The notes: a model not told the origin generated them from the letters alone. Counted from the stretch's first letter, positions 1-51,200 are shown. The stretch is 51,200 bases of DNA from Nitrospinales bacterium (GCA_046757665.1 JBHHYO010000011.1:1-51200), one strand, 5' to 3'. Translations and numbers: made by a program.

Positions 1-49
1 AGCCCGCCAAAAAAAGCAAACCCTAAAATAACCCATACCCATTAAAAAT

Positions 50-1372
50 ATGCCTCCGTTATCTCAGACCAAGCTGAAACAATTCGGCGAAGAAATGTAT
101 GAGATCCTGACTCGTTTGTTTCCCATTTGCCGTAGTATTACGGGCGATGGTGTACGGCAAACCTTGAGGATTTTGCAGGAACGCATCCCGCTAAAGATCA
201 TTGAGGTTCCTTCTGGAACGGAAGTCTTTGATTGGACCGTCCCGGATGAATGGAATATTTCCGATGCCTATATCCTGGACCCCGACGGCAACAAAATCAT
301 CGATTTTAAAGAAAACAACCTTCATGTGGTGGGATACAGCGAACCTGTAGATAAAAAACTCGGCCTCGATGAATTAAAGCCGCACTTGCATTCCCTTCCC
401 GATCTTCCGGACGTAATTCCCTATCTCACCAGCTATTACAAACGACGATGGGGGTTTTGCATGCGGCATAAGGATCTTCTTCAACTCAAGGAAGGGGAAT
501 ATACAGTTAAAATCGAATCTTCTTTAAAGCGCGGCTCGTTAACTCTGGCCGAATATATTTTGCCCGGAGAGCAAGAGGACGAAGCGCTTCTTTCCACATA
601 TACCTGCCATCCCTCGCTGGCTAACGACAACATATCCAGCGTGGTTATATTTGCCTATCTGGCAGGGCTATTGAGCAAGTTAAAACTCCGGTACACATAC
701 CGGTTTCTTTTTATTCCGGAGACCATCGGCGCGATCACCTATTTGAGTTTAAACAAGGACCATATCCTGTCGAGAACACGCGCCGGTCTGGTCGGTTCAC
801 ATTTGGGAAGCTCGCACTGCCTTCGTTACAAAAGGTCCAGAATGGGCAACGCGGAAATCGACCGCGTGGCCGAGCATGTCATGTCCAACTCTTCGCAAGG
901 GTATCAGGTCTATGACTACACGCCGAGGGGATCGGACGAAAGGCAATACTGCTCACCGGGGTTCAACCTGCCGGTTGGCCTGTTATCGCGAGTTGATCTT
1001 GATGCGGAAGGACCACCGAACGACTTTGGCCAATACCACACGTCATCAGATAATTTATCGTTGGTATCCGGCAAAAACCTTGCAGAAAGCTTGAACCTTA
1101 CCTACAACATCCTGAACGCGCTGGAAGTAAACCGCACTTACATCAACCAGGTGATGTTTTGCGAACCGCAACTGTCAAAACGTAATTTGCTTTCCGGATT
1201 GGGGGGCAACCGCCAGGCGACGGAAGAAAAACGAAGGATGATGTGGCTATTAAATTGTAGCGATGGCAAACATGATCTTTTGGACATTGCCGATAAAGTG
1301 CCCACCACTCTGAGTGAGATGGCCGAAACAGCCCAAAGACTGGTTGAAGCAGGGCTGATAAAACCTCAATAA
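50..1372 (+). CDS. DUF4910/DUF2172 family protein (M28 aminopeptidase-like domain with C-terminal winged HTH)
   Basis: Family motifs RSITGDGVRQTL, FDWTVPDEW, CHPSLANDN, PETIGAI, GSDERQYCSPGFNLP, YHTSSDN; C-terminal wHTH (SDGKHDLLDIA...LVEAGLI). Confidence 0.9.
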   Translation: MPPLSQTKLKQFGEEMYEILTRLFPICRSITGDGVRQTLRILQERIPLKIIEVPSGTEVFDWTVPDEWNISDAYILDPDGNKIIDFKENNLHVVGYSEPVDKKLGLDELKPHLHSLPDLPDVIPYLTSYYKRRWGFCMRHKDLLQLKEGEYTVKIESSLKRGSLTLAEYILPGEQEDEALLSTYTCHPSLANDNISSVVIFAYLAGLLSKLKLRYTYRFLFIPETIGAITYLSLNKDHILSRTRAGLVGSHLGSSHCLRYKRSRMGNAEIDRVAEHVMSNSSQGYQVYDYTPRGSDERQYCSPGFNLPVGLLSRVDLDAEGPPNDFGQYHTSSDNLSLVSGKNLAESLNLTYNILNALEVNRTYINQVMFCEPQLSKRNLLSGLGGNRQATEEKRRMMWLLNCSDGKHDLLDIADKVPTTLSEMAETAQRLVEAGLIKPQ

Positions 1373-1421
1373 CTTTTCTTGAACCAAAATTCCATTTTGG
1401 CTGAACAGGCAACGAACCAGA

Positions 1422-2612
1422 TTAGTCCGCCGCCGTGTTCGGGCGTGCACAGTAAAAGTCCCACAGGGGAAACGCTTCAGCAAAAGCATGTGCATGGGGA
1501 TTGATTAATTTTGCTTCTGGATCCACTTTTGGATGAATCAGGCTGGAAACCAGAAACCTCGCCTTGCCCAGAGCATTGATCACCTGATCTATAGTCGGAG
1601 CAACGTCGTAAAGCTTGTGACGATATTCGGTAATGACCGTCCAGGGGCGATCGGGGCTTCCAAACCAACCCGCCAGCCAAAATGTGCCGTTGGGTTCCAT
1701 GAGATGCAACGTCCCATCAGGTTTAATCAAGCGCCTGAATTCAAAAAGCAATCGATCCAGCGCGGCTCCTTGCGTCTGGTGCGTTTTTATATCATAAAAG
1801 AAAAATAACAACGCATCGCCCATATAAATCCGGTCAAAACTGGACGCGGGCAAAGACGATAAATAATTTTCGCAGGATATTGCATCCTCCAGGCGCATGA
1901 AGTTTATGCCCTGCCCCCAATTGGTTCGGGCGATTTCGATCAACTGCGCCGAGGTGTCGATGCCCAGTACTTCCGCGCCACGGGCTTTGAATTGTTGGGA
2001 AAAGAATCCGTTGCCGCAGGCGTAATCCAAAACTTTTCGGCCGCGCAAATCCATCGTCCCAAAATAGGATGAAAAGAAATGCCCCTGAACCCATTGATAA
2101 AGACCGGGTTTCAAATGTTTTCCATCCGGAGTAAATTTTTGATCATGCCACCACCGCCATTGCTCTTTGGTTCGACGGTTCAAAAACAGGTGGCGGCCAA
2201 CCGCCTGGTGAAACGTTCCCATGTGATTCTTGTCCAGAACCGTGGATTTGGGAGCCAGGAACTCGCTGTAACTGACACCGTCGGCGGGGTGCAAAGCCCA
2301 CGCATTTTTTAATGCCGCAAATAATTCTTCACCGCTCAATGCGTTACCCTTGTCCGCTTTACAACCGCTGGGGTCTATCATTAATCCTTCCGCATTCGAG
2401 AAACCCGTGCGCACCCACCCTTTCCCCTTGGACAATGCCTGAATCCAGTCGCTTGCAGATTTTTCAGAAGGAGCGCTCATCAGGGCCGTCATGGAGAAGG
2501 CGTCCACCTGAATATGACTTCGAACGCGCGGATTAGACAAAACCCAGATTCCGTCTCCAAGAGTTCGCAATAAAACGTCCTCGCAAACCTTGTATGTTAT
2601 TTGCTCAGTCAT
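1422..2612 (-). CDS. Class I SAM-dependent methyltransferase with ~180-aa N-terminal extension
   Basis: Motif I VLDYACGNG, GIDTS, FDRIY, RLIKPDG in the C-terminal half. Confidence 0.85.
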   Translation of the reverse strand: MTEQITYKVCEDVLLRTLGDGIWVLSNPRVRSHIQVDAFSMTALMSAPSEKSASDWIQALSKGKGWVRTGFSNAEGLMIDPSGCKADKGNALSGEELFAALKNAWALHPADGVSYSEFLAPKSTVLDKNHMGTFHQAVGRHLFLNRRTKEQWRWWHDQKFTPDGKHLKPGLYQWVQGHFFSSYFGTMDLRGRKVLDYACGNGFFSQQFKARGAEVLGIDTSAQLIEIARTNWGQGINFMRLEDAISCENYLSSLPASSFDRIYMGDALLFFFYDIKTHQTQGAALDRLLFEFRRLIKPDGTLHLMEPNGTFWLAGWFGSPDRPWTVITEYRHKLYDVAPTIDQVINALGKARFLVSSLIHPKVDPEAKLINPHAHAFAEAFPLWDFYCARPNTAAD

Positions 2613-2631
2613 GAACCATCCAACGGTTTTT

Positions 2632-3426
2632 TTATTTGCGTTTGGCCGTGATTTTTAAAAACTCCACCAGCAAGCCACTGCTGTTATAGAACGCAACTTC
2701 TCTTTCGCCGGCTTCCTGGGTTTTGATCATTTGACGTGCCTGGAGAGGAAAGCGCCGCTCCACCTCATCCAGGCTTGGAGTCAAAAATGAAAAACCACTC
2801 CATCCAAGCTCATCCACTTTTGGCTCAAAATCCCGGGTTTTATCTTCCATGAGGAGCACCCTTACTCCCAGCCGGGAATATAAAGGAAGTCGAAATTCCC
2901 AGCAGACTCCAGCGCAAGAAAAAATTTCACCGATCTCTTTTTCTTCCCGCTGATCCAATGTCACTTTTTTAAAACCCAAAGTTGCCAGAAAATTACCGGA
3001 AGCTTTTATATCCACCGTCGCCGCAACCAAACAAACAGGAGCGGAGCAACCAGGGCTTGAAATAATACGGTTGCCTTCATCATCCTCGACATCCCGTTTT
3101 TCAGGAGCTTGCATTAACAAGGTTAATGCAGAATTCGCGGATCGCCTGGTTTGCCGATTTATTGGCTTATGACAAATGAACTCAATACCTGGGCCAACCA
3201 TGGGTTTGGAAAAATTCAGGTAAGACAGATCAACACAACTTGCGTTTTGATTATGAAGTAATTTTTGCTTTTTCTCGTCGGGGACGAGGAGGTTCCAGGC
3301 GAACTCCATCGTCAAGCCCCGGGATTGCCAAAAAGCAACTTGTTTGTCGATGTCTTCTGTTTCCCCATAAATGTGGGACAGGCCCAAAATCAAATGGCGT
3401 GATAGCGGTTTTGGATTTTCAGGCAC
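2632..3426 (-). CDS. Tandem VOC/glyoxalase-like protein
   Basis: VOC-like segments GLSHIYGETEDIDKQVAFW, GIEFI, TVDIKASGNFLATLGF, FSFLTPSLDE, FYNSSGLLVEFL. Start moved to GTG 3426 (AAGG upstream, just after the stop of the preceding gene); ORF track start 3597. Confidence 0.6.
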   Translation of the reverse strand: MPENPKPLSRHLILGLSHIYGETEDIDKQVAFWQSRGLTMEFAWNLLVPDEKKQKLLHNQNASCVDLSYLNFSKPMVGPGIEFICHKPINRQTRRSANSALTLLMQAPEKRDVEDDEGNRIISSPGCSAPVCLVAATVDIKASGNFLATLGFKKVTLDQREEKEIGEIFSCAGVCWEFRLPLYSRLGVRVLLMEDKTRDFEPKVDELGWSGFSFLTPSLDEVERRFPLQARQMIKTQEAGEREVAFYNSSGLLVEFLKITAKRK

Positions 3427-3436
3427 GAGTACAGCC

Positions 3437-4843
3437 TTAATGGGTGATATGAGAACGGATTTGCTCGAGCAAAGTTTGGGCATTGACTCGATCGACCTTG
3501 CCATTTGGAGTTCGGGGAATTTTGTGAATCTGGTAAACCGCGGCAGGACGGGCCTTCGAGCCCAGGCTATGCGCGCAAACGTCCGCAAGCGCGACAAAAT
3601 CCACAGGCTCCACTGTCTGGACCAAAGCGACCGGGCGTTCCGCTCCTTGTTCGTCCCTCACACCGAGAACCACAGCATCCTCCACACCCTGGTAGCCGCA
3701 GAGCACGTTTTCCATCTGCTCCGAACTGATCTTGACGCCTTCGACATTGATCATGGTGGAACGGCGTCCGGTGAGAGTCAACCGGCCAGCCTCATCAATA
3801 ATACCGATATCTTCGCTCACAAAAGATTGGTTTGTGCCGCCCCTCGAAAAACTGAAAGTAATTTTTGCTCCCTCACAACTTGCATAACCTGGCGCAACCG
3901 CACCGTTGTGAATGACTAAAATTCCGTCCTCGCCAACCGTAACTGCCTGCGCCCCCCCGACAATAACGCCGGCGGAAAACTCTTCCTCAGCCTTTCTGCC
4001 CGGCAACTCAATACTGACGATCAAAGTTTCCGTCAAGCCATACGATTGCAGAACCGGCTTGCCAAACAAATTTTCAGCCGCAATGCAATCTTCCTGGCTC
4101 AAGGGAGCAGTACAAGATATCAGGGCACGCACCCCGTGCAAATCGGGCTCAAGAGCGCGGCGGCGCAACAAGTTGAGAATAGTGGGATTGATCCAAAGCA
4201 AATCGGGCTTCTGCGACCGAATCATCTCAATAAAACCGGATAATCGCAGAGCGGAAGCCACCGGCCCGACAAGGGCTTTTCCACCCGTCAAAATGGGGAG
4301 CAAAAATGAATTGTAAAGCCCATTGGTATAACACTGGCTCATGCTACCCAGATGTAGCAAATCCGTCCCCAGCCCCAAGGTATTCATAACATCTTCAGCG
4401 TTCTTTTTAACGGCGGACAGGGAAAGAGGAATGGCTTTGGGTCTATCGGTCGAACCGGAAGAGTGCATGACCCAATAAATATCGTCAGGCCAAAGCGGTT
4501 TTTCTTGTTGTTGGGAAAGGGGGGAAATGCCGCTCTTGTCCACTTTGAAACGGCATCCGGTATTTTCCCATAAACGGCGCCGTTCCGCGTCGGGTATCGT
4601 GGGCGGCAATGGTATGGCGACCGCGTTCAATCGCGCCAATCCAATATAGGCCAGCAAGCAATCGGGGCCATTATCAAAACAAATCCCAACCGCTTCGCGA
4701 GGCTGTATCCCGAAACTTTGCCACGCCGCCAGGCGCCGCTCGACTTCAGACGGGGATAGCGCTCCGCTAACTGTAAGGAGGCGTTTTTCCAGGAGCGCTT
4801 GCGTAAAGATTTCATCCAGAGGATTGCTGGTTTTCATCCGCAT
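3437..4843 (-). CDS. Class I adenylate-forming enzyme (acyl-CoA/acyl-ACP ligase)
   Basis: HSSGSTDRPK P-loop, SYGLTE, SEDIG, GRRSTMINVEG, PRTPNGKVDR; start ATG 4843 immediately after the cyclase-gene stop. Confidence 0.88.
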   Translation of the reverse strand: MRMKTSNPLDEIFTQALLEKRLLTVSGALSPSEVERRLAAWQSFGIQPREAVGICFDNGPDCLLAYIGLARLNAVAIPLPPTIPDAERRRLWENTGCRFKVDKSGISPLSQQQEKPLWPDDIYWVMHSSGSTDRPKAIPLSLSAVKKNAEDVMNTLGLGTDLLHLGSMSQCYTNGLYNSFLLPILTGGKALVGPVASALRLSGFIEMIRSQKPDLLWINPTILNLLRRRALEPDLHGVRALISCTAPLSQEDCIAAENLFGKPVLQSYGLTETLIVSIELPGRKAEEEFSAGVIVGGAQAVTVGEDGILVIHNGAVAPGYASCEGAKITFSFSRGGTNQSFVSEDIGIIDEAGRLTLTGRRSTMINVEGVKISSEQMENVLCGYQGVEDAVVLGVRDEQGAERPVALVQTVEPVDFVALADVCAHSLGSKARPAAVYQIHKIPRTPNGKVDRVNAQTLLEQIRSHITH

Positions 4844-4845
4844 TG

Positions 4846-5541
4846 TTACGGCAGTATTTTTCCCAAACTCGCCAACTCGTTTAATGGAAAGACCGCTACG
4901 GCACGGCAGGGGCAACCATCACCGCCTTTTAGCTTGGGTGGAGCGGCGCTGAGGAAAAACCATTCATCCACTTCGTCCAGCCGCAGAAGATTTTCCAGAA
5001 GCACAATATCGCGCCCGAGCAATATCAGGTGATTGGGAGCCGATTTGCCGATAACCATATTGTCTTTTGAATCGATGTTGGGAAAATCCATACCCAGAAG
5101 ATGCAACTTGGGCAAATCGGCCAAATACCGAGTCGCCGCCGGAGTCAGAAAGGGGCCTTCGGTAAAATATTCCTGGGAGCCCCATGTTTGCCTGGCCCAG
5201 CCTGTATCCAGTATCAGTTTTTCACAGCGCTCCAGATTCTCCATCGCTTCAAATTCCTGAACATCCAAAGGGCTGGTTTTGTCACGCGCCGCAAAACGGA
5301 GAATCCGGGCGGGACCGACCAGTTGAGACAAGGGAATCCGATCCACCGTATTGCCCTGTGGAATGGCATGAAATGGCGCGTCAATATGGGTGGCAACATG
5401 AGTGCCGAAGGTTACGGATTGAGCGGAACGAGCTTCTTTTTCATGAGTGGCAACAGATTTTATTTGTACCTTCGGCATATAGGGCGAGGGATATTGGACC
5501 ATGCCGTTTGCCAGGAATGTCGAAAGGTCTAAAATAACCAC
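4846..5541 (-). CDS. Cyclase family metal-dependent hydrolase (kynurenine formamidase-like)
   Basis: THVATHIDAPFH (HxGTHxDxPxH variant), LGMDFPNID, LLENL, GGDGCPCRAVA; GTG start. Confidence 0.88.
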   Translation of the reverse strand: MVILDLSTFLANGMVQYPSPYMPKVQIKSVATHEKEARSAQSVTFGTHVATHIDAPFHAIPQGNTVDRIPLSQLVGPARILRFAARDKTSPLDVQEFEAMENLERCEKLILDTGWARQTWGSQEYFTEGPFLTPAATRYLADLPKLHLLGMDFPNIDSKDNMVIGKSAPNHLILLGRDIVLLENLLRLDEVDEWFFLSAAPPKLKGGDGCPCRAVAVFPLNELASLGKILP

Positions 5542-5592
5542 TGATGCACCCAGGAATTTTTGATTGAGTTCTTCAAAAAAGCAATGAGAAAC

Positions 5593-5838
5593 CTATACGT
5601 TTTGCAACTTGCTCTCTATCAAGACGGACAGAGCTTTAATGGAATTAAAGTTTGTTTCATCCATTTCATCTTCACTAAAAACAACTTGAAATTTTTCCTC
5701 GCTGAACTCGATGAGACCGAGTATCCCAAGTGAGTCCAGCAAGCCACTTGAAATAAGCGGACTATCCGGGGTAAGAGCCAATTTTTTGTCTGCAAAAAAC
5801 GATTCCAAATAGCCTTGCAACTCCATTTCGACATTCAT
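5593..5838 (-). CDS. Stand-alone acyl carrier protein
   Basis: Acidic ~80 aa protein, GLLDSLG phosphopantetheinylation motif, C-terminal NFNSIKAL; start uncertain (ORF open to 5895). Confidence 0.85.
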   Translation of the reverse strand: MNVEMELQGYLESFFADKKLALTPDSPLISSGLLDSLGILGLIEFSEEKFQVVFSEDEMDETNFNSIKALSVLIESKLQNV

Positions 5839-5928
5839 TGATTTTTTTGTCGTGTTAAGCGATGTGCGGGATGTCTGTGGCATTATATTTTTCAATAATC
5901 GTTTGTTTGATTAATTTATATTCCGGTT

Positions 5929-6729
5929 TTAATTTTTCCCTGTCGCAGTCTTGACCAACCTGGATCGCAAAAACTCCGGATTTTTTACAAATGCGAATGG
6001 ATCGCTGGTGATCCTGGGCATCAAAACGGTAACCAGGGATCGAGCGCCAATCTCGGCAACCCGCCCTTGCCCCAGGGGAAAACTACGCATCCCTCCCTCA
6101 AGTAAAATGGTATCCAGATGCGGCCATGTGTTTGACGCCAGAGGATCCAGGTTGCGAACAAATAAACGTTCCATTAAAGGTTCACGTTTACCATCACGGA
6201 TCATCTCTCCCGCAAATTCCTTGAGGTAACGGTATGGACATTGAGCCAGCCACTCCACACGGTGCAAAAAACTGCACATTCTCCAGGGAACCCCAAGAAC
6301 CAGCACGTGTGCATCCTTGTGTTCTATCCATTCAAACAAAGACCCGTCTCCCCATGCGTCCCGGGGCCTTAGATTTGCGACTTCATCCGCCTGGGGCCCC
6401 AGGGCGGCAAATGAAAAGAAAGCGCTTGCCGTGCGCCGGGCCCTGGGGGTTTTTCTCAGCAATTCATTTACAATTCCGGTGTTGCCCGGTTCGTTATCCA
6501 GATCAATTACGCCATCATTAAATCCGGACGTGTAACAGGGCATAAGCAAGGTTCGATCCGGCCCTACAATCTCCAGTATTTTGCCCAATATAGCTTCGGG
6601 AACATCTTTTAAAGGCATGGGGAAAATCCGCGCAAAAGTCCATATCCCCGTGTAGGCAACTACCGGCCGGTTATCCCGAGGCAACAAGGTGGCCAATAAA
6701 TCGCCGAACTCATCCAACGTTAGATTCAT
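5929..6729 (-). CDS. AAC(3)/Antibiotic_NAT family N-acyltransferase
   Basis: TLLMPCYT, GIVNELLR, SFAALG, AWGDGSLF, VLVLGV, SFLHRVE, PYRYLKEF; start ATG 6729 or 6750. Confidence 0.88.
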   Translation of the reverse strand: MNLTLDEFGDLLATLLPRDNRPVVAYTGIWTFARIFPMPLKDVPEAILGKILEIVGPDRTLLMPCYTSGFNDGVIDLDNEPGNTGIVNELLRKTPRARRTASAFFSFAALGPQADEVANLRPRDAWGDGSLFEWIEHKDAHVLVLGVPWRMCSFLHRVEWLAQCPYRYLKEFAGEMIRDGKREPLMERLFVRNLDPLASNTWPHLDTILLEGGMRSFPLGQGRVAEIGARSLVTVLMPRITSDPFAFVKNPEFLRSRLVKTATGKN

Positions 6730-6793
6730 TCCTTTTCCTTCCGGTGTCATCGATGACGATTAAACAAGGATGCTTATGCAAAGGTCTCTTCCT

Positions 6794-8086
6794 TTAAGAG
6801 CCGCCAACTTTCATCTTCGGGGAAGACGAGGCTTGCAAGAGATGGTTGACCACGATCTTTTTTTTCACCATGCCTTCAAATTTGAGAATTTTGGTGGTGT
6901 GTGCCGGTGAGCAAGTCACATGGATTTCGGTTTCATTCACCTTGACCTCGCAATCCGTATTTTCAGAAGACACGTTGATGTGTATAGGAAGATTAAGCTT
7001 GACCGCCATCCGGGCTATTTCATCCGGCGACGATGAGTCGGGTTTGACCAAGGAAACATTTCCCAACTGTTGGGAAAAGACATCCGCCGGCAAAGCCTTG
7101 CGGGTTGCCTTCGCAAGTGTTTCCTCCGACAAATTGAGACAGTCCAGTTCGCCCACCTCCGCGATCAGACTGTAAAAAAGTTTTTTTTCCTTGCCGGCCA
7201 TGTGCCGGATTCGGTCGGAATACATTGAATGAACCCTGGCGCAACCCAGGACAACTTTTTCGGTGTTATCCCATCGGTTTTTAAGCAAGGGAGCAATAGC
7301 TTGTTCCGCCAGCTCAATAATTAAAATAGGATCCAAATCCTTGCAAACCCCAAAATGGCGTCTCAATACAATAACCATAACTTCCGTTGGTGTGTTTCCG
7401 GAACAACGCCCCATACCCAAAAGCGACGAGTCCACCAATGAGGCTCCATTTTCCATGGCGGCTATGCAATTCGCGACGGCCAGGTTCAGGTTATTGTGAC
7501 CATGAAACCCGATCGGCAAATCGACCACACTACGCATTGCCTGAATGTACTGGATGACCTGGCTGGGGAGCATACTGCCCGCGGAATCTACCAGATACAC
7601 CAAATCGCTTCCATAATCGGCGCTGAGCTTTACAACCCTGGAAAACTCTTCGGGGGGAAGAGCGTAGGACTTCATGAAATTGGTGCAGACATATAAACCA
7701 AGCTTTTTTGCTTCCGCAATGAATGGCTCGCTGGTTTCCACTTTGTCGATATTTATGCCAATTCGCACAAATTGCAAACCTTCGTCAATGCAAGCCCGCA
7801 AATCCTCCAACCGCGCAATGCCGGGGATGCAAAACATGCCTATTCTGGCTTTTCGAGTACCCGCCCGGGCGGCTCGGACGTATTCCAGGTCGCTGGCCGC
7901 CGCCCTGCCTTTGGTCAGGCTGGCATTGATGCCCAATCCATGACCGACTTCAATTAATCGGACTCCCAGTTTTTCCAGAGAGTGAGAAAGAATTTCCGTG
8001 TCGCGGGCAGTAAACTGGAAATCGATCACATAGCTACCATCCCGAAGGGTGGTATCAAGAATAGGAACTTCGCTATCCAGGAACAT
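6794..8086 (-). CDS. DRE-TIM metallolyase, 4-hydroxy-2-oxovalerate aldolase (DmpG)-like, with C-terminal extension
   Basis: LDTTLRDG, IEVGHGLG, YLVDSAGSM, GFHGHNN, GMGRCSGN. Confidence 0.82.
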   Translation of the reverse strand: MFLDSEVPILDTTLRDGSYVIDFQFTARDTEILSHSLEKLGVRLIEVGHGLGINASLTKGRAAASDLEYVRAARAGTRKARIGMFCIPGIARLEDLRACIDEGLQFVRIGINIDKVETSEPFIAEAKKLGLYVCTNFMKSYALPPEEFSRVVKLSADYGSDLVYLVDSAGSMLPSQVIQYIQAMRSVVDLPIGFHGHNNLNLAVANCIAAMENGASLVDSSLLGMGRCSGNTPTEVMVIVLRRHFGVCKDLDPILIIELAEQAIAPLLKNRWDNTEKVVLGCARVHSMYSDRIRHMAGKEKKLFYSLIAEVGELDCLNLSEETLAKATRKALPADVFSQQLGNVSLVKPDSSSPDEIARMAVKLNLPIHINVSSENTDCEVKVNETEIHVTCSPAHTTKILKFEGMVKKKIVVNHLLQASSSPKMKVGGS

Positions 8087-8209
8087 TAAGACCTAGCACT
8101 TGTTCCACTGAATGATATTTGGGTATTTTCCAAAAATTCGTGGACACGAGAAAGGTTTAGCTGAGGGAAAAATCAAGCCAGCCGGGATTGACAAGGGAAA
8201 GCAAACCGC

Positions 8210-8482
8210 TCAATTCAAAAATTTTCTTTTTTTGTTTCTGCCGAATTCCATCATCGACAGGTCGCGGTTCATTTCCAGCTTTTTAAACTCCTCCCAGTTG
8301 TCCCGAAACAGGTTGAAGCCAACGAGGTCGAGAGCCTGCATGATTTCTCCGTCGGAAAAACCACCTTCCGTTTCCTCGACCTCTTTCAGGGTGTCTTCAA
8401 AGGCTTGAAACAATCTGCCGAAACGTTCTTCATCTTCGAAGGTTTCAAACGTGATGAAATTTTTCATAAAATCATAAGCCAT
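8210..8482 (-). CDS. Hypothetical acidic small protein (90 aa)
   Basis: ORF with AAGGGGG RBS before ATG 8482; codirectional with flanking genes. Confidence 0.6.
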   Translation of the reverse strand: MAYDFMKNFITFETFEDEERFGRLFQAFEDTLKEVEETEGGFSDGEIMQALDLVGFNLFRDNWEEFKKLEMNRDLSMMEFGRNKKRKFLN

Positions 8483-8544
8483 GGTGTGATCCCCCTTGAT
8501 GATTTCGGGTAAGACGTTGAGAGGCGGATGAACCCTGCCGATCG

Positions 8545-9201
8545 TCAACTCATTTTAGAGTAAAAATTTCTCACTGCCAATAAAAAATCTTCAATATCGG
8601 CGCGAATGAGGTCAAACTTGCGGTTAGTCATGCGTTCCGGGGAGAAGACAGATCCTCCCACGGCCAAGGCGGATGCTCCGGCGGCGAGGTAATCGCCGAT
8701 ATTATGCGGTCCGACCCCGCCCACGGCCATCAAGCGAATTTCAGGAAACGGGCCTTTGATGTCGCGGAAGTATTCGGGTCCCAATTGGGAAGCGGGGAAA
8801 ACTTTAACCATGGCCGCCCGCGCCCGCCAGGCTTTCTCGATTTCAGTAGGTGTAAACGCGCCGGGGAAAAAAGCAAGGTCCTGATCGCGGCAAAAAGCCG
8901 CAACGTCATCGTTCAATGTCGGCGTGACGATGAACCGTGCCCCAGAAGCCAGTGCCGTCTGGGCATCCTGGCGGCAAAGAACCGTCCCCGCGCCTATACA
9001 AAGGCTCCGCGAATAATCCCTGACCGCCTGCTCGATCAGTTCGGGCGCGTTTTGCGTATTGAGGGTGATTTCAACGAACCGCAATCCCCCGGTTATCGCC
9101 GCTTCAAGAACGCCCTGAAGCGATTCGCGCGTCACACCGCGGATAATCCCCAGAACGGGTTCTTCCTCGAAACGGGTCTGGTTAAATCCGTCGGAGGGCA
9201 T
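8545..9201 (-). CDS. eda: KDPG/KHG aldolase
   Basis: VEITL, IGAGTV, GARFIVTP, PGAFTPTEI, VKVFPA, IKGPFP, MAVGGV; start ATG 9201. Confidence 0.9.
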   Translation of the reverse strand: MPSDGFNQTRFEEEPVLGIIRGVTRESLQGVLEAAITGGLRFVEITLNTQNAPELIEQAVRDYSRSLCIGAGTVLCRQDAQTALASGARFIVTPTLNDDVAAFCRDQDLAFFPGAFTPTEIEKAWRARAAMVKVFPASQLGPEYFRDIKGPFPEIRLMAVGGVGPHNIGDYLAAGASALAVGGSVFSPERMTNRKFDLIRADIEDFLLAVRNFYSKMS

Positions 9202-9212
9202 CAGGGAGTCGC

Positions 9213-10163
9213 CTAGACGTTCGATTCGATGGTCAGTTTGTTGTAGAACTCCAGATAGCCGTCTTTTTCCTGGGAATTGCGCACCGCCATTGCCGCCCGG
9301 GGATGAATGTCCAGAACCCCGGTAAGCATGTAGGGAATGGTGTATCCCCACTCGATTTTTTTCCGCAGATCAACAAACTCGTTTTCCAAAACTTCCAGGA
9401 TGGGGGTTATGTCGAACTTGGGATTTTTCAAAAATCCCAGCAATAATTCCAGCGGACAGTTTCCCGCCGCCCGGCCAATGCCGAAAATGGTGCCATCCAG
9501 GTAATTGACGTTCTGAATAATCGCCTCGATGGTATTGGCAAAGGCAAGTTGCTGGTTGTTATGGGCATGGATGCCGACTTCCCGCGATTTCAGGATCGAC
9601 TTGTACTTTTTGGCAAGGTAGGCGATTTGCTCTGAATAAAGGGCGCCGAAACTATCCACAAGGTACACGACATCAACCCCGCTTTCAGTCTCAATTTGCT
9701 CGAGGGCCTCATCCAGCTCCTTTTCCCTGGCGTGGGATACCGCCATGATGTTGATGGTGACCTCATACCCCCTGGACTTGATCAGATTGGCGAGGTCGAT
9801 GGCCTTGTCGATGTCTTTGACGTAGCTGGCGACACGCATCATATCCAGGTAACTTTCACCCTTGGGGATGATATTTTTCGGGTCCACCCGGCCGATATCC
9901 ACCATCGCCGAAATCTTGCATCGGTCCGTAGCATCTCCGATAATCGCTTCAAGGTCTTTTTCCGTACAAAATTTCATAGGGCCATAATCATTGCGGCTGA
10001 ACTGGGATTCATCGGCCTTGTAGCCCAGTTCGACATAATCTACCCCGGCGGCGGAGCTGGCAAGAAACACCTTGCGGACAAAGTCGTTGCTGAACTGATG
10101 ACCATTCATCAAACCGCCATCGCGTATCGTACAGTCCAGCACTTTGATTTCTTTTCGGAACAT
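9213..10163 (-). CDS. DRE-TIM (HMGL-like) aldolase catalytic-domain protein
   Basis: LDCTIRDGG, YVELGY, YLVDSFG, GIHAHNNQQLAFANT, GIGRAAGNCPLE. Confidence 0.85.
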   Translation of the reverse strand: MFRKEIKVLDCTIRDGGLMNGHQFSNDFVRKVFLASSAAGVDYVELGYKADESQFSRNDYGPMKFCTEKDLEAIIGDATDRCKISAMVDIGRVDPKNIIPKGESYLDMMRVASYVKDIDKAIDLANLIKSRGYEVTINIMAVSHAREKELDEALEQIETESGVDVVYLVDSFGALYSEQIAYLAKKYKSILKSREVGIHAHNNQQLAFANTIEAIIQNVNYLDGTIFGIGRAAGNCPLELLLGFLKNPKFDITPILEVLENEFVDLRKKIEWGYTIPYMLTGVLDIHPRAAMAVRNSQEKDGYLEFYNKLTIESNV

Positions 10164-10396
10164 TTAAACTTCACTCCATGCAAAGGCCTCTGCAAGAGAG
10201 GCCGAATTAAAATTTCAAGGATAGGATAAGAGATTGATTATATGTGGGTCTAGCCGTGCCGTCAATCGGAATCTACCAACCATGCGGCTTTACCTCCTTG
10301 ATTGTGGGCATCAAAAGGGGTTGTAATTCACTCTGCCAGGAAATACATTATATCGGTGATAAATTATTATAACCCATTTCAGGAATAGGTGATAAG

Positions 10397-10819
10397 ATGC
10401 GGTTCTGGCTGGTCAAACAAGAGCCTTCCAAATACAGTTGGGAGCAATTTGTCAAGGACAAACAAACCTATTGGGACGGCGTTCGCAACTACCAGGCGCG
10501 GAACAATTTGAAGGCGATGCAAAAGGGTGATCTGGCGCTCTTTTACCACAGCGTTTCCGAAAAAGAGGTTAAAGGAATCGCCCGTGTGACGCGGGAGTTT
10601 TATCCGGACCCGACCACCGACGACGCCAATTGGGTTGTCGTGGATTTGCAGGCAGTCAAGCCTCTTGCCAATCCGGTGACATTGGCGGACATCAAGGTTC
10701 ACCCCAAGCTCGGAGAAATAGCCCTCGTCCGGCAGTCGCGGTTGTCGGTGTTGCCGCTGAAAAAGTCGGAGTTCACAACGATCCTGAAAATGGGCAACAC
10801 GGACTGGACGGGGCTTTAA
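10397..10819 (+). CDS. EVE domain-containing protein
   Basis: WLVKQEP, WDGVRNYQARN, GDLALFYHS, YPDPT, RQSRLSV. Confidence 0.93.
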   Translation: MRFWLVKQEPSKYSWEQFVKDKQTYWDGVRNYQARNNLKAMQKGDLALFYHSVSEKEVKGIARVTREFYPDPTTDDANWVVVDLQAVKPLANPVTLADIKVHPKLGEIALVRQSRLSVLPLKKSEFTTILKMGNTDWTGL

Positions 10820-10928
10820 TGGATTTTCCATTTCACGTGACGAAAAGCGAATCGGTTATTTTAGCGATTCAAATTCATCGAAACGCAGAGTTCTCACATA
10901 AAAAATCAAACCGGAGGAGGTGTTTTCG

Positions 10929-11153
10929 ATGAGAAAATTTTTATTTGTTCTTTGCGCCGTATCATTGCTTTATTCTTTGGGTTGCGCGGAAAAAGCGGAG
11001 AAGAAAGAAGCTCCAAAACCCGAGGCCGCGGCTCCCGCCCAAACAAAGGCCCATGTGAGTGGAGGCGGTTCGGAGTCTCCGGCCCATGTCAGCGGAGCGC
11101 CAGCTTCGCCGCAACCTGCCGCCAAGGGAACGGAACACGTTAGCGGCAACTGA
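10929..11153 (+). CDS. Small lipoprotein with three HVSG repeats
   Basis: GGAGGAGG RBS; signal peptide ending in lipobox SLGC; Pro/Ala-rich mature part. Confidence 0.7.
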   Translation: MRKFLFVLCAVSLLYSLGCAEKAEKKEAPKPEAAAPAQTKAHVSGGGSESPAHVSGAPASPQPAAKGTEHVSGN

Positions 11154-11156
11154 TTG

Positions 11157-11840
11157 ATGCGCCCGACCAGACCATTTTTTCTTTTCGCGCCGAGGTTGTT
11201 TATTGGAGTCGTTCTCGCGGTATTTGCCGCCTCTGGAGCGACCGCCGCCCCCCTCTCCTGCCTGGAACGAGTATCCGTTCTGGAAAAGGAAAAGGAAAGA
11301 GTCCAGAAAGCGGGCGGCCTGTGGGCCTACTTTGAAAAATCGTCCCAACTGCGCGACCGCTCCGTCCAGGGCCTCAAACTGGATGGCAGTATCAATAAGG
11401 TCATTTCAAACCTGAAATACCTGTGCGAAACGCGCAACGGCGTTCCTTTAAATGATCTGGCGCTTTTCGTCTCGCAACACGTCCGCGAAAAGGGCGAGGC
11501 TCAATTTAAAGAAGAAATGCGGCTGTCCGGAAAAAGCGACGAGGAAATCGATTCCTGGTTGAAATTTTCCCGGTCGGCCCAACAAAACCGGAAAAGAACC
11601 CTGGACGCTCTTTCGCTTCAAAAAACCCTCAGCCGGGCGGCAACCTATATTGAAAAATATGTCCTATTACACAAAGGCGCCGATGCCGAAGATTGGCCGC
11701 GAACGCTACTCACCGGAGCACGCGAGTTGGCGGTGGGAATCGCCGGATTTCTTTCCACCGATCCCAACATGATAATCGCCATTCATGAAAACGCACAAAT
11801 CCCCTTTTGGGACACGGAAGAAAATTACGGAGGCTCCTGA
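11157..11840 (+). CDS. Hypothetical exported helical protein
   Basis: Hydrophobic signal-like N-terminus (LFIGVVLAVFAASGATA); begins 3 bp after the lipoprotein stop. Confidence 0.7.
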   Translation: MRPTRPFFLFAPRLFIGVVLAVFAASGATAAPLSCLERVSVLEKEKERVQKAGGLWAYFEKSSQLRDRSVQGLKLDGSINKVISNLKYLCETRNGVPLNDLALFVSQHVREKGEAQFKEEMRLSGKSDEEIDSWLKFSRSAQQNRKRTLDALSLQKTLSRAATYIEKYVLLHKGADAEDWPRTLLTGARELAVGIAGFLSTDPNMIIAIHENAQIPFWDTEENYGGS

Positions 11841-11994
11841 TACCGATTTTTCGTATCCATGGCCTTCTTGTTTAATGCGGTTTTAATGTCAACCCGCCGA
11901 CGGTTCCGCCATCCGGCGGCCATCCGCCGCGGCATCAGGAATGAAAAATCATTGATAATACCGTTATAAAGATTGACTTCAAGGGAGGAGCGAA

Positions 11995-12801
11995 ATGGGA
12001 ATCTATCTGATCATCGGCGGAAGCGGCGTTATGGGTACGGCGGCCATTCGGGCATTACGCACCACCTACGGCCAGGAGGCGACCATCGTCGCCAACTGGT
12101 TCGGCAAGGAAGACCCGGACTTCAAAATCGAAAACGCCAACCATACGGTGTTTGGAGACATCACCGATCCCGACTGCCTGAAAAAAATCCAATCCTTCAG
12201 CGGCGGCCGATTCGATGCCATGTTTTACGCCACCGCCCTGGGTGAAGTGGGAGTTCCCATCAAAATGGCTACGCCGGAGCAAATCAAGCAGTCCAACAAA
12301 CTGTCGTTCGACCCGATCCTCTATCTTGAAGAAAATCTGGATATCGGAATGATTGTCGCCTACTCGACTTTTTACCTTCTCAAACACCAACTGGGCAGTT
12401 ATGGCGCCATGGCCCATTCCAAGGAGGCCATCGAAAAATGGGTCCTGCAACCCGGCAAATCCAGACACGCCTGCATTCGCGCGGGGCTGTTTCAGTCTGC
12501 CTCATCCCGCGGCATCAAATTGCTCTTGAGAAAAAATGCCAAGCATCTGGATCAAATCAAGGACCCACTGCTCCAATCCTACTTCAGGGGCGTGCCACCC
12601 AGCGAGGGCATCAAAAAGTTTGAAGAAGGGATCAGTAACGAGGAAAAGGAAACCTACGGAGACAGCAACACAGACGCCGACAGCCTGTACGAAGCTCACC
12701 TGACCCTTTTTAAAACCGAAAACCCCGTTTTCGTCAACGTTTGCGGAAAAAAAATCTGGTTGAGCGACGAACCCTTGCTGTTGAAGGATCATATTGGATA
12801 G
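11995..12801 (+). CDS. NAD(P)-binding SDR-like oxidoreductase, possibly divergent enoyl-ACP reductase
   Basis: GGGAGGAG RBS; IIGGSGVMG Rossmann motif; YGAMAHSK (YxxMxxxK). Confidence 0.7.
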   Translation: MGIYLIIGGSGVMGTAAIRALRTTYGQEATIVANWFGKEDPDFKIENANHTVFGDITDPDCLKKIQSFSGGRFDAMFYATALGEVGVPIKMATPEQIKQSNKLSFDPILYLEENLDIGMIVAYSTFYLLKHQLGSYGAMAHSKEAIEKWVLQPGKSRHACIRAGLFQSASSRGIKLLLRKNAKHLDQIKDPLLQSYFRGVPPSEGIKKFEEGISNEEKETYGDSNTDADSLYEAHLTLFKTENPVFVNVCGKKIWLSDEPLLLKDHIG

Positions 12802-12920
12802 CAAATGAAACATCGCTTATTTTTCATTCGTTTTTTTCTTTATTTTTTGCGTTATTGCGGTAACCTAATAACAGCAAGATTTACACTTGAGGTAGCAAAA
12901 CAAATTACGGTCGGAATATT

Positions 12921-14666
12921 ATGGACGACACCAAAAAGAAATTGACCGCGAAAGCCAAAGTGGCTGTCAAATTATCCGAAGATGAAAACCTCGATTCGCT
13001 TCTCAAGAATGTTGTCAGTGAAGTAACGACGTTTTCCGAGCGCCTGACGGCCCAGATCCGGCGGTTGTCCGATATCGGACGGGCACTGTCCGGCCAACGA
13101 AACCTGAATGCGTTGCTGGAAATGATCGTCACCGAGGCCCGCCAGTTTACCACCGCCGACGCCGGCACACTGTATATCAAGGAGGGCAACACGCTCCGCT
13201 TTAAAATCCTGCAAAATGAAAGCCTGCAAACTTATATGGGCGGAAAGTCCGGAGAGGAAATTCCCTTTCCGCCAGTGGAATTGAAGGAGTCGAATGTCTC
13301 CGCCTATGTGGCGATGAAGGGCATCAGCGTCAACATTCCCGATGTCTACAACTCCGACCTGTTCGACTTTACGGGGCCGAAAAAATTTGACGAGTCCACG
13401 GGGTACCGCTCGAAATCCATGCTGGTGGTTCCCATGCGAAACCATGAAGACGACGTGATCGGGGTTTTGCAACTTTTGAACGCCAAAAATTCCAAGGGAA
13501 AAGTTATTTCCTTCTCGCCGGATTACGAGGAACTGACCGAATCCCTGGCCTCCCAGGCCGCCGTGGCGATTACCAACGTGTCGCTCATCAACGACATGGA
13601 GCGTTTGTTTGAATCGTTCGTCGAGGTCATGGCGACGGCCATCGACGAAAAATCTCCCGTGACAGGCGGACATATCAGGCGGGTAGCCGGCTTGACCATG
13701 GAAATGGCCGACGTGATCAACGAACAAAAATCGGGCCGGTTCGGGAAAATCAAATTCAATCCCGATCAATTGTACGAACTCAAAATCGCCGCCTTGATGC
13801 ACGACATCGGCAAAGTCACCACCCCCGTGGATGTCGTGGAAAAAGCCAAGAAACTGCAAACGATTTTCGACCGTGTACACCTTGTGGACATGCGCTTCAA
13901 ATACTTGATCATGAGGGAAAAGCATTTGAGCGCGCAACGAAAAATCAAACTGCTGGAACAGGGCGCTTCTCCGGAAAGCATGAAAAATTGGGAAGAAGAA
14001 TCAAAGCCCAAAATAGAGGAGCTGAAAGAAATAAGGCAATTCATACTTGAATGCAATAACCCCAGCGAATTTCTGGAAGATGAGAAAATCGAGCGACTGC
14101 AGGCCATCAGCCGGCTCACTTACACGGATGAAGACGGCAAGGAAGTTCGCTACCTGGACGACGATGAATTGGAAAACCTTTCCATCCGCCGGGGAAGCAT
14201 TACCGAAAAAGAACGGAAGATCATGCAGAACCACGCTGCGGTGACCCTGAAAATGCTCGAAAAAATTCCCTTCACCAAGAAGCTGAAAAACATTCCCAAT
14301 TTTGCGGGCGCCCATCACGAATTCATCAACGGCAAGGGCTATCCTCTGGGCCTGAAGGGAGATGAGATACCGTTTGAGGGTCTGCTGATGGCCGTTACGG
14401 ATATTGCCGAAGCGTTGACTGCCTCCGACCGGCCTTACAAAAAGGCCATGCCCCTGGCGGTGGTTTACAAAATACTCAGAGCCATGGCCAAGAACATGGA
14501 ACTCGATTCCGATTTGGTCGAGCTGTTTATCAGCGAAAACGTTTATGAGCGTTATATGGCGAAGAAGAAAGCCGAGGAAGGGAATGGCGGCTCAGCCCAT
14601 TCCTCGGAAACCACCCGGGAGCAGGCCGACAGCACCAACGTCGCAAAAGCGGTCAAAACCACTTGA
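12921..14666 (+). CDS. GAF + HD-GYP cyclic dinucleotide phosphodiesterase
   Basis: GAF (ADAGTLY, GYRSKSMLVVPM, IGVLQLLN); HIRRV, MHDIGK, HHEFINGKGYP, ALTASDRPYKK. Confidence 0.92.
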   Translation: MDDTKKKLTAKAKVAVKLSEDENLDSLLKNVVSEVTTFSERLTAQIRRLSDIGRALSGQRNLNALLEMIVTEARQFTTADAGTLYIKEGNTLRFKILQNESLQTYMGGKSGEEIPFPPVELKESNVSAYVAMKGISVNIPDVYNSDLFDFTGPKKFDESTGYRSKSMLVVPMRNHEDDVIGVLQLLNAKNSKGKVISFSPDYEELTESLASQAAVAITNVSLINDMERLFESFVEVMATAIDEKSPVTGGHIRRVAGLTMEMADVINEQKSGRFGKIKFNPDQLYELKIAALMHDIGKVTTPVDVVEKAKKLQTIFDRVHLVDMRFKYLIMREKHLSAQRKIKLLEQGASPESMKNWEEESKPKIEELKEIRQFILECNNPSEFLEDEKIERLQAISRLTYTDEDGKEVRYLDDDELENLSIRRGSITEKERKIMQNHAAVTLKMLEKIPFTKKLKNIPNFAGAHHEFINGKGYPLGLKGDEIPFEGLLMAVTDIAEALTASDRPYKKAMPLAVVYKILRAMAKNMELDSDLVELFISENVYERYMAKKKAEEGNGGSAHSSETTREQADSTNVAKAVKTT

Positions 14667-14784
14667 GCCACTCAATCAATCGCCTGCCATAATCATCAAC
14701 AGCCCGCCTTGGCAACTTAACCGATGGTGAATCGGTTGGTTCAACCACGTAGTCTGTTTCTTCGTCCATCTCTGCGTCGTCCGG

Positions 14785-15030
14785 TCATTTGCCCTTGGGC
14801 ACATACAAGCCCGTGCGTTGATAGTTGTCATTCAGCTTGACGTGCAAATCGACGGAAATATCAGTATCTTTATTTTTTGCCGACGGCGATTGATCAAAAT
14901 TTTTAAATGCTTTATCCTTAAATTTTTTGGACAGGGTGGCCGTTCGTTTTTTTCTGGGGCTGATTTTGGACGCCGCCTTTTGCTGAGCGCGCAGTTTTTT
15001 CATGTCTTCGTGCGAAATCCCAATAACCAT
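14785..15030 (-). CDS. Hypothetical basic small protein
   Basis: GGAGGT RBS before ATG; 81-aa Lys-rich ORF in an otherwise unoccupied gap. Confidence 0.6.
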   Translation of the reverse strand: MVIGISHEDMKKLRAQQKAASKISPRKKRTATLSKKFKDKAFKNFDQSPSAKNKDTDISVDLHVKLNDNYQRTGLYVPKGK

Positions 15031-15110
15031 AACTACCTCCGCAATATTTTAAGACCCGTGTTTCACACGCTTTCAGGTTACAGAGAAACCCGCGTTTTGC
15101 AATAAAAAAC

Positions 15111-16463
15111 ATGCCTATCGACAAGATCACACAATTGATCAGCAATCCGGATATCACGCAGGAGCAGTTTGTCCGGGCCATCAACAGCATGGATCATTTT
15201 GATCTAGCCCGCTTACTGCACCAGTTACCAGCCCCGGAAAAGATCCGAATTTTTGAAAGCATCGAGGACTCCAAGAAACTCCAGGAGCTCCTGTATGAAA
15301 CCGACGAGATCAGCCGGGAGGAAATCATGGGATCGCTTCCCCATGATTTTCTGGCGCATTTCCTGTCCGGGATGGCCGAGGACGAGGCCACCGACATTCT
15401 GAAAGAACTGCCCCCCGAAACACGCGACGAACTCCTGGAGCAAATGGGCCCCCAGGACGCCGACATGCTGAAAGACCTCATCCGTCACGGCGAGGAAACC
15501 GCCGGCAGTCTGATGATTCCCCGCTTCAACAAAGTCACCGGAAACCAGCGGGCGGCGGATATCCTGATCGATCTGAAGAAAAATAATTACCAGGGAAACC
15601 ATCCGTATTTCTACGTGGTCAACAATCACGACGAGCTTCTGGGTTATTTCAAACTGCGCGATTTGCTCAATGTGCGCGCCAACGCAAAGGCCTATCAGTT
15701 CATGAGCAAATCTCCTCCCAAGGTAACCCTGGACGACCATTGCGAAAAAGTGGCCAGCCTTATGGACCATGAACAAATCAGCACCGTCCCCGTTGTGGAT
15801 GAGAAAAACGTTGTCCAGGGCATCATCACTTTCGACGACGTTCTGCGCACGATGAAGGAAATCGCCAGCGAGGAAATTTTCACGATGGTCGGGACGAAGG
15901 AAGCGGACCCATTCGCCAAACGCATCCATCACAAAATTCTCGCGCGGGCTCCCTGGCTGTTCAGCACATTTATCGGCGGACTGGTCAGCGCGTCAATCCT
16001 CAATCATTACGTAGGAACCCTCAAGGAATTTTCCTCCGTCATTTTCTTTATTCCGTTTGTGCTGGGTCTGGCGGGGAATGTCGGAATTCAGGGAGCCACG
16101 GTCATCGTGCGGGGATTGGCAACGGGAGACATCCAGTCCGACAACCTGCGGACGGTCGTCATAAGCGAAATTTGGGTGGGAGTGTTGAACGGATTAATTT
16201 TCGGGATATTGTGCGGGGTCCTGATCACCGCCGTTGCCGGCTCTTTTCTGAACGCTTCTCCCCTCATCGGGCTCACGGTGGGACTGGGCATCCTCCTGGC
16301 CGTCAGCATGGCGTCGCTCATCGGATCGACAACGCCCATCATTTTTCTCCGGCTCAATATCGACCCGGCCATCAGCACCGGTCCCTGCGTAACGATCATG
16401 AACGATATCGCCGGCCTGACCATTTACCTGGGAGTGACGACCCTGATTTATTCGTTTTTTTGA
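15111..16463 (+). CDS. mgtE: Magnesium transporter MgtE
   Basis: N-domain, ETAGSLM, tandem CBS domains, RAPWL, GNVGIQ, IDPAISTGP..TIMNDI. Confidence 0.93.
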   Translation: MPIDKITQLISNPDITQEQFVRAINSMDHFDLARLLHQLPAPEKIRIFESIEDSKKLQELLYETDEISREEIMGSLPHDFLAHFLSGMAEDEATDILKELPPETRDELLEQMGPQDADMLKDLIRHGEETAGSLMIPRFNKVTGNQRAADILIDLKKNNYQGNHPYFYVVNNHDELLGYFKLRDLLNVRANAKAYQFMSKSPPKVTLDDHCEKVASLMDHEQISTVPVVDEKNVVQGIITFDDVLRTMKEIASEEIFTMVGTKEADPFAKRIHHKILARAPWLFSTFIGGLVSASILNHYVGTLKEFSSVIFFIPFVLGLAGNVGIQGATVIVRGLATGDIQSDNLRTVVISEIWVGVLNGLIFGILCGVLITAVAGSFLNASPLIGLTVGLGILLAVSMASLIGSTTPIIFLRLNIDPAISTGPCVTIMNDIAGLTIYLGVTTLIYSFF

Positions 16464-16468
16464 ACGGG

Positions 16469-16696
16469 CTATTCGAGTTCGATCAGCGGAGTGCCCACGG
16501 GGACATATTCCTCGACATCCACGAAAAACTCCGTAATCACTCCCTCGATCTCCGAGGTTAAGGTAAAATAGCCTTCGGCAATGATCTCCGCTACCGGCAT
16601 CCCCTTTTTGACTTTGTCGCCGGTGGTGACGAGGTATTTTTCAACCTTGCCGGTGGTCATTCCCTCATACATGGGTTCCATCAGAATGTATTTCAT
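16469..16696 (-). CDS. Stand-alone biotinyl/lipoyl-like domain protein lacking the acceptor lysine
   Basis: MEPMYEGMTTGKVEKYLVTTGDKVKKGMPVAEI...SEIEGVITEFFVDVEEYVPVGTPLIEL matches the lipoyl-domain pattern; start ATG 16696. Confidence 0.75.
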   Translation of the reverse strand: MKYILMEPMYEGMTTGKVEKYLVTTGDKVKKGMPVAEIIAEGYFTLTSEIEGVITEFFVDVEEYVPVGTPLIELE

Positions 16697-16762
16697 ATTA
16701 ACAATCCCTGGTCGTCGCCGCGGACCACAAAATGGCAATTGCGCCACACACCTGGAGGTTGC

Positions 16763-16981
16763 ATGAAAATAAATTTAAACATAGGAGACGTCCTTTATGA
16801 ACCGCTGTCGGACAATACAGGGGAAATAACAAAGATCATCAATCACCCGGACGGCCAACTGGTAAACATCCGCTGGCGACGCGAAGGCCAACTGCATCAC
16901 GATACCGAACAGTTCCATTCCAAGCTCGTCAAATGTATCAAAAGGGGCGAAATCCACTACACCCCCAAGGCAAAACCCTGA
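16763..16981 (+). CDS. Hypothetical small protein (72 aa)
   Basis: GGAGG RBS before ATG 16763; beta-rich IGDVLYEPLSDNTGEITKI. Confidence 0.65.
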   Translation: MKINLNIGDVLYEPLSDNTGEITKIINHPDGQLVNIRWRREGQLHHDTEQFHSKLVKCIKRGEIHYTPKAKP

Positions 16982-16994
16982 AGCGGCGGTTGGC

Positions 16995-17279
16995 TCAGGT
17001 TTTATAAACCGTATGAACGGGCCGTCCCGCCAGGATGTTTTCCTTGCCCCAGTTGGCAACGCCCCGGAATTTATCGGACCGGATAAAAGCGTTGAACGCT
17101 TCCTCGGAGTCCCATTCGGAAACGATCAGGTACGACTGGGGGTCATTGACATCCCGGTACAAAAAGGATTTGCAATGTCCTTGCATTTCCTTCATGACCT
17201 CCAAAACGTTTTTAAAAGCATCCTCGAATATTTTTTCCTTCCCGGGGATCATCTTGTAATTCATGCCAATGGTTACCAT
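16995..17279 (-). CDS. Antibiotic biosynthesis monooxygenase (ABM) domain protein
   Basis: PGKEKIFEDAF, YLIVSEWDSEEAFNAF; start ATG 17279. Confidence 0.85.
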   Translation of the reverse strand: MVTIGMNYKMIPGKEKIFEDAFKNVLEVMKEMQGHCKSFLYRDVNDPQSYLIVSEWDSEEAFNAFIRSDKFRGVANWGKENILAGRPVHTVYKT

Positions 17280-17352
17280 AAGGTTCTTTCTCCATTTCAA
17301 AACAAAGAAAATCCGGGTTTCAGCCTAAGCGACGCATACCGCGCGTTCCAGA

Positions 17353-18081
17353 CTAACCTAATTTTCCGGAAGCGATTTCCATATTGAAGCTTTGGAAGGC
17401 GTCCTGCGCGGCGGCCTGCTCGGCTTCTTTTTTGCTGTGTCCCTTGCCGGTTCCCCAGACCTCGTTTTTAATCTGTACGGTCACTTCAAACGTTTTGCTG
17501 TGGTCCGGGCCGGTTTCCCTGATCACTTTATAACTCGGAATGCAGTTAAATTTATTTTGCGTGTATTCCTGAAGGTCGCTTTTAAAATCCTGGAAATCCC
17601 GGGTTTCGGCGTAATTTTCAATTTCGTCGCGCAACAAGGGCAGAAACGCCCGGCGCGCGTTTTCCAAACCACCGTCGAAGTAAATGGCGCCGGCCAGAGC
17701 CTCAAAACTGTTGGCCAATAGCGAAACTTTTGCTCTGCCGCCGGAAATTTCCTCGCCCTTGCCCAGCAACAGAAGATCGCCCAGGCCGATTTCCCGGGCG
17801 AGCCGGGCAAGACGGCTTTCATTCACAACGGCGGCGCGGATTTTTGAAAGCTCCCCTTCCCGGTGGCCGGCGTATTGCTTGACGGTAAACTCGCTGACAA
17901 TAAGGTCCAAAACCGAATCGCCGAGAAACTCGAAGCGCTCATTGTTCTTGATCGCGCGATTTCTTTCATTCACAAATGATTTGTGAGTCAGCGCCTTGTT
18001 CAACAGGTTGATGTCCTTAAAAAAATATCCCAGGGTTTCCTGCAACAAGGTCAAACGCTGAAGCCGTTTCTTCGACAACAT
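17353..18081 (-). CDS. rnc: Ribonuclease III
   Basis: ALTHKS, NERFEFLGDSVL, C-terminal dsRBD (DFKSDLQE, GPDHSKTF, SKKEAEQAAA); start ATG 18081. Confidence 0.96.
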   Translation of the reverse strand: MLSKKRLQRLTLLQETLGYFFKDINLLNKALTHKSFVNERNRAIKNNERFEFLGDSVLDLIVSEFTVKQYAGHREGELSKIRAAVVNESRLARLAREIGLGDLLLLGKGEEISGGRAKVSLLANSFEALAGAIYFDGGLENARRAFLPLLRDEIENYAETRDFQDFKSDLQEYTQNKFNCIPSYKVIRETGPDHSKTFEVTVQIKNEVWGTGKGHSKKEAEQAAAQDAFQSFNMEIASGKLG

Positions 18082-18095
18082 AAATTCGTTCCCGA

Positions 18096-19334
18096 TCAGT
18101 TGATGAAGCGTTTGAAAACCAGTACGCCATTGGTGCCGCCAAAACCGAATGAGTTGGACACGGCCACATCGACGGCCTGTTCGCGGGCGTTGTTGGGCAC
18201 GTAATCCAGATCGCATTCCGGATCGGGTGTTTCGTAATTGATGGTGGGAGGAATGATGCCGCGCTGAAGGGTCAAAACGGTGAAAAGGGCCTCAATGCCC
18301 CCCGCCGCACCCAAGAGGTGACCGGTCATGGACTTGGTGGAGCTGACCGCCAGTTGATAGGCTCGTTTGCCGAAGACTTTTTTAATGGCCATGGTTTCCG
18401 TGGCGTCCGCCGCCGTGGACGTTCCGTGCGCGTTGATATAGTCGACCTGACCGGGCTCTATGTCGGCGTCCTTCAAAGCCAGCTTCATGCACCGCGCCCC
18501 GCCTTCGCCCTCCGGCGAGGTTGCGGTGATGTGATAGGCATCGCTGTTGAGCGCATAACCGGCGATTTCGGCATAAATTGACGCGCCGCGCCGTTTCGCC
18601 GATTCCAGTTCTTCCAGGATCAGGATACCGCATCCTTCGCCCATGATAAATCCATCGCGGTCTTTATCGAAGGGACGACTGGCTTCGTGAGGTTCGCATT
18701 TCCGGGAAGACAGCGCCTTGGCGGCGTGAAACCCGCCAATCGCCAACGGGGTGATGACCGATTCGGTGCCGCCGGCAATCATGGCATCGGCCTCTCCCCT
18801 CTGTATCAACCGTGCGGCATCGCCAATGGAATGGGTTCCCGTAGCGCAAGCGGTCACCACACAGGAGTTGGGCCCCTTGGCGCCGGACATAATGGAAACC
18901 TGGCCGGAAGCCAGGTTGGCGATCAGCATCGGAATAAAAAACGGGGAGATTTTGCGAACTCCCCGTTCTTTCAAAATGCCGTGGTATTTTTCAATGGCGG
19001 GCAGGCCTCCCAGCCCGACCCCTATCAAAACGCCGGCTCTCTCGGCGTTTGCCTCGTCGATCCGTAACCCGGAATCCTGCAACGCCATGCGACTGCAAGC
19101 GACGGCATAATGGATGAAGATATCCATTTTCTTGATGTCTTTGTGCTCAATGTAATCGGAGGCTTCAAACCCTTTGACCTCGCCCGCAATTTTTATGGGA
19201 AACTCATCGACATCAAATTTTGTGATGCGCCCGACTCCGGATTTCCCACGGCACAATGCCTGCCAGTTTTCTTCGACACCAATCCCCAGAGGAGATATAA
19301 TCCCCAAACCTGTCACTACGACACGCCGCTTCAT
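18096..19334 (-). CDS. fabF: 3-oxoacyl-ACP synthase II
   Basis: RRVVVTGLG, TACATG, NAHGTST, KSMTGHLLGAAG, SNSFGFGGTN. Confidence 0.97.
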   Translation of the reverse strand: MKRRVVVTGLGIISPLGIGVEENWQALCRGKSGVGRITKFDVDEFPIKIAGEVKGFEASDYIEHKDIKKMDIFIHYAVACSRMALQDSGLRIDEANAERAGVLIGVGLGGLPAIEKYHGILKERGVRKISPFFIPMLIANLASGQVSIMSGAKGPNSCVVTACATGTHSIGDAARLIQRGEADAMIAGGTESVITPLAIGGFHAAKALSSRKCEPHEASRPFDKDRDGFIMGEGCGILILEELESAKRRGASIYAEIAGYALNSDAYHITATSPEGEGGARCMKLALKDADIEPGQVDYINAHGTSTAADATETMAIKKVFGKRAYQLAVSSTKSMTGHLLGAAGGIEALFTVLTLQRGIIPPTINYETPDPECDLDYVPNNAREQAVDVAVSNSFGFGGTNGVLVFKRFIN

Positions 19335-19356
19335 GAAATTCCCTGGATACCGCCGA

Positions 19357-19590
19357 TCAGTTGCTGTGTCCCTTTATGTAGTCGATGGCGTTTTTTACAT
19401 TGACGATTTTTTCCGCTTCTTCATCGGGGATTTCAATATCAAACTCTTCTTCCAACGCCATAACCAATTCAACGGTATCCAGGGAATCGGCGCCCAAATC
19501 ATCAATAAATGATGCGGAGTCATTGACTTGTTTTTCGTCCACACCAAGTTGATCGACAATAATTTCTTTAACTTTTTCTTCAACAGACAT
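19357..19590 (-). CDS. acpP: Acyl carrier protein
   Basis: [20 protein letters not shown]. Confidence 0.98.
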
Positions 19591-19613
19591 AGTTTTAAAG
19601 CTCCTAAAAGGTG

Positions 19614-20354
19614 TTACATTAACATCCCGCCATTAACATGAATCACTTGTCCCGTAATATAACGAGCCCGGCTGGAAGCCAAGAACAGGACGCAATCGGC
19701 GACATCCCTTGCCGAGCCCAGTCTGGCCAGAGGAATTTGTTCGAGCAGTTTTTGTTTTACCTTGTCATCCAGTTTTTGAGTCATAGCCGTATCGATGAAG
19801 CCGGGGGCGACGGCATTCACCGTTATCCCGCGCGCGGCGGCTTCCCGGGCGGTGGTTTTGGTCAGGCCGATCAAGCCGGCCTTGGAAGCTGAGTAATTCG
19901 CCTGGCCAAAATTTCCCATGACCCCGACGATCGAGGCAATATTGACAATGGCGCCGGCTTTCTGTTTTATCATTTGCTTGACGGCCTGTTGGGTGCAGAA
20001 AAAGCAACCTTTGAGATTGGTGTCCAGCACCCGGTCCCAATCCTCTTCTTTCATCCGCAGTAACAGCCCGTCACGGGTGATGCCCGCGTTATTGACCAGG
20101 ATGTCCAGCAACTTGTGCTCTTCGGCGACGGACTCGAAGACGTTTCGCACTTCCGCCGCCTGCGTCACATCCAGACGGACGGCGGACGCGGCGCCGCCGG
20201 AGCCGCGAATAGCCTCGGCGGTTTCTTCCGCGCCCTGCAAATTGAAGTCGCCAATGACCACATGGGCGCCCCGGCCGGCCAGTTGCTCGGCGATTTCCCG
20301 GCCGATTCCCTGCGCCCCGCCCGTGACTAGGGCGAGCTTATCCTTTAATTCCAT
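19614..20354 (-). CDS. fabG: 3-oxoacyl-ACP reductase
   Basis: [30 protein letters not shown]; position in fab operon. Confidence 0.96.
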
Positions 20355-20373
20355 CACAACCTTTCATTGCACC

Positions 20374-21321
20374 CTAACCGCCGCTGGAACGCAACGCCGA
20401 CAAGGTTTTCTCAAGGGTTTGCCGGTCCTCGACATGGAAACAATTGATGGTCTTGTCAAAGCGCCGCATCAATCCCGATAAAACTTTTCCCGGCCCCAGC
20501 TCGATGACGGTTCGCACTCCCTGTTCCACGAGAACCTTCATGGTCTCGACCCATTGCACGGGAGAACAAACCTGCCGGCGCAGGGCGTCACGGGCTTCCT
20601 CTCCCCTGGAAATGGGTTTGGCCTCGACATTGGTAATCACCGGAAAGGCCAGGTTTTGAAAATCGGTTTTCGCAAGCTCTTGTTGAAGTTTGATTTCAGC
20701 GGGTTTCATGAGGGAACAATGAAAAGGAGCGCTGACGGGCAACAAGACGGCTTTTTTTGCGCCGGCGCTCTTTGCTTCGTTGGAAACTCTTTCAACAGCT
20801 TCCTTGTGTCCGGCGACGACGGTTTGCCCCGGACTATTCATATTGGCGGGTTGAACCAGTGATTCCTGGCTGGAAAACCGGCCACACAATTCTTGAACCT
20901 TTTCTGAAGACAGCCCGATAATGGCCGCCATGGCCCCGATGCCGACAGGGACCGCCTGTTGCATAAACTGTCCGCGTTTTCGAACCAGCCGCACGGCATC
21001 GGCAAAACCGAGGGCTCCCGCGGCGACCAGGGCGGAATATTCCCCCAGGCTATGACCGGCGGATAGTATCGAATCTATACCATGATCCCTCATGGTTTTC
21101 AAGGCTATTGTACTGTGTATGAGGATCGCCGGCTGGACATTTTCGGTCAGGCGCAGGGTTTCTTCCGGCCCGTCAAAACAAAGGCCCGCGATATTCATTC
21201 CAAGAATTTCCCCGGCCTGTTCATACAGGCTCCGAGCCTCCGGCAGAGCGGAAAAAAAGTCTTTCCCCATCCCCACGTACTGCGACCCCTGGCCGGGAAA
21301 TAAAAAGGCGATTTTCACCAT
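20374..21321 (-). CDS. fabD: Malonyl-CoA:ACP transacylase
   Basis: FPGQGSQ, GHSLGEY, VSAPFHC, ELGPGKVL; start ATG 21321 overlaps fabH stop. Confidence 0.96.
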   Translation of the reverse strand: MVKIAFLFPGQGSQYVGMGKDFFSALPEARSLYEQAGEILGMNIAGLCFDGPEETLRLTENVQPAILIHSTIALKTMRDHGIDSILSAGHSLGEYSALVAAGALGFADAVRLVRKRGQFMQQAVPVGIGAMAAIIGLSSEKVQELCGRFSSQESLVQPANMNSPGQTVVAGHKEAVERVSNEAKSAGAKKAVLLPVSAPFHCSLMKPAEIKLQQELAKTDFQNLAFPVITNVEAKPISRGEEARDALRRQVCSPVQWVETMKVLVEQGVRTVIELGPGKVLSGLMRRFDKTINCFHVEDRQTLEKTLSALRSSGG

Positions 21322-22316
21322 CGGATCAATGCCGCTCCCCAGGTTAAACCGGCTCCCAACACGGTCAGCAGAACCAAATCCCCGGGTTTTATTTTGCCGC
21401 ATTCCCGGGCCTCGTGAACGGCAATGGGAATGGAAGCCGCCGACGTATTTCCGTATTTGTCGATATTGACGAACGTTTTTTCCGCGGGCAGACGGAGTTT
21501 TTCGGCGACGGCATCGATGATCCGCTTGTTGGCCTGATGCGGGATCATCATGCCGACGTCGTCGAGGGAAAATCCATTGCAACGCAATGCTTCCACGGCA
21601 ACCTCGGCCATGCGCTTGACGGCGATTTTAAAAGTGGAGCCGCCTTTCATTTTGACGACATACTGGTTGCGGTCGATGGCGTCGTGGCAGATGCGATGCC
21701 GGCCGATTCCTCCCGGCACCTGGACCAGATCCGCCATGGCGCCGTCGGAATAAATATGCGTGGACAGCAGGCCGCTTTTCCCGGCGTTTTCTCCGCGCCG
21801 CAAAACCATCGCTCCGGCGCCGTCGCCAAACAGGATACAGGTCTGGCGGTCCTTCCAGTCAATAATTCTTGAATACGCTTCACTGCCGACCAGAAGAATG
21901 GTTTTATAACGTCCGGATTTAATGAACTGCTCGGCGATGGAAAGCCCGAAAACAAATCCCGAACAAACCGCAGAGATATCATAAGCCACGGCCCGGGCCG
22001 CGCCCAGATGCTTTTGCACGAAGCAAGCCGTGGAGGGGAACAGCATATCCGGAGTGGAGGTGGCCACGATAATCATTTCCAACTCATCGACTTCGATCCG
22101 CGCCGAGGCTACCGCCGCGCGGGCGGCCCGAACCGCCATGTCCGAGGAGGCTTCCTCATCCGCGGCGATACGCCGCTCCCGAATACCCGTGCGGACACGG
22201 ATCCATTCGTCCGTGGTTTCCACCATTTGTTCCAGCTCCGCATTGGTAAGAATCCGTTCCGGAACATACATGCCGGTTCCGGCTATTTCGGCGCTGGGCG
22301 ATGTGTTTTTGCTCAT
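21315..22316 (-). CDS. fabH: 3-oxoacyl-ACP synthase III
   Basis: AVCSGF, FGDGAGA, PHQAN, GNTSAAS, GAGLTWG. Confidence 0.96.
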   Translation of the reverse strand: MSKNTSPSAEIAGTGMYVPERILTNAELEQMVETTDEWIRVRTGIRERRIAADEEASSDMAVRAARAAVASARIEVDELEMIIVATSTPDMLFPSTACFVQKHLGAARAVAYDISAVCSGFVFGLSIAEQFIKSGRYKTILLVGSEAYSRIIDWKDRQTCILFGDGAGAMVLRRGENAGKSGLLSTHIYSDGAMADLVQVPGGIGRHRICHDAIDRNQYVVKMKGGSTFKIAVKRMAEVAVEALRCNGFSLDDVGMMIPHQANKRIIDAVAEKLRLPAEKTFVNIDKYGNTSAASIPIAVHEARECGKIKPGDLVLLTVLGAGLTWGAALIRW

Positions 22317-22343
22317 CAAAACCTGAGTGTTTCTAAACCCCGT

Positions 22344-23489
22344 TCAGGGTTTTTCCTTTGGCGATTCCGGTTCGGAAGCTTTCGTCTTGTCCGGAGCGGG
22401 ATGGTTGTTCTCCTCCTCCGGCTCGCCCCCAAAGGCAATGGTTTCTTTAAAATGTTTCCAAATGATGCCCTTGCGGACCCATAAAGCCTGGTCCTCCAGG
22501 TTGGACTCGATATCCTCCCGGATATGCTCGTTGATTTTTTTGTCTATCAGTCCCTTGGCGCGGTTGATGGCATTTTTAATGGCCTTGGCCGAGGAACTGC
22601 CGTGGGCAATGATGCACACACCGTTGATGCCCAACAGGGGCGCGCCGCCGGTCTCGGAATAGTCCACCGATTTTTTAAACTCCGCCAGCTCGGATTTCAG
22701 CAGGAGGTATCCCACCCGGCTCTTCAAGGTGGCCTGAAACAGGTTTTTCAAGCCCTTGCCGATCATATCCGCGAGGCTTTCGCTGATTTTAAGAGCCACG
22801 TTGCCGGTGAAGCCGTCACACACAATCACATCGGCGTTGCCCCGATACACTTCCTTGCCTTCCACGTTGCCCATGAAGTTGAGATGGCTCTTTTTGAGCA
22901 TCTGGAAAACTTCCTTGGTGATCTCATTGCCCTTGCTGTCTTCCTCGCCGATGCTCAGCAAACCCACGGCAGGGTTTTCCTTGCCAAGAAGGGTCTGGGC
23001 GTAAACGTGCCCCATGATGGCAAACTGAAACAGCTGAAGGGACTTGCAATCGACGTTGGCCCCGGCGTCGAGAAGAATCGAGGTTCCCTTGAGCGTCGGA
23101 AGCTGAATGGCAATAGCAGGCCGGTCCACGCCTTTCAAGGGGCGCAGGATAATCGTGGAATAGGCCAGAACGGCGCCGGTGTTGCCGGCGCTGACGAAAG
23201 CCTGGGCTTCGCCGCTTTTGAGCAAATCCAGGCCGATTTTTATGGAGGATTTCTTCTTGCTCCGTACGACCTTGCCGGGAACATCCGACATCTCCACCAC
23301 TTCTTCCGCATGGCGGACTTCGATGAACTGCCTGTACTGCTCGTCGAATTTGGCCAATTCCTTGTCAATCCGGTCGCGCTGTCCGGTCAGGATGATTTGC
23401 GTGCCGTATTCCCGCGCCGCCAGAATGGCGCCTTCCACTACGGCCTGGGGAGCGTGGTCCCCGCCCATCGCATCTACAACGATTTTCAT
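22344..23489 (-). CDS. plsX: Phosphate acyltransferase PlsX
   Basis: VDAMGGDHAP, SAGNTGA, DAGANVD, VCDGFTGNV, HGSS. Confidence 0.97.
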   Translation of the reverse strand: MKIVVDAMGGDHAPQAVVEGAILAAREYGTQIILTGQRDRIDKELAKFDEQYRQFIEVRHAEEVVEMSDVPGKVVRSKKKSSIKIGLDLLKSGEAQAFVSAGNTGAVLAYSTIILRPLKGVDRPAIAIQLPTLKGTSILLDAGANVDCKSLQLFQFAIMGHVYAQTLLGKENPAVGLLSIGEEDSKGNEITKEVFQMLKKSHLNFMGNVEGKEVYRGNADVIVCDGFTGNVALKISESLADMIGKGLKNLFQATLKSRVGYLLLKSELAEFKKSVDYSETGGAPLLGINGVCIIAHGSSSAKAIKNAINRAKGLIDKKINEHIREDIESNLEDQALWVRKGIIWKHFKETIAFGGEPEEENNHPAPDKTKASEPESPKEKP

Positions 23490-23691
23490 GGATTACAAAA
23501 CCTTGTTCAGGGAAATCGATATCATCTCGTTTGGGGAACTATTAAAAAACAGGAAGGGGGGAGCAACCCCGCTAACGACAAATGCGCGAAAGGCGCGGCA
23601 TGACACACGTGAGCCGATTTTTTGTCAATCCGGCGGATTCGACCGGCTTCGAAAAGGTTGACGGAATTTGATTGGAAATATGGGAAACCCG

Positions 23692-23874
23692 TCAAACGAC
23701 ATCCACTTGCAGAACTTCCTTGTCTTTATAATACCCGCAGTGCGGACAAACGTGATGCGGCCGTTTGGTTTCGTGGCATTGCGGGCACTCGCCGTATGAA
23801 GGAACGCTCAGAGCCTGGTGCGAGCGTGTGTGCCCCTGTTTGGATTTGGATCTTTTTTTCTTGGGAACGGCCAT
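23692..23874 (-). CDS. rpmF: 50S ribosomal protein L32
   Basis: MAVPKKKRSKS, CPQC...HHVCPHCGYY. Confidence 0.97.
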   Translation of the reverse strand: MAVPKKKRSKSKQGHTRSHQALSVPSYGECPQCHETKRPHHVCPHCGYYKDKEVLQVDVV

Positions 23875-23876
23875 GG

Positions 23877-24413
23877 TTACTCCTTATCGGATTTTTCTTT
23901 TAACGATTTTAATATTTCCAGTCTGGGGTCGATACTCCGCTCCGGATGACAACCGCAGGGACCTTTGTTCAAATCCTTGCCGCATCCGGAACACAGCCCA
24001 AGACAGTTTTCCCTGCACAAACATACCATCGGCACGGCCAGCAAAATGTGGTCGTGCAGGGCATGTTTGATATTGATTCTGTTTTCAAAGTAATCCTCGG
24101 TTTCCAGGTCCGCGTCTTCCAGTTTCCGGTCCTTTTCCCATTTTTTCGAGGGATGGCCGGGAACGTATCGGGTGAAAACCTTGCAATCGACCGCATGGTT
24201 GACCGCCGCCAGGCACCGGGAACAAAGCAACGCCAAGGCCGTTTGCGCCCTGGCATTCAAATAGATATCCCGTTCTATTTTTTTCAGGGTTCCGGCAACC
24301 TCGACATCCTTGTTCAAGGAACAGTCGGGCCGATTGATTTCAAACAAATCGCGTTCGACGCGCAACTTGAAATCCAGACCGCCATCGGGAATCTCGTCAA
24401 TTTCAAAAATCAT
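23877..24413 (-). CDS. yceD: YceD/DUF177 family protein
   Basis: CSRCL, LCRENCLGLCSGCG, IDPRLEIL; directly upstream of rpmF. Confidence 0.92.
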   Translation of the reverse strand: MIFEIDEIPDGGLDFKLRVERDLFEINRPDCSLNKDVEVAGTLKKIERDIYLNARAQTALALLCSRCLAAVNHAVDCKVFTRYVPGHPSKKWEKDRKLEDADLETEDYFENRINIKHALHDHILLAVPMVCLCRENCLGLCSGCGKDLNKGPCGCHPERSIDPRLEILKSLKEKSDKE

Positions 24414-24589
24414 CGTTTTGGGTTGACGGGAGATTTAAGACAACATCCCTTCAGCAACCGGAGAAAGAGACGTTTTACCGGGCGGGGTAATGCAAGAATG
24501 TTAACTGGTATCCCCTGACCAGTCAAGGAGAAATGTTGCGATATTGTGGACTGCCGGGGGGCTCGGACACCGGGGCCAGGCGCACTTGT

Positions 24590-25468
24590 TCAGGGTCTGG
24601 GATGATGTTTTTGATGAACCTCGCGCATGTGGTTGTTGAGGACGTGGGTGTAAATCTGCGTGGTGGAAATGTCGGCATGGCCCAGCATCTGCTGAACCGA
24701 CCGCAAGTCCGCTCCGCGTTCGAGCAGGTGGGTGGCAAAGGCGTGCCGGATGGTATGGGGCGAAACGGGAATTTTTATTCCGGCGCGGCGCGCATAACCT
24801 TTGATGATCTGCCAAAAACACTGACGAGTCATTTTGCTCCGGCGACGGGAGATAAAAAGCTCGGCGACGGCGCGGCCTTTCAGTAAATCCGCCCGGCCCC
24901 GTTGCAGGTAGCCCTCCACCGCCGCGCGGGCGGCGTCTCCCATGGGCACCAACCGCTCCTTCGACCCCTTGCCCAGGGAACGGACATAGCCCACCTGCAA
25001 ATTCACGTCGGTGGTTTTCAGGGAAACCAGCTCCGAAACACGAAGCCCCGTGGCGTACAACACCTCCAGCATGGCCCGGTCGCGAAGCCCTATCGGCGTC
25101 CGGGTGTCGGGACACGCCAAAAGCGAATCCACCTCCCGCGAGGAAATAACGCCCGGCAACTTTTTCCAGAGCTTCGGCGATTCCAGGATTTCGACGACGT
25201 TTTCCTCAATATGATTTTCCGTAAGCAAAAACTTGAAGAAAGACTTCACCGAGGCCAGGCACCGGGCGATGGAGCGCGACGATAGCCCTCCCCGCTTGAG
25301 CTTGAGGAGAAACGAGCGAATATCCGAGTTGGTGATGGCGCCCAGGGAAACGCCGTGAAACTCCCGGCGGAATTTCATGATGTCGCGGCGGTAGGAGGCC
25401 ACCGTGTTCGGCGAGTGCCGTTTCTCGACGGATAAAAAATCAATGTAATCGCGGATCAAACCGTCCAT
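24590..25468 (-). CDS. xerD: Site-specific tyrosine recombinase XerD
   Basis: RDRAMLEVLYATGLRVSEL, GKGSKERLVP, PHTIRHAFATHLL, LGHADISTTQIYTHV, HHPR. Confidence 0.92.
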   Translation of the reverse strand: MDGLIRDYIDFLSVEKRHSPNTVASYRRDIMKFRREFHGVSLGAITNSDIRSFLLKLKRGGLSSRSIARCLASVKSFFKFLLTENHIEENVVEILESPKLWKKLPGVISSREVDSLLACPDTRTPIGLRDRAMLEVLYATGLRVSELVSLKTTDVNLQVGYVRSLGKGSKERLVPMGDAARAAVEGYLQRGRADLLKGRAVAELFISRRRSKMTRQCFWQIIKGYARRAGIKIPVSPHTIRHAFATHLLERGADLRSVQQMLGHADISTTQIYTHVLNNHMREVHQKHHPRP

Positions 25469-25649
25469 AAATAACCTTATACATTTCAATCAGTTAGAAA
25501 GCAAGCGGAAAACGATTGAAAAACGGGGACAGCATGGGTAACTTGCGCGCAAAAAAAAACCGTCTGCCACCCGGTTTTACTGCTATACTTGCCGCTTCCG
25601 AACCGTGGGCCTTGATCCGCCGCGGTTTACCGGATAATCTGGAGGAATG

Positions 25650-26753
25650 ATGCCGTTATTTGAATTTGCGGATGAGGCCCTGAAGCCTATTGAAGCGAAG
25701 GTGCGCGCCCAGAACCGCCTGTCTTTCGAGGAGGGGGTCACCCTGTTTGAAACGCCCGACCTCCTCGGCGTCGGCTATCTGGCCAATATCGTCCGCGAAA
25801 GGCTGAACGGCGACAGGGCTTTTTTCATCCACAACCGCCACATCAATCACACCAACATCTGCATTCACAGTTGCCGGTTTTGCGCTTTCGGCACCAAGGC
25901 GGAGCGGCCCGACGCCTATGAAAAAAGCCTGGAGGAAGTGTTCGCCGACGCGGAAAACTACCACAGCGGCAAGGTCAGCGAATTTCACATCGTCGGCGGC
26001 CTGCATCCGGAATTTCCTTTTCAATACTACCTGGACATGCTGTCGGGGTTGAAGAAACGGTTCCCGGAGGTTCATATCCAGGCCTTTACCGCCGTGGAGC
26101 TGGACCACCTTGCCAAAATGGCGGGATTGCCCCTGCGCGACACCCTGTTGCAAATGCGCGAGGCCGGGTTGGGCTCCATCCCCGGCGGCGGCGCGGAAAT
26201 CTTCGCCAAGCGGGTGCGGCGGAAAATCTGCGGCGAAAAAATCTCCGGCGAGCAATGGTTGCAGATCATGGAAACCGTCCACTCCGTCGGCCTGAAAAGC
26301 AACGCCACCATGTTGTACGGCCACCTGGAAACGGTCGAGGAACGGGTGGACCATCTGATCCGCCTGCGGCAGTTGCAGGACAAAACCCGCGGGTTCCTGA
26401 CTTTTATCCCCCTCGCCTTCCACCCGGAAAACACCCGGCTGGACTCCCTGCCCTGGACCACGGGACAGCTTGATTTGCGCGCCCTGGCCGTGTCGCGCCT
26501 TCTGCTGGACAATTTTCCGCACATCAAAGCCTTCTGGATCATGATCACCCCGGAGATCGCCCAGCTTTCCATGTCATTCGGCGCCGACGACATGGACGGC
26601 ACGGTGGTTGAGGAAAAAATCATCCACGCCGCCGGCGGCGCCACCGGCCAACTCTTCCAGAAAAACAGCATCGTCGGCAAAATCCTCGAGGCCGGCAGGG
26701 AACCGGTCGAGCGCGACACGTTATACGAAAAATTTCAGGAATGTGCCGTCTGA
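25650..26753 (+). CDS. mqnE: Aminofutalosine synthase (radical SAM)
   Basis: CIHSCRFC, HIVGGLHP, PGGGAEIF, NATMLYGH, HIKAFWIM, DGTVVEEKI; GGAGG RBS. Confidence 0.9.
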   Translation: MPLFEFADEALKPIEAKVRAQNRLSFEEGVTLFETPDLLGVGYLANIVRERLNGDRAFFIHNRHINHTNICIHSCRFCAFGTKAERPDAYEKSLEEVFADAENYHSGKVSEFHIVGGLHPEFPFQYYLDMLSGLKKRFPEVHIQAFTAVELDHLAKMAGLPLRDTLLQMREAGLGSIPGGGAEIFAKRVRRKICGEKISGEQWLQIMETVHSVGLKSNATMLYGHLETVEERVDHLIRLRQLQDKTRGFLTFIPLAFHPENTRLDSLPWTTGQLDLRALAVSRLLLDNFPHIKAFWIMITPEIAQLSMSFGADDMDGTVVEEKIIHAAGGATGQLFQKNSIVGKILEAGREPVERDTLYEKFQECAV

Positions 26754-26788
26754 TTATCGCGTTTTTTTTGACTCTGTCTAAAAAAGCC

Positions 26789-26816
26789 TTGCTTTCCCCC
26801 CTAAATAATTTACAAT
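26789..26816 (+). promoter_or_regulatory. Putative sigma70 promoter of cheA-like gene
   Basis: TTGCTT-N16-TACAAT about 100 bp upstream of the ATG. Confidence 0.4.
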
Positions 26817-26920
26817 GAAAGGATATCTAAATTAGAGATGTGAAGAATTATGTGTTTTCACGGAGGCATCGTCCAGCGGCTCTGTTCTGCAGATAACCGC
26901 AACAAGGCGGTTTTCAACAA

Positions 26921-28210
26921 ATGAATAACGGGCAGAGTGAAATGGATGAGGTGATTAGCGAGTTTCTTGTTGAAAGCTTTGAAAACCTGGACCAATTGGA
27001 TCTGGACCTGGTGGAACTGGAGCAACGCCCCGCGGATGAAGACCTTCTGAGCAACATCTTCCGAACAATCCATACCATCAAGGGGACCTGCGGTTTTCTG
27101 GGCGACACCAAGCTGGAGGCCTTGACGCATATCGGCGAAAACCTGCTCAGCAAGTTGCGCGACGGCGAATTGACCCTGACCGCCGATCGCGCCAATGCGT
27201 TGCTGTCTATGGCGGACGCGCTCCGCCAGATGCTGTCCTGCATCGAATCGACACATGATGAGGGCAACATGGATTACTCCATTCTAATGGAGACCTTGAG
27301 CCGCTTGACCTGCGAAGAGGAAGTCTGCGTTCCGGCCAGGCCAAGGGCCACCTGCAAAGACGCAAAACGCGCCGAAAAAAGCATCCTGAACCGGTTCAAG
27401 GTAATGTCCAAAACAACCAATGTCAGCGTTCGCGTGGATGTGGAATTGCTCGACAAATTGATGAGCCTGGTCGGAGAACTGGTCCTGACCCGAAACCAAA
27501 TCGTGCAACATGCCAGCGAGTCCCAAAATAATGACCCGGATTATGTCGCCACCCTCCGGCAGTTGAACCTGCTGACCAGCGAATTGCAGGAAAACATGAT
27601 GAAAATACGCATGCAACCTATCGGCAATATCTGGAACAGGTTTCCACGTATTGTCCAGGGTCTGTCCATGAGTTGCGGCAAAAAAGTGCGTATTGTCATG
27701 GAGGGCGCGGAAACGGCGCTGGACAAAACCGCTATCGCGGTCATCAGGAACGCGCTAACGCACATCGTGCGCAACTCGATCGACCATGGCATCGAAGACC
27801 CCCGGACCCGCACCGCCAACGGCAAGCCGGAGGAAGGGCTGTTGTTCCTGCGCGCTTTTTACGAAGAAGGCCAGGTCATCATCGAAATCAGGGACGACGG
27901 CAGGGGAATCGACGACGCAAGGATCAAAAAACACGCCTTGGAAAGAGGCGTCATCACCCAGGAACAGGCATCCCGCATGAGCGACCGGGAATGGTTCAAC
28001 CTGATTTTTGCTCCGGGATTCTCGACAGCGGCGAAGATTACCAACGTCTCCGGCCGAGGCGTGGGCATGGATATCGTCAAAACCAATATCGAGAAAATCG
28101 GCGGCACCGTGCATGTTCAGAGCACGTTCAATGAAGGCACCTGCCTGAAACTGATGATCCCCCGCTTATTCCGGCAGGTTGCTGAAAAGGACGACAATCT
28201 CTTTCAATAG
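26921..28210 (+). CDS. cheA: CheA-like histidine kinase (Hpt + dimerization + HATPase; no P2 or CheW domain)
   Basis: IFRTIHTIKG (Hpt), VRVDVELLDKLMSLVGELV, HIVRNSIDHGIE, DDGRGID, FAPGFST, SGRGVGMD; ends ~15 aa after GTCLKLMIP. Confidence 0.85.
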   Translation: MNNGQSEMDEVISEFLVESFENLDQLDLDLVELEQRPADEDLLSNIFRTIHTIKGTCGFLGDTKLEALTHIGENLLSKLRDGELTLTADRANALLSMADALRQMLSCIESTHDEGNMDYSILMETLSRLTCEEEVCVPARPRATCKDAKRAEKSILNRFKVMSKTTNVSVRVDVELLDKLMSLVGELVLTRNQIVQHASESQNNDPDYVATLRQLNLLTSELQENMMKIRMQPIGNIWNRFPRIVQGLSMSCGKKVRIVMEGAETALDKTAIAVIRNALTHIVRNSIDHGIEDPRTRTANGKPEEGLLFLRAFYEEGQVIIEIRDDGRGIDDARIKKHALERGVITQEQASRMSDREWFNLIFAPGFSTAAKITNVSGRGVGMDIVKTNIEKIGGTVHVQSTFNEGTCLKLMIPRLFRQVAEKDDNLFQ

Positions 28211-28211
28211 C

Positions 28212-28240
28212 TGTCATGCTTCGACCGACTCAGCATGACA
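28212..28240. repeat. REP-like 29-bp palindrome (family copy A)
   Basis: TGTCATGCT-TCGACCGACTC-AGCATGACA; homologous to 35098-35126; a half-site GCATGACA follows at ~28252. Confidence 0.75.
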
Positions 28241-28287
28241 TTGCGGGTTCGGCATGACATAGGGAATCCGGCCTTTTCAACAACCTG

Positions 28288-30366
28288 CTAGGACTCGCGC
28301 AGGGAGGCGTCCAGCTTTCCGCGCAAAGCTTCCACAATGCGGTCGAACACCGGGTTGACCTCTTCATCGGTGAGGGTTCTTTCCGGCGACTGGAAGACCA
28401 GCGCAAAGGTCAGGCTCTTCTTGCCCTTCGGCAATTTCTTGCCCTCAAAATGATCGTACAGTTCCACCCGGCGGATGATGGGCTTGCCGGTTTCGGCGAT
28501 CAGGTCGCCGGCGGTTTTCGCGGCCACGGTTTTATCCACCAGGATGGAAATGTCGCGGTAGGTTTCCGGATACTTGGGGATGGGAGCAAAGCGAACGCCG
28601 TCGGGCAACAGCGCAACCATGCGGTCGAAATCGATTTCAAACACGCAGATTTTCGCTCCGGCGCCCCACACCGCCACTTGCTTTGAATTAATCTCGCCCA
28701 GCACCCCGATGCGCTCTCCGCCGAGCAAACAGTCGACGCGCTTGCCGGGCGCCAGAAAGGGCGCATCGTTTTTGCGGTATTCAAGGGTCAGCTTGAATTG
28801 CGCCAGGACCGTTTCCAGCGCGCCCTTGAGGTCGTAAAAATCGTATTGCCCGCCCTGCCGTTTCCAGACGTCGTTTTCGTAACCGCCATGCGCCAGGGCG
28901 GCACAGCTTGTCATTTCGCGGCGCTCGTCCGGTTCCTGAAGAAACACATGCCCCAGCTCGAAAATCTTGACGGGCGTCTGCCCCTTGCTCACATTGCGCG
29001 CGGCGGTTTTGAGCAGGCCGGGCAGAAGACTGCCGCGCATCGTTCCCATGTCCGCGCTGAGAGGATTGCTCAGGGCAATGGCGGCGGTTTCCGCGGAACC
29101 GAAAACGGCCTTGAACGTTTCAGCCGCGGCTTCCTCGATAAAACTGTAATTAACGACTTCCGAGTATCCCAGATGGCTTAACGTTTCTTTTGCCTTGCGG
29201 GCGGCGGCGCGGCCCGGTTGCGGGCTGACCGGGCTGACCGCGGCCCGCGGACGGCCCGCCGGAATGTTGTCGAATCCGTGCAGGCGGGCGATCTCCTCGA
29301 TCAGGTCAATCTCCCGCGTCAGGACGGGCCGGTAATGCGGAACGACGACGAGAAACTCCTCGGCGCTCCGTTCGCGCACCGTCAAGCCCAGCCGGATCAG
29401 CAAATCCTCGACCACGCCGGGTTGCGGCGCCACGCCCAGCATCTTGCGCAACCGCGCCATTCGCAAGCGGATGACTTGCCGGTCACGCGGCTTGGGGTAA
29501 ATGTCGATCCTGCCTTTGCAGAGGGTTCCCCCGGCCAGGTCGCGGATCAGTTGGGCGGCCCGGCTCTGCGCGTCGATCACCCCGTCAATATCCACCCGGC
29601 GCTCGAAGCGGTAGGAGGAGTCCGTGCGCAGACCGTATTTCTTCGATGTCCGGCGCACCGAGACGGGATCGAAAAAAGCGCTTTCCAGGGCGACGGTGCG
29701 GGTGGCGTCGGTGACTTCGCTGTTGGCGCCGCCCATGACGCCCGCCAGCGCCACCGGCTTCTCGGCGTCGGCGATCACCAGGGTTTCCGGGTCCAGCTTC
29801 AATTGACTGCCCGTGAGGCTTGCGAACGGTTCGCCCTGCGCGGCGCGGCGAACGACGATTTCGGCTCCGGCCAGGCGGTCGTAATCGAACGCATGAAGCG
29901 GCTGGCCGTATTCCATCAACACGAAATTGGTGATATCGACGATATTGTTGATCGGCCGCAGACCGACGGCGCACAGCCGGTCCCGCAACCATTGCGGCGA
30001 CGGACCGGGAGATACATTCTCAATCACCATGGCGGCGTAACGCGGGCACAGCTCCGGCGCGTCGTTGGTGACCTTGATCCGCTCGCCGATGGGAACGCCG
30101 CCGTTTTGCGGTAACGCAACGTCGGGCAGGCGCACCGTCTTGTTCAACAGCGCCGCCACCTCCCGCGCCGCGCCGAGATAACTCAGGCAGTAGCCGCGGT
30201 TGGGCGTCACGTTCAACTCCATGACCTCGGTCCTGCCGCCGTCGGGCAGATCGACCCACTCCACCCCTTCCACCTCCAGACCGCACATGGACAGGCGCGC
30301 CCCCACCTCCTCGGTGGAAAGATCGAAATCGACGTATTGTTTTAACCAGTCCAACTGGATGAGCAT
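28288..30366 (-). CDS. pheT: Phenylalanine--tRNA ligase beta subunit, short form (692 aa)
   Basis: LNVTPNRGYCLS, INNIVDITNFVLMEYGQPLHAFD, REIDLIEEIARLHG, C-terminal FDX-ACB (RDISILV, GKKSLTF, RTLTDEEV); start ATG 30366. Confidence 0.95.
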   Translation of the reverse strand: MLIQLDWLKQYVDFDLSTEEVGARLSMCGLEVEGVEWVDLPDGGRTEVMELNVTPNRGYCLSYLGAAREVAALLNKTVRLPDVALPQNGGVPIGERIKVTNDAPELCPRYAAMVIENVSPGPSPQWLRDRLCAVGLRPINNIVDITNFVLMEYGQPLHAFDYDRLAGAEIVVRRAAQGEPFASLTGSQLKLDPETLVIADAEKPVALAGVMGGANSEVTDATRTVALESAFFDPVSVRRTSKKYGLRTDSSYRFERRVDIDGVIDAQSRAAQLIRDLAGGTLCKGRIDIYPKPRDRQVIRLRMARLRKMLGVAPQPGVVEDLLIRLGLTVRERSAEEFLVVVPHYRPVLTREIDLIEEIARLHGFDNIPAGRPRAAVSPVSPQPGRAAARKAKETLSHLGYSEVVNYSFIEEAAAETFKAVFGSAETAAIALSNPLSADMGTMRGSLLPGLLKTAARNVSKGQTPVKIFELGHVFLQEPDERREMTSCAALAHGGYENDVWKRQGGQYDFYDLKGALETVLAQFKLTLEYRKNDAPFLAPGKRVDCLLGGERIGVLGEINSKQVAVWGAGAKICVFEIDFDRMVALLPDGVRFAPIPKYPETYRDISILVDKTVAAKTAGDLIAETGKPIIRRVELYDHFEGKKLPKGKKSLTFALVFQSPERTLTDEEVNPVFDRIVEALRGKLDASLRES

Positions 30367-30508
30367 TCGGCGGGCCTCGCGACAAACGGTTAACCAAGGG
30401 AAAGCAATTATATGAAAACCATCGGGAAAAAGCAAAGCGGGCTTGGTTGAATCGTATCCCGATTTCAGTTATAACCCTATAGAGTCTAACCTGAAAACTA
30501 TTCAAGAA

Positions 30509-32230
30509 ATGCTCACAAAACTCATTGTCAAAAATTTCAAGCGGTTTGAGACGGCGGAAGTAGAACTGGGAAATCCCGTGGTGTTCATCGGTCCCAACAA
30601 TTCAGGCAAAACCACCGCCTTGCAGGCCTTGGCGCTTTGGGAAACAGGGTTAAAACGATGGAACGAAAAGCGTAAAGGAGAAAAAAGCCTAGGCAAGCGA
30701 CCAGGGATAACCATGAATCGCCGCGATTTAGTGGCCCTTCCGGTTCCGAATGCCAAGCTTCTTTGGCAAAACCTTCATGTAAGGGACTCTGGTCAAGTCA
30801 ATGGAAAATCGGAAACAACAAATGTAAGAATAGACATTATTGTCGAAGGCGTAACGGAATCCGAACAATGGAAATGCGGCCTCGAATTCGATTACGCCAA
30901 CCCGGAATCTTTATACTGCCGCCCCTTACGCCTTTCGGAAGAAAAGGGAAGCAACCGGATGCCCATTCCCAAGCTGGCGGAACAGGTTAAATTGGCATTC
31001 CTTCCTCCCATGTCCGGATTGGCATCAAACGAAACACGCCTTGACTCCGGCGCTATTGATGTCCGCATCGGTGAAGGCCGGACCGCCGAGGTGCTTCGAA
31101 ACCTTTGCTATAATATTTGCGACAAAGACAAAAAGCTCTGGGAAAAACTCAGAAAACGGATCGACGACTGTTTCGGAGTTTCCCTGAACGAGCCAAGATA
31201 CATTCAGGAGCGAGGCGAATTTGAGATGAGCTACAAGGAAGGTGGTATTCCGCTCGACCTGTCATCCGCCGGAACGGGGTTGCAACAAACCCTTTTACTT
31301 CTTTCTTATATGTATTCCAATCCGGGAGCCGTTTTGCTTCTGGACGAACCTGACGCTCATTTGGAAATTCTTCGTCAGCGGGAAATCTATCGACTCTTAA
31401 ACGATGGGGCGCGGGAAAATGAAAATCAAATAATCATAGCAAGCCATTCCGAGGTATTGCTCAACGAAGCCGCGGGCAAGGAAGTCGTCGTGGCCTTTGT
31501 GGGCAAACCGCACCGCATCAACGACAAGGGAAGCCAGGTTCTTAAATCTCTCAACGAGATTGGATGGGAGCAGTATTATCAAGCGGAACAAAGAGGCTGG
31601 GTGCTTTACCTGGAAGGCTCCACGGATTTGACCATTCTGCAAACCTTTGCCGAAAACCTGGATCACAAGCAAGCAATGAAAGCCCTAGAAAAAGCCTTTG
31701 TACACTATGTGGGCAATCAACCAAACGAAGTTAATAGACACTTTTATGGGTTGAAGGAGGCTATTCCGGATTTAAAGGGAATAGCTATCTTTGATAGGCT
31801 TGCCCAAGAACCTCAAAGCCTTCCTGAACGTCAAATACTTATGTGGAAGCGTCGGGAAATCGAGAATTACCTTTGCAATACGGAAAGCTTGGACGCATAC
31901 GCTGAAAATACCGCCTTGGAGGATGCCGGACCACTTTTCGCTAGTGAACGGGTAAATACCATGCGTAGTGCCATCAAGGAAGTGGAGCAAGCCATGAAAA
32001 CTCTCGGGAAAGGCTCTCCCTGGGATGCAAACACCAAGGTCAGCGATGATTTTCTGGAACCTCTGTTCGAAACATATTTTCAAAAATTGGACCTTCCCAA
32101 CCTGATGAGGAAGAAAAGTTTTCACGAATTGGCCCGTTTCGTTCCCACGGAAAAAATCGATACTGAAATAACGGAGAAGCTGGACGCCATTGTGAGAGTT
32201 TGCGAAAGCGCGCGTCCCGCCGACTTTTGA
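30509..32230 (+). CDS. ABC/AAA_21-type ATPase with C-terminal TOPRIM-like domain (OLD-like ATP-dependent nuclease)
   Basis: VKNFKRF, Walker A GPNNSGKT, LSSAGTG signature, Walker B LLLDEPDAHL, ASHS; then YLEGSTD, IFDR, REIENYL. Confidence 0.8.
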   Translation: MLTKLIVKNFKRFETAEVELGNPVVFIGPNNSGKTTALQALALWETGLKRWNEKRKGEKSLGKRPGITMNRRDLVALPVPNAKLLWQNLHVRDSGQVNGKSETTNVRIDIIVEGVTESEQWKCGLEFDYANPESLYCRPLRLSEEKGSNRMPIPKLAEQVKLAFLPPMSGLASNETRLDSGAIDVRIGEGRTAEVLRNLCYNICDKDKKLWEKLRKRIDDCFGVSLNEPRYIQERGEFEMSYKEGGIPLDLSSAGTGLQQTLLLLSYMYSNPGAVLLLDEPDAHLEILRQREIYRLLNDGARENENQIIIASHSEVLLNEAAGKEVVVAFVGKPHRINDKGSQVLKSLNEIGWEQYYQAEQRGWVLYLEGSTDLTILQTFAENLDHKQAMKALEKAFVHYVGNQPNEVNRHFYGLKEAIPDLKGIAIFDRLAQEPQSLPERQILMWKRREIENYLCNTESLDAYAENTALEDAGPLFASERVNTMRSAIKEVEQAMKTLGKGSPWDANTKVSDDFLEPLFETYFQKLDLPNLMRKKSFHELARFVPTEKIDTEITEKLDAIVRVCESARPADF

Positions 32231-32294
32231 ACCTTTCCCTTCGTCTCCAAATTAGCAATAATCTCCGGGAACCTTCTTCCATCCCACCAAATTT

Positions 32295-34406
32295 ATGACC
32301 CTCTCGGAAAGCGTCATTTTAAAACTTCTGCGGGAAAAGACCGGCCGGCCGATGAAGATGTCGGAGTTGATGAAGCTGTTCTCCGTGCCCGACGACCGGC
32401 GGCGCGAGTTTCGCGCCCTGCTCAAGGAAATGACCGCCGAGGGCGCGCTGGTCAAAATCCGCGGTGGCCGCTACGGCCTGCCGGACGAGATGAACCTGGT
32501 CTCCGGCGTCCTCGAGGGCCATCCCAACGGTTTCGGTTTTCTGCGCTCGGACCTGCCGGACGACATTTATATCGGCAGAACCCGCATGGGCGGCGCCATG
32601 CACGGCGACCGGGTAATGGTGCGCGTCGAGTCGCAGAGCCGGTTTGACGACCGGCCGGAAGGCAAGGTCATCCGCATTCTGGAACGCAAAACCACCACTC
32701 TGGTCGGGATTTATGAAATTTTCGAGAAACAGGGCTGGGTTGTGCCGTCGGAGCCGAAATGTTTCCACGATGTGTTCATCGCCGCCGAGCACCGCAACAA
32801 AGCCAAACACGGGCAAGTGGTCTGTGTCGAAATCACCACCTATCCGGACCGGCACCATCCGCCCGCCGGACGGGTCGTCGAAGTGCTGGGCGACGCCAAC
32901 GACCCTGAAGTTGAGGTTCAGTTTATTATACGCAACCATGGAATTTTGCGGGATTTTCCATACGAAGTTACCCGCGAGGCCAAACGGTTGCCCAAGGTCA
33001 TCGACGCGGCGGAGCGCAAGCTGAGAACGGACTTGACCGACCAGTTGATTTTCACCATCGACGGCGAAAAGGCCAAGGATTTCGACGACGCCGTTTCCAT
33101 CGAGAAAACCCGGTCGGGTTTTCTTCTGGGGGTGCATATCGCCGATGTCAGCCATTTCGTGGAGGCGGACTCGGCGCTCGACCGTGAGGCCTTCGAACGC
33201 GGCACCAGCGTGTATTTTCCCGACGACGTGATTCCCATGCTCCCCTTCGAGCTGTCCCATGAAATTTGCAGTCTCAAGCCGAACGAGGAACGGCTGGCGG
33301 TCAGCGTGCTGATGGAAATCGACCGGTCGGGCGAGGTTCTGGGTTACGAGATTTTCAATTCGATCATCAAAAGCCAGCGGCGGCTGACCTACAGGCAAAC
33401 GGCGCGGTTTCTGGAGGATGGCGGCGCGGACGGTGAGTGCAACGACGTCCTGCCCGCCCTGCGGCTGATGCGCGACCTCAGCCGCATCCTGCGCAAGCGG
33501 CGCATCCGCGCCGGCAGTGTCGATTTCAACATCCCGGAACCGGAAATCCGCCTCGACGACCGGGGCAACGTGGCGGGCATCGACGTTGCCGAGCACAATA
33601 TCGCCCATGAGATTATCGAGGAGTTCATGCTGTCGGCCAACCGCGTGGTCGCCGAGGACCTGGCGTCGCTGGAAATTCCCTCGATTCACCGCACCCACGA
33701 GCCGCCGGACGCCGACAAGCTGGAAGCGTTCAACGAGTTTATCAAGGGATTCGGCTTGAAGCTGTCGAATGTCCGCGACCCGCATCCCTCCGACCTGCAG
33801 AAACTGATCAAAAAAGTCCGGGGCGCCGCCCACGAGCGGGTGGTGAACACGCTCCTTCTGCGTTCCCTGAAAAAGGCGGTGTACTCCGAGAAAGACCCCG
33901 GCCACTTTTGCCTGGCGTTTGAGCATTACACCCATTTCACCTCGCCCATCCGACGCTACCCGGATTTGATAACGCACCGCATCCTGAAAACCACGCTCAA
34001 ACGCAAAATCAGCGGTCGGGAGCGGCGGGCGTTGCGGCCCCTGGTCGCGCAGTGCGCCGAGCAATCGACGCAAATGGAAATCCGCGCCATGAAGGTGGAA
34101 CGGCAAATCAACGACTTGCGGCGGGCGCAATTCATGGCGGACAAGGTCGGCAAAACGTACGGCGGCGTCATCACCACCGTAACGGCGTTCGGATTTTTCG
34201 TCGAGTTAAAGGAAATTTTTGTGGAGGGACTGGTGCATGTTTCCAGCTTGACCGACGACTATTACCTGTACCAGGAAACCGAACATCAATGGCGGGGCAA
34301 CCACAAGGGCGTCACCTACCGGATCGGCGACACGGTCAAGGTGCGCGTCTCCAAGGTCGATCTCGCCCTGCGCCGGATTGATTTTATCCTGGTCAAAAAG
34401 CGCTGA
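32295..34406 (+). CDS. rnr: Ribonuclease R
   Basis: Cold-shock domains (GFGFL, AMHGDRV), TIDGEKAKDFDDA, HFTSPIRRYPDL, C-terminal S1. Confidence 0.96.
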   Translation: MTLSESVILKLLREKTGRPMKMSELMKLFSVPDDRRREFRALLKEMTAEGALVKIRGGRYGLPDEMNLVSGVLEGHPNGFGFLRSDLPDDIYIGRTRMGGAMHGDRVMVRVESQSRFDDRPEGKVIRILERKTTTLVGIYEIFEKQGWVVPSEPKCFHDVFIAAEHRNKAKHGQVVCVEITTYPDRHHPPAGRVVEVLGDANDPEVEVQFIIRNHGILRDFPYEVTREAKRLPKVIDAAERKLRTDLTDQLIFTIDGEKAKDFDDAVSIEKTRSGFLLGVHIADVSHFVEADSALDREAFERGTSVYFPDDVIPMLPFELSHEICSLKPNEERLAVSVLMEIDRSGEVLGYEIFNSIIKSQRRLTYRQTARFLEDGGADGECNDVLPALRLMRDLSRILRKRRIRAGSVDFNIPEPEIRLDDRGNVAGIDVAEHNIAHEIIEEFMLSANRVVAEDLASLEIPSIHRTHEPPDADKLEAFNEFIKGFGLKLSNVRDPHPSDLQKLIKKVRGAAHERVVNTLLLRSLKKAVYSEKDPGHFCLAFEHYTHFTSPIRRYPDLITHRILKTTLKRKISGRERRALRPLVAQCAEQSTQMEIRAMKVERQINDLRRAQFMADKVGKTYGGVITTVTAFGFFVELKEIFVEGLVHVSSLTDDYYLYQETEHQWRGNHKGVTYRIGDTVKVRVSKVDLALRRIDFILVKKR

Positions 34407-34548
34407 CGGTCCGCGGCGGGCCGGCAAACTGCACGCACCTCCCCCCTCTTGTCCTTTAAGCGACCAAATCCAAAGAGTTTGCATCGGCGCATACCTGCAC
34501 TTCGCGATATATATAAGGGACAAAAAACGGAGACCGGGAAAGGCTTTG

Positions 34549-34820
34549 AACCGCGAAGGCGCGGAGGACGCGAAGAAAAATCCCTCCTTCCTTGAAGCGG
34601 GCTTTCATAAGCCGAGATTCTTCACTGCCTCGGCGTCATCGCGAGCCGCCGCCGGCGGCGTGGCGATCCAGCCGGGCCACGCCCGGTGTGAATGGCTCCT
34701 TTCTGGATTGCTTCGGCTACCGCCTCGCAATGACGATCGAACAAGTACGCTTATGCGAGAGTCTTCTTCAAGGAGGAGGTTTTGGGGGTTTTTCTCTGTG
34801 TCTCTGTGACTCCGCGGTGA
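34549..34820. repeat. Nested palindromic intergenic element
   Basis: Inner inverted repeat CGTCATCGCGAG(34634)...CTCGCAATGACG(34735) with internal GCGATCCAG/CTGGATTGC pairing. It is flanked by imperfect inverted 8-9-bp-periodic arms AACCGCGAAGGCGCGGAGGACGCGAAG and CTCTGTGTCTCTGTGACTCCGCGGTG. Confidence 0.65.
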
Positions 34821-35097
34821 TTTCGGCATTGTAAATTTTAATCTTCAAAACGCGGGCTTCGGCATGGGAAAATATGTAACAAAAATATCTTTTAATATCA
34901 TTATGTTAAGAATAAATAGTTAAACCTTTTTCCAGCATGGTTTTTTCGCGAAAATCGTTCATTTTTTACCTGACGGGAGAGTTGTAAAGTGCGTTGCGGT
35001 GCAAGGGGTTACTGGTTTAACAGGCTGACGTTTCGACTATTTCGTTCCTCGTTTTTCAAAAATTTTTTTTTCTGCAAAAACCGGCGGAGTCAGGTGT

Positions 35098-35208
35098 TGT
35101 CATGGTTCGACAGGCTCACCATGACAGGAATGCGGGCGGGGTCGGTCAGGCGCTGTCATGGCTCGACAGAGCCTGTCCTGAGCTTGTCGAAGGAGGCTCA
35201 TCATGACG
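35098..35208. repeat. Two REP-like palindromes (family copies B and C; C carries a 26-bp insert)
   Basis: TGTCATGGT-TCGACAGGCTC-ACCATGACA (35098-35126) and TGTCATGGCTCGAC[26 bp]AGGCTCATCATGACG (35154-35208). Confidence 0.75.
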
Positions 35209-35327
35209 GTAGCGACAATTTTTGCGGTATTGCATGAGATCATCTCCCCTCCCGGTCGAGGTTCCTCTTGTGAGGGGTTTTTGCGGATGATAAGATGTTG
35301 GCAAACGTCGAGTCAAAAATTTTCGCC

Positions 35328-36059
35328 ATGACACAGCAAACTCTGGAGCAATCAGCGACATTTCCCAAGCAGATTCAGGCCATGTTCGGGGCCATCGCGC
35401 CGCAATACGATTTTCTGAACGGGCTGTTGAGTTTCGGCAGGGATCGCTATTGGAGAAAAGCGGCGGTGGATTTGCTGGCCCCCAGGCCGGGCGAGCGGAT
35501 TCTGGACGTGGCGACGGGGACCGCCGACGTGGCCCTGGAAATCGCTTGCCGGGACCTTGACGACATCCGGGTGATCGGCGTGGATTTCAGTTTCAAAATG
35601 TTGCAACTGGCGCGCCGGAAAATTCGCGGCAAGCGGCTGGACCGCTTCATCAGCCTGCAGGCGGGCGACGGCGAGAACCTGCCGTTTCCCGACAACCGTT
35701 TCCATGGCGTTACGTCGGCATTTGGAATCCGCAATTTCAACGATATCGAAAAGGGATTGAGCGAAAAGTGGCGGGTGCTGAAACCGGGCGGCAAGGTGGT
35801 GATCGCCGAGTTTTCCCTTCCCAAAAGCTTTATCTTCAGATTCGTTTATCTGTTTTATTTCGGTCTGGCGCTTCCCTTGATCGGACGGCTCATCTCCGGC
35901 CACTCCGTGGCCTACAGCTACCTGCCGGAATCCGTTGCGGAGTTTCCCCGGCAGGCGGAATTTGCGCGGATCATGGAAAAATGCGGTTTCAAGGACGTTG
36001 CCTACCGGGACCTGACTTGCGGAATCACCACGATCTACACGGGTTGCAAGGATGCGTAA
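35328..36059 (+). CDS. ubiE: Demethylmenaquinone methyltransferase UbiE/MenG
   Basis: MFGAIAPQYDFLN, LDVATGTAD, FGIRN, RVLKPGG, AYSYLPESV. Confidence 0.93.
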   Translation: MTQQTLEQSATFPKQIQAMFGAIAPQYDFLNGLLSFGRDRYWRKAAVDLLAPRPGERILDVATGTADVALEIACRDLDDIRVIGVDFSFKMLQLARRKIRGKRLDRFISLQAGDGENLPFPDNRFHGVTSAFGIRNFNDIEKGLSEKWRVLKPGGKVVIAEFSLPKSFIFRFVYLFYFGLALPLIGRLISGHSVAYSYLPESVAEFPRQAEFARIMEKCGFKDVAYRDLTCGITTIYTGCKDA

Positions 36060-37221
36060 ACCTTTTTCAAGAAGCAAACGAAACATCGTTGTTTCGCTGT
36101 TCGGACTGCTGGTCGTGGGGAGCTTGCTGTTGCTGGAGGACAGGAGCTTGCGGCCCCCGCCTTCTCCACCGCAAACTCCGGCGCCATCGCCCTTTGCGAA
36201 CAATCCGGAATACCAGGCCATGCGGTCTCTTCAGGAGGCTTTTGTCCGCAATGCCAAAAACCTCCGGCCCACCGTTGTCAGCATTAGAAGCCTGAAAAAA
36301 ATTCGCGCGGCGTTCCACGAGCCCGATCAGCGGCAATCCAAATCGTGGTTTTTGGCATTGAAACGGTGGTTGCAAAACCGGCTAAGCCAGAGGTACCGGG
36401 TGGAACATATCGGTTCCGGACTGATTTTGAATCAAAAGGGCTACATTCTGACGAACTGGCATCTTCTCAAGGATGCCGACCGCCTGCGGGTCAAACTGTT
36501 CGAGGGCGAGGAATTCGCGGCCGACATCGTCGGCTTCGATTCGTTGACGGATCTGGCGGTATTAAAGATATTCACGTTCAAAAGACTGCCGACGGCGCCG
36601 CTTGGCCGGTCGAAAAATATCGATGTCGGAGAATGGGTCATGGCTATCGGCAATCCCTATGGGCTGGACGGTACGGTGAGCGTCGGCGTGATAAGCGGTA
36701 AAAACCTGACGTACCCGGATAATCCGGGTTTCGATGGTTTGATCAAGACGGACGCGGCCCTCAACCCCGGAGGCAGTGGAGGACCTCTTGTTAACGTCCA
36801 AGGGGAAATCGTCGGCATCAATTCCGTTCATTCCGACCTGGATGCAGAATGGAAATTTACCATTCCCATTGAAACGGCCATTCGGATCAGCGACCAGTTG
36901 ATCCGCCATGGGAAGGTGAAGCGCGGCTGGCTGGGGATCGGCATTCAATCCTTGACGCCGGAGCTGGCCTCTTCTTTCAACCTGTCCGGTTATCGCGGCG
37001 GGGTGCTTGTCAATACCGTCGAGAGCAAGGCTCCGGCGGAGCATGGGGGCCTGAGACAAGGGGACATCATCGTCCAGTTCGACGGCAAACCCGTGTCGCA
37101 TCCCCAGACATTGCAAAAGTGGGTTGCGGAAAGCCGGGTCGGCAAGAACGTGCCCGTCGGTATCATCCGCAACGGCAACGAAAAAACCCTGCATATCATC
37201 GTCGGCAGGCTGGACTCTTAA
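36052..37221 (+). CDS. HtrA/DegQ-like trypsin serine protease with one PDZ domain
   Basis: N-terminal TM, GSGLI, LTNWH, DLAVLK, AIGNPYG, TDAALNPGGSGGPL, RGWLGI PDZ. Confidence 0.9.
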   Translation: MRKPFSRSKRNIVVSLFGLLVVGSLLLLEDRSLRPPPSPPQTPAPSPFANNPEYQAMRSLQEAFVRNAKNLRPTVVSIRSLKKIRAAFHEPDQRQSKSWFLALKRWLQNRLSQRYRVEHIGSGLILNQKGYILTNWHLLKDADRLRVKLFEGEEFAADIVGFDSLTDLAVLKIFTFKRLPTAPLGRSKNIDVGEWVMAIGNPYGLDGTVSVGVISGKNLTYPDNPGFDGLIKTDAALNPGGSGGPLVNVQGEIVGINSVHSDLDAEWKFTIPIETAIRISDQLIRHGKVKRGWLGIGIQSLTPELASSFNLSGYRGGVLVNTVESKAPAEHGGLRQGDIIVQFDGKPVSHPQTLQKWVAESRVGKNVPVGIIRNGNEKTLHIIVGRLDS

Positions 37222-37279
37222 CACAGGCCGGGACCGGGGGATGCGGATTCATTCTCCCCTGCCCCGCCGGGTTCCGCCG

Positions 37280-37489
37280 TTAATTTGCAACTTCGTAGCC
37301 GGCCTTGGTGATTTTTGCGGAAATTTCCGCCAGGCCGACCTGGCTGTCGTCGAAATCCACCGAGACCTGTTTGTTTTCCAGGCTGACGACAACCTTCTCG
37401 ACGCCCGCCAGTTCCGACAACGCTTTTTGCACGGTCTGGACGCAATGGTCGCAACTCATTCCCTCGACGCTGATGACTTTGCTGATCAT
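37280..37489 (-). CDS. copZ: Heavy-metal-associated (HMA) copper chaperone
   Basis: VEGMSCDHCV...AGYEV, 69 aa. Confidence 0.88.
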   Translation of the reverse strand: MISKVISVEGMSCDHCVQTVQKALSELAGVEKVVVSLENKQVSVDFDDSQVGLAEISAKITKAGYEVAN

Positions 37490-37690
37490 GGATTTTCACT
37501 TTCGCTAAAGGTTGCACCTTGTTTCAATTTTCATTTTACTCCCCGGCCTCCGGCCCTTCAAGTCGGAATAGCCGGAAACTATTTTGTTCCGGCGCGCCGG
37601 GAAAAAATCGGCATTCGCGCCGCAAAAAAATTATAAAACGCTCAAGATTTTTGGGCGGTTTTCCGTAGAAAATAGGAGAGTGCCGGCTCA

Positions 37691-38014
37691 ATGGATACTT
37701 ACCTGGGAAACAGTATCAAGGAGCAAAAGCGCCATTACGAATCTTCAACTCCGGCCTACGGCCCACCCAAGCGGATGAGGGATTTCTCCATACCAAAAAA
37801 GCCGGGCAAGTCGAGCCCCGCGAACCGCTCCGGCTCTCAGAGCAAATGCTCTTCCGGCAAAAACCGGAATTCTCCGCCCACGGAAATCCGTCGGGACCTG
37901 GTGAAAAAATTCCGCCGGGTTTTGAAGGAAGGCGCCTATGAAGTGAAAGCCGAAGAAATCGCCGACAAGATTGTCCAGAAAATCAGAGAGGAAAAAGACC
38001 GCATAATTTCGTAG
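37691..38014 (+). CDS. flgM: FlgM-like anti-sigma-28 factor
   Basis: C-terminal EIRRDLVKKFRRVLKEGAYEVKAEEIADKIV resembles the FlgM sigma-binding helices; disordered N-terminus; AGGAGAG RBS. Confidence 0.65.
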   Translation: MDTYLGNSIKEQKRHYESSTPAYGPPKRMRDFSIPKKPGKSSPANRSGSQSKCSSGKNRNSPPTEIRRDLVKKFRRVLKEGAYEVKAEEIADKIVQKIREEKDRIIS

Positions 38015-38048
38015 CTTTTGCGGTAACAGGCACGCGAGGGAGGAAGGG

Positions 38049-39026
38049 CTAAGGAATATTGGGCAGACTGTTTTTGATCCACACGCCGAACCGGTCCCAA
38101 CCCAACATTTTTTTAAGTTTCTCTAAAACGTTATCCTGCTTTTTTCTGGGCGACATATGCCCGCCGCGGGCAATGCGTCTCAGATGGTTGAGTTCCCGGC
38201 TTTTTTTCGCGGCGAATTCAGCTCGGACTTGTGCCGTGATGCGCGCCCGGGTAAGCGCAACAGTTTTTTTGGTAAAGATTTCCATCTCCGGCGCCTCTTC
38301 ACCGCCGCTACGGCTGAGGGCCATGATTTTTTTCCGTAGCGCTTTTTTGATCCGTTGACGTCCCTGCCGGTCCAGTCTCGCGGCTATTTCAAGTTTTAAT
38401 TTTTCCTGGCCGGCGTTTGGGAAATCTCTTTTCACCTCATTTTCAATTTCGCTTGTGATGCGCCTTTTGATTGCCCGCTCATACCTCTTTCTCATTTTTT
38501 TCAACGTCAACTTTTCGACCGGGAGCAACTCCTCTTCCAGGGCATCTTCCAGCCGCAATGCTATTTCTTGCTGGATTTCTTTTTCCAATATCTTCTGTTC
38601 TGATGTCAACCTTTTATCAAGCTCGATTTTTCTGGCCAGCAATTCCCTGTATTCCCGTGTGGATAATGCCGATGTTTCAATCTTGAATTTAAGCGCATCA
38701 AGATCGTCGCGGATCAGGCCGGGGTTGCGTCCGGAGAAATCATTTTCTGCGTCGATGGAAACTCTTCGTCCGTCCACAAGCGTTGCCTGTAGCGAGCCCA
38801 TGTTCCAGAACCGCCCCTTCTCGCCGGGTATGAATTCCAGCGCAGTGATTTTTTTTTCGTGACGCAGCCACTGGCGGGCGATGAGTTTTGCTTCGCCGCG
38901 AAAGCCTCTCAGGATTTTTTCCGGGGGCGGCGGTTTCTTGGCGGCAAAAAGACTCGTTGCCACAAACGCCGGCGACAATACCAGGACGAATACCAGGACA
39001 AGCCGCAATAGTCTTTTTTCTTGCAT
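38049..39026 (-). CDS. Hypothetical exported, charged coiled-coil protein
   Basis: Signal-like MQEKRLLRLVLVFVLVLSPAFVATSLFA; K/R/E-rich helical body; start ATG 39026. Confidence 0.65.
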   Translation of the reverse strand: MQEKRLLRLVLVFVLVLSPAFVATSLFAAKKPPPPEKILRGFRGEAKLIARQWLRHEKKITALEFIPGEKGRFWNMGSLQATLVDGRRVSIDAENDFSGRNPGLIRDDLDALKFKIETSALSTREYRELLARKIELDKRLTSEQKILEKEIQQEIALRLEDALEEELLPVEKLTLKKMRKRYERAIKRRITSEIENEVKRDFPNAGQEKLKLEIAARLDRQGRQRIKKALRKKIMALSRSGGEEAPEMEIFTKKTVALTRARITAQVRAEFAAKKSRELNHLRRIARGGHMSPRKKQDNVLEKLKKMLGWDRFGVWIKNSLPNIP

Positions 39027-39055
39027 GGTGCGTTTCCCTTGCCGTGATGGGGGTG

Positions 39056-39598
39056 TCAACCTTTTTTCAAGGAACTGCCGTTCCTGCTGTCCCAGACGAT
39101 CTTGTTGGGACTCGAAACGTGCCGGGCCACGCCCGTCCAATGATCGGAATACGTCCGGATAGACAGAACCTTGACACAGGGATCGATGCCGTGAGAGCCG
39201 GCGATATGGGAAGACAACCGGTCCAAGTCCTTCAAATAAGCGGCGTGCTCGGACTTGTAACGTTCCTGTCCCTCGGCAATATTCGCCAATGTGCTCTCGG
39301 CCAACAAATCGTAGTTGAAAATCGTTTGCTTTAGTTGCTCCATGTCCAAAAAGGCATAAACATAAATCCACGCAACAAACGGAATGATCGAAGCGGCGAA
39401 CAATCCGGTTTTAAGCTTTTTCCCATTAAGCAATGTCGCCAGAAAAATCAGGCCAAATCCCAGGGCCAGGGAATAGTAAGAAACTTGTTCGTAAAAAGCT
39501 ATGGACAAGGGCCTGCCGCCGCAATCGGGGTTGCCCGCGGCATGGGCGTCAAGGGACAACACAACCAAACAAATCGGAATACAGGCGAATTTTGACAA
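39056..39598 (-). CDS. Hypothetical membrane protein with pilin-like C-terminal domain
   Basis: Signal-like segment, two TM helices, then AESTLANIAEGQERYKSEHAAY; start uncertain (TTG 39598 assumed; ORF open to 39796). Confidence 0.55.
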   Translation of the reverse strand: MSKFACIPICLVVLSLDAHAAGNPDCGGRPLSIAFYEQVSYYSLALGFGLIFLATLLNGKKLKTGLFAASIIPFVAWIYVYAFLDMEQLKQTIFNYDLLAESTLANIAEGQERYKSEHAAYLKDLDRLSSHIAGSHGIDPCVKVLSIRTYSDHWTGVARHVSSPNKIVWDSRNGSSLKKG

Positions 39599-39787
39599 CG
39601 TTTTTCTCAGTAAAGGGATTTTTGAAGTTCTGCTGTTGTCCGCGGAATTTAAATAGCTCTTCACAAAATCATGACTATTGGATAAGATAATCATCATCTT
39701 TTTTAACGGCAAAACCGCTTCAATTCGACAGGAGAATTCCCTCCTCCCCGCGCGAATCGAGACAATTTTTCTAACAGGAAACGGTTC

Positions 39788-40210
39788 ATGAATCAACAGT
39801 CACGATTTATCGACAACGGTGACGGCACGGCAACAGACCGGGAAACCGGGCTGGTCTGGATGAAAAAAGATTCCTGGCAAATTCTCCAGGATTGGCTTGA
39901 TTTTAAGGAAGCCCTGAGCTTCGTGGACACCATGAACAAAAAAGATTATCTGGGTTTTCACGACTGGCGGCTTCCTGAAAAAGAGGAGGCCGAAAAATTA
40001 TATGCCCCCGCCTGCACCATTATGGCCCGGTCCAACGTGGAAATCCATTTGGACCCGGTGTTCGAGCCCGGCGGCGGCAACGGTTGCTGGTGTCTGCCGT
40101 TCGACCAGCAGGCCGCATTTTACCTTTCGTACGCCAGCGGCATGACGCAGGCATGGGATCAGGACTTTTCCCAAGGCTATGCCCGCCTGGTACGCCTTTA
40201 TCCCGATTAA
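39788..40210 (+). CDS. DUF1566 (Lcl C-terminal-like) domain protein
   Basis: RFIDNGDGTATDRETGLVW, GFHDWRLP, C-terminal ARLVR. Confidence 0.88.
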   Translation: MNQQSRFIDNGDGTATDRETGLVWMKKDSWQILQDWLDFKEALSFVDTMNKKDYLGFHDWRLPEKEEAEKLYAPACTIMARSNVEIHLDPVFEPGGGNGCWCLPFDQQAAFYLSYASGMTQAWDQDFSQGYARLVRLYPD

Positions 40211-40632
40211 CTCTCCGCCTGGGCGGCCCGCACAGCGCAGGAAACGATTTTTTTCGGCATTTCCCTCGGCGGACGGATCACCTGGCAAATTTCCACCCGC
40301 TCCTCGTCGTAGGTGATGGAGGAAATTTTGTAGCGTTCCTTATCAATACCTTTTTCAAGGCCGAGGTATTGCGCGATTGACGTTCTCAACGCATCCCATT
40401 CCAAATACAGGAAGAACCGGCCTTCTTCGTCCTCGGGGTTAAAATGACGCAAAATTTCTTCAAATTCGACCCGAAAAATTTCATCAATTTGGCGTCCCCG
40501 GCAATAGCTTTCGTATCCCGTGCCACCGGCGATTTGCTTCGAGCACGTGATCTTGGAAAAATCAAAATCGAGTAAACATTCCTTGCGGTCCAGCCGGACC
40601 ACAATTTTAGATGCGGTATCCTTGCATGGCAT
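40207..40632 (-). CDS. Hypothetical Cys-containing protein, IscU/SufU-like
   Basis: PCKD...DFDFSKITC..QIA...RGRQIDE...LEWDALRTSIAQY parallels the IscU pattern; start ATG 40632. Confidence 0.55.
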   Translation of the reverse strand: MPCKDTASKIVVRLDRKECLLDFDFSKITCSKQIAGGTGYESYCRGRQIDEIFRVEFEEILRHFNPEDEEGRFFLYLEWDALRTSIAQYLGLEKGIDKERYKISSITYDEERVEICQVIRPPREMPKKIVSCAVRAAQAES

Positions 40633-40793
40633 GGTCAGGTTTCCTCTGACAGGAATTGATGGTTTGATTATATCATTTTTTGGGGTATGGGAAACCGGAG
40701 GTTGCCGGTCAGGCGGCATTTCATTTGAGGTATCATCTGCAATACGGTAGAATTACGCGCCGTTATTCACTCAGATCAACAGGAACAAGTATT

Positions 40794-41792
40794 ATGGAGA
40801 AATGCACTCTCGTCCAGCATATCCGCCGTCAGGAAAAGGAGATTCCCGGCGCGACGGGTGAGTTTACCAACCTCATGTACGAAATTCTTGTGGCCGCCAA
40901 GCTGATTTCCAAGGAGGTCAACAAAGCCGGCCTGGGAGAGGATATTCTCGGCTTAACGGGAAAAACCAACGTGCAGGGGGAGGAAGTTCAGAAACTGGAT
41001 GAGTACGCCAATGACACGTTTATCAAGATGCTTGGGGACAGCGGAAGCGTTTGCGCCATCAGCTCGGAAGAAAACGAAAAGCCTATTATCCTCTCTTCCG
41101 AGGGGCAAAGCGGAAAATACATTTTCACGATGGACCCGCTGGACGGATCATCCAACATTGACGTGAACATCAATATCGGCACGATCTTCTCCGTTTACCG
41201 CAAAATCAGCCCGGGGAATACGGTGACGGAAGAAGACCTGTTGCAAAAAGCGGATCGGCAGGCGGCGGCAGGATATATTCTTTACGGTAGCAGTACCATT
41301 TTTGTTTATACAACCGGCGACGGCGTGCACGGCTTCACCTTGGACCCCTCTATCGGAGAGTTTTATTTGTCTCATCCGGACATAAAAATTCCGGCAAAGG
41401 GGTCCACTTACAGCATCAATGAGGGCAATTCCGAGCTATGGTCCGAGCAACAAAAAAACCTTGTCGATTATCTCAAGGAAAACGACAAGGCTGGAGGCCG
41501 TCCTTATAAATCCCGATACATCGGCACCCTGGTCGCGGATTTTCACCGCACAATCTTGAAAGGCGGTATCTTCATGTATCCCGGCGACAAAAATTACCCC
41601 GACGGCAAATTGCGATTTTGTTTTGAAGGAGCGCCGTTGGCGTTTATCGTGGAAAACGCGGGAGGACGGGCCAGCACCGGACAACAACGGGTTCTGGAAA
41701 TGAAACCGCGGGAAATCCACCAGAGAATTCCCCTGTTTATTGGAAGCCCGGAGGACGTTGCCTTGGCGGAAAAAATGCTCGCCGAGTCCTGA
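40794..41792 (+). CDS. fbp: Class 1 fructose-1,6-bisphosphatase
   Basis: NVQGEEVQKLD, SEE, DPLDGSSNIDVN, YSINEGN, RYIGTLVADFHR, GKLR; start ATG 40794. Confidence 0.96.
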   Translation: MEKCTLVQHIRRQEKEIPGATGEFTNLMYEILVAAKLISKEVNKAGLGEDILGLTGKTNVQGEEVQKLDEYANDTFIKMLGDSGSVCAISSEENEKPIILSSEGQSGKYIFTMDPLDGSSNIDVNINIGTIFSVYRKISPGNTVTEEDLLQKADRQAAAGYILYGSSTIFVYTTGDGVHGFTLDPSIGEFYLSHPDIKIPAKGSTYSINEGNSELWSEQQKNLVDYLKENDKAGGRPYKSRYIGTLVADFHRTILKGGIFMYPGDKNYPDGKLRFCFEGAPLAFIVENAGGRASTGQQRVLEMKPREIHQRIPLFIGSPEDVALAEKMLAES

Positions 41793-41821
41793 ATCCTTTC
41801 CCCTATCAACGGACAATTTTC

Positions 41822-43108
41822 ATGAAAATCCAGGGTATCAAAGGCGTCAAGGACATTCTTCCCGATGAAATCGAAAAATGGCACTGGGTGGAACGTCAAG
41901 CGCACAAAATATTTTCCCGTTACGGGTTCAAGGAAATCCGCATTCCCATCTTTGAGAAGAGCGCTCTGTTTGAACGTAGCATCGGCGAGACAACCGATAT
42001 TGTCGAAAAGGAAATGTACACCTTCACCGACCGTAGCGGTGAACGGCTGACCCTGCGCCCGGAGGGAACGGCTTCGGTGGTTCGCTCTTATGTCGAGCAC
42101 AAATTATACAATCCGCCCTCGGTGGCCAAGCTTTACTATCTCGGGCCGATGTTCCGTTACGAGCGTCCGCAGGCCGGACGGTTCCGCCAGTTTTACCAGA
42201 TCGGAGCAGAGGCCATGGGTTCGGACCATCCGGCAATCGACGCCGAGGTGACCACCATGGTCATGGAATATTTTCGGGAACTGGGACTGGAAAACCCAAA
42301 GCTTCTCATCAACAGCCTGGGCTGTCCGGAATGTCGCCCGTCGTACCGGGAAATTCTCAAAGACGCCATCCGCGGGCATTTGTCGGAGCTTTGCGGCAAC
42401 TGCAACCAACGGTACGAAAGAAACCCTTTGCGTATTCTCGACTGCAAGGTTGAACGCGACCGGGAAATCGCTCGTGACCTGCCCAAAACCAGCGACCATC
42501 TTTGTGAAAAATGCCGGACCCATTTTGAGGAAGTAAAAACCTTACTGGCCGCCACCAAGACGGATTTTACGCTGGACTCTCTTCTCGTACGCGGTTTGGA
42601 TTACTACAGCCGCACCACTTTTGAGGTGATTTCGTCCGGTCTGGGGGCGCAAAACGCCATTTGCGGCGGCGGGCGCTACGATTCACTAGTCGAGGAATTC
42701 GATGGCCCCGCCACACCATGCTTCGGATTCGCACTGGGTCTGGAGCGGTTGATTTCCATCGTCCCTTTCGACAAGGCCGGCACAATCGGCGCCGATCCCG
42801 ATTTATTCGTTATCAGCCTGGGAGCCGAAGCTCAGCGGGAAAGTTTCCGCATCGTTCATGAATTGCGTGCTCAAGGTTTCCATGTAGACCGAACCTATGA
42901 TGCCGGCAGTTTAAAAAGCCAGATGCGAAAGGCCAATAAATCTGCCAGCCGATTCGTCTTGATCATCGGCGAAAACGAAATCAAAACCGGCAGGTACGTG
43001 CTCAAAAACATGCGGGCAAGCCGCCAGGTAGAAATAGCCAAAGCGAACCTGATCCCGGAATTGAAACGACACTTGAGCGAATCGGATACCACTTTCCGGC
43101 CGGTTTGA
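41822..43108 (+). CDS. hisS: Histidine--tRNA ligase
   Basis: TDIVEKEMY, LRPEGTA, FRYERPQAGRFRQFYQ, LVRGLDYY, GGGRYD, GLERL. Confidence 0.97.
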   Translation: MKIQGIKGVKDILPDEIEKWHWVERQAHKIFSRYGFKEIRIPIFEKSALFERSIGETTDIVEKEMYTFTDRSGERLTLRPEGTASVVRSYVEHKLYNPPSVAKLYYLGPMFRYERPQAGRFRQFYQIGAEAMGSDHPAIDAEVTTMVMEYFRELGLENPKLLINSLGCPECRPSYREILKDAIRGHLSELCGNCNQRYERNPLRILDCKVERDREIARDLPKTSDHLCEKCRTHFEEVKTLLAATKTDFTLDSLLVRGLDYYSRTTFEVISSGLGAQNAICGGGRYDSLVEEFDGPATPCFGFALGLERLISIVPFDKAGTIGADPDLFVISLGAEAQRESFRIVHELRAQGFHVDRTYDAGSLKSQMRKANKSASRFVLIIGENEIKTGRYVLKNMRASRQVEIAKANLIPELKRHLSESDTTFRPV

Positions 43109-43218
43109 AGCGGTAGGGTTAGCCCCGGCGAGGGTTTTTGGGAACCGGCCCGCCAAACCAGAGGATTTTGTTCAACGCTCTAATCGGGCCGTTTTCAATC
43201 GAAAACGAAGGGAAATCG

Positions 43219-43255
43219 TTGACCCCTTTTGACGATCATGCTAAATTTTAGCATG
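43219..43255 (+). promoter_or_regulatory. Putative sigma70 promoter of fur overlapped by a perfect 9-1-9 palindrome
   Basis: TTGACC-N17-TAAATT with TG extension; CATGCTAAA-T-TTTAGCATG at 43237-43255. Confidence 0.6.
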
Positions 43256-43277
43256 GCAAAATTGCGGGATTCGGAAT

Positions 43278-43706
43278 ATGTCCAGTAAAGAACTGCAAGT
43301 TCTGGAAGATTATATTTCACAAAACAATCTGAAGGTAACCCGCCAAAGGCGCGCGGTTTTGAAGGCTTTCCTGGAAAGCGAAGACCATGTGAGCGCCGAG
43401 GAATTATACCGCGCCGTCTCGGCCAACGAACCCAAGATAGGCTTGGCCACGGTCTATCGAACCCTGGCGCTACTCACCCAAAGCCAACTGGCCACGGAAC
43501 TGGACTTCGGTGACGGTCAGAAACGTTATGAGCATAAATTCATGCACAGCCATCATGACCACATGATATGCACTCAATGCGGAAAAATCATCGAGTTCAA
43601 TCATCCGCTCATTGAAAAGTTTCAGGAAGAGATCGCCCACCGCAACAACTTCACAATCACCTCGCACAAGCTGGATATCTATGGGCTTTGTAAAGAATGT
43701 CGATGA
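43278..43706 (+). CDS. fur: Fur family transcriptional regulator
   Basis: TRQRRAVL, HVSAEELY, IGLATVYRTL, HHDHMICTQCG, YGLCKEC. Confidence 0.93.
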   Translation: MSSKELQVLEDYISQNNLKVTRQRRAVLKAFLESEDHVSAEELYRAVSANEPKIGLATVYRTLALLTQSQLATELDFGDGQKRYEHKFMHSHHDHMICTQCGKIIEFNHPLIEKFQEEIAHRNNFTITSHKLDIYGLCKECR

Positions 43707-43721
43707 GCCCCATCCGTAATC

Positions 43722-44159
43722 TCAAGGCCTCTTGCTTTTGTCGCGACGGATAATCTGGATGACCGCCTGCGTCATCAATCCCAAAAACCAGAGCGTTGAA
43801 AAAAAAATGGCCCACAAAAATACCAGGTTGACCCAATACTGGGTGGGTTTGTAATCAAGGGAATTGTGCGCCAGCGTGCGGATGTTCGCCTTCTCCACCT
43901 CCGACGCCTGGACGAACTTTTTGTAAAAGGGGTGCCTGTTCTTGTCGGCGTAACGCCTTTGCTCAGCCAGGGATAGCCTCAAAAAATGGGAAATATCCCT
44001 GGCGTTCGCGGCCATAAAAAGCCGCATCTTTTTCGTCGCTCCCTTATCCGGCGGATGAGCCGTATAATGCCAATAACAAATCAGGGTGCTTATAATTACC
44101 GACGACCAGAAAAAAATGCGGCTGTACAGTTTATCTTTTTTTTCCGCTTTGTTTTCCAC
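43722..44159 (-). CDS. Hypothetical membrane protein (2 TM)
   Basis: GTG start with AAGG RBS; hydrophobic segments near both termini. Confidence 0.65.
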   Translation of the reverse strand: MENKAEKKDKLYSRIFFWSSVIISTLICYWHYTAHPPDKGATKKMRLFMAANARDISHFLRLSLAEQRRYADKNRHPFYKKFVQASEVEKANIRTLAHNSLDYKPTQYWVNLVFLWAIFFSTLWFLGLMTQAVIQIIRRDKSKRP

Positions 44160-44401
44160 GGCCTTCCTTTCCTCAGACGAAAACGGTCATCACTTTGAAA
44201 AGCGCGGATTCTATCATACAAAACCGCACGGGTATTTCTAAAGCAATTTTTGTTTTGGGTTTTGTCCGGCAACTATCTGACAACGGTTTCATCGACACAG
44301 CATCGGCGATTTTTAAAAACCCATGTTGCGCGTTATTTCTTTTGTCGTTATATTATATCAAGGTCCCCACCTTCTAAAAATATTCGGGAAACCAGAATAC
44401 T

Positions 44402-45019
44402 TTGCGAGCTTCGACCTTCATCCCGTTGCTTTATTTTCGACCCAAAGCGCAAATTGCTTCATGCCGTCTGGCGGGAGGAAGAAAAAGCGCTTCTCTTTTA
44501 ATTTCATTTTGGCTGGTCCCTCTTTTTCTGTTATTCCCGCTCTGGAAGGGCGTGGCATCGGCGCAACCCATCCCTTCCAAGGACGGCCGATTTTTGGACA
44601 ACCGCAACGGGACGATAACGGATACCAGGACAGGGCTCATGTGGACCAAGGAAGACAGCTGGAACGACCTCGGAAAATGCCTGAACTGGGAAGCCGCCAG
44701 AACCTACGTGAAAAACCTGACCACAGGAGAATTCAAGGACTGGCGCCTCCCCACTATGAATGAAATAGCCAAATTTCCGGAAGGCATTGTGGAGAGGGCA
44801 AAAACAAATCCTATCGGTGCGGCTTACAAAAACTGGAAAAGCGAGTATTCCCTTAATCTGGATACTATTTTTGCCGATGGCGCGGCTTACTGGATATGGT
44901 CGTCGGAAACCGATGGAGATTCCAATGCCGGGATAGTCGATTTGCGCAACGGCACTATGTTAAGCTGGAAAAGAAGCTCCTGTTTTGTGCTTGGGGTGAG
45001 AGCGGTCCGCAATCCTTAA
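44402..45019 (+). CDS. DUF1566 domain protein with signal-like N-terminus
   Basis: RFLDNRNGTITDTRTGLMW, DWRLPT, WIWSS, VRAVR; start ambiguous (no in-frame ATG before the hydrophobic leader). Confidence 0.8.
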   Translation: MRASTFIPLLYFRPKAQIASCRLAGGRKSASLLISFWLVPLFLLFPLWKGVASAQPIPSKDGRFLDNRNGTITDTRTGLMWTKEDSWNDLGKCLNWEAARTYVKNLTTGEFKDWRLPTMNEIAKFPEGIVERAKTNPIGAAYKNWKSEYSLNLDTIFADGAAYWIWSSETDGDSNAGIVDLRNGTMLSWKRSSCFVLGVRAVRNP

Positions 45020-45115
45020 CCGGAAAAACAGCAAATGCGTTGGCCGGGGATTTGGGCCTATCCGCTAACTTGTAATTTCAAAGTTCAACAAAAATTACTT
45101 TCACAAGGGGACGCC

Positions 45116-45826
45116 ATGTCTACCACAATGCCGGAATCTTTAGCCGAACAGATTATCGCCGAAAAAATCAGCGAATGGGCGCAGAAACAAAAGGAGCGAA
45201 AAGAGCAAGAGAAGCGGGAAGCCATCCGGATACACCCGTTTTTGACTATTTCCAGGGATTTTGGATGCGGCGAGGAAGAAATCATCCCCGCACTTGAAAA
45301 AACCTTGCGCTGGAAAGTTTACGGACGAACCTTGCTGGACCATCTGGCGGAACGGGAAACCTTGAGCCGCCGATTTATCGAAACCTTGGACGAACAGGAT
45401 CAAAATTTCCTGGATAACTGGATCAATTTCCTGACTCGTTCCGGCGGCGTTTTGCAAAAAGACTATGTTTTAAAAATTTCCCGGATGATAAAGGTCATCG
45501 CCGCCCAGGAAAGCGCCATTATTTTGGGTCGAGGAGCCCACCTGATTCTCAGGGAAAAGAAGGAAGGCCTGAAAATCAAGCTGACCGCCCCTCTGGCTCA
45601 CCGGATTCAAAACATCGCCAAATTGAGAAATATCCCGCCGGATGAGGCGGAAACCCTGGTGCGGCAGAAGGATAAGGAAAGAGAACTGTTCATCCAAAAT
45701 AATTTCCGCGTAGACTTGCAAAACGACGCCGAGTTCGACCTTATCTTCAACACCATGGCCCTTGCAACCGGCATGATTTGCAAAATCATAGACCTTATCT
45801 TCAATGAGAAAAAACACGCCGGATAA
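45116..45826 (+). CDS. Cytidylate kinase-like family protein
   Basis: TISRDFGCG, AIILGRGA, APLAHRI, KDKERELF, FDLIFNT; AAGGGG RBS before ATG 45116. Confidence 0.85.
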   Translation: MSTTMPESLAEQIIAEKISEWAQKQKERKEQEKREAIRIHPFLTISRDFGCGEEEIIPALEKTLRWKVYGRTLLDHLAERETLSRRFIETLDEQDQNFLDNWINFLTRSGGVLQKDYVLKISRMIKVIAAQESAIILGRGAHLILREKKEGLKIKLTAPLAHRIQNIAKLRNIPPDEAETLVRQKDKERELFIQNNFRVDLQNDAEFDLIFNTMALATGMICKIIDLIFNEKKHAG

Positions 45827-45886
45827 AATCGGGGGGGATTTTTCTCTACTTGTTGAAATGCTCGTCGACCAGCCACCGATCCCCTC

Positions 45887-47215
45887 ATGCAAAAGCCGAG
45901 CTACTACCGTTTACTGAAAAACAACAGGGCGTTCCGCAATCTTTGGTATGGGCAGGTGGTCTCCGAGTTCGGAAGCTGGCTCAACAGCATCGCTATCTAT
46001 GCACTGATTCTCAAGCTGAGCGGTTCGGGAATGTCCATGGCATGGGCCATGATGGCGAAACTGTTGCCGGTCGTTGTTGTCAGCCCATGGGCCGGTGTCC
46101 TGTGCGACCGCATCAGCCGGAAAAAAGTAATGATCGCCAGCGACGTCTTGCGGTTCATAGTGGTTCTGGGTCTTTTGCTGGTTGATGAAAAAGGCGATTT
46201 ATGGCTTCTCTATACTCTGGTTGTTTTGGAGGTTGCCTTATCCGGTTTTTTTGAACCGGCCCGTAGCGCCATCATTCCCACGCTCAGCGCAAAAGAGGAT
46301 TTGGTCACCGCCAACGCTCTCAGCGGTTCCACGTGGTCGGTCATGCTGGCTTTCGGGGCGGCTCTGGGCGGCGTTCTGGTGGCTCTTGTGGGGATCAAGG
46401 TAGCGTTTATTCTGGATTCCCTGACGTTCCTGCTTTCCGCCTGGTTCATATGCAATATCCCGAGTTCGCTGGAAAAGCTCAAGCCGGAAACGCCGGAAGG
46501 GTCAAGGTCGGGAAACTTTCAGGACCTTCGGGACGCGGCGAAATATTTTTATGCCGAGCCCATTATCCTGGTGCTTGCCTTGCTGAAATCGGGTCTGGCG
46601 ATTGCCGGAGGGATTTTGACAGTGATCCCCTTGTTTGTTCACAAAATTTTGGTGGGGCCGTCGGCAATTTCCATGGGCATCGGCATTATGTTTTCCGCCA
46701 GGGGCATTGCCGCCGCCGTTGGTCCTATTCTGGTCACCCGCATTTTCGGGGGTTCTTCGCCGGTGCTTCAACGGGCCATTGCCGCCGCTTTTTTCCTGGG
46801 AGCCTTGTCTTACCTGCTGTTTTCCCGCTCCACCACCCTTTTGGAAGCCTCGTTGAGCATCGCCGCCGCCACGTTTTTCGGGTCCATCGTATGGGTGTTC
46901 AGCAATGCCCTGATCCATTTGCAGGCGGATAAACGCTTCCTCGGTCGCGTGTTCAGCGCCGAAATGGCGGTCATGACACTTGTGATGGGGTTAAGCAATT
47001 TTGGGGCCGGCCTCGCGGTTGACCGGCTGGGGTTGTCTCCCAATGAAATTTCATTCTGGATGGGGATCGCCTTGATAATTCCAGGAGTGATTTGGAGCGG
47101 ATTTTTGTTTTTTGTGCGCAACCGCCTGAAACAGGGTAGAAGCATCGGCACGGTTTCGCCGGCTGATCCCTGCGGGTTCATGCCCAGTCCCCCACCCCTC
47201 ATAACCCGGAAGTGA
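45887..47215 (+). CDS. MFS transporter (DHA3/MFS_3-like)
   Basis: FRNLWYGQVVS, GVLCDRISRKKVMIASD, FFEPARSAIIP, ~12 TM. Confidence 0.92.
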   Translation: MQKPSYYRLLKNNRAFRNLWYGQVVSEFGSWLNSIAIYALILKLSGSGMSMAWAMMAKLLPVVVVSPWAGVLCDRISRKKVMIASDVLRFIVVLGLLLVDEKGDLWLLYTLVVLEVALSGFFEPARSAIIPTLSAKEDLVTANALSGSTWSVMLAFGAALGGVLVALVGIKVAFILDSLTFLLSAWFICNIPSSLEKLKPETPEGSRSGNFQDLRDAAKYFYAEPIILVLALLKSGLAIAGGILTVIPLFVHKILVGPSAISMGIGIMFSARGIAAAVGPILVTRIFGGSSPVLQRAIAAAFFLGALSYLLFSRSTTLLEASLSIAAATFFGSIVWVFSNALIHLQADKRFLGRVFSAEMAVMTLVMGLSNFGAGLAVDRLGLSPNEISFWMGIALIIPGVIWSGFLFFVRNRLKQGRSIGTVSPADPCGFMPSPPPLITRK

Positions 47216-47235
47216 AGATGCCCGGATTTCAGGAG

Positions 47236-47577
47236 TCAACAAAATCCCAAATGCTCGGCGATGGATCTTCCAATATCGAAATGGCTGGTAAAAAGCTGTG
47301 GGTCTTCCTGGGTCTGCGCCCATCGGTAGGCTTCTTCCACATCCCGGGTCATGCCGAGCCCGTGTAAAACGCCGACGGAAACAAAACAGGAGTTGAGATC
47401 GCCGGATTTTGCAAACCCTTTTATCATTTCCAGCATGGCTGATACGTCCGAACCGGCAAGCCGATGGTATTTTTCCACCAGATTTTTAATGTTTTCTTCC
47501 CCATAGGTGTTGAAATAACTGGCTCCGATTATCGGTTCGTTGTAAAGGCGGGCAATTTCTTCTTCAAGGGAATTCAT
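47236..47577 (-). CDS. Hypothetical protein
   Basis: 113-aa ORF 18 bp downstream of def, same strand. Confidence 0.65.
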   Translation of the reverse strand: MNSLEEEIARLYNEPIIGASYFNTYGEENIKNLVEKYHRLAGSDVSAMLEMIKGFAKSGDLNSCFVSVGVLHGLGMTRDVEEAYRWAQTQEDPQLFTSHFDIGRSIAEHLGFC

Positions 47578-47595
47578 GATGGTTTGGCGGGGACC

Positions 47596-48156
47596 TTATA
47601 TCTTGGCGGCCTGTTTGGCATCCTCCACCCAGTAGGTTTCAAATTCTTTCTGGTAGGCGAGTTTCGTCAGGTCGGTCATTCGATCGAGAAAAACCAGCCC
47701 GTTAAGATGGTCGATCTCATGTTGTAAAACGACGGCAAAAAAGCCTTTCGCCTCAACAACCTGTTTTTCTCCCCGGCGGTTATACGCTTCCATGGTGACT
47801 TGCTTCGAGCGCGGCACCAATCCTCTGAAATCAGCCAGACTCAAGCAACTTTCCCATCCTAAAATCTGTTCCTCGGCGTAACAGGTTATCCTCGGATTAA
47901 TGAAAACGGCTAATGGAATATCGGGCCTGTTATCGTAACGTTTGTTGTCGAGGCTTTCGACCACAATGATCCGCAAGGATCGGGAAACCTGTGGGGCGGC
48001 CAATCCCACACCTTCCTCTTCGCGCATGATCACGGTCATGGCATCAATAAAAGCCTGAATCTCACTGTCCGGATCCGCCAACGCCTGCAAATCGACGGGC
48101 TCGGCGATTTTCCTTAAAATGGGATTTCCCAATCTTGCTATTTCAAGTGACGACAT
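47596..48156 (-). CDS. def: Peptide deformylase
   Basis: GVGLAAPQ, ESCLS, QHEIDHLNG; start ATG 48156. Confidence 0.94.
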   Translation of the reverse strand: MSSLEIARLGNPILRKIAEPVDLQALADPDSEIQAFIDAMTVIMREEEGVGLAAPQVSRSLRIIVVESLDNKRYDNRPDIPLAVFINPRITCYAEEQILGWESCLSLADFRGLVPRSKQVTMEAYNRRGEKQVVEAKGFFAVVLQHEIDHLNGLVFLDRMTDLTKLAYQKEFETYWVEDAKQAAKI

Positions 48157-48401
48157 GAGATACCTCTCCCAAACATATTGCATTTACACGATTTGGGAAA
48201 TTTGAGGAAGATATTTGAGTTTGAGCGTACTTATAGACGGCCTGATTTTTGGCATTTTCGGCAATCAACGATCGCTCGATACAGGGTATTTTCTAAAATA
48301 TTCTAGCATAAAAATTTCAAGAAACAAAAACCTCGAGTTTTTGCTCCGCCGGTTTTCCCCTGTAAAATAGGGGGGAATCTTGTGAATTTCTTTTTTTTAA
48401 A

Positions 48402-48429
48402 TTGACATTTGTTCCCGTTATCTTATAAT
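48402..48429 (+). promoter_or_regulatory. Sigma70 promoter of HU gene
   Basis: Consensus hexamers TTGACA-N16-TATAAT with AT-rich UP region; AAGGAGG RBS downstream. Confidence 0.8.
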
Positions 48430-48472
48430 GTCGCCGTCAGGATAACTTATCCGAGAAAGGAGGCGATGATCT

Positions 48473-48751
48473 TTGACTAAAGACCAGTTAATTTCCGCTG
48501 TAATCAAGAGTTGTAAAAACGATGACTTGAGTAAAAGGTTGACCGGTGAAATTCTAGACGCCACCTTCGAAGCTATCGCCAAGGCAATCAAGAAAGAAAA
48601 ACGTTTTGCTTATCCAGGGTTTGGGACCTTTTCGGTAAGAAGCAGAAAAGCGCGGAAAGGCAGAAATCCACAAACCGGGGCTGAGATAAAAATCAAAGCC
48701 AGTAAAACGGTTGGTTTTAAGCCTGCGCCCTCATTAAAATCATCCCTTTAA
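48473..48751 (+). CDS. hup: DNA-binding protein HU
   Basis: TTG start; [25 protein letters not shown]. Confidence 0.93.
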
Positions 48752-48782
48752 AAAATTATTTAATACAAAAATCAAAACCACT

Positions 48783-48812
48783 AAAACCGCCCAGAAACTG
48801 GGCGGTTTTTTT
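48783..48812 (+). terminator. Rho-independent terminator, probably bidirectional
   Basis: AAAACCGCCCAG-AAA-CTGGGCGGTTTT-TTT between convergent HU and FimV-like genes. Confidence 0.9.
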
Positions 48813-48859
48813 GTGTTCGCAACACTTCAAAAATCGCAATAATAGCATTCACGAAGTTA

Positions 48860-51067
48860 TCAATCGGCAAGAGATTCCAGTTCCGCCAACCGACGCTTGA
48901 CAGTGTAGGCCTCGTTTTCCTGACCGTAAGCTCCCACCATCACATCGAACATTGGGCTGGAAAAATTTTCATTCGACGTGGAAAACAACAACGCGGAAAT
49001 ACCATTTTTGCGTAAGAAATCGATTTTCTCCGCCGCTTGCGCTTCCTGTTCAAAAGAGCCGGCCAACAGGGAAAATGAAGTCGGAGTGGGTATGGCATAC
49101 CGGCTAAATTCCCAGGCTCTCAGAAACCGGGCCATTTGCGCCGCCAAAGCCCATTCGGAAAAGCGTTCCACATAAACGCGATAGATTATTCTGCGCGGGG
49201 TAAGATTCAACGGCGAAAGATAGGCGTTTAGCCCCTTCTCTCTTAATTTATTTACCGTGCCGCGGGCTCCTTCAAAATGAGCATGGGAAGACGAGAGAAC
49301 GACAAACGAGGACATGTCATTTCTTTCCGCCCGCGGCCTTGACTTAAACCGTTCGTTAACGATTTTCCACTCGCCCGATTCGCGGACAAGTTCCAGCGTT
49401 TTGTGGCCAAAGCTGTGCAGTTTATCCGAGTCAAAACTCTGGTGAAACGATGCCAGCAAACGATCTCCCATCTGAATCAGTTTCGGACGGTGAATGCGGA
49501 TTGTCACGTTATTATAACGTTTAAACATTCTTAACTTGAATTCTTTCCAATCGGCGAATTGCAAATCCTTGCCATCCGCTTTCATTATCCGAAACCCTTT
49601 GGAGAAGCAGGCCATGTGGCGGTCGATTTCCTCGTTTTCCCAACTCTGCCTCCAGCGTTCGAGGAGACTAAAAATTTTCGCTTTGTCGGAAATTTTCTCT
49701 GCCGGCAAAAGCACCTCCTGCGTCGAAGGTTGATCGTCCATTTTCACAAATCGCTGGGATAGCTTTTTCTTAATGATTTTCCACTCGCGCCAATGATTCA
49801 AAAGGATCATCCGCGCCATCCTGCCGGAAATCCGTCTGAGACGATTTTGTACGTTCTCCAGGCTCAAAATGACACCCTTCTTGATTCCGTGAATATTTCC
49901 GCCGATAAATCGGTCCAAATTATCCATCCAAATGGCCACCGTCACTCTCGCCTCGCCGGCAGAATCCATTTTAAGCTTGGCGACGATTTTTGAAACCGTC
50001 TCCCCTTCCGTAAGCGGGCCATAAGTTTTCGATGTCTTCGATGATGTTTTCAAATCAACCGGCGGCTTGGGAAGTTGCCGAACCGTGGCGTTGCCGAGCG
50101 CTTTTTTCGGTTTGGATTCTGCAAGCGGGCCGGTGACTTTTGCCGTTTTCAAGGCAACCGGCGGCTTGGGAGGCTGTCGAACTATGGCGTTGCCGAGCGC
50201 TTTTTTCGATTCGGACAACACAACCGGGGTATTTCGCATTTCACGCCTGCCATCGATTCGCGGGGATTGTGCAAGCGCCAGCCGCGAAAAACTTTTCGGC
50301 GATATCGTCTGCAACGAGCGAGTCACTGAAGAATGCTTTTTGCTCGGAACGATGACCGGTATGGGAGGAATAACCGCCTGACTCAGCACACTTTTTTCTC
50401 TCTGGGCTACCGAGGCAGTAACCATGGCAATCGGAGCCTTTCTCGCCTGCTCAATTCGCGGCGGCCTGGGATTCCGGGAAACGATGACATCCTTTGGCGA
50501 TATGGCTTCGGGAACTTGTTGAACGCTGTGTCTTTTCCCGCTCCGTTTCACGGCTACGGGTTTGCTCGTCTGAACCTTTTTCAACAAATCGACCGGCTTT
50601 TTAACAGACTTTTTCCGCTGTTTTTTCTTTTGCTTCTTTTTGTCGACGTGAACCCCGAGGGAAACCATTTGTCGAAAATCGACGGTGATCAAATAATTTT
50701 CCAACAGGGTCCCCTCATTCTGGGAAACACGAACAACCAGGTCGAAGGAAGGAAAAAATAAAGGAATATCGGACTTGATCTTGATGATTTCCTTCCCCCG
50801 CCCCACGTTAACAAGGTCGTCGATCCGCAGTTTGTCGACAATTTTCATTCTGCTGATTCGCAACATGTCGTAATCTTTCTGCGTCCCAATGGCGACTTTA
50901 ATGTTCCCCTCCTCTTCGGCCGTCAGGTCAATTTCAGCATCGAAACGCTCGCCAAAATTGCTTTTCACCTTGATCGGCCCCAAGGAAAGGGCGTACAGGT
51001 TCGGCGCCAAGGCAAACAAAAAAACAGCCATGACGATTACATGGCAATATGAAATTTTGCTTCTCAA
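48860..51067 (-). CDS. FimV/HubP-like N-terminal domain + LysM + NTF2-like domain + SPOR domains
   Basis: Signal peptide, ALSLGPIKVKSNFGERFDAEI; YGPLTEGETVSKI...NLDRFIGGNIHGIKKGVIL; LERWRQSWE...WKIVNE; two or more SPOR-like repeats (YRVYVERF, AGSFEQEAQA, VMVGAY). Confidence 0.75.
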   Translation of the reverse strand: MRSKISYCHVIVMAVFLFALAPNLYALSLGPIKVKSNFGERFDAEIDLTAEEEGNIKVAIGTQKDYDMLRISRMKIVDKLRIDDLVNVGRGKEIIKIKSDIPLFFPSFDLVVRVSQNEGTLLENYLITVDFRQMVSLGVHVDKKKQKKKQRKKSVKKPVDLLKKVQTSKPVAVKRSGKRHSVQQVPEAISPKDVIVSRNPRPPRIEQARKAPIAMVTASVAQREKSVLSQAVIPPIPVIVPSKKHSSVTRSLQTISPKSFSRLALAQSPRIDGRREMRNTPVVLSESKKALGNAIVRQPPKPPVALKTAKVTGPLAESKPKKALGNATVRQLPKPPVDLKTSSKTSKTYGPLTEGETVSKIVAKLKMDSAGEARVTVAIWMDNLDRFIGGNIHGIKKGVILSLENVQNRLRRISGRMARMILLNHWREWKIIKKKLSQRFVKMDDQPSTQEVLLPAEKISDKAKIFSLLERWRQSWENEEIDRHMACFSKGFRIMKADGKDLQFADWKEFKLRMFKRYNNVTIRIHRPKLIQMGDRLLASFHQSFDSDKLHSFGHKTLELVRESGEWKIVNERFKSRPRAERNDMSSFVVLSSSHAHFEGARGTVNKLREKGLNAYLSPLNLTPRRIIYRVYVERFSEWALAAQMARFLRAWEFSRYAIPTPTSFSLLAGSFEQEAQAAEKIDFLRKNGISALLFSTSNENFSSPMFDVMVGAYGQENEAYTVKRRLAELESLAD
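50046..50208. repeat. Intragenic direct repeat (2 x ~64 bp, 99-bp period)
   Basis: 50046-50109 and 50145-50208 both encode KKALGNAxVRQxPKPPVxLKT in the linker of the FimV-like protein. Confidence 0.85.
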
Positions 51068-51165
51068 TTTAAAACCCCAATTATCCTGGATTTTCCATGT
51101 GCCAATTTATTGCCTCCGTAGTAACGAGAAATTTTACAATAATATCTAGCCTGGAGGAAAGACAA

Positions 51166-51200
51166 ATGAGGACAAAAGGAAAAAACGAAAATCCACGGCC
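51166..51200 (+). CDS. Start of a CDS running off the window
   Basis: GGAGG RBS then ATG AGG ACA AAA GGA..., open to the window end. Confidence 0.4.
   Translation, partial: MRTKGKNENPR

Follow-up and report, generated by a model that had tools for sequence, protein, structure and literature searches.

The eight-gene block and its insertion site

The window analysed—the whole stretch of 51,200 nucleotides from the genome of a hydrothermal-vent bacterium—carries at positions 50–8086 eight intact genes, whose coordinates, strands, and order agree with those given in a preliminary description of this DNA as a tight eight-gene cluster. A plus-strand DUF4910 gene converges there on a minus-strand operon of seven genes that encode, in this order, an aldolase, an AAC(3)-fold transferase, an acyl carrier protein (ACP), a cyclase-family hydrolase, an ANL ligase, a VOC-fold protein, and a methyltransferase. 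The spacers within that operon, calculated from the gene coordinates, measure 2–90 nt, the ligase start codon lying only 2 nt past the stop of the cyclase-family gene. The family assignments proposed earlier were borne out gene by gene by Pfam and NCBIfam profiles and, for the VOC protein, by an AlphaFold model searched with Foldseek. The features are as follows:

1–49, plus strand: left insertion junction, with the last codons of an FTR1-cytochrome c permease gene, its stop at 24–26, and 23 nt of spacer up to the start of the DUF4910 gene
50–1372, plus strand: DUF4910/DUF2172/HTH_47 protein, 440 aa (profile matches; M28-like single-zinc fold)
1422–2612, minus strand: two-domain methyltransferase, 396 aa (class I SAM methyltransferase domain behind an N-terminal stretch of ~135 residues)
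2632–3426, minus strand: divergent two-domain VOC-fold protein, 264 aa (predicted fold; rare family)
3437–4843, minus strand: ANL-family adenylating ligase, 468 aa from the ATG at 4843 (AMP-binding, E 5.5e-35)
4846–5541, minus strand: Cyclase-family (kynurenine-formamidase-like) metal hydrolase, 231 aa (Cyclase PF04199, E 4.3e-27)
5593–5838, minus strand: dedicated ACP, 81 aa (weak PP-binding match plus an Asp-Ser motif)
5929–6750, minus strand: AAC(3)-fold (Antibiotic_NAT) transferase, 273 aa (Antibiotic_NAT, E 1.8e-25)
6794–8086, minus strand: DmpG-like class II pyruvate aldolase, 430 aa (HMGL-like, E 2.5e-37)
8087–8209, no strand assigned: right insertion junction, a 123-nt spacer from the aldolase start to the end of the conserved small gene orf112

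By synteny, this block of ~8.1 kb is inserted between two housekeeping genes, since in all four relatives compared the FTR1-cytochrome c permease gene has orf112 as its immediate neighbour; searches of 40 relatives and of the 119 other genomes sampled from the phylum did not find the cassette. The permease gene continues from the window start onto another contig (C120), which a 55-nt overlap, synteny, and a bridging contig (run X2) tie to the window's left end; the bridging contig spans window positions 1–10200 and continues leftward past position 1. On C120 we found an iron permease, an M32 peptidase, an SH3 protein, and a TIR-NB-ARC protein; the neuA/neuB, pse/leg, or glycosyltransferase genes for which the preliminary description had recommended inspecting this side were nowhere on that contig, and the 6.3 kb to the left of the cassette (C120) and the 43 kb to its right are free of sugar, Maf, and flagellin genes. 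The cassette accordingly stands alone in this genome, neither inside nor beside a pse, leg, neuB, or maf locus, so that its link to nonulosonic acids is drawn from other genomes. Elsewhere, the same genome encodes NeuB together with DegT, flippase, and acetyltransferase genes (C61), three Maf proteins on contigs other than that of the cassette, a CTP_transf_3 cytidylyltransferase whose gene is directly upstream of two flagellin genes (C96), one AcpS-type PPTase, and 19 Polysacc_synt_2-type matches representing dehydratase and epimerase genes; Antibiotic_NAT is represented in the whole genome by one gene only.

Recurrence in other genomes

A core comprising the methyltransferase, the AAC(3)-like protein, the ACP, the DUF4910 protein, and the ligase recurs in nine loci of distant phyla, in MAGs from Bacteriovoracaceae, Elusimicrobia, Magnetospirillaceae, Melainabacteria, Bacteriovorax, Pleomorphomonas, other Pseudomonadota, Alphaproteobacteria, and Actinomycetota, so that the co-conservation on which the preliminary description had made its reading depend does exist. 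Beside the AAC(3)-like gene the methyltransferase and the DUF4910 gene are each present in eight of the nine loci, and an ANL ligase in seven. One of the nine, the Bacteriovoracaceae MAG (L004), matches the present block throughout, aldolase, cyclase, and VOC genes included: all eight genes occur there in identical operon order, at 30–60% identity. Given that shared order and the single insertion relative to all four relatives, the grouping of these genes is more than chance. As a proxy for location on the same contig we took an identical size of the longest contig, considering only homologues with a longest contig of at least 15 kb; by this measure 6 of 17 AAC(3)-like homologues pair with a close aldolase homologue.

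In six of the nine loci (L004, L007, L008, L010, L011, and L012) at least one sugar-pathway gene—Maf, PseB/PseC-type, CMP-transferase, or NeuB—lies at most 10 kb away; NeuB is adjacent in three, and L007 and L008 carry PseB/PseC/PseH/PseF-type sets. The flanks of L004 and L012 contain DegT, hexapeptide acetyltransferase, C-methyltransferase, WbqC, and dehydratase genes. The DNA examined around the remaining three (L005, L006, and L009), two of which are on short contigs, held no sugar-pathway gene. The commoner variant of the cassette has an alpha-oxoamine-synthase-like enzyme, and it is not obvious how the chemistry of that enzyme would yield an acyl-ACP; the shared core might therefore do something other than simple acyl transfer.

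The encoded proteins

The DUF4910 protein comprises all three domains of its family (DUF4910, E 2.9e-96; DUF2172, 1.8e-39; HTH_47, 1.3e-18) and shares ~58% identity, as counted from the alignment, over 421 residues with CA_C2195 of known structure (PDB 3k9t; E 2.2e-132), in which the zinc ligands His189, Asp195, and His324 align with residues retained here. That structure is described as having a single zinc site and as lacking the two general acid/base residues of M28 peptidases, which in the family are replaced by Ser and Pro, whereas the zinc site and its surrounding cleft are the family's most conserved part (Das 2014). With the M28 acid/base residues missing, a hydrolase activity stays putative, and we consider the protein a candidate N-deacetylase of a sugar.

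In the AAC(3)-like protein the residues H163 and E166 (HxxE) are invariant in 28 of 28 sequences and align with the catalytic His-x-x-Glu of AAC(3)-IVa—the nearest solved structures (E 1.5e-13)—that histidine being Ala in entries 6mn4 and 6mn5. FrbF, a solved member of the same fold that acts in a phosphonate antibiotic pathway, also matches the family profile (E 2.5e-9), and none of the five NCBIfam AAC(3) models comes near its cut-off (best 55.7 bits vs 270). We regard the protein as a candidate acyl-ACP:amine N-acyltransferase. The dedicated ACP, which comes after this gene in the loci examined, is read in the ORF 5593–5895 with a likely start at 5838; a 71-aa ORF at 5619–5834 sits in another frame and was rejected. 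The PP-binding match of the ACP is sub-threshold (Pfam E 0.029); for its orthologues in L004, L007, L008, and L012 the E-values run from 7e-4 to 6e-7, and the attachment motif D35-S36, with the phosphopantetheine serine, is invariant in six of six cassette ACPs.

The aldolase passes the cut-off of the NCBIfam PRK08195 subfamily model (262.6 bits vs 229) and falls under that of the TIGR03217 equivalog (241 bits vs 286). It shares the TIM-barrel HMGL-like fold of the DmpG/BphI 4-hydroxy-2-oxovalerate aldolases (1nvm, 4lrs, 8ih7; E 1e-46 to 1e-48) and keeps their metal-binding Asp and His-x-His as well as the pyruvate-site Arg, the corresponding Arg15, Asp16, His195, and His197 being conserved in 119–120 of 120 homologues. 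It differs from those enzymes in an extra ~110 C-terminal residues and in a swapped pair, DmpG His21 being Tyr19 here and DmpG Tyr291 being His286, a swap common to 118 of the best 120 homologues; profile searches of the cassette found neither a partner of the acylating acetaldehyde dehydrogenase (DmpF) type nor a DmpG_comm domain.

The VOC-fold protein has no match in Pfam and no sequence match in the PDB. Its AlphaFold model (pLDDT 92.6), with paired beta-alpha-beta-beta-beta modules, matches two-domain VOC proteins over the full length (Foldseek probability 1.0, TM 0.55–0.61), and by fold the name is therefore right. The family is small—35 proteins at E ≤ 1e-3 among 1.84 billion representatives, including fusions to the ANL ligase (P0048 being a ligase–VOC fusion)—and has G21, E82, D115, G208, G211, S213, G251, and E255 invariant and H18, H86, and Q232 nearly so. 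Glyoxalase I of the two-domain type, GLOD4, and other VOC proteins have the same fold but an identity of only 9–13%; His and Glu residues fall on first and last strands of modules, where VOC metal sites also have theirs. Set against the metal-ligand sets of named subfamilies (Glo I, MMCE, HPPD), the protein offers the invariant E82 and E255 and the nearly invariant H18, H86, and Q232, with Ser213 at a position where a His is usual.

As to the remaining enzymes, the nearest solved structures to the ligase are oxalyl-CoA synthetases (E 2e-26). The cyclase-family hydrolase passes the Pfam PF04199 cut-off (95.5 bits vs 23.1) and fails that of the kynurenine formamidase (arylformamidase) equivalog TIGR03035 (68.6 bits vs 223). 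The methyltransferase, with 37 homologues at 32–59% identity, has its class I SAM domain at residues ~187–310 behind ~135–180 unassigned N-terminal residues, and residues ~134–394 of its model (pLDDT 93.5) match small-molecule methyltransferases at Z 15–19.

A putative N-acyl remodelling pathway

We consider it probable that the block is a horizontally acquired, self-contained cassette of the Cj1295/CA_C2195 type that remodels an N-acyl group on a nonulosonic acid and includes an aldolase-fed acyl branch not yet in print. The target would be a sialic-acid-like sugar of the pseudaminic or legionaminic type, which other parts of the genome would supply and which flagellin and/or a surface polysaccharide would carry. 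The DmpG-like aldolase would condense pyruvate with a small aldehyde to a 4-hydroxy-2-oxo acid; this acid or its thioester may then be tailored by the VOC protein, through a metal-dependent isomerisation or epimerisation or through oxidative decarboxylation that yields a 2,3-dihydroxy acid, and by the cyclase-family protein, through the hydrolysis of a lactone or amide. The ANL ligase would adenylate the acid and load it onto the dedicated ACP, and the methyltransferase would methylate it. The DUF4910 zinc protein may remove the resident acetyl from a sugar nitrogen (N5 of pseudaminic acid derives from the nitrogen of GlcNAc and hence starts out acetylated, which calls for a deacetylase), after which the AAC(3)-fold enzyme would move the acyl group from the ACP to the freed amine. 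The earlier proposal of a small acid passed through an ACP to an amine is supported in part, by the gene identities, the analogy with Campylobacter, and the co-conservation elsewhere, while the identity of the acyl group and of the acceptor, the loading of the ACP by the ligase, and the deacylase role are what we infer.

The same ACP-dependent acylation could be directed to a different amino sugar, one belonging to a polysaccharide or lipopolysaccharide, such as a 2,4-diamino-trideoxyhexose or a 4-amino-6-deoxyhexose nucleotide. The absence of neuB and maf genes from beside the cassette here, the numerous dehydratase and epimerase genes of this genome, and the genes flanking L004 and L012, which also serve deoxy-amino-hexose pathways, are all compatible with such an acceptor; we nevertheless think it unlikely in view of the adjacency of NeuB and the Pse-type sets in the related loci, and of the family's only published genetic phenotype, which concerns pseudaminic acid (PMC3068675). 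Decidedly unlikely, in our estimation, is a stand-alone pathway joining the aldolase-derived acid to a soluble amine—a polyamine, an amino acid, or an aminocyclitol—to form a diffusible N-acyl metabolite and no glycan: the isolated insertion among housekeeping genes, the three related loci with no sugar gene in the DNA examined, and the match of FrbF would suit it, but the block contains no exporter, regulator, or resistance gene by profile search, and DUF4910 proteins are described as strongly tied to glycan loci in 229 genomes of 10 clades (PMC4000134).

To a variant in which the core is right and the DUF4910 protein is not a deacetylase we give only a slender chance. The AAC(3)-like enzyme would then acylate the free 4-amino intermediate produced by PseC or LegC in competition with the normal acetyltransferase, and the DUF4910 protein would have a scaffolding, editing, or other catalytic role, for which the replaced M28 residues (Das 2014) and the oligomerisation proposed for the winged-helix domain (PMC4000134) could be adduced; the retained zinc site and cleft, the presence of DUF4910 with the transferase in eight of the nine loci, and the position of the unusual acyl group of Campylobacter jejuni on N5 (PMC3068675) argue for the deacetylase role. 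Finally, that the transferase is an aminoglycoside-resistance AAC(3) with unrelated neighbours, as its Antibiotic_NAT match and the proximity to AAC(3)-IVa could suggest, is so improbable as to be practically negligible, the scores against the NCBIfam models, the conservation of the neighbours across phyla, and the dedicated ACP all speaking against it.

The comparison that the preliminary description drew with the DUF4910, AAC(3)-like, ACP, and methyltransferase genes of Campylobacter finds support in the close kinship with CA_C2195, whose neighbourhood has matching genes. In published descriptions of C. jejuni NCTC 11168, a DUF4910 protein adjoins an N-acetyltransferase (Cj1295 and Cj1296/7), as here (PMC3068675, PMC13130089); genetics link Cj1295 to the exchange of the N5 acetyl of pseudaminic acid for a 2,3-di-O-methylglyceroyl group, since the flagellin is reported to need it in order to carry the 5-N-(2,3-di-O-methylglyceroyl) form of that sugar, and a role in taking off the N5 acetyl has been proposed for it (PMC3068675, Hitchen 2010). 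In contrast, the present block stands alone and has no FkbH/HAD gene: as the preliminary description had remarked for FkbH, profile searches found no such loader domain in any of the eight proteins, which sets them apart from the glyceroyl-ACP subtype. The Campylobacter set lies inside the pse/maf island, its ACPs accompanied by FabH- and HAD-type genes, and is not known to include an aldolase/VOC/cyclase set. CA_C2195 of Clostridium acetobutylicum has the same three-domain architecture as the protein here, but its surroundings form a complete glycan island that includes an ATP-grasp ligase; the published neighbourhood CA_C2186–2199 lists an aminosugar N-acetyltransferase, an ACP, a Maf-like protein, NeuB, a nucleotidyltransferase, and a "glyoxylase", and Table 2 of that paper names no aldolase or cyclase-family gene (PMC4000134).

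The gene set is thus known from Campylobacter and Clostridium, and the literature searched yielded neither a biochemical solution of it nor enzymology for any family member. Since the gene association and the deacylase idea are in print (Hitchen 2010, PMC3068675; Das 2014, PMC4000134), the earlier claim of an undescribed acyl group or small molecule holds for the aldolase/cyclase/VOC branch only. For that branch a comparison is offered by Treponema denticola, whose flagellin nonulosonic acid is described as bearing a 2-methoxy-4,5,6-trihydroxy-hexanoyl group, the skeleton of an aldol adduct of pyruvate and an aldehyde plus an O-methyl (PMC13439194). That acyl group requires a reduction of the 2-keto function, of the kind that turns a 2-oxo into a 2-hydroxy acid and for which the present cassette has no reductase; it is nevertheless the kind of product that a cassette of aldolase, methyltransferase, and acyl transfer could make.

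Gene content and boundaries of the cassette

The cassette is a real and intact block of eight genes that was inserted horizontally. An ORF listing together with profile searches bore out the gene list that the preliminary description had given for window 50-8086, where a seven-gene operon on the minus strand, with gaps of 2-90 nt between its genes according to the coordinates, converges on a DUF4910 gene on the plus strand.

Genes of the cassette, with the basis of each assignment
8086-6794, minus: DmpG-like aldolase of the HMGL family, first in the operon (profile searches)
6750-5929, minus: Antibiotic_NAT protein of the AAC(3) fold, second (profile searches)
5838-5593, minus: small carrier protein, third (frame of the ORF 5593-5895)
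5541-4846, minus: Cyclase-family PF04199 protein, fourth (profile searches)
4843-3437, minus: ANL adenylating ligase, fifth (profile searches)
3426-2632, minus: 264-aa VOC-fold protein, sixth (no Pfam hit; fold from the model)
2612-1422, minus: methyltransferase of 396 aa, last (profile searches)
50-1372, plus: DUF4910/DUF2172/HTH_47 protein of 440 aa (profile searches)

A 71-aa ORF at 5619-5834 was rejected as the carrier protein, its frame being other than the true one (ORF 5593-5895). The PP-binding match of the latter was weak (E 0.029), and the Asp-Ser attachment motif was invariant in all six of the cassette ACPs aligned. Scans for promoters and terminators gave about what shuffled sequence gave (12 vs 11.6 and 20 vs 17.7, respectively), and a TTGACG/TATAAT site at 10265-10237 is part of the neighboring housekeeping block, not of the cassette. 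The public runs containing the stretch were two DNA runs from one study, which may be its source; no RNA run was listed.

The start of the window is the end of its contig, and the contig to the left, C120, overlaps it by 55 nt, the assembly having 41 such overlaps. In profile searches C120 was found to carry genes for an FTR1-cytochrome c permease, an M32 carboxypeptidase, an SH3 protein, and a TIR-NB-ARC-TPR protein; the cassette is followed on its right, in order, by orf112, an Eda-like aldolase gene, and a second HMGL-like gene, and then by the EVE-domain gene and orf228. In all four relatives whose flank was fetched, orf112 leads directly to the permease gene with no cassette between them, and the M32 and SH3 genes come next in all three whose contigs continue, which order indicates that the join between C120 and the window's contig is real. 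A Logan contig of the sequencing run X2, possibly the source sample, spans window 1-10200 and extends past it. Judged from these gene orders, the eight genes are an insertion of about 8.1 kb into a convergent intergenic spacer. The G+C content of the block is 0.48-0.50 vs 0.548 for the genome; the VOC protein was encoded in one of the 41 relatives' genomes, the window's own, and in one of the 120 genomes of the phylum sample; and full-length strong DUF4910 matches occurred in only two of the genomes compared (G000 and G027), with a fragment in a third (G005). Neither an integrase nor a longer repeat was identified at the junctions.

The three genes adjoining the operon were considered as cassette members and rejected, since they form a conserved block that occurs without the cassette in relatives:

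8210-10163, minus: HMGL-like aldolase of 316 aa, Eda-like KDPG/KHG aldolase, and protein of about 90 aa (also at loci L050-L062)

Of 41 genomes of the order, 39 contained the HMGL-like gene of that block (identity 69-82%); its product falls under all NCBIfam cut-offs, and the block was syntenic in 9/9 loci examined, always with the EVE-domain gene adjoining. The block is housekeeping for the lineage.

Some further observations concern the surroundings. A 55-nt Logan record of the run X1, with a depth of 5.6 vs 16, matches window 26-55, after which it has 25 differing letters, which loose end (from window position 55) was not found elsewhere in the window; this record is a minor variant or comes from another strain, and its branch point coincides with the left cassette edge, a position at which the assembly is broken too. 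On C120, 4.4 kb to the left of the cassette, positions 4402-6369 (plus) encode the SEFIR/TIR-NB-ARC-TPR protein (656 aa, its frame running off the contig), likely a STAND NTPase of defense or signaling. At window 30443-32230 (plus) an AAA_15/AAA_21 ATPase of 595 aa with OLD/AbiEii-like domains lies in housekeeping surroundings, flanked by pheT and an RNase R-like gene. Finally, the genome G027, of a relative in the same order, contains two tandem DUF4910 genes (L033/L034; G027:C2, approximately 3,153,300-3,156,500), 39% and 43% identical to that of the window; tblastn at E<=1e-4 over the 40 kb fetched found no other cassette protein near them.

Properties of the encoded proteins

The solved structures closest to the aldolase are the 4-hydroxy-2-oxovalerate aldolases 8ih7, 4lrs, and 1nvm (E 1e-46 to 1e-48). 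Like DmpG, the cassette enzyme retains the Arg, the Asp, and the His-x-His metal ligands; in contrast, the alignment places Tyr19 where DmpG has His21 and His286 where it has Tyr291, which swap is shared by 118 of the best 120 database homologs, the other two being gapped at one of the columns. The His and Tyr at these positions are the acid/base and stereo-determining residues of DmpG and BphI; therefore, the swap at catalytic positions sets these proteins apart as a separate subfamily, distinct from the standard catabolic aldolases. Also unlike the situation of DmpG, profile searches found neither a DmpF partner nor a DmpG_comm domain in the cassette, and the C-terminus is about 110 residues longer than in the DmpG type, the extension being unassigned.

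The AAC(3)-like protein, whose gene is the genome's sole Antibiotic_NAT gene, scores far under every NCBIfam AAC(3) cut-off and belongs to a subfamily of 45 proteins (at E<=1e-3) that are 36-65% identical. Its His163-x-x-Glu166, invariant in 28/28 sequences, corresponds in alignment to the His-x-x-Glu of AAC(3)-IVa, of which two deposited variants have that His replaced by Ala. A complex prediction for this protein with the DUF4910 protein scored 0.00, counting neither for nor against binding.

The methyltransferase was modeled with confidence (pLDDT 93.5). When the whole model was used in a structure search, the matches listed were taken up by the methyltransferase domain, and residues ~134-394 resemble numerous class I methyltransferases that act on small molecules (Z 15-19). 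The first ~135 residues, conserved across 37 homologs, were modeled as four strands followed by helices; in the protein atlas the N-terminal 140 residues reached at best 0.77-0.79, under the trustworthy level, with small unannotated proteins and an MftB-chaperone cluster (RRE/MftB-like).

The DUF4910 protein is, as counted from the alignment, about 58% identical to the Clostridium acetobutylicum protein CA_C2195 (PDB 3k9t; E 2.2e-132). According to the report on that structure, a single Zn is held by His189, Asp195, and His324 in a cleft that is the most conserved region, and both acid/base residues of the M28 type are replaced (PMC4000134). All three Zn-ligand positions are retained in the cassette protein.

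The 264-aa protein matched nothing in Pfam and, by sequence at E<=10, no PDB chain; only 35 relatives at E<=1e-3 were found among 1.84 billion representative proteins. An AlphaFold model built with an alignment of 24 of those relatives was confident (pLDDT 92.6, pTM 0.90), and Foldseek matched it over its full length to the two-domain VOC proteins GLOD4, maize glyoxalase I, and PcpA (probability 1.0, TM 0.55-0.61) and, at lower TM, to HPPD and hydroxymandelate synthase (HMS). The modeled fold, with which the protein atlas concurs, agrees with the earlier designation of this protein as VOC. Its closest atlas cluster is 57% archaeal (Nitrososphaerota). In the family alignment E82, D115, S213, and E255 are invariant and H18, H86, and Q232 nearly so. 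Because in two relatives (P0048 and the shorter P0052) the VOC domain is fused behind an ANL ligase or the C-terminal domain of one, the VOC step can be tied to the adenylation step. A metagenome scan with the VOC alignment returned one locus (L047), which at 2.1 kb was too short for synteny.

Related loci and candidate sugar-acceptor genes

A pattern scan of species-representative genomes yielded nine related loci (L004-L012), all in MAGs and from very different phyla. By tblastn, the AAC(3)-like gene is accompanied by the methyltransferase gene in 8/9, the DUF4910 gene in 8/9, and an ANL-ligase gene in 7/9 of these loci; the aldolase, cyclase, and VOC genes are present in one, that of a Bacteriovoracaceae genome (L004), which carries all eight genes at 30-60% identity, the seven of the operon in unchanged order. 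At least one nonulosonate-type marker gene lies in six of the nine loci; no such marker was annotated by Pfam within the available DNA of L005, L006, and L009.

Neighboring genes in the related loci (Pfam)
L004: Maf-type flagellin glycosyltransferase, DegT, and acetyltransferase genes
L007: PseB/PseC-type and GNAT genes
L008: PseB, PseC, CMP-transferase, GNAT, and two NeuB genes
L010: GNAT and NeuB genes
L011: CMP-transferase, GNAT, NeuB, and 2-epimerase genes
L012: PseB/PglF-type dehydratase gene

In the commoner variant an alpha-oxoamine-synthase-like class I/II aminotransferase, beside or fused with the ligase, stands in for the aldolase, cyclase, and VOC genes, and the chemistry of this variant differs from that of the aldolase branch. 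L005 5427-8159 (plus) and L012 7167-9977 (plus; an Actinomycetota locus) encode 910-936-aa proteins ending in such an aminotransferase domain, the N-terminal part being an ANL ligase by Pfam in L005 and ligase-like by tblastn only in L012; in addition, the DUF4910 frame at L012 11013-13436 (minus) is about 380 residues longer and may encode a fusion protein. For 6 of the 17 AAC(3)-like homologs whose longest contig is >=15 kb, the contig size was identical to that of an aldolase homolog, which count, a proxy and a lower bound taken against the best 120 of 3343 aldolase matches, may lend indirect support to a wider linkage with the aldolase.

The genome has one strong NeuB gene, within a glycan locus on contig C61 with flippase, DegT, radical-SAM, AsnB, and hexapeptide-acetyltransferase genes, to which the next contig, C58, added nothing clear. 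There are also three Maf-type genes, one of them directly after flgE; on C96, a CTP_transf_3 cytidylyltransferase gene that immediately precedes two of the three flagellin genes; a PglF-like dehydratase gene on C122; and one AcpS-type PPTase gene. The NeuB, Maf, cytidylyltransferase, and PglF-like genes make a nonulosonic acid on flagellin and/or polysaccharide plausible. On C58, ftsK (5739-8047, plus; L069) is split between ORFs of 484 aa and 285 aa that overlap each other, suggesting a frameshift or an assembly error.

Proposed function and comparison with known systems

The nonulosonic acids of flagella, capsules, and S-layers bear many non-acetyl N-acyl groups, which affect immune recognition as well as phage attachment and the assembly of filaments. 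We consider that the cassette rather probably tailors the N-acyl group of such a sugar. This proposal starts from what was directly observed, namely the protein identities and folds, the retained motifs, the tightness of the operon, the insertion, and the recurrence beside nonulosonate genes; the individual steps would follow from what is known of the families. The aldolase would condense pyruvate with an aldehyde, the resulting acid would be adenylated and then loaded onto the ACP, the methyltransferase would methylate the acyl group, and the AAC(3)-fold enzyme would move it from the ACP to an amine. The N5 of Pse comes from GlcNAc and arrives already acetylated, so that the N-acetyl would need to be removed. 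The literature suggests that the DUF4910 protein may be what strips it: N-acetyl removal was the hypothesis offered for the Campylobacter jejuni gene Cj1295 by Hitchen et al. (2010; PMC3068675).

Of this chemistry, the steps assigned to the VOC and cyclase proteins carry the greatest uncertainty. That glyoxalase-I-type proteins are the closest in fold favors a metal-assisted proton transfer whose substrate is a 2-oxo- or 2-hydroxyacyl species; alternatively, an HMS-like oxidative decarboxylation might lead to a 2,3-dihydroxy acid, in which case an aldolase-derived counterpart of the Campylobacter glyceroyl unit would arise independently of FkbH. As for the enzyme of the cyclase family, it could act as an amidase or open a keto-lactone.

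A more far-reaching idea, which we regard as unlikely, is that the aldolase, VOC, cyclase, and ligase proteins constitute an FkbH-independent and reductase-free route by which pyruvate and a small aldehyde yield an acyl-ACP that is both hydroxylated and O-methylated. Under that idea the Tyr/His-swapped enzymes would be a functional class of their own among the class II pyruvate aldolases, one reserved for the acyl groups of glycans, and the rare, sometimes ligase-fused VOC protein would convert a 2-oxo acid or the corresponding thioester independently of NAD(P)H, by either a glyoxalase-I-like isomerization or the HMS-like reaction. Such a route, if true, would explain N-acyl groups of bacteria and ammonia-oxidizing archaea, for example the deoxy-aldonoyl chain of Treponema flagellin sugars, and an entire tailoring function would travel between phyla as a plug-in block, working in trans on a resident sugar pathway.

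For the N-acyl tailoring itself, the compact eight-gene block, with its boundaries mapped and apart from the sugar pathway, would be convenient to move into a host making Pse or Leg, and it draws attention to three enzymes: the swapped DmpG-like aldolase, the VOC protein in its ANL-ligase-fused form, and DUF4910 as a candidate for the long-proposed N-deacetylase.

As to precedent, earlier articles describe a neighborhood of DUF4910, N-acetyltransferase, ACP, methyltransferase, Maf, and NeuB genes in 2014 (PMC4000134) and the phenotype of Cj1295 in 2010 (PMC3068675), and a 2026 survey still lists cj1295 as a "putative transferase" (PMC13130089). In the accessible parts of the non-subscription literature on DUF4910, Cj1295, pseudaminic/nonulosonic N-acylation, and aldolases, we found no enzymology for the family members, no reference to the aldolase branch, and no characterized enzyme that installs a non-acetyl N-acyl group on a nonulosonic acid from a carrier protein. 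The cassette is a new variant, aldolase-fed and stand-alone, of a general kind that is known and biochemically unsolved. For an aldol-type, O-methylated chain there is a precedent in acyl structure in the nonulosonic acid of Treponema denticola flagellin, which bears a 2-methoxy-4,5,6-trihydroxy-hexanoyl group (PMC13439194).
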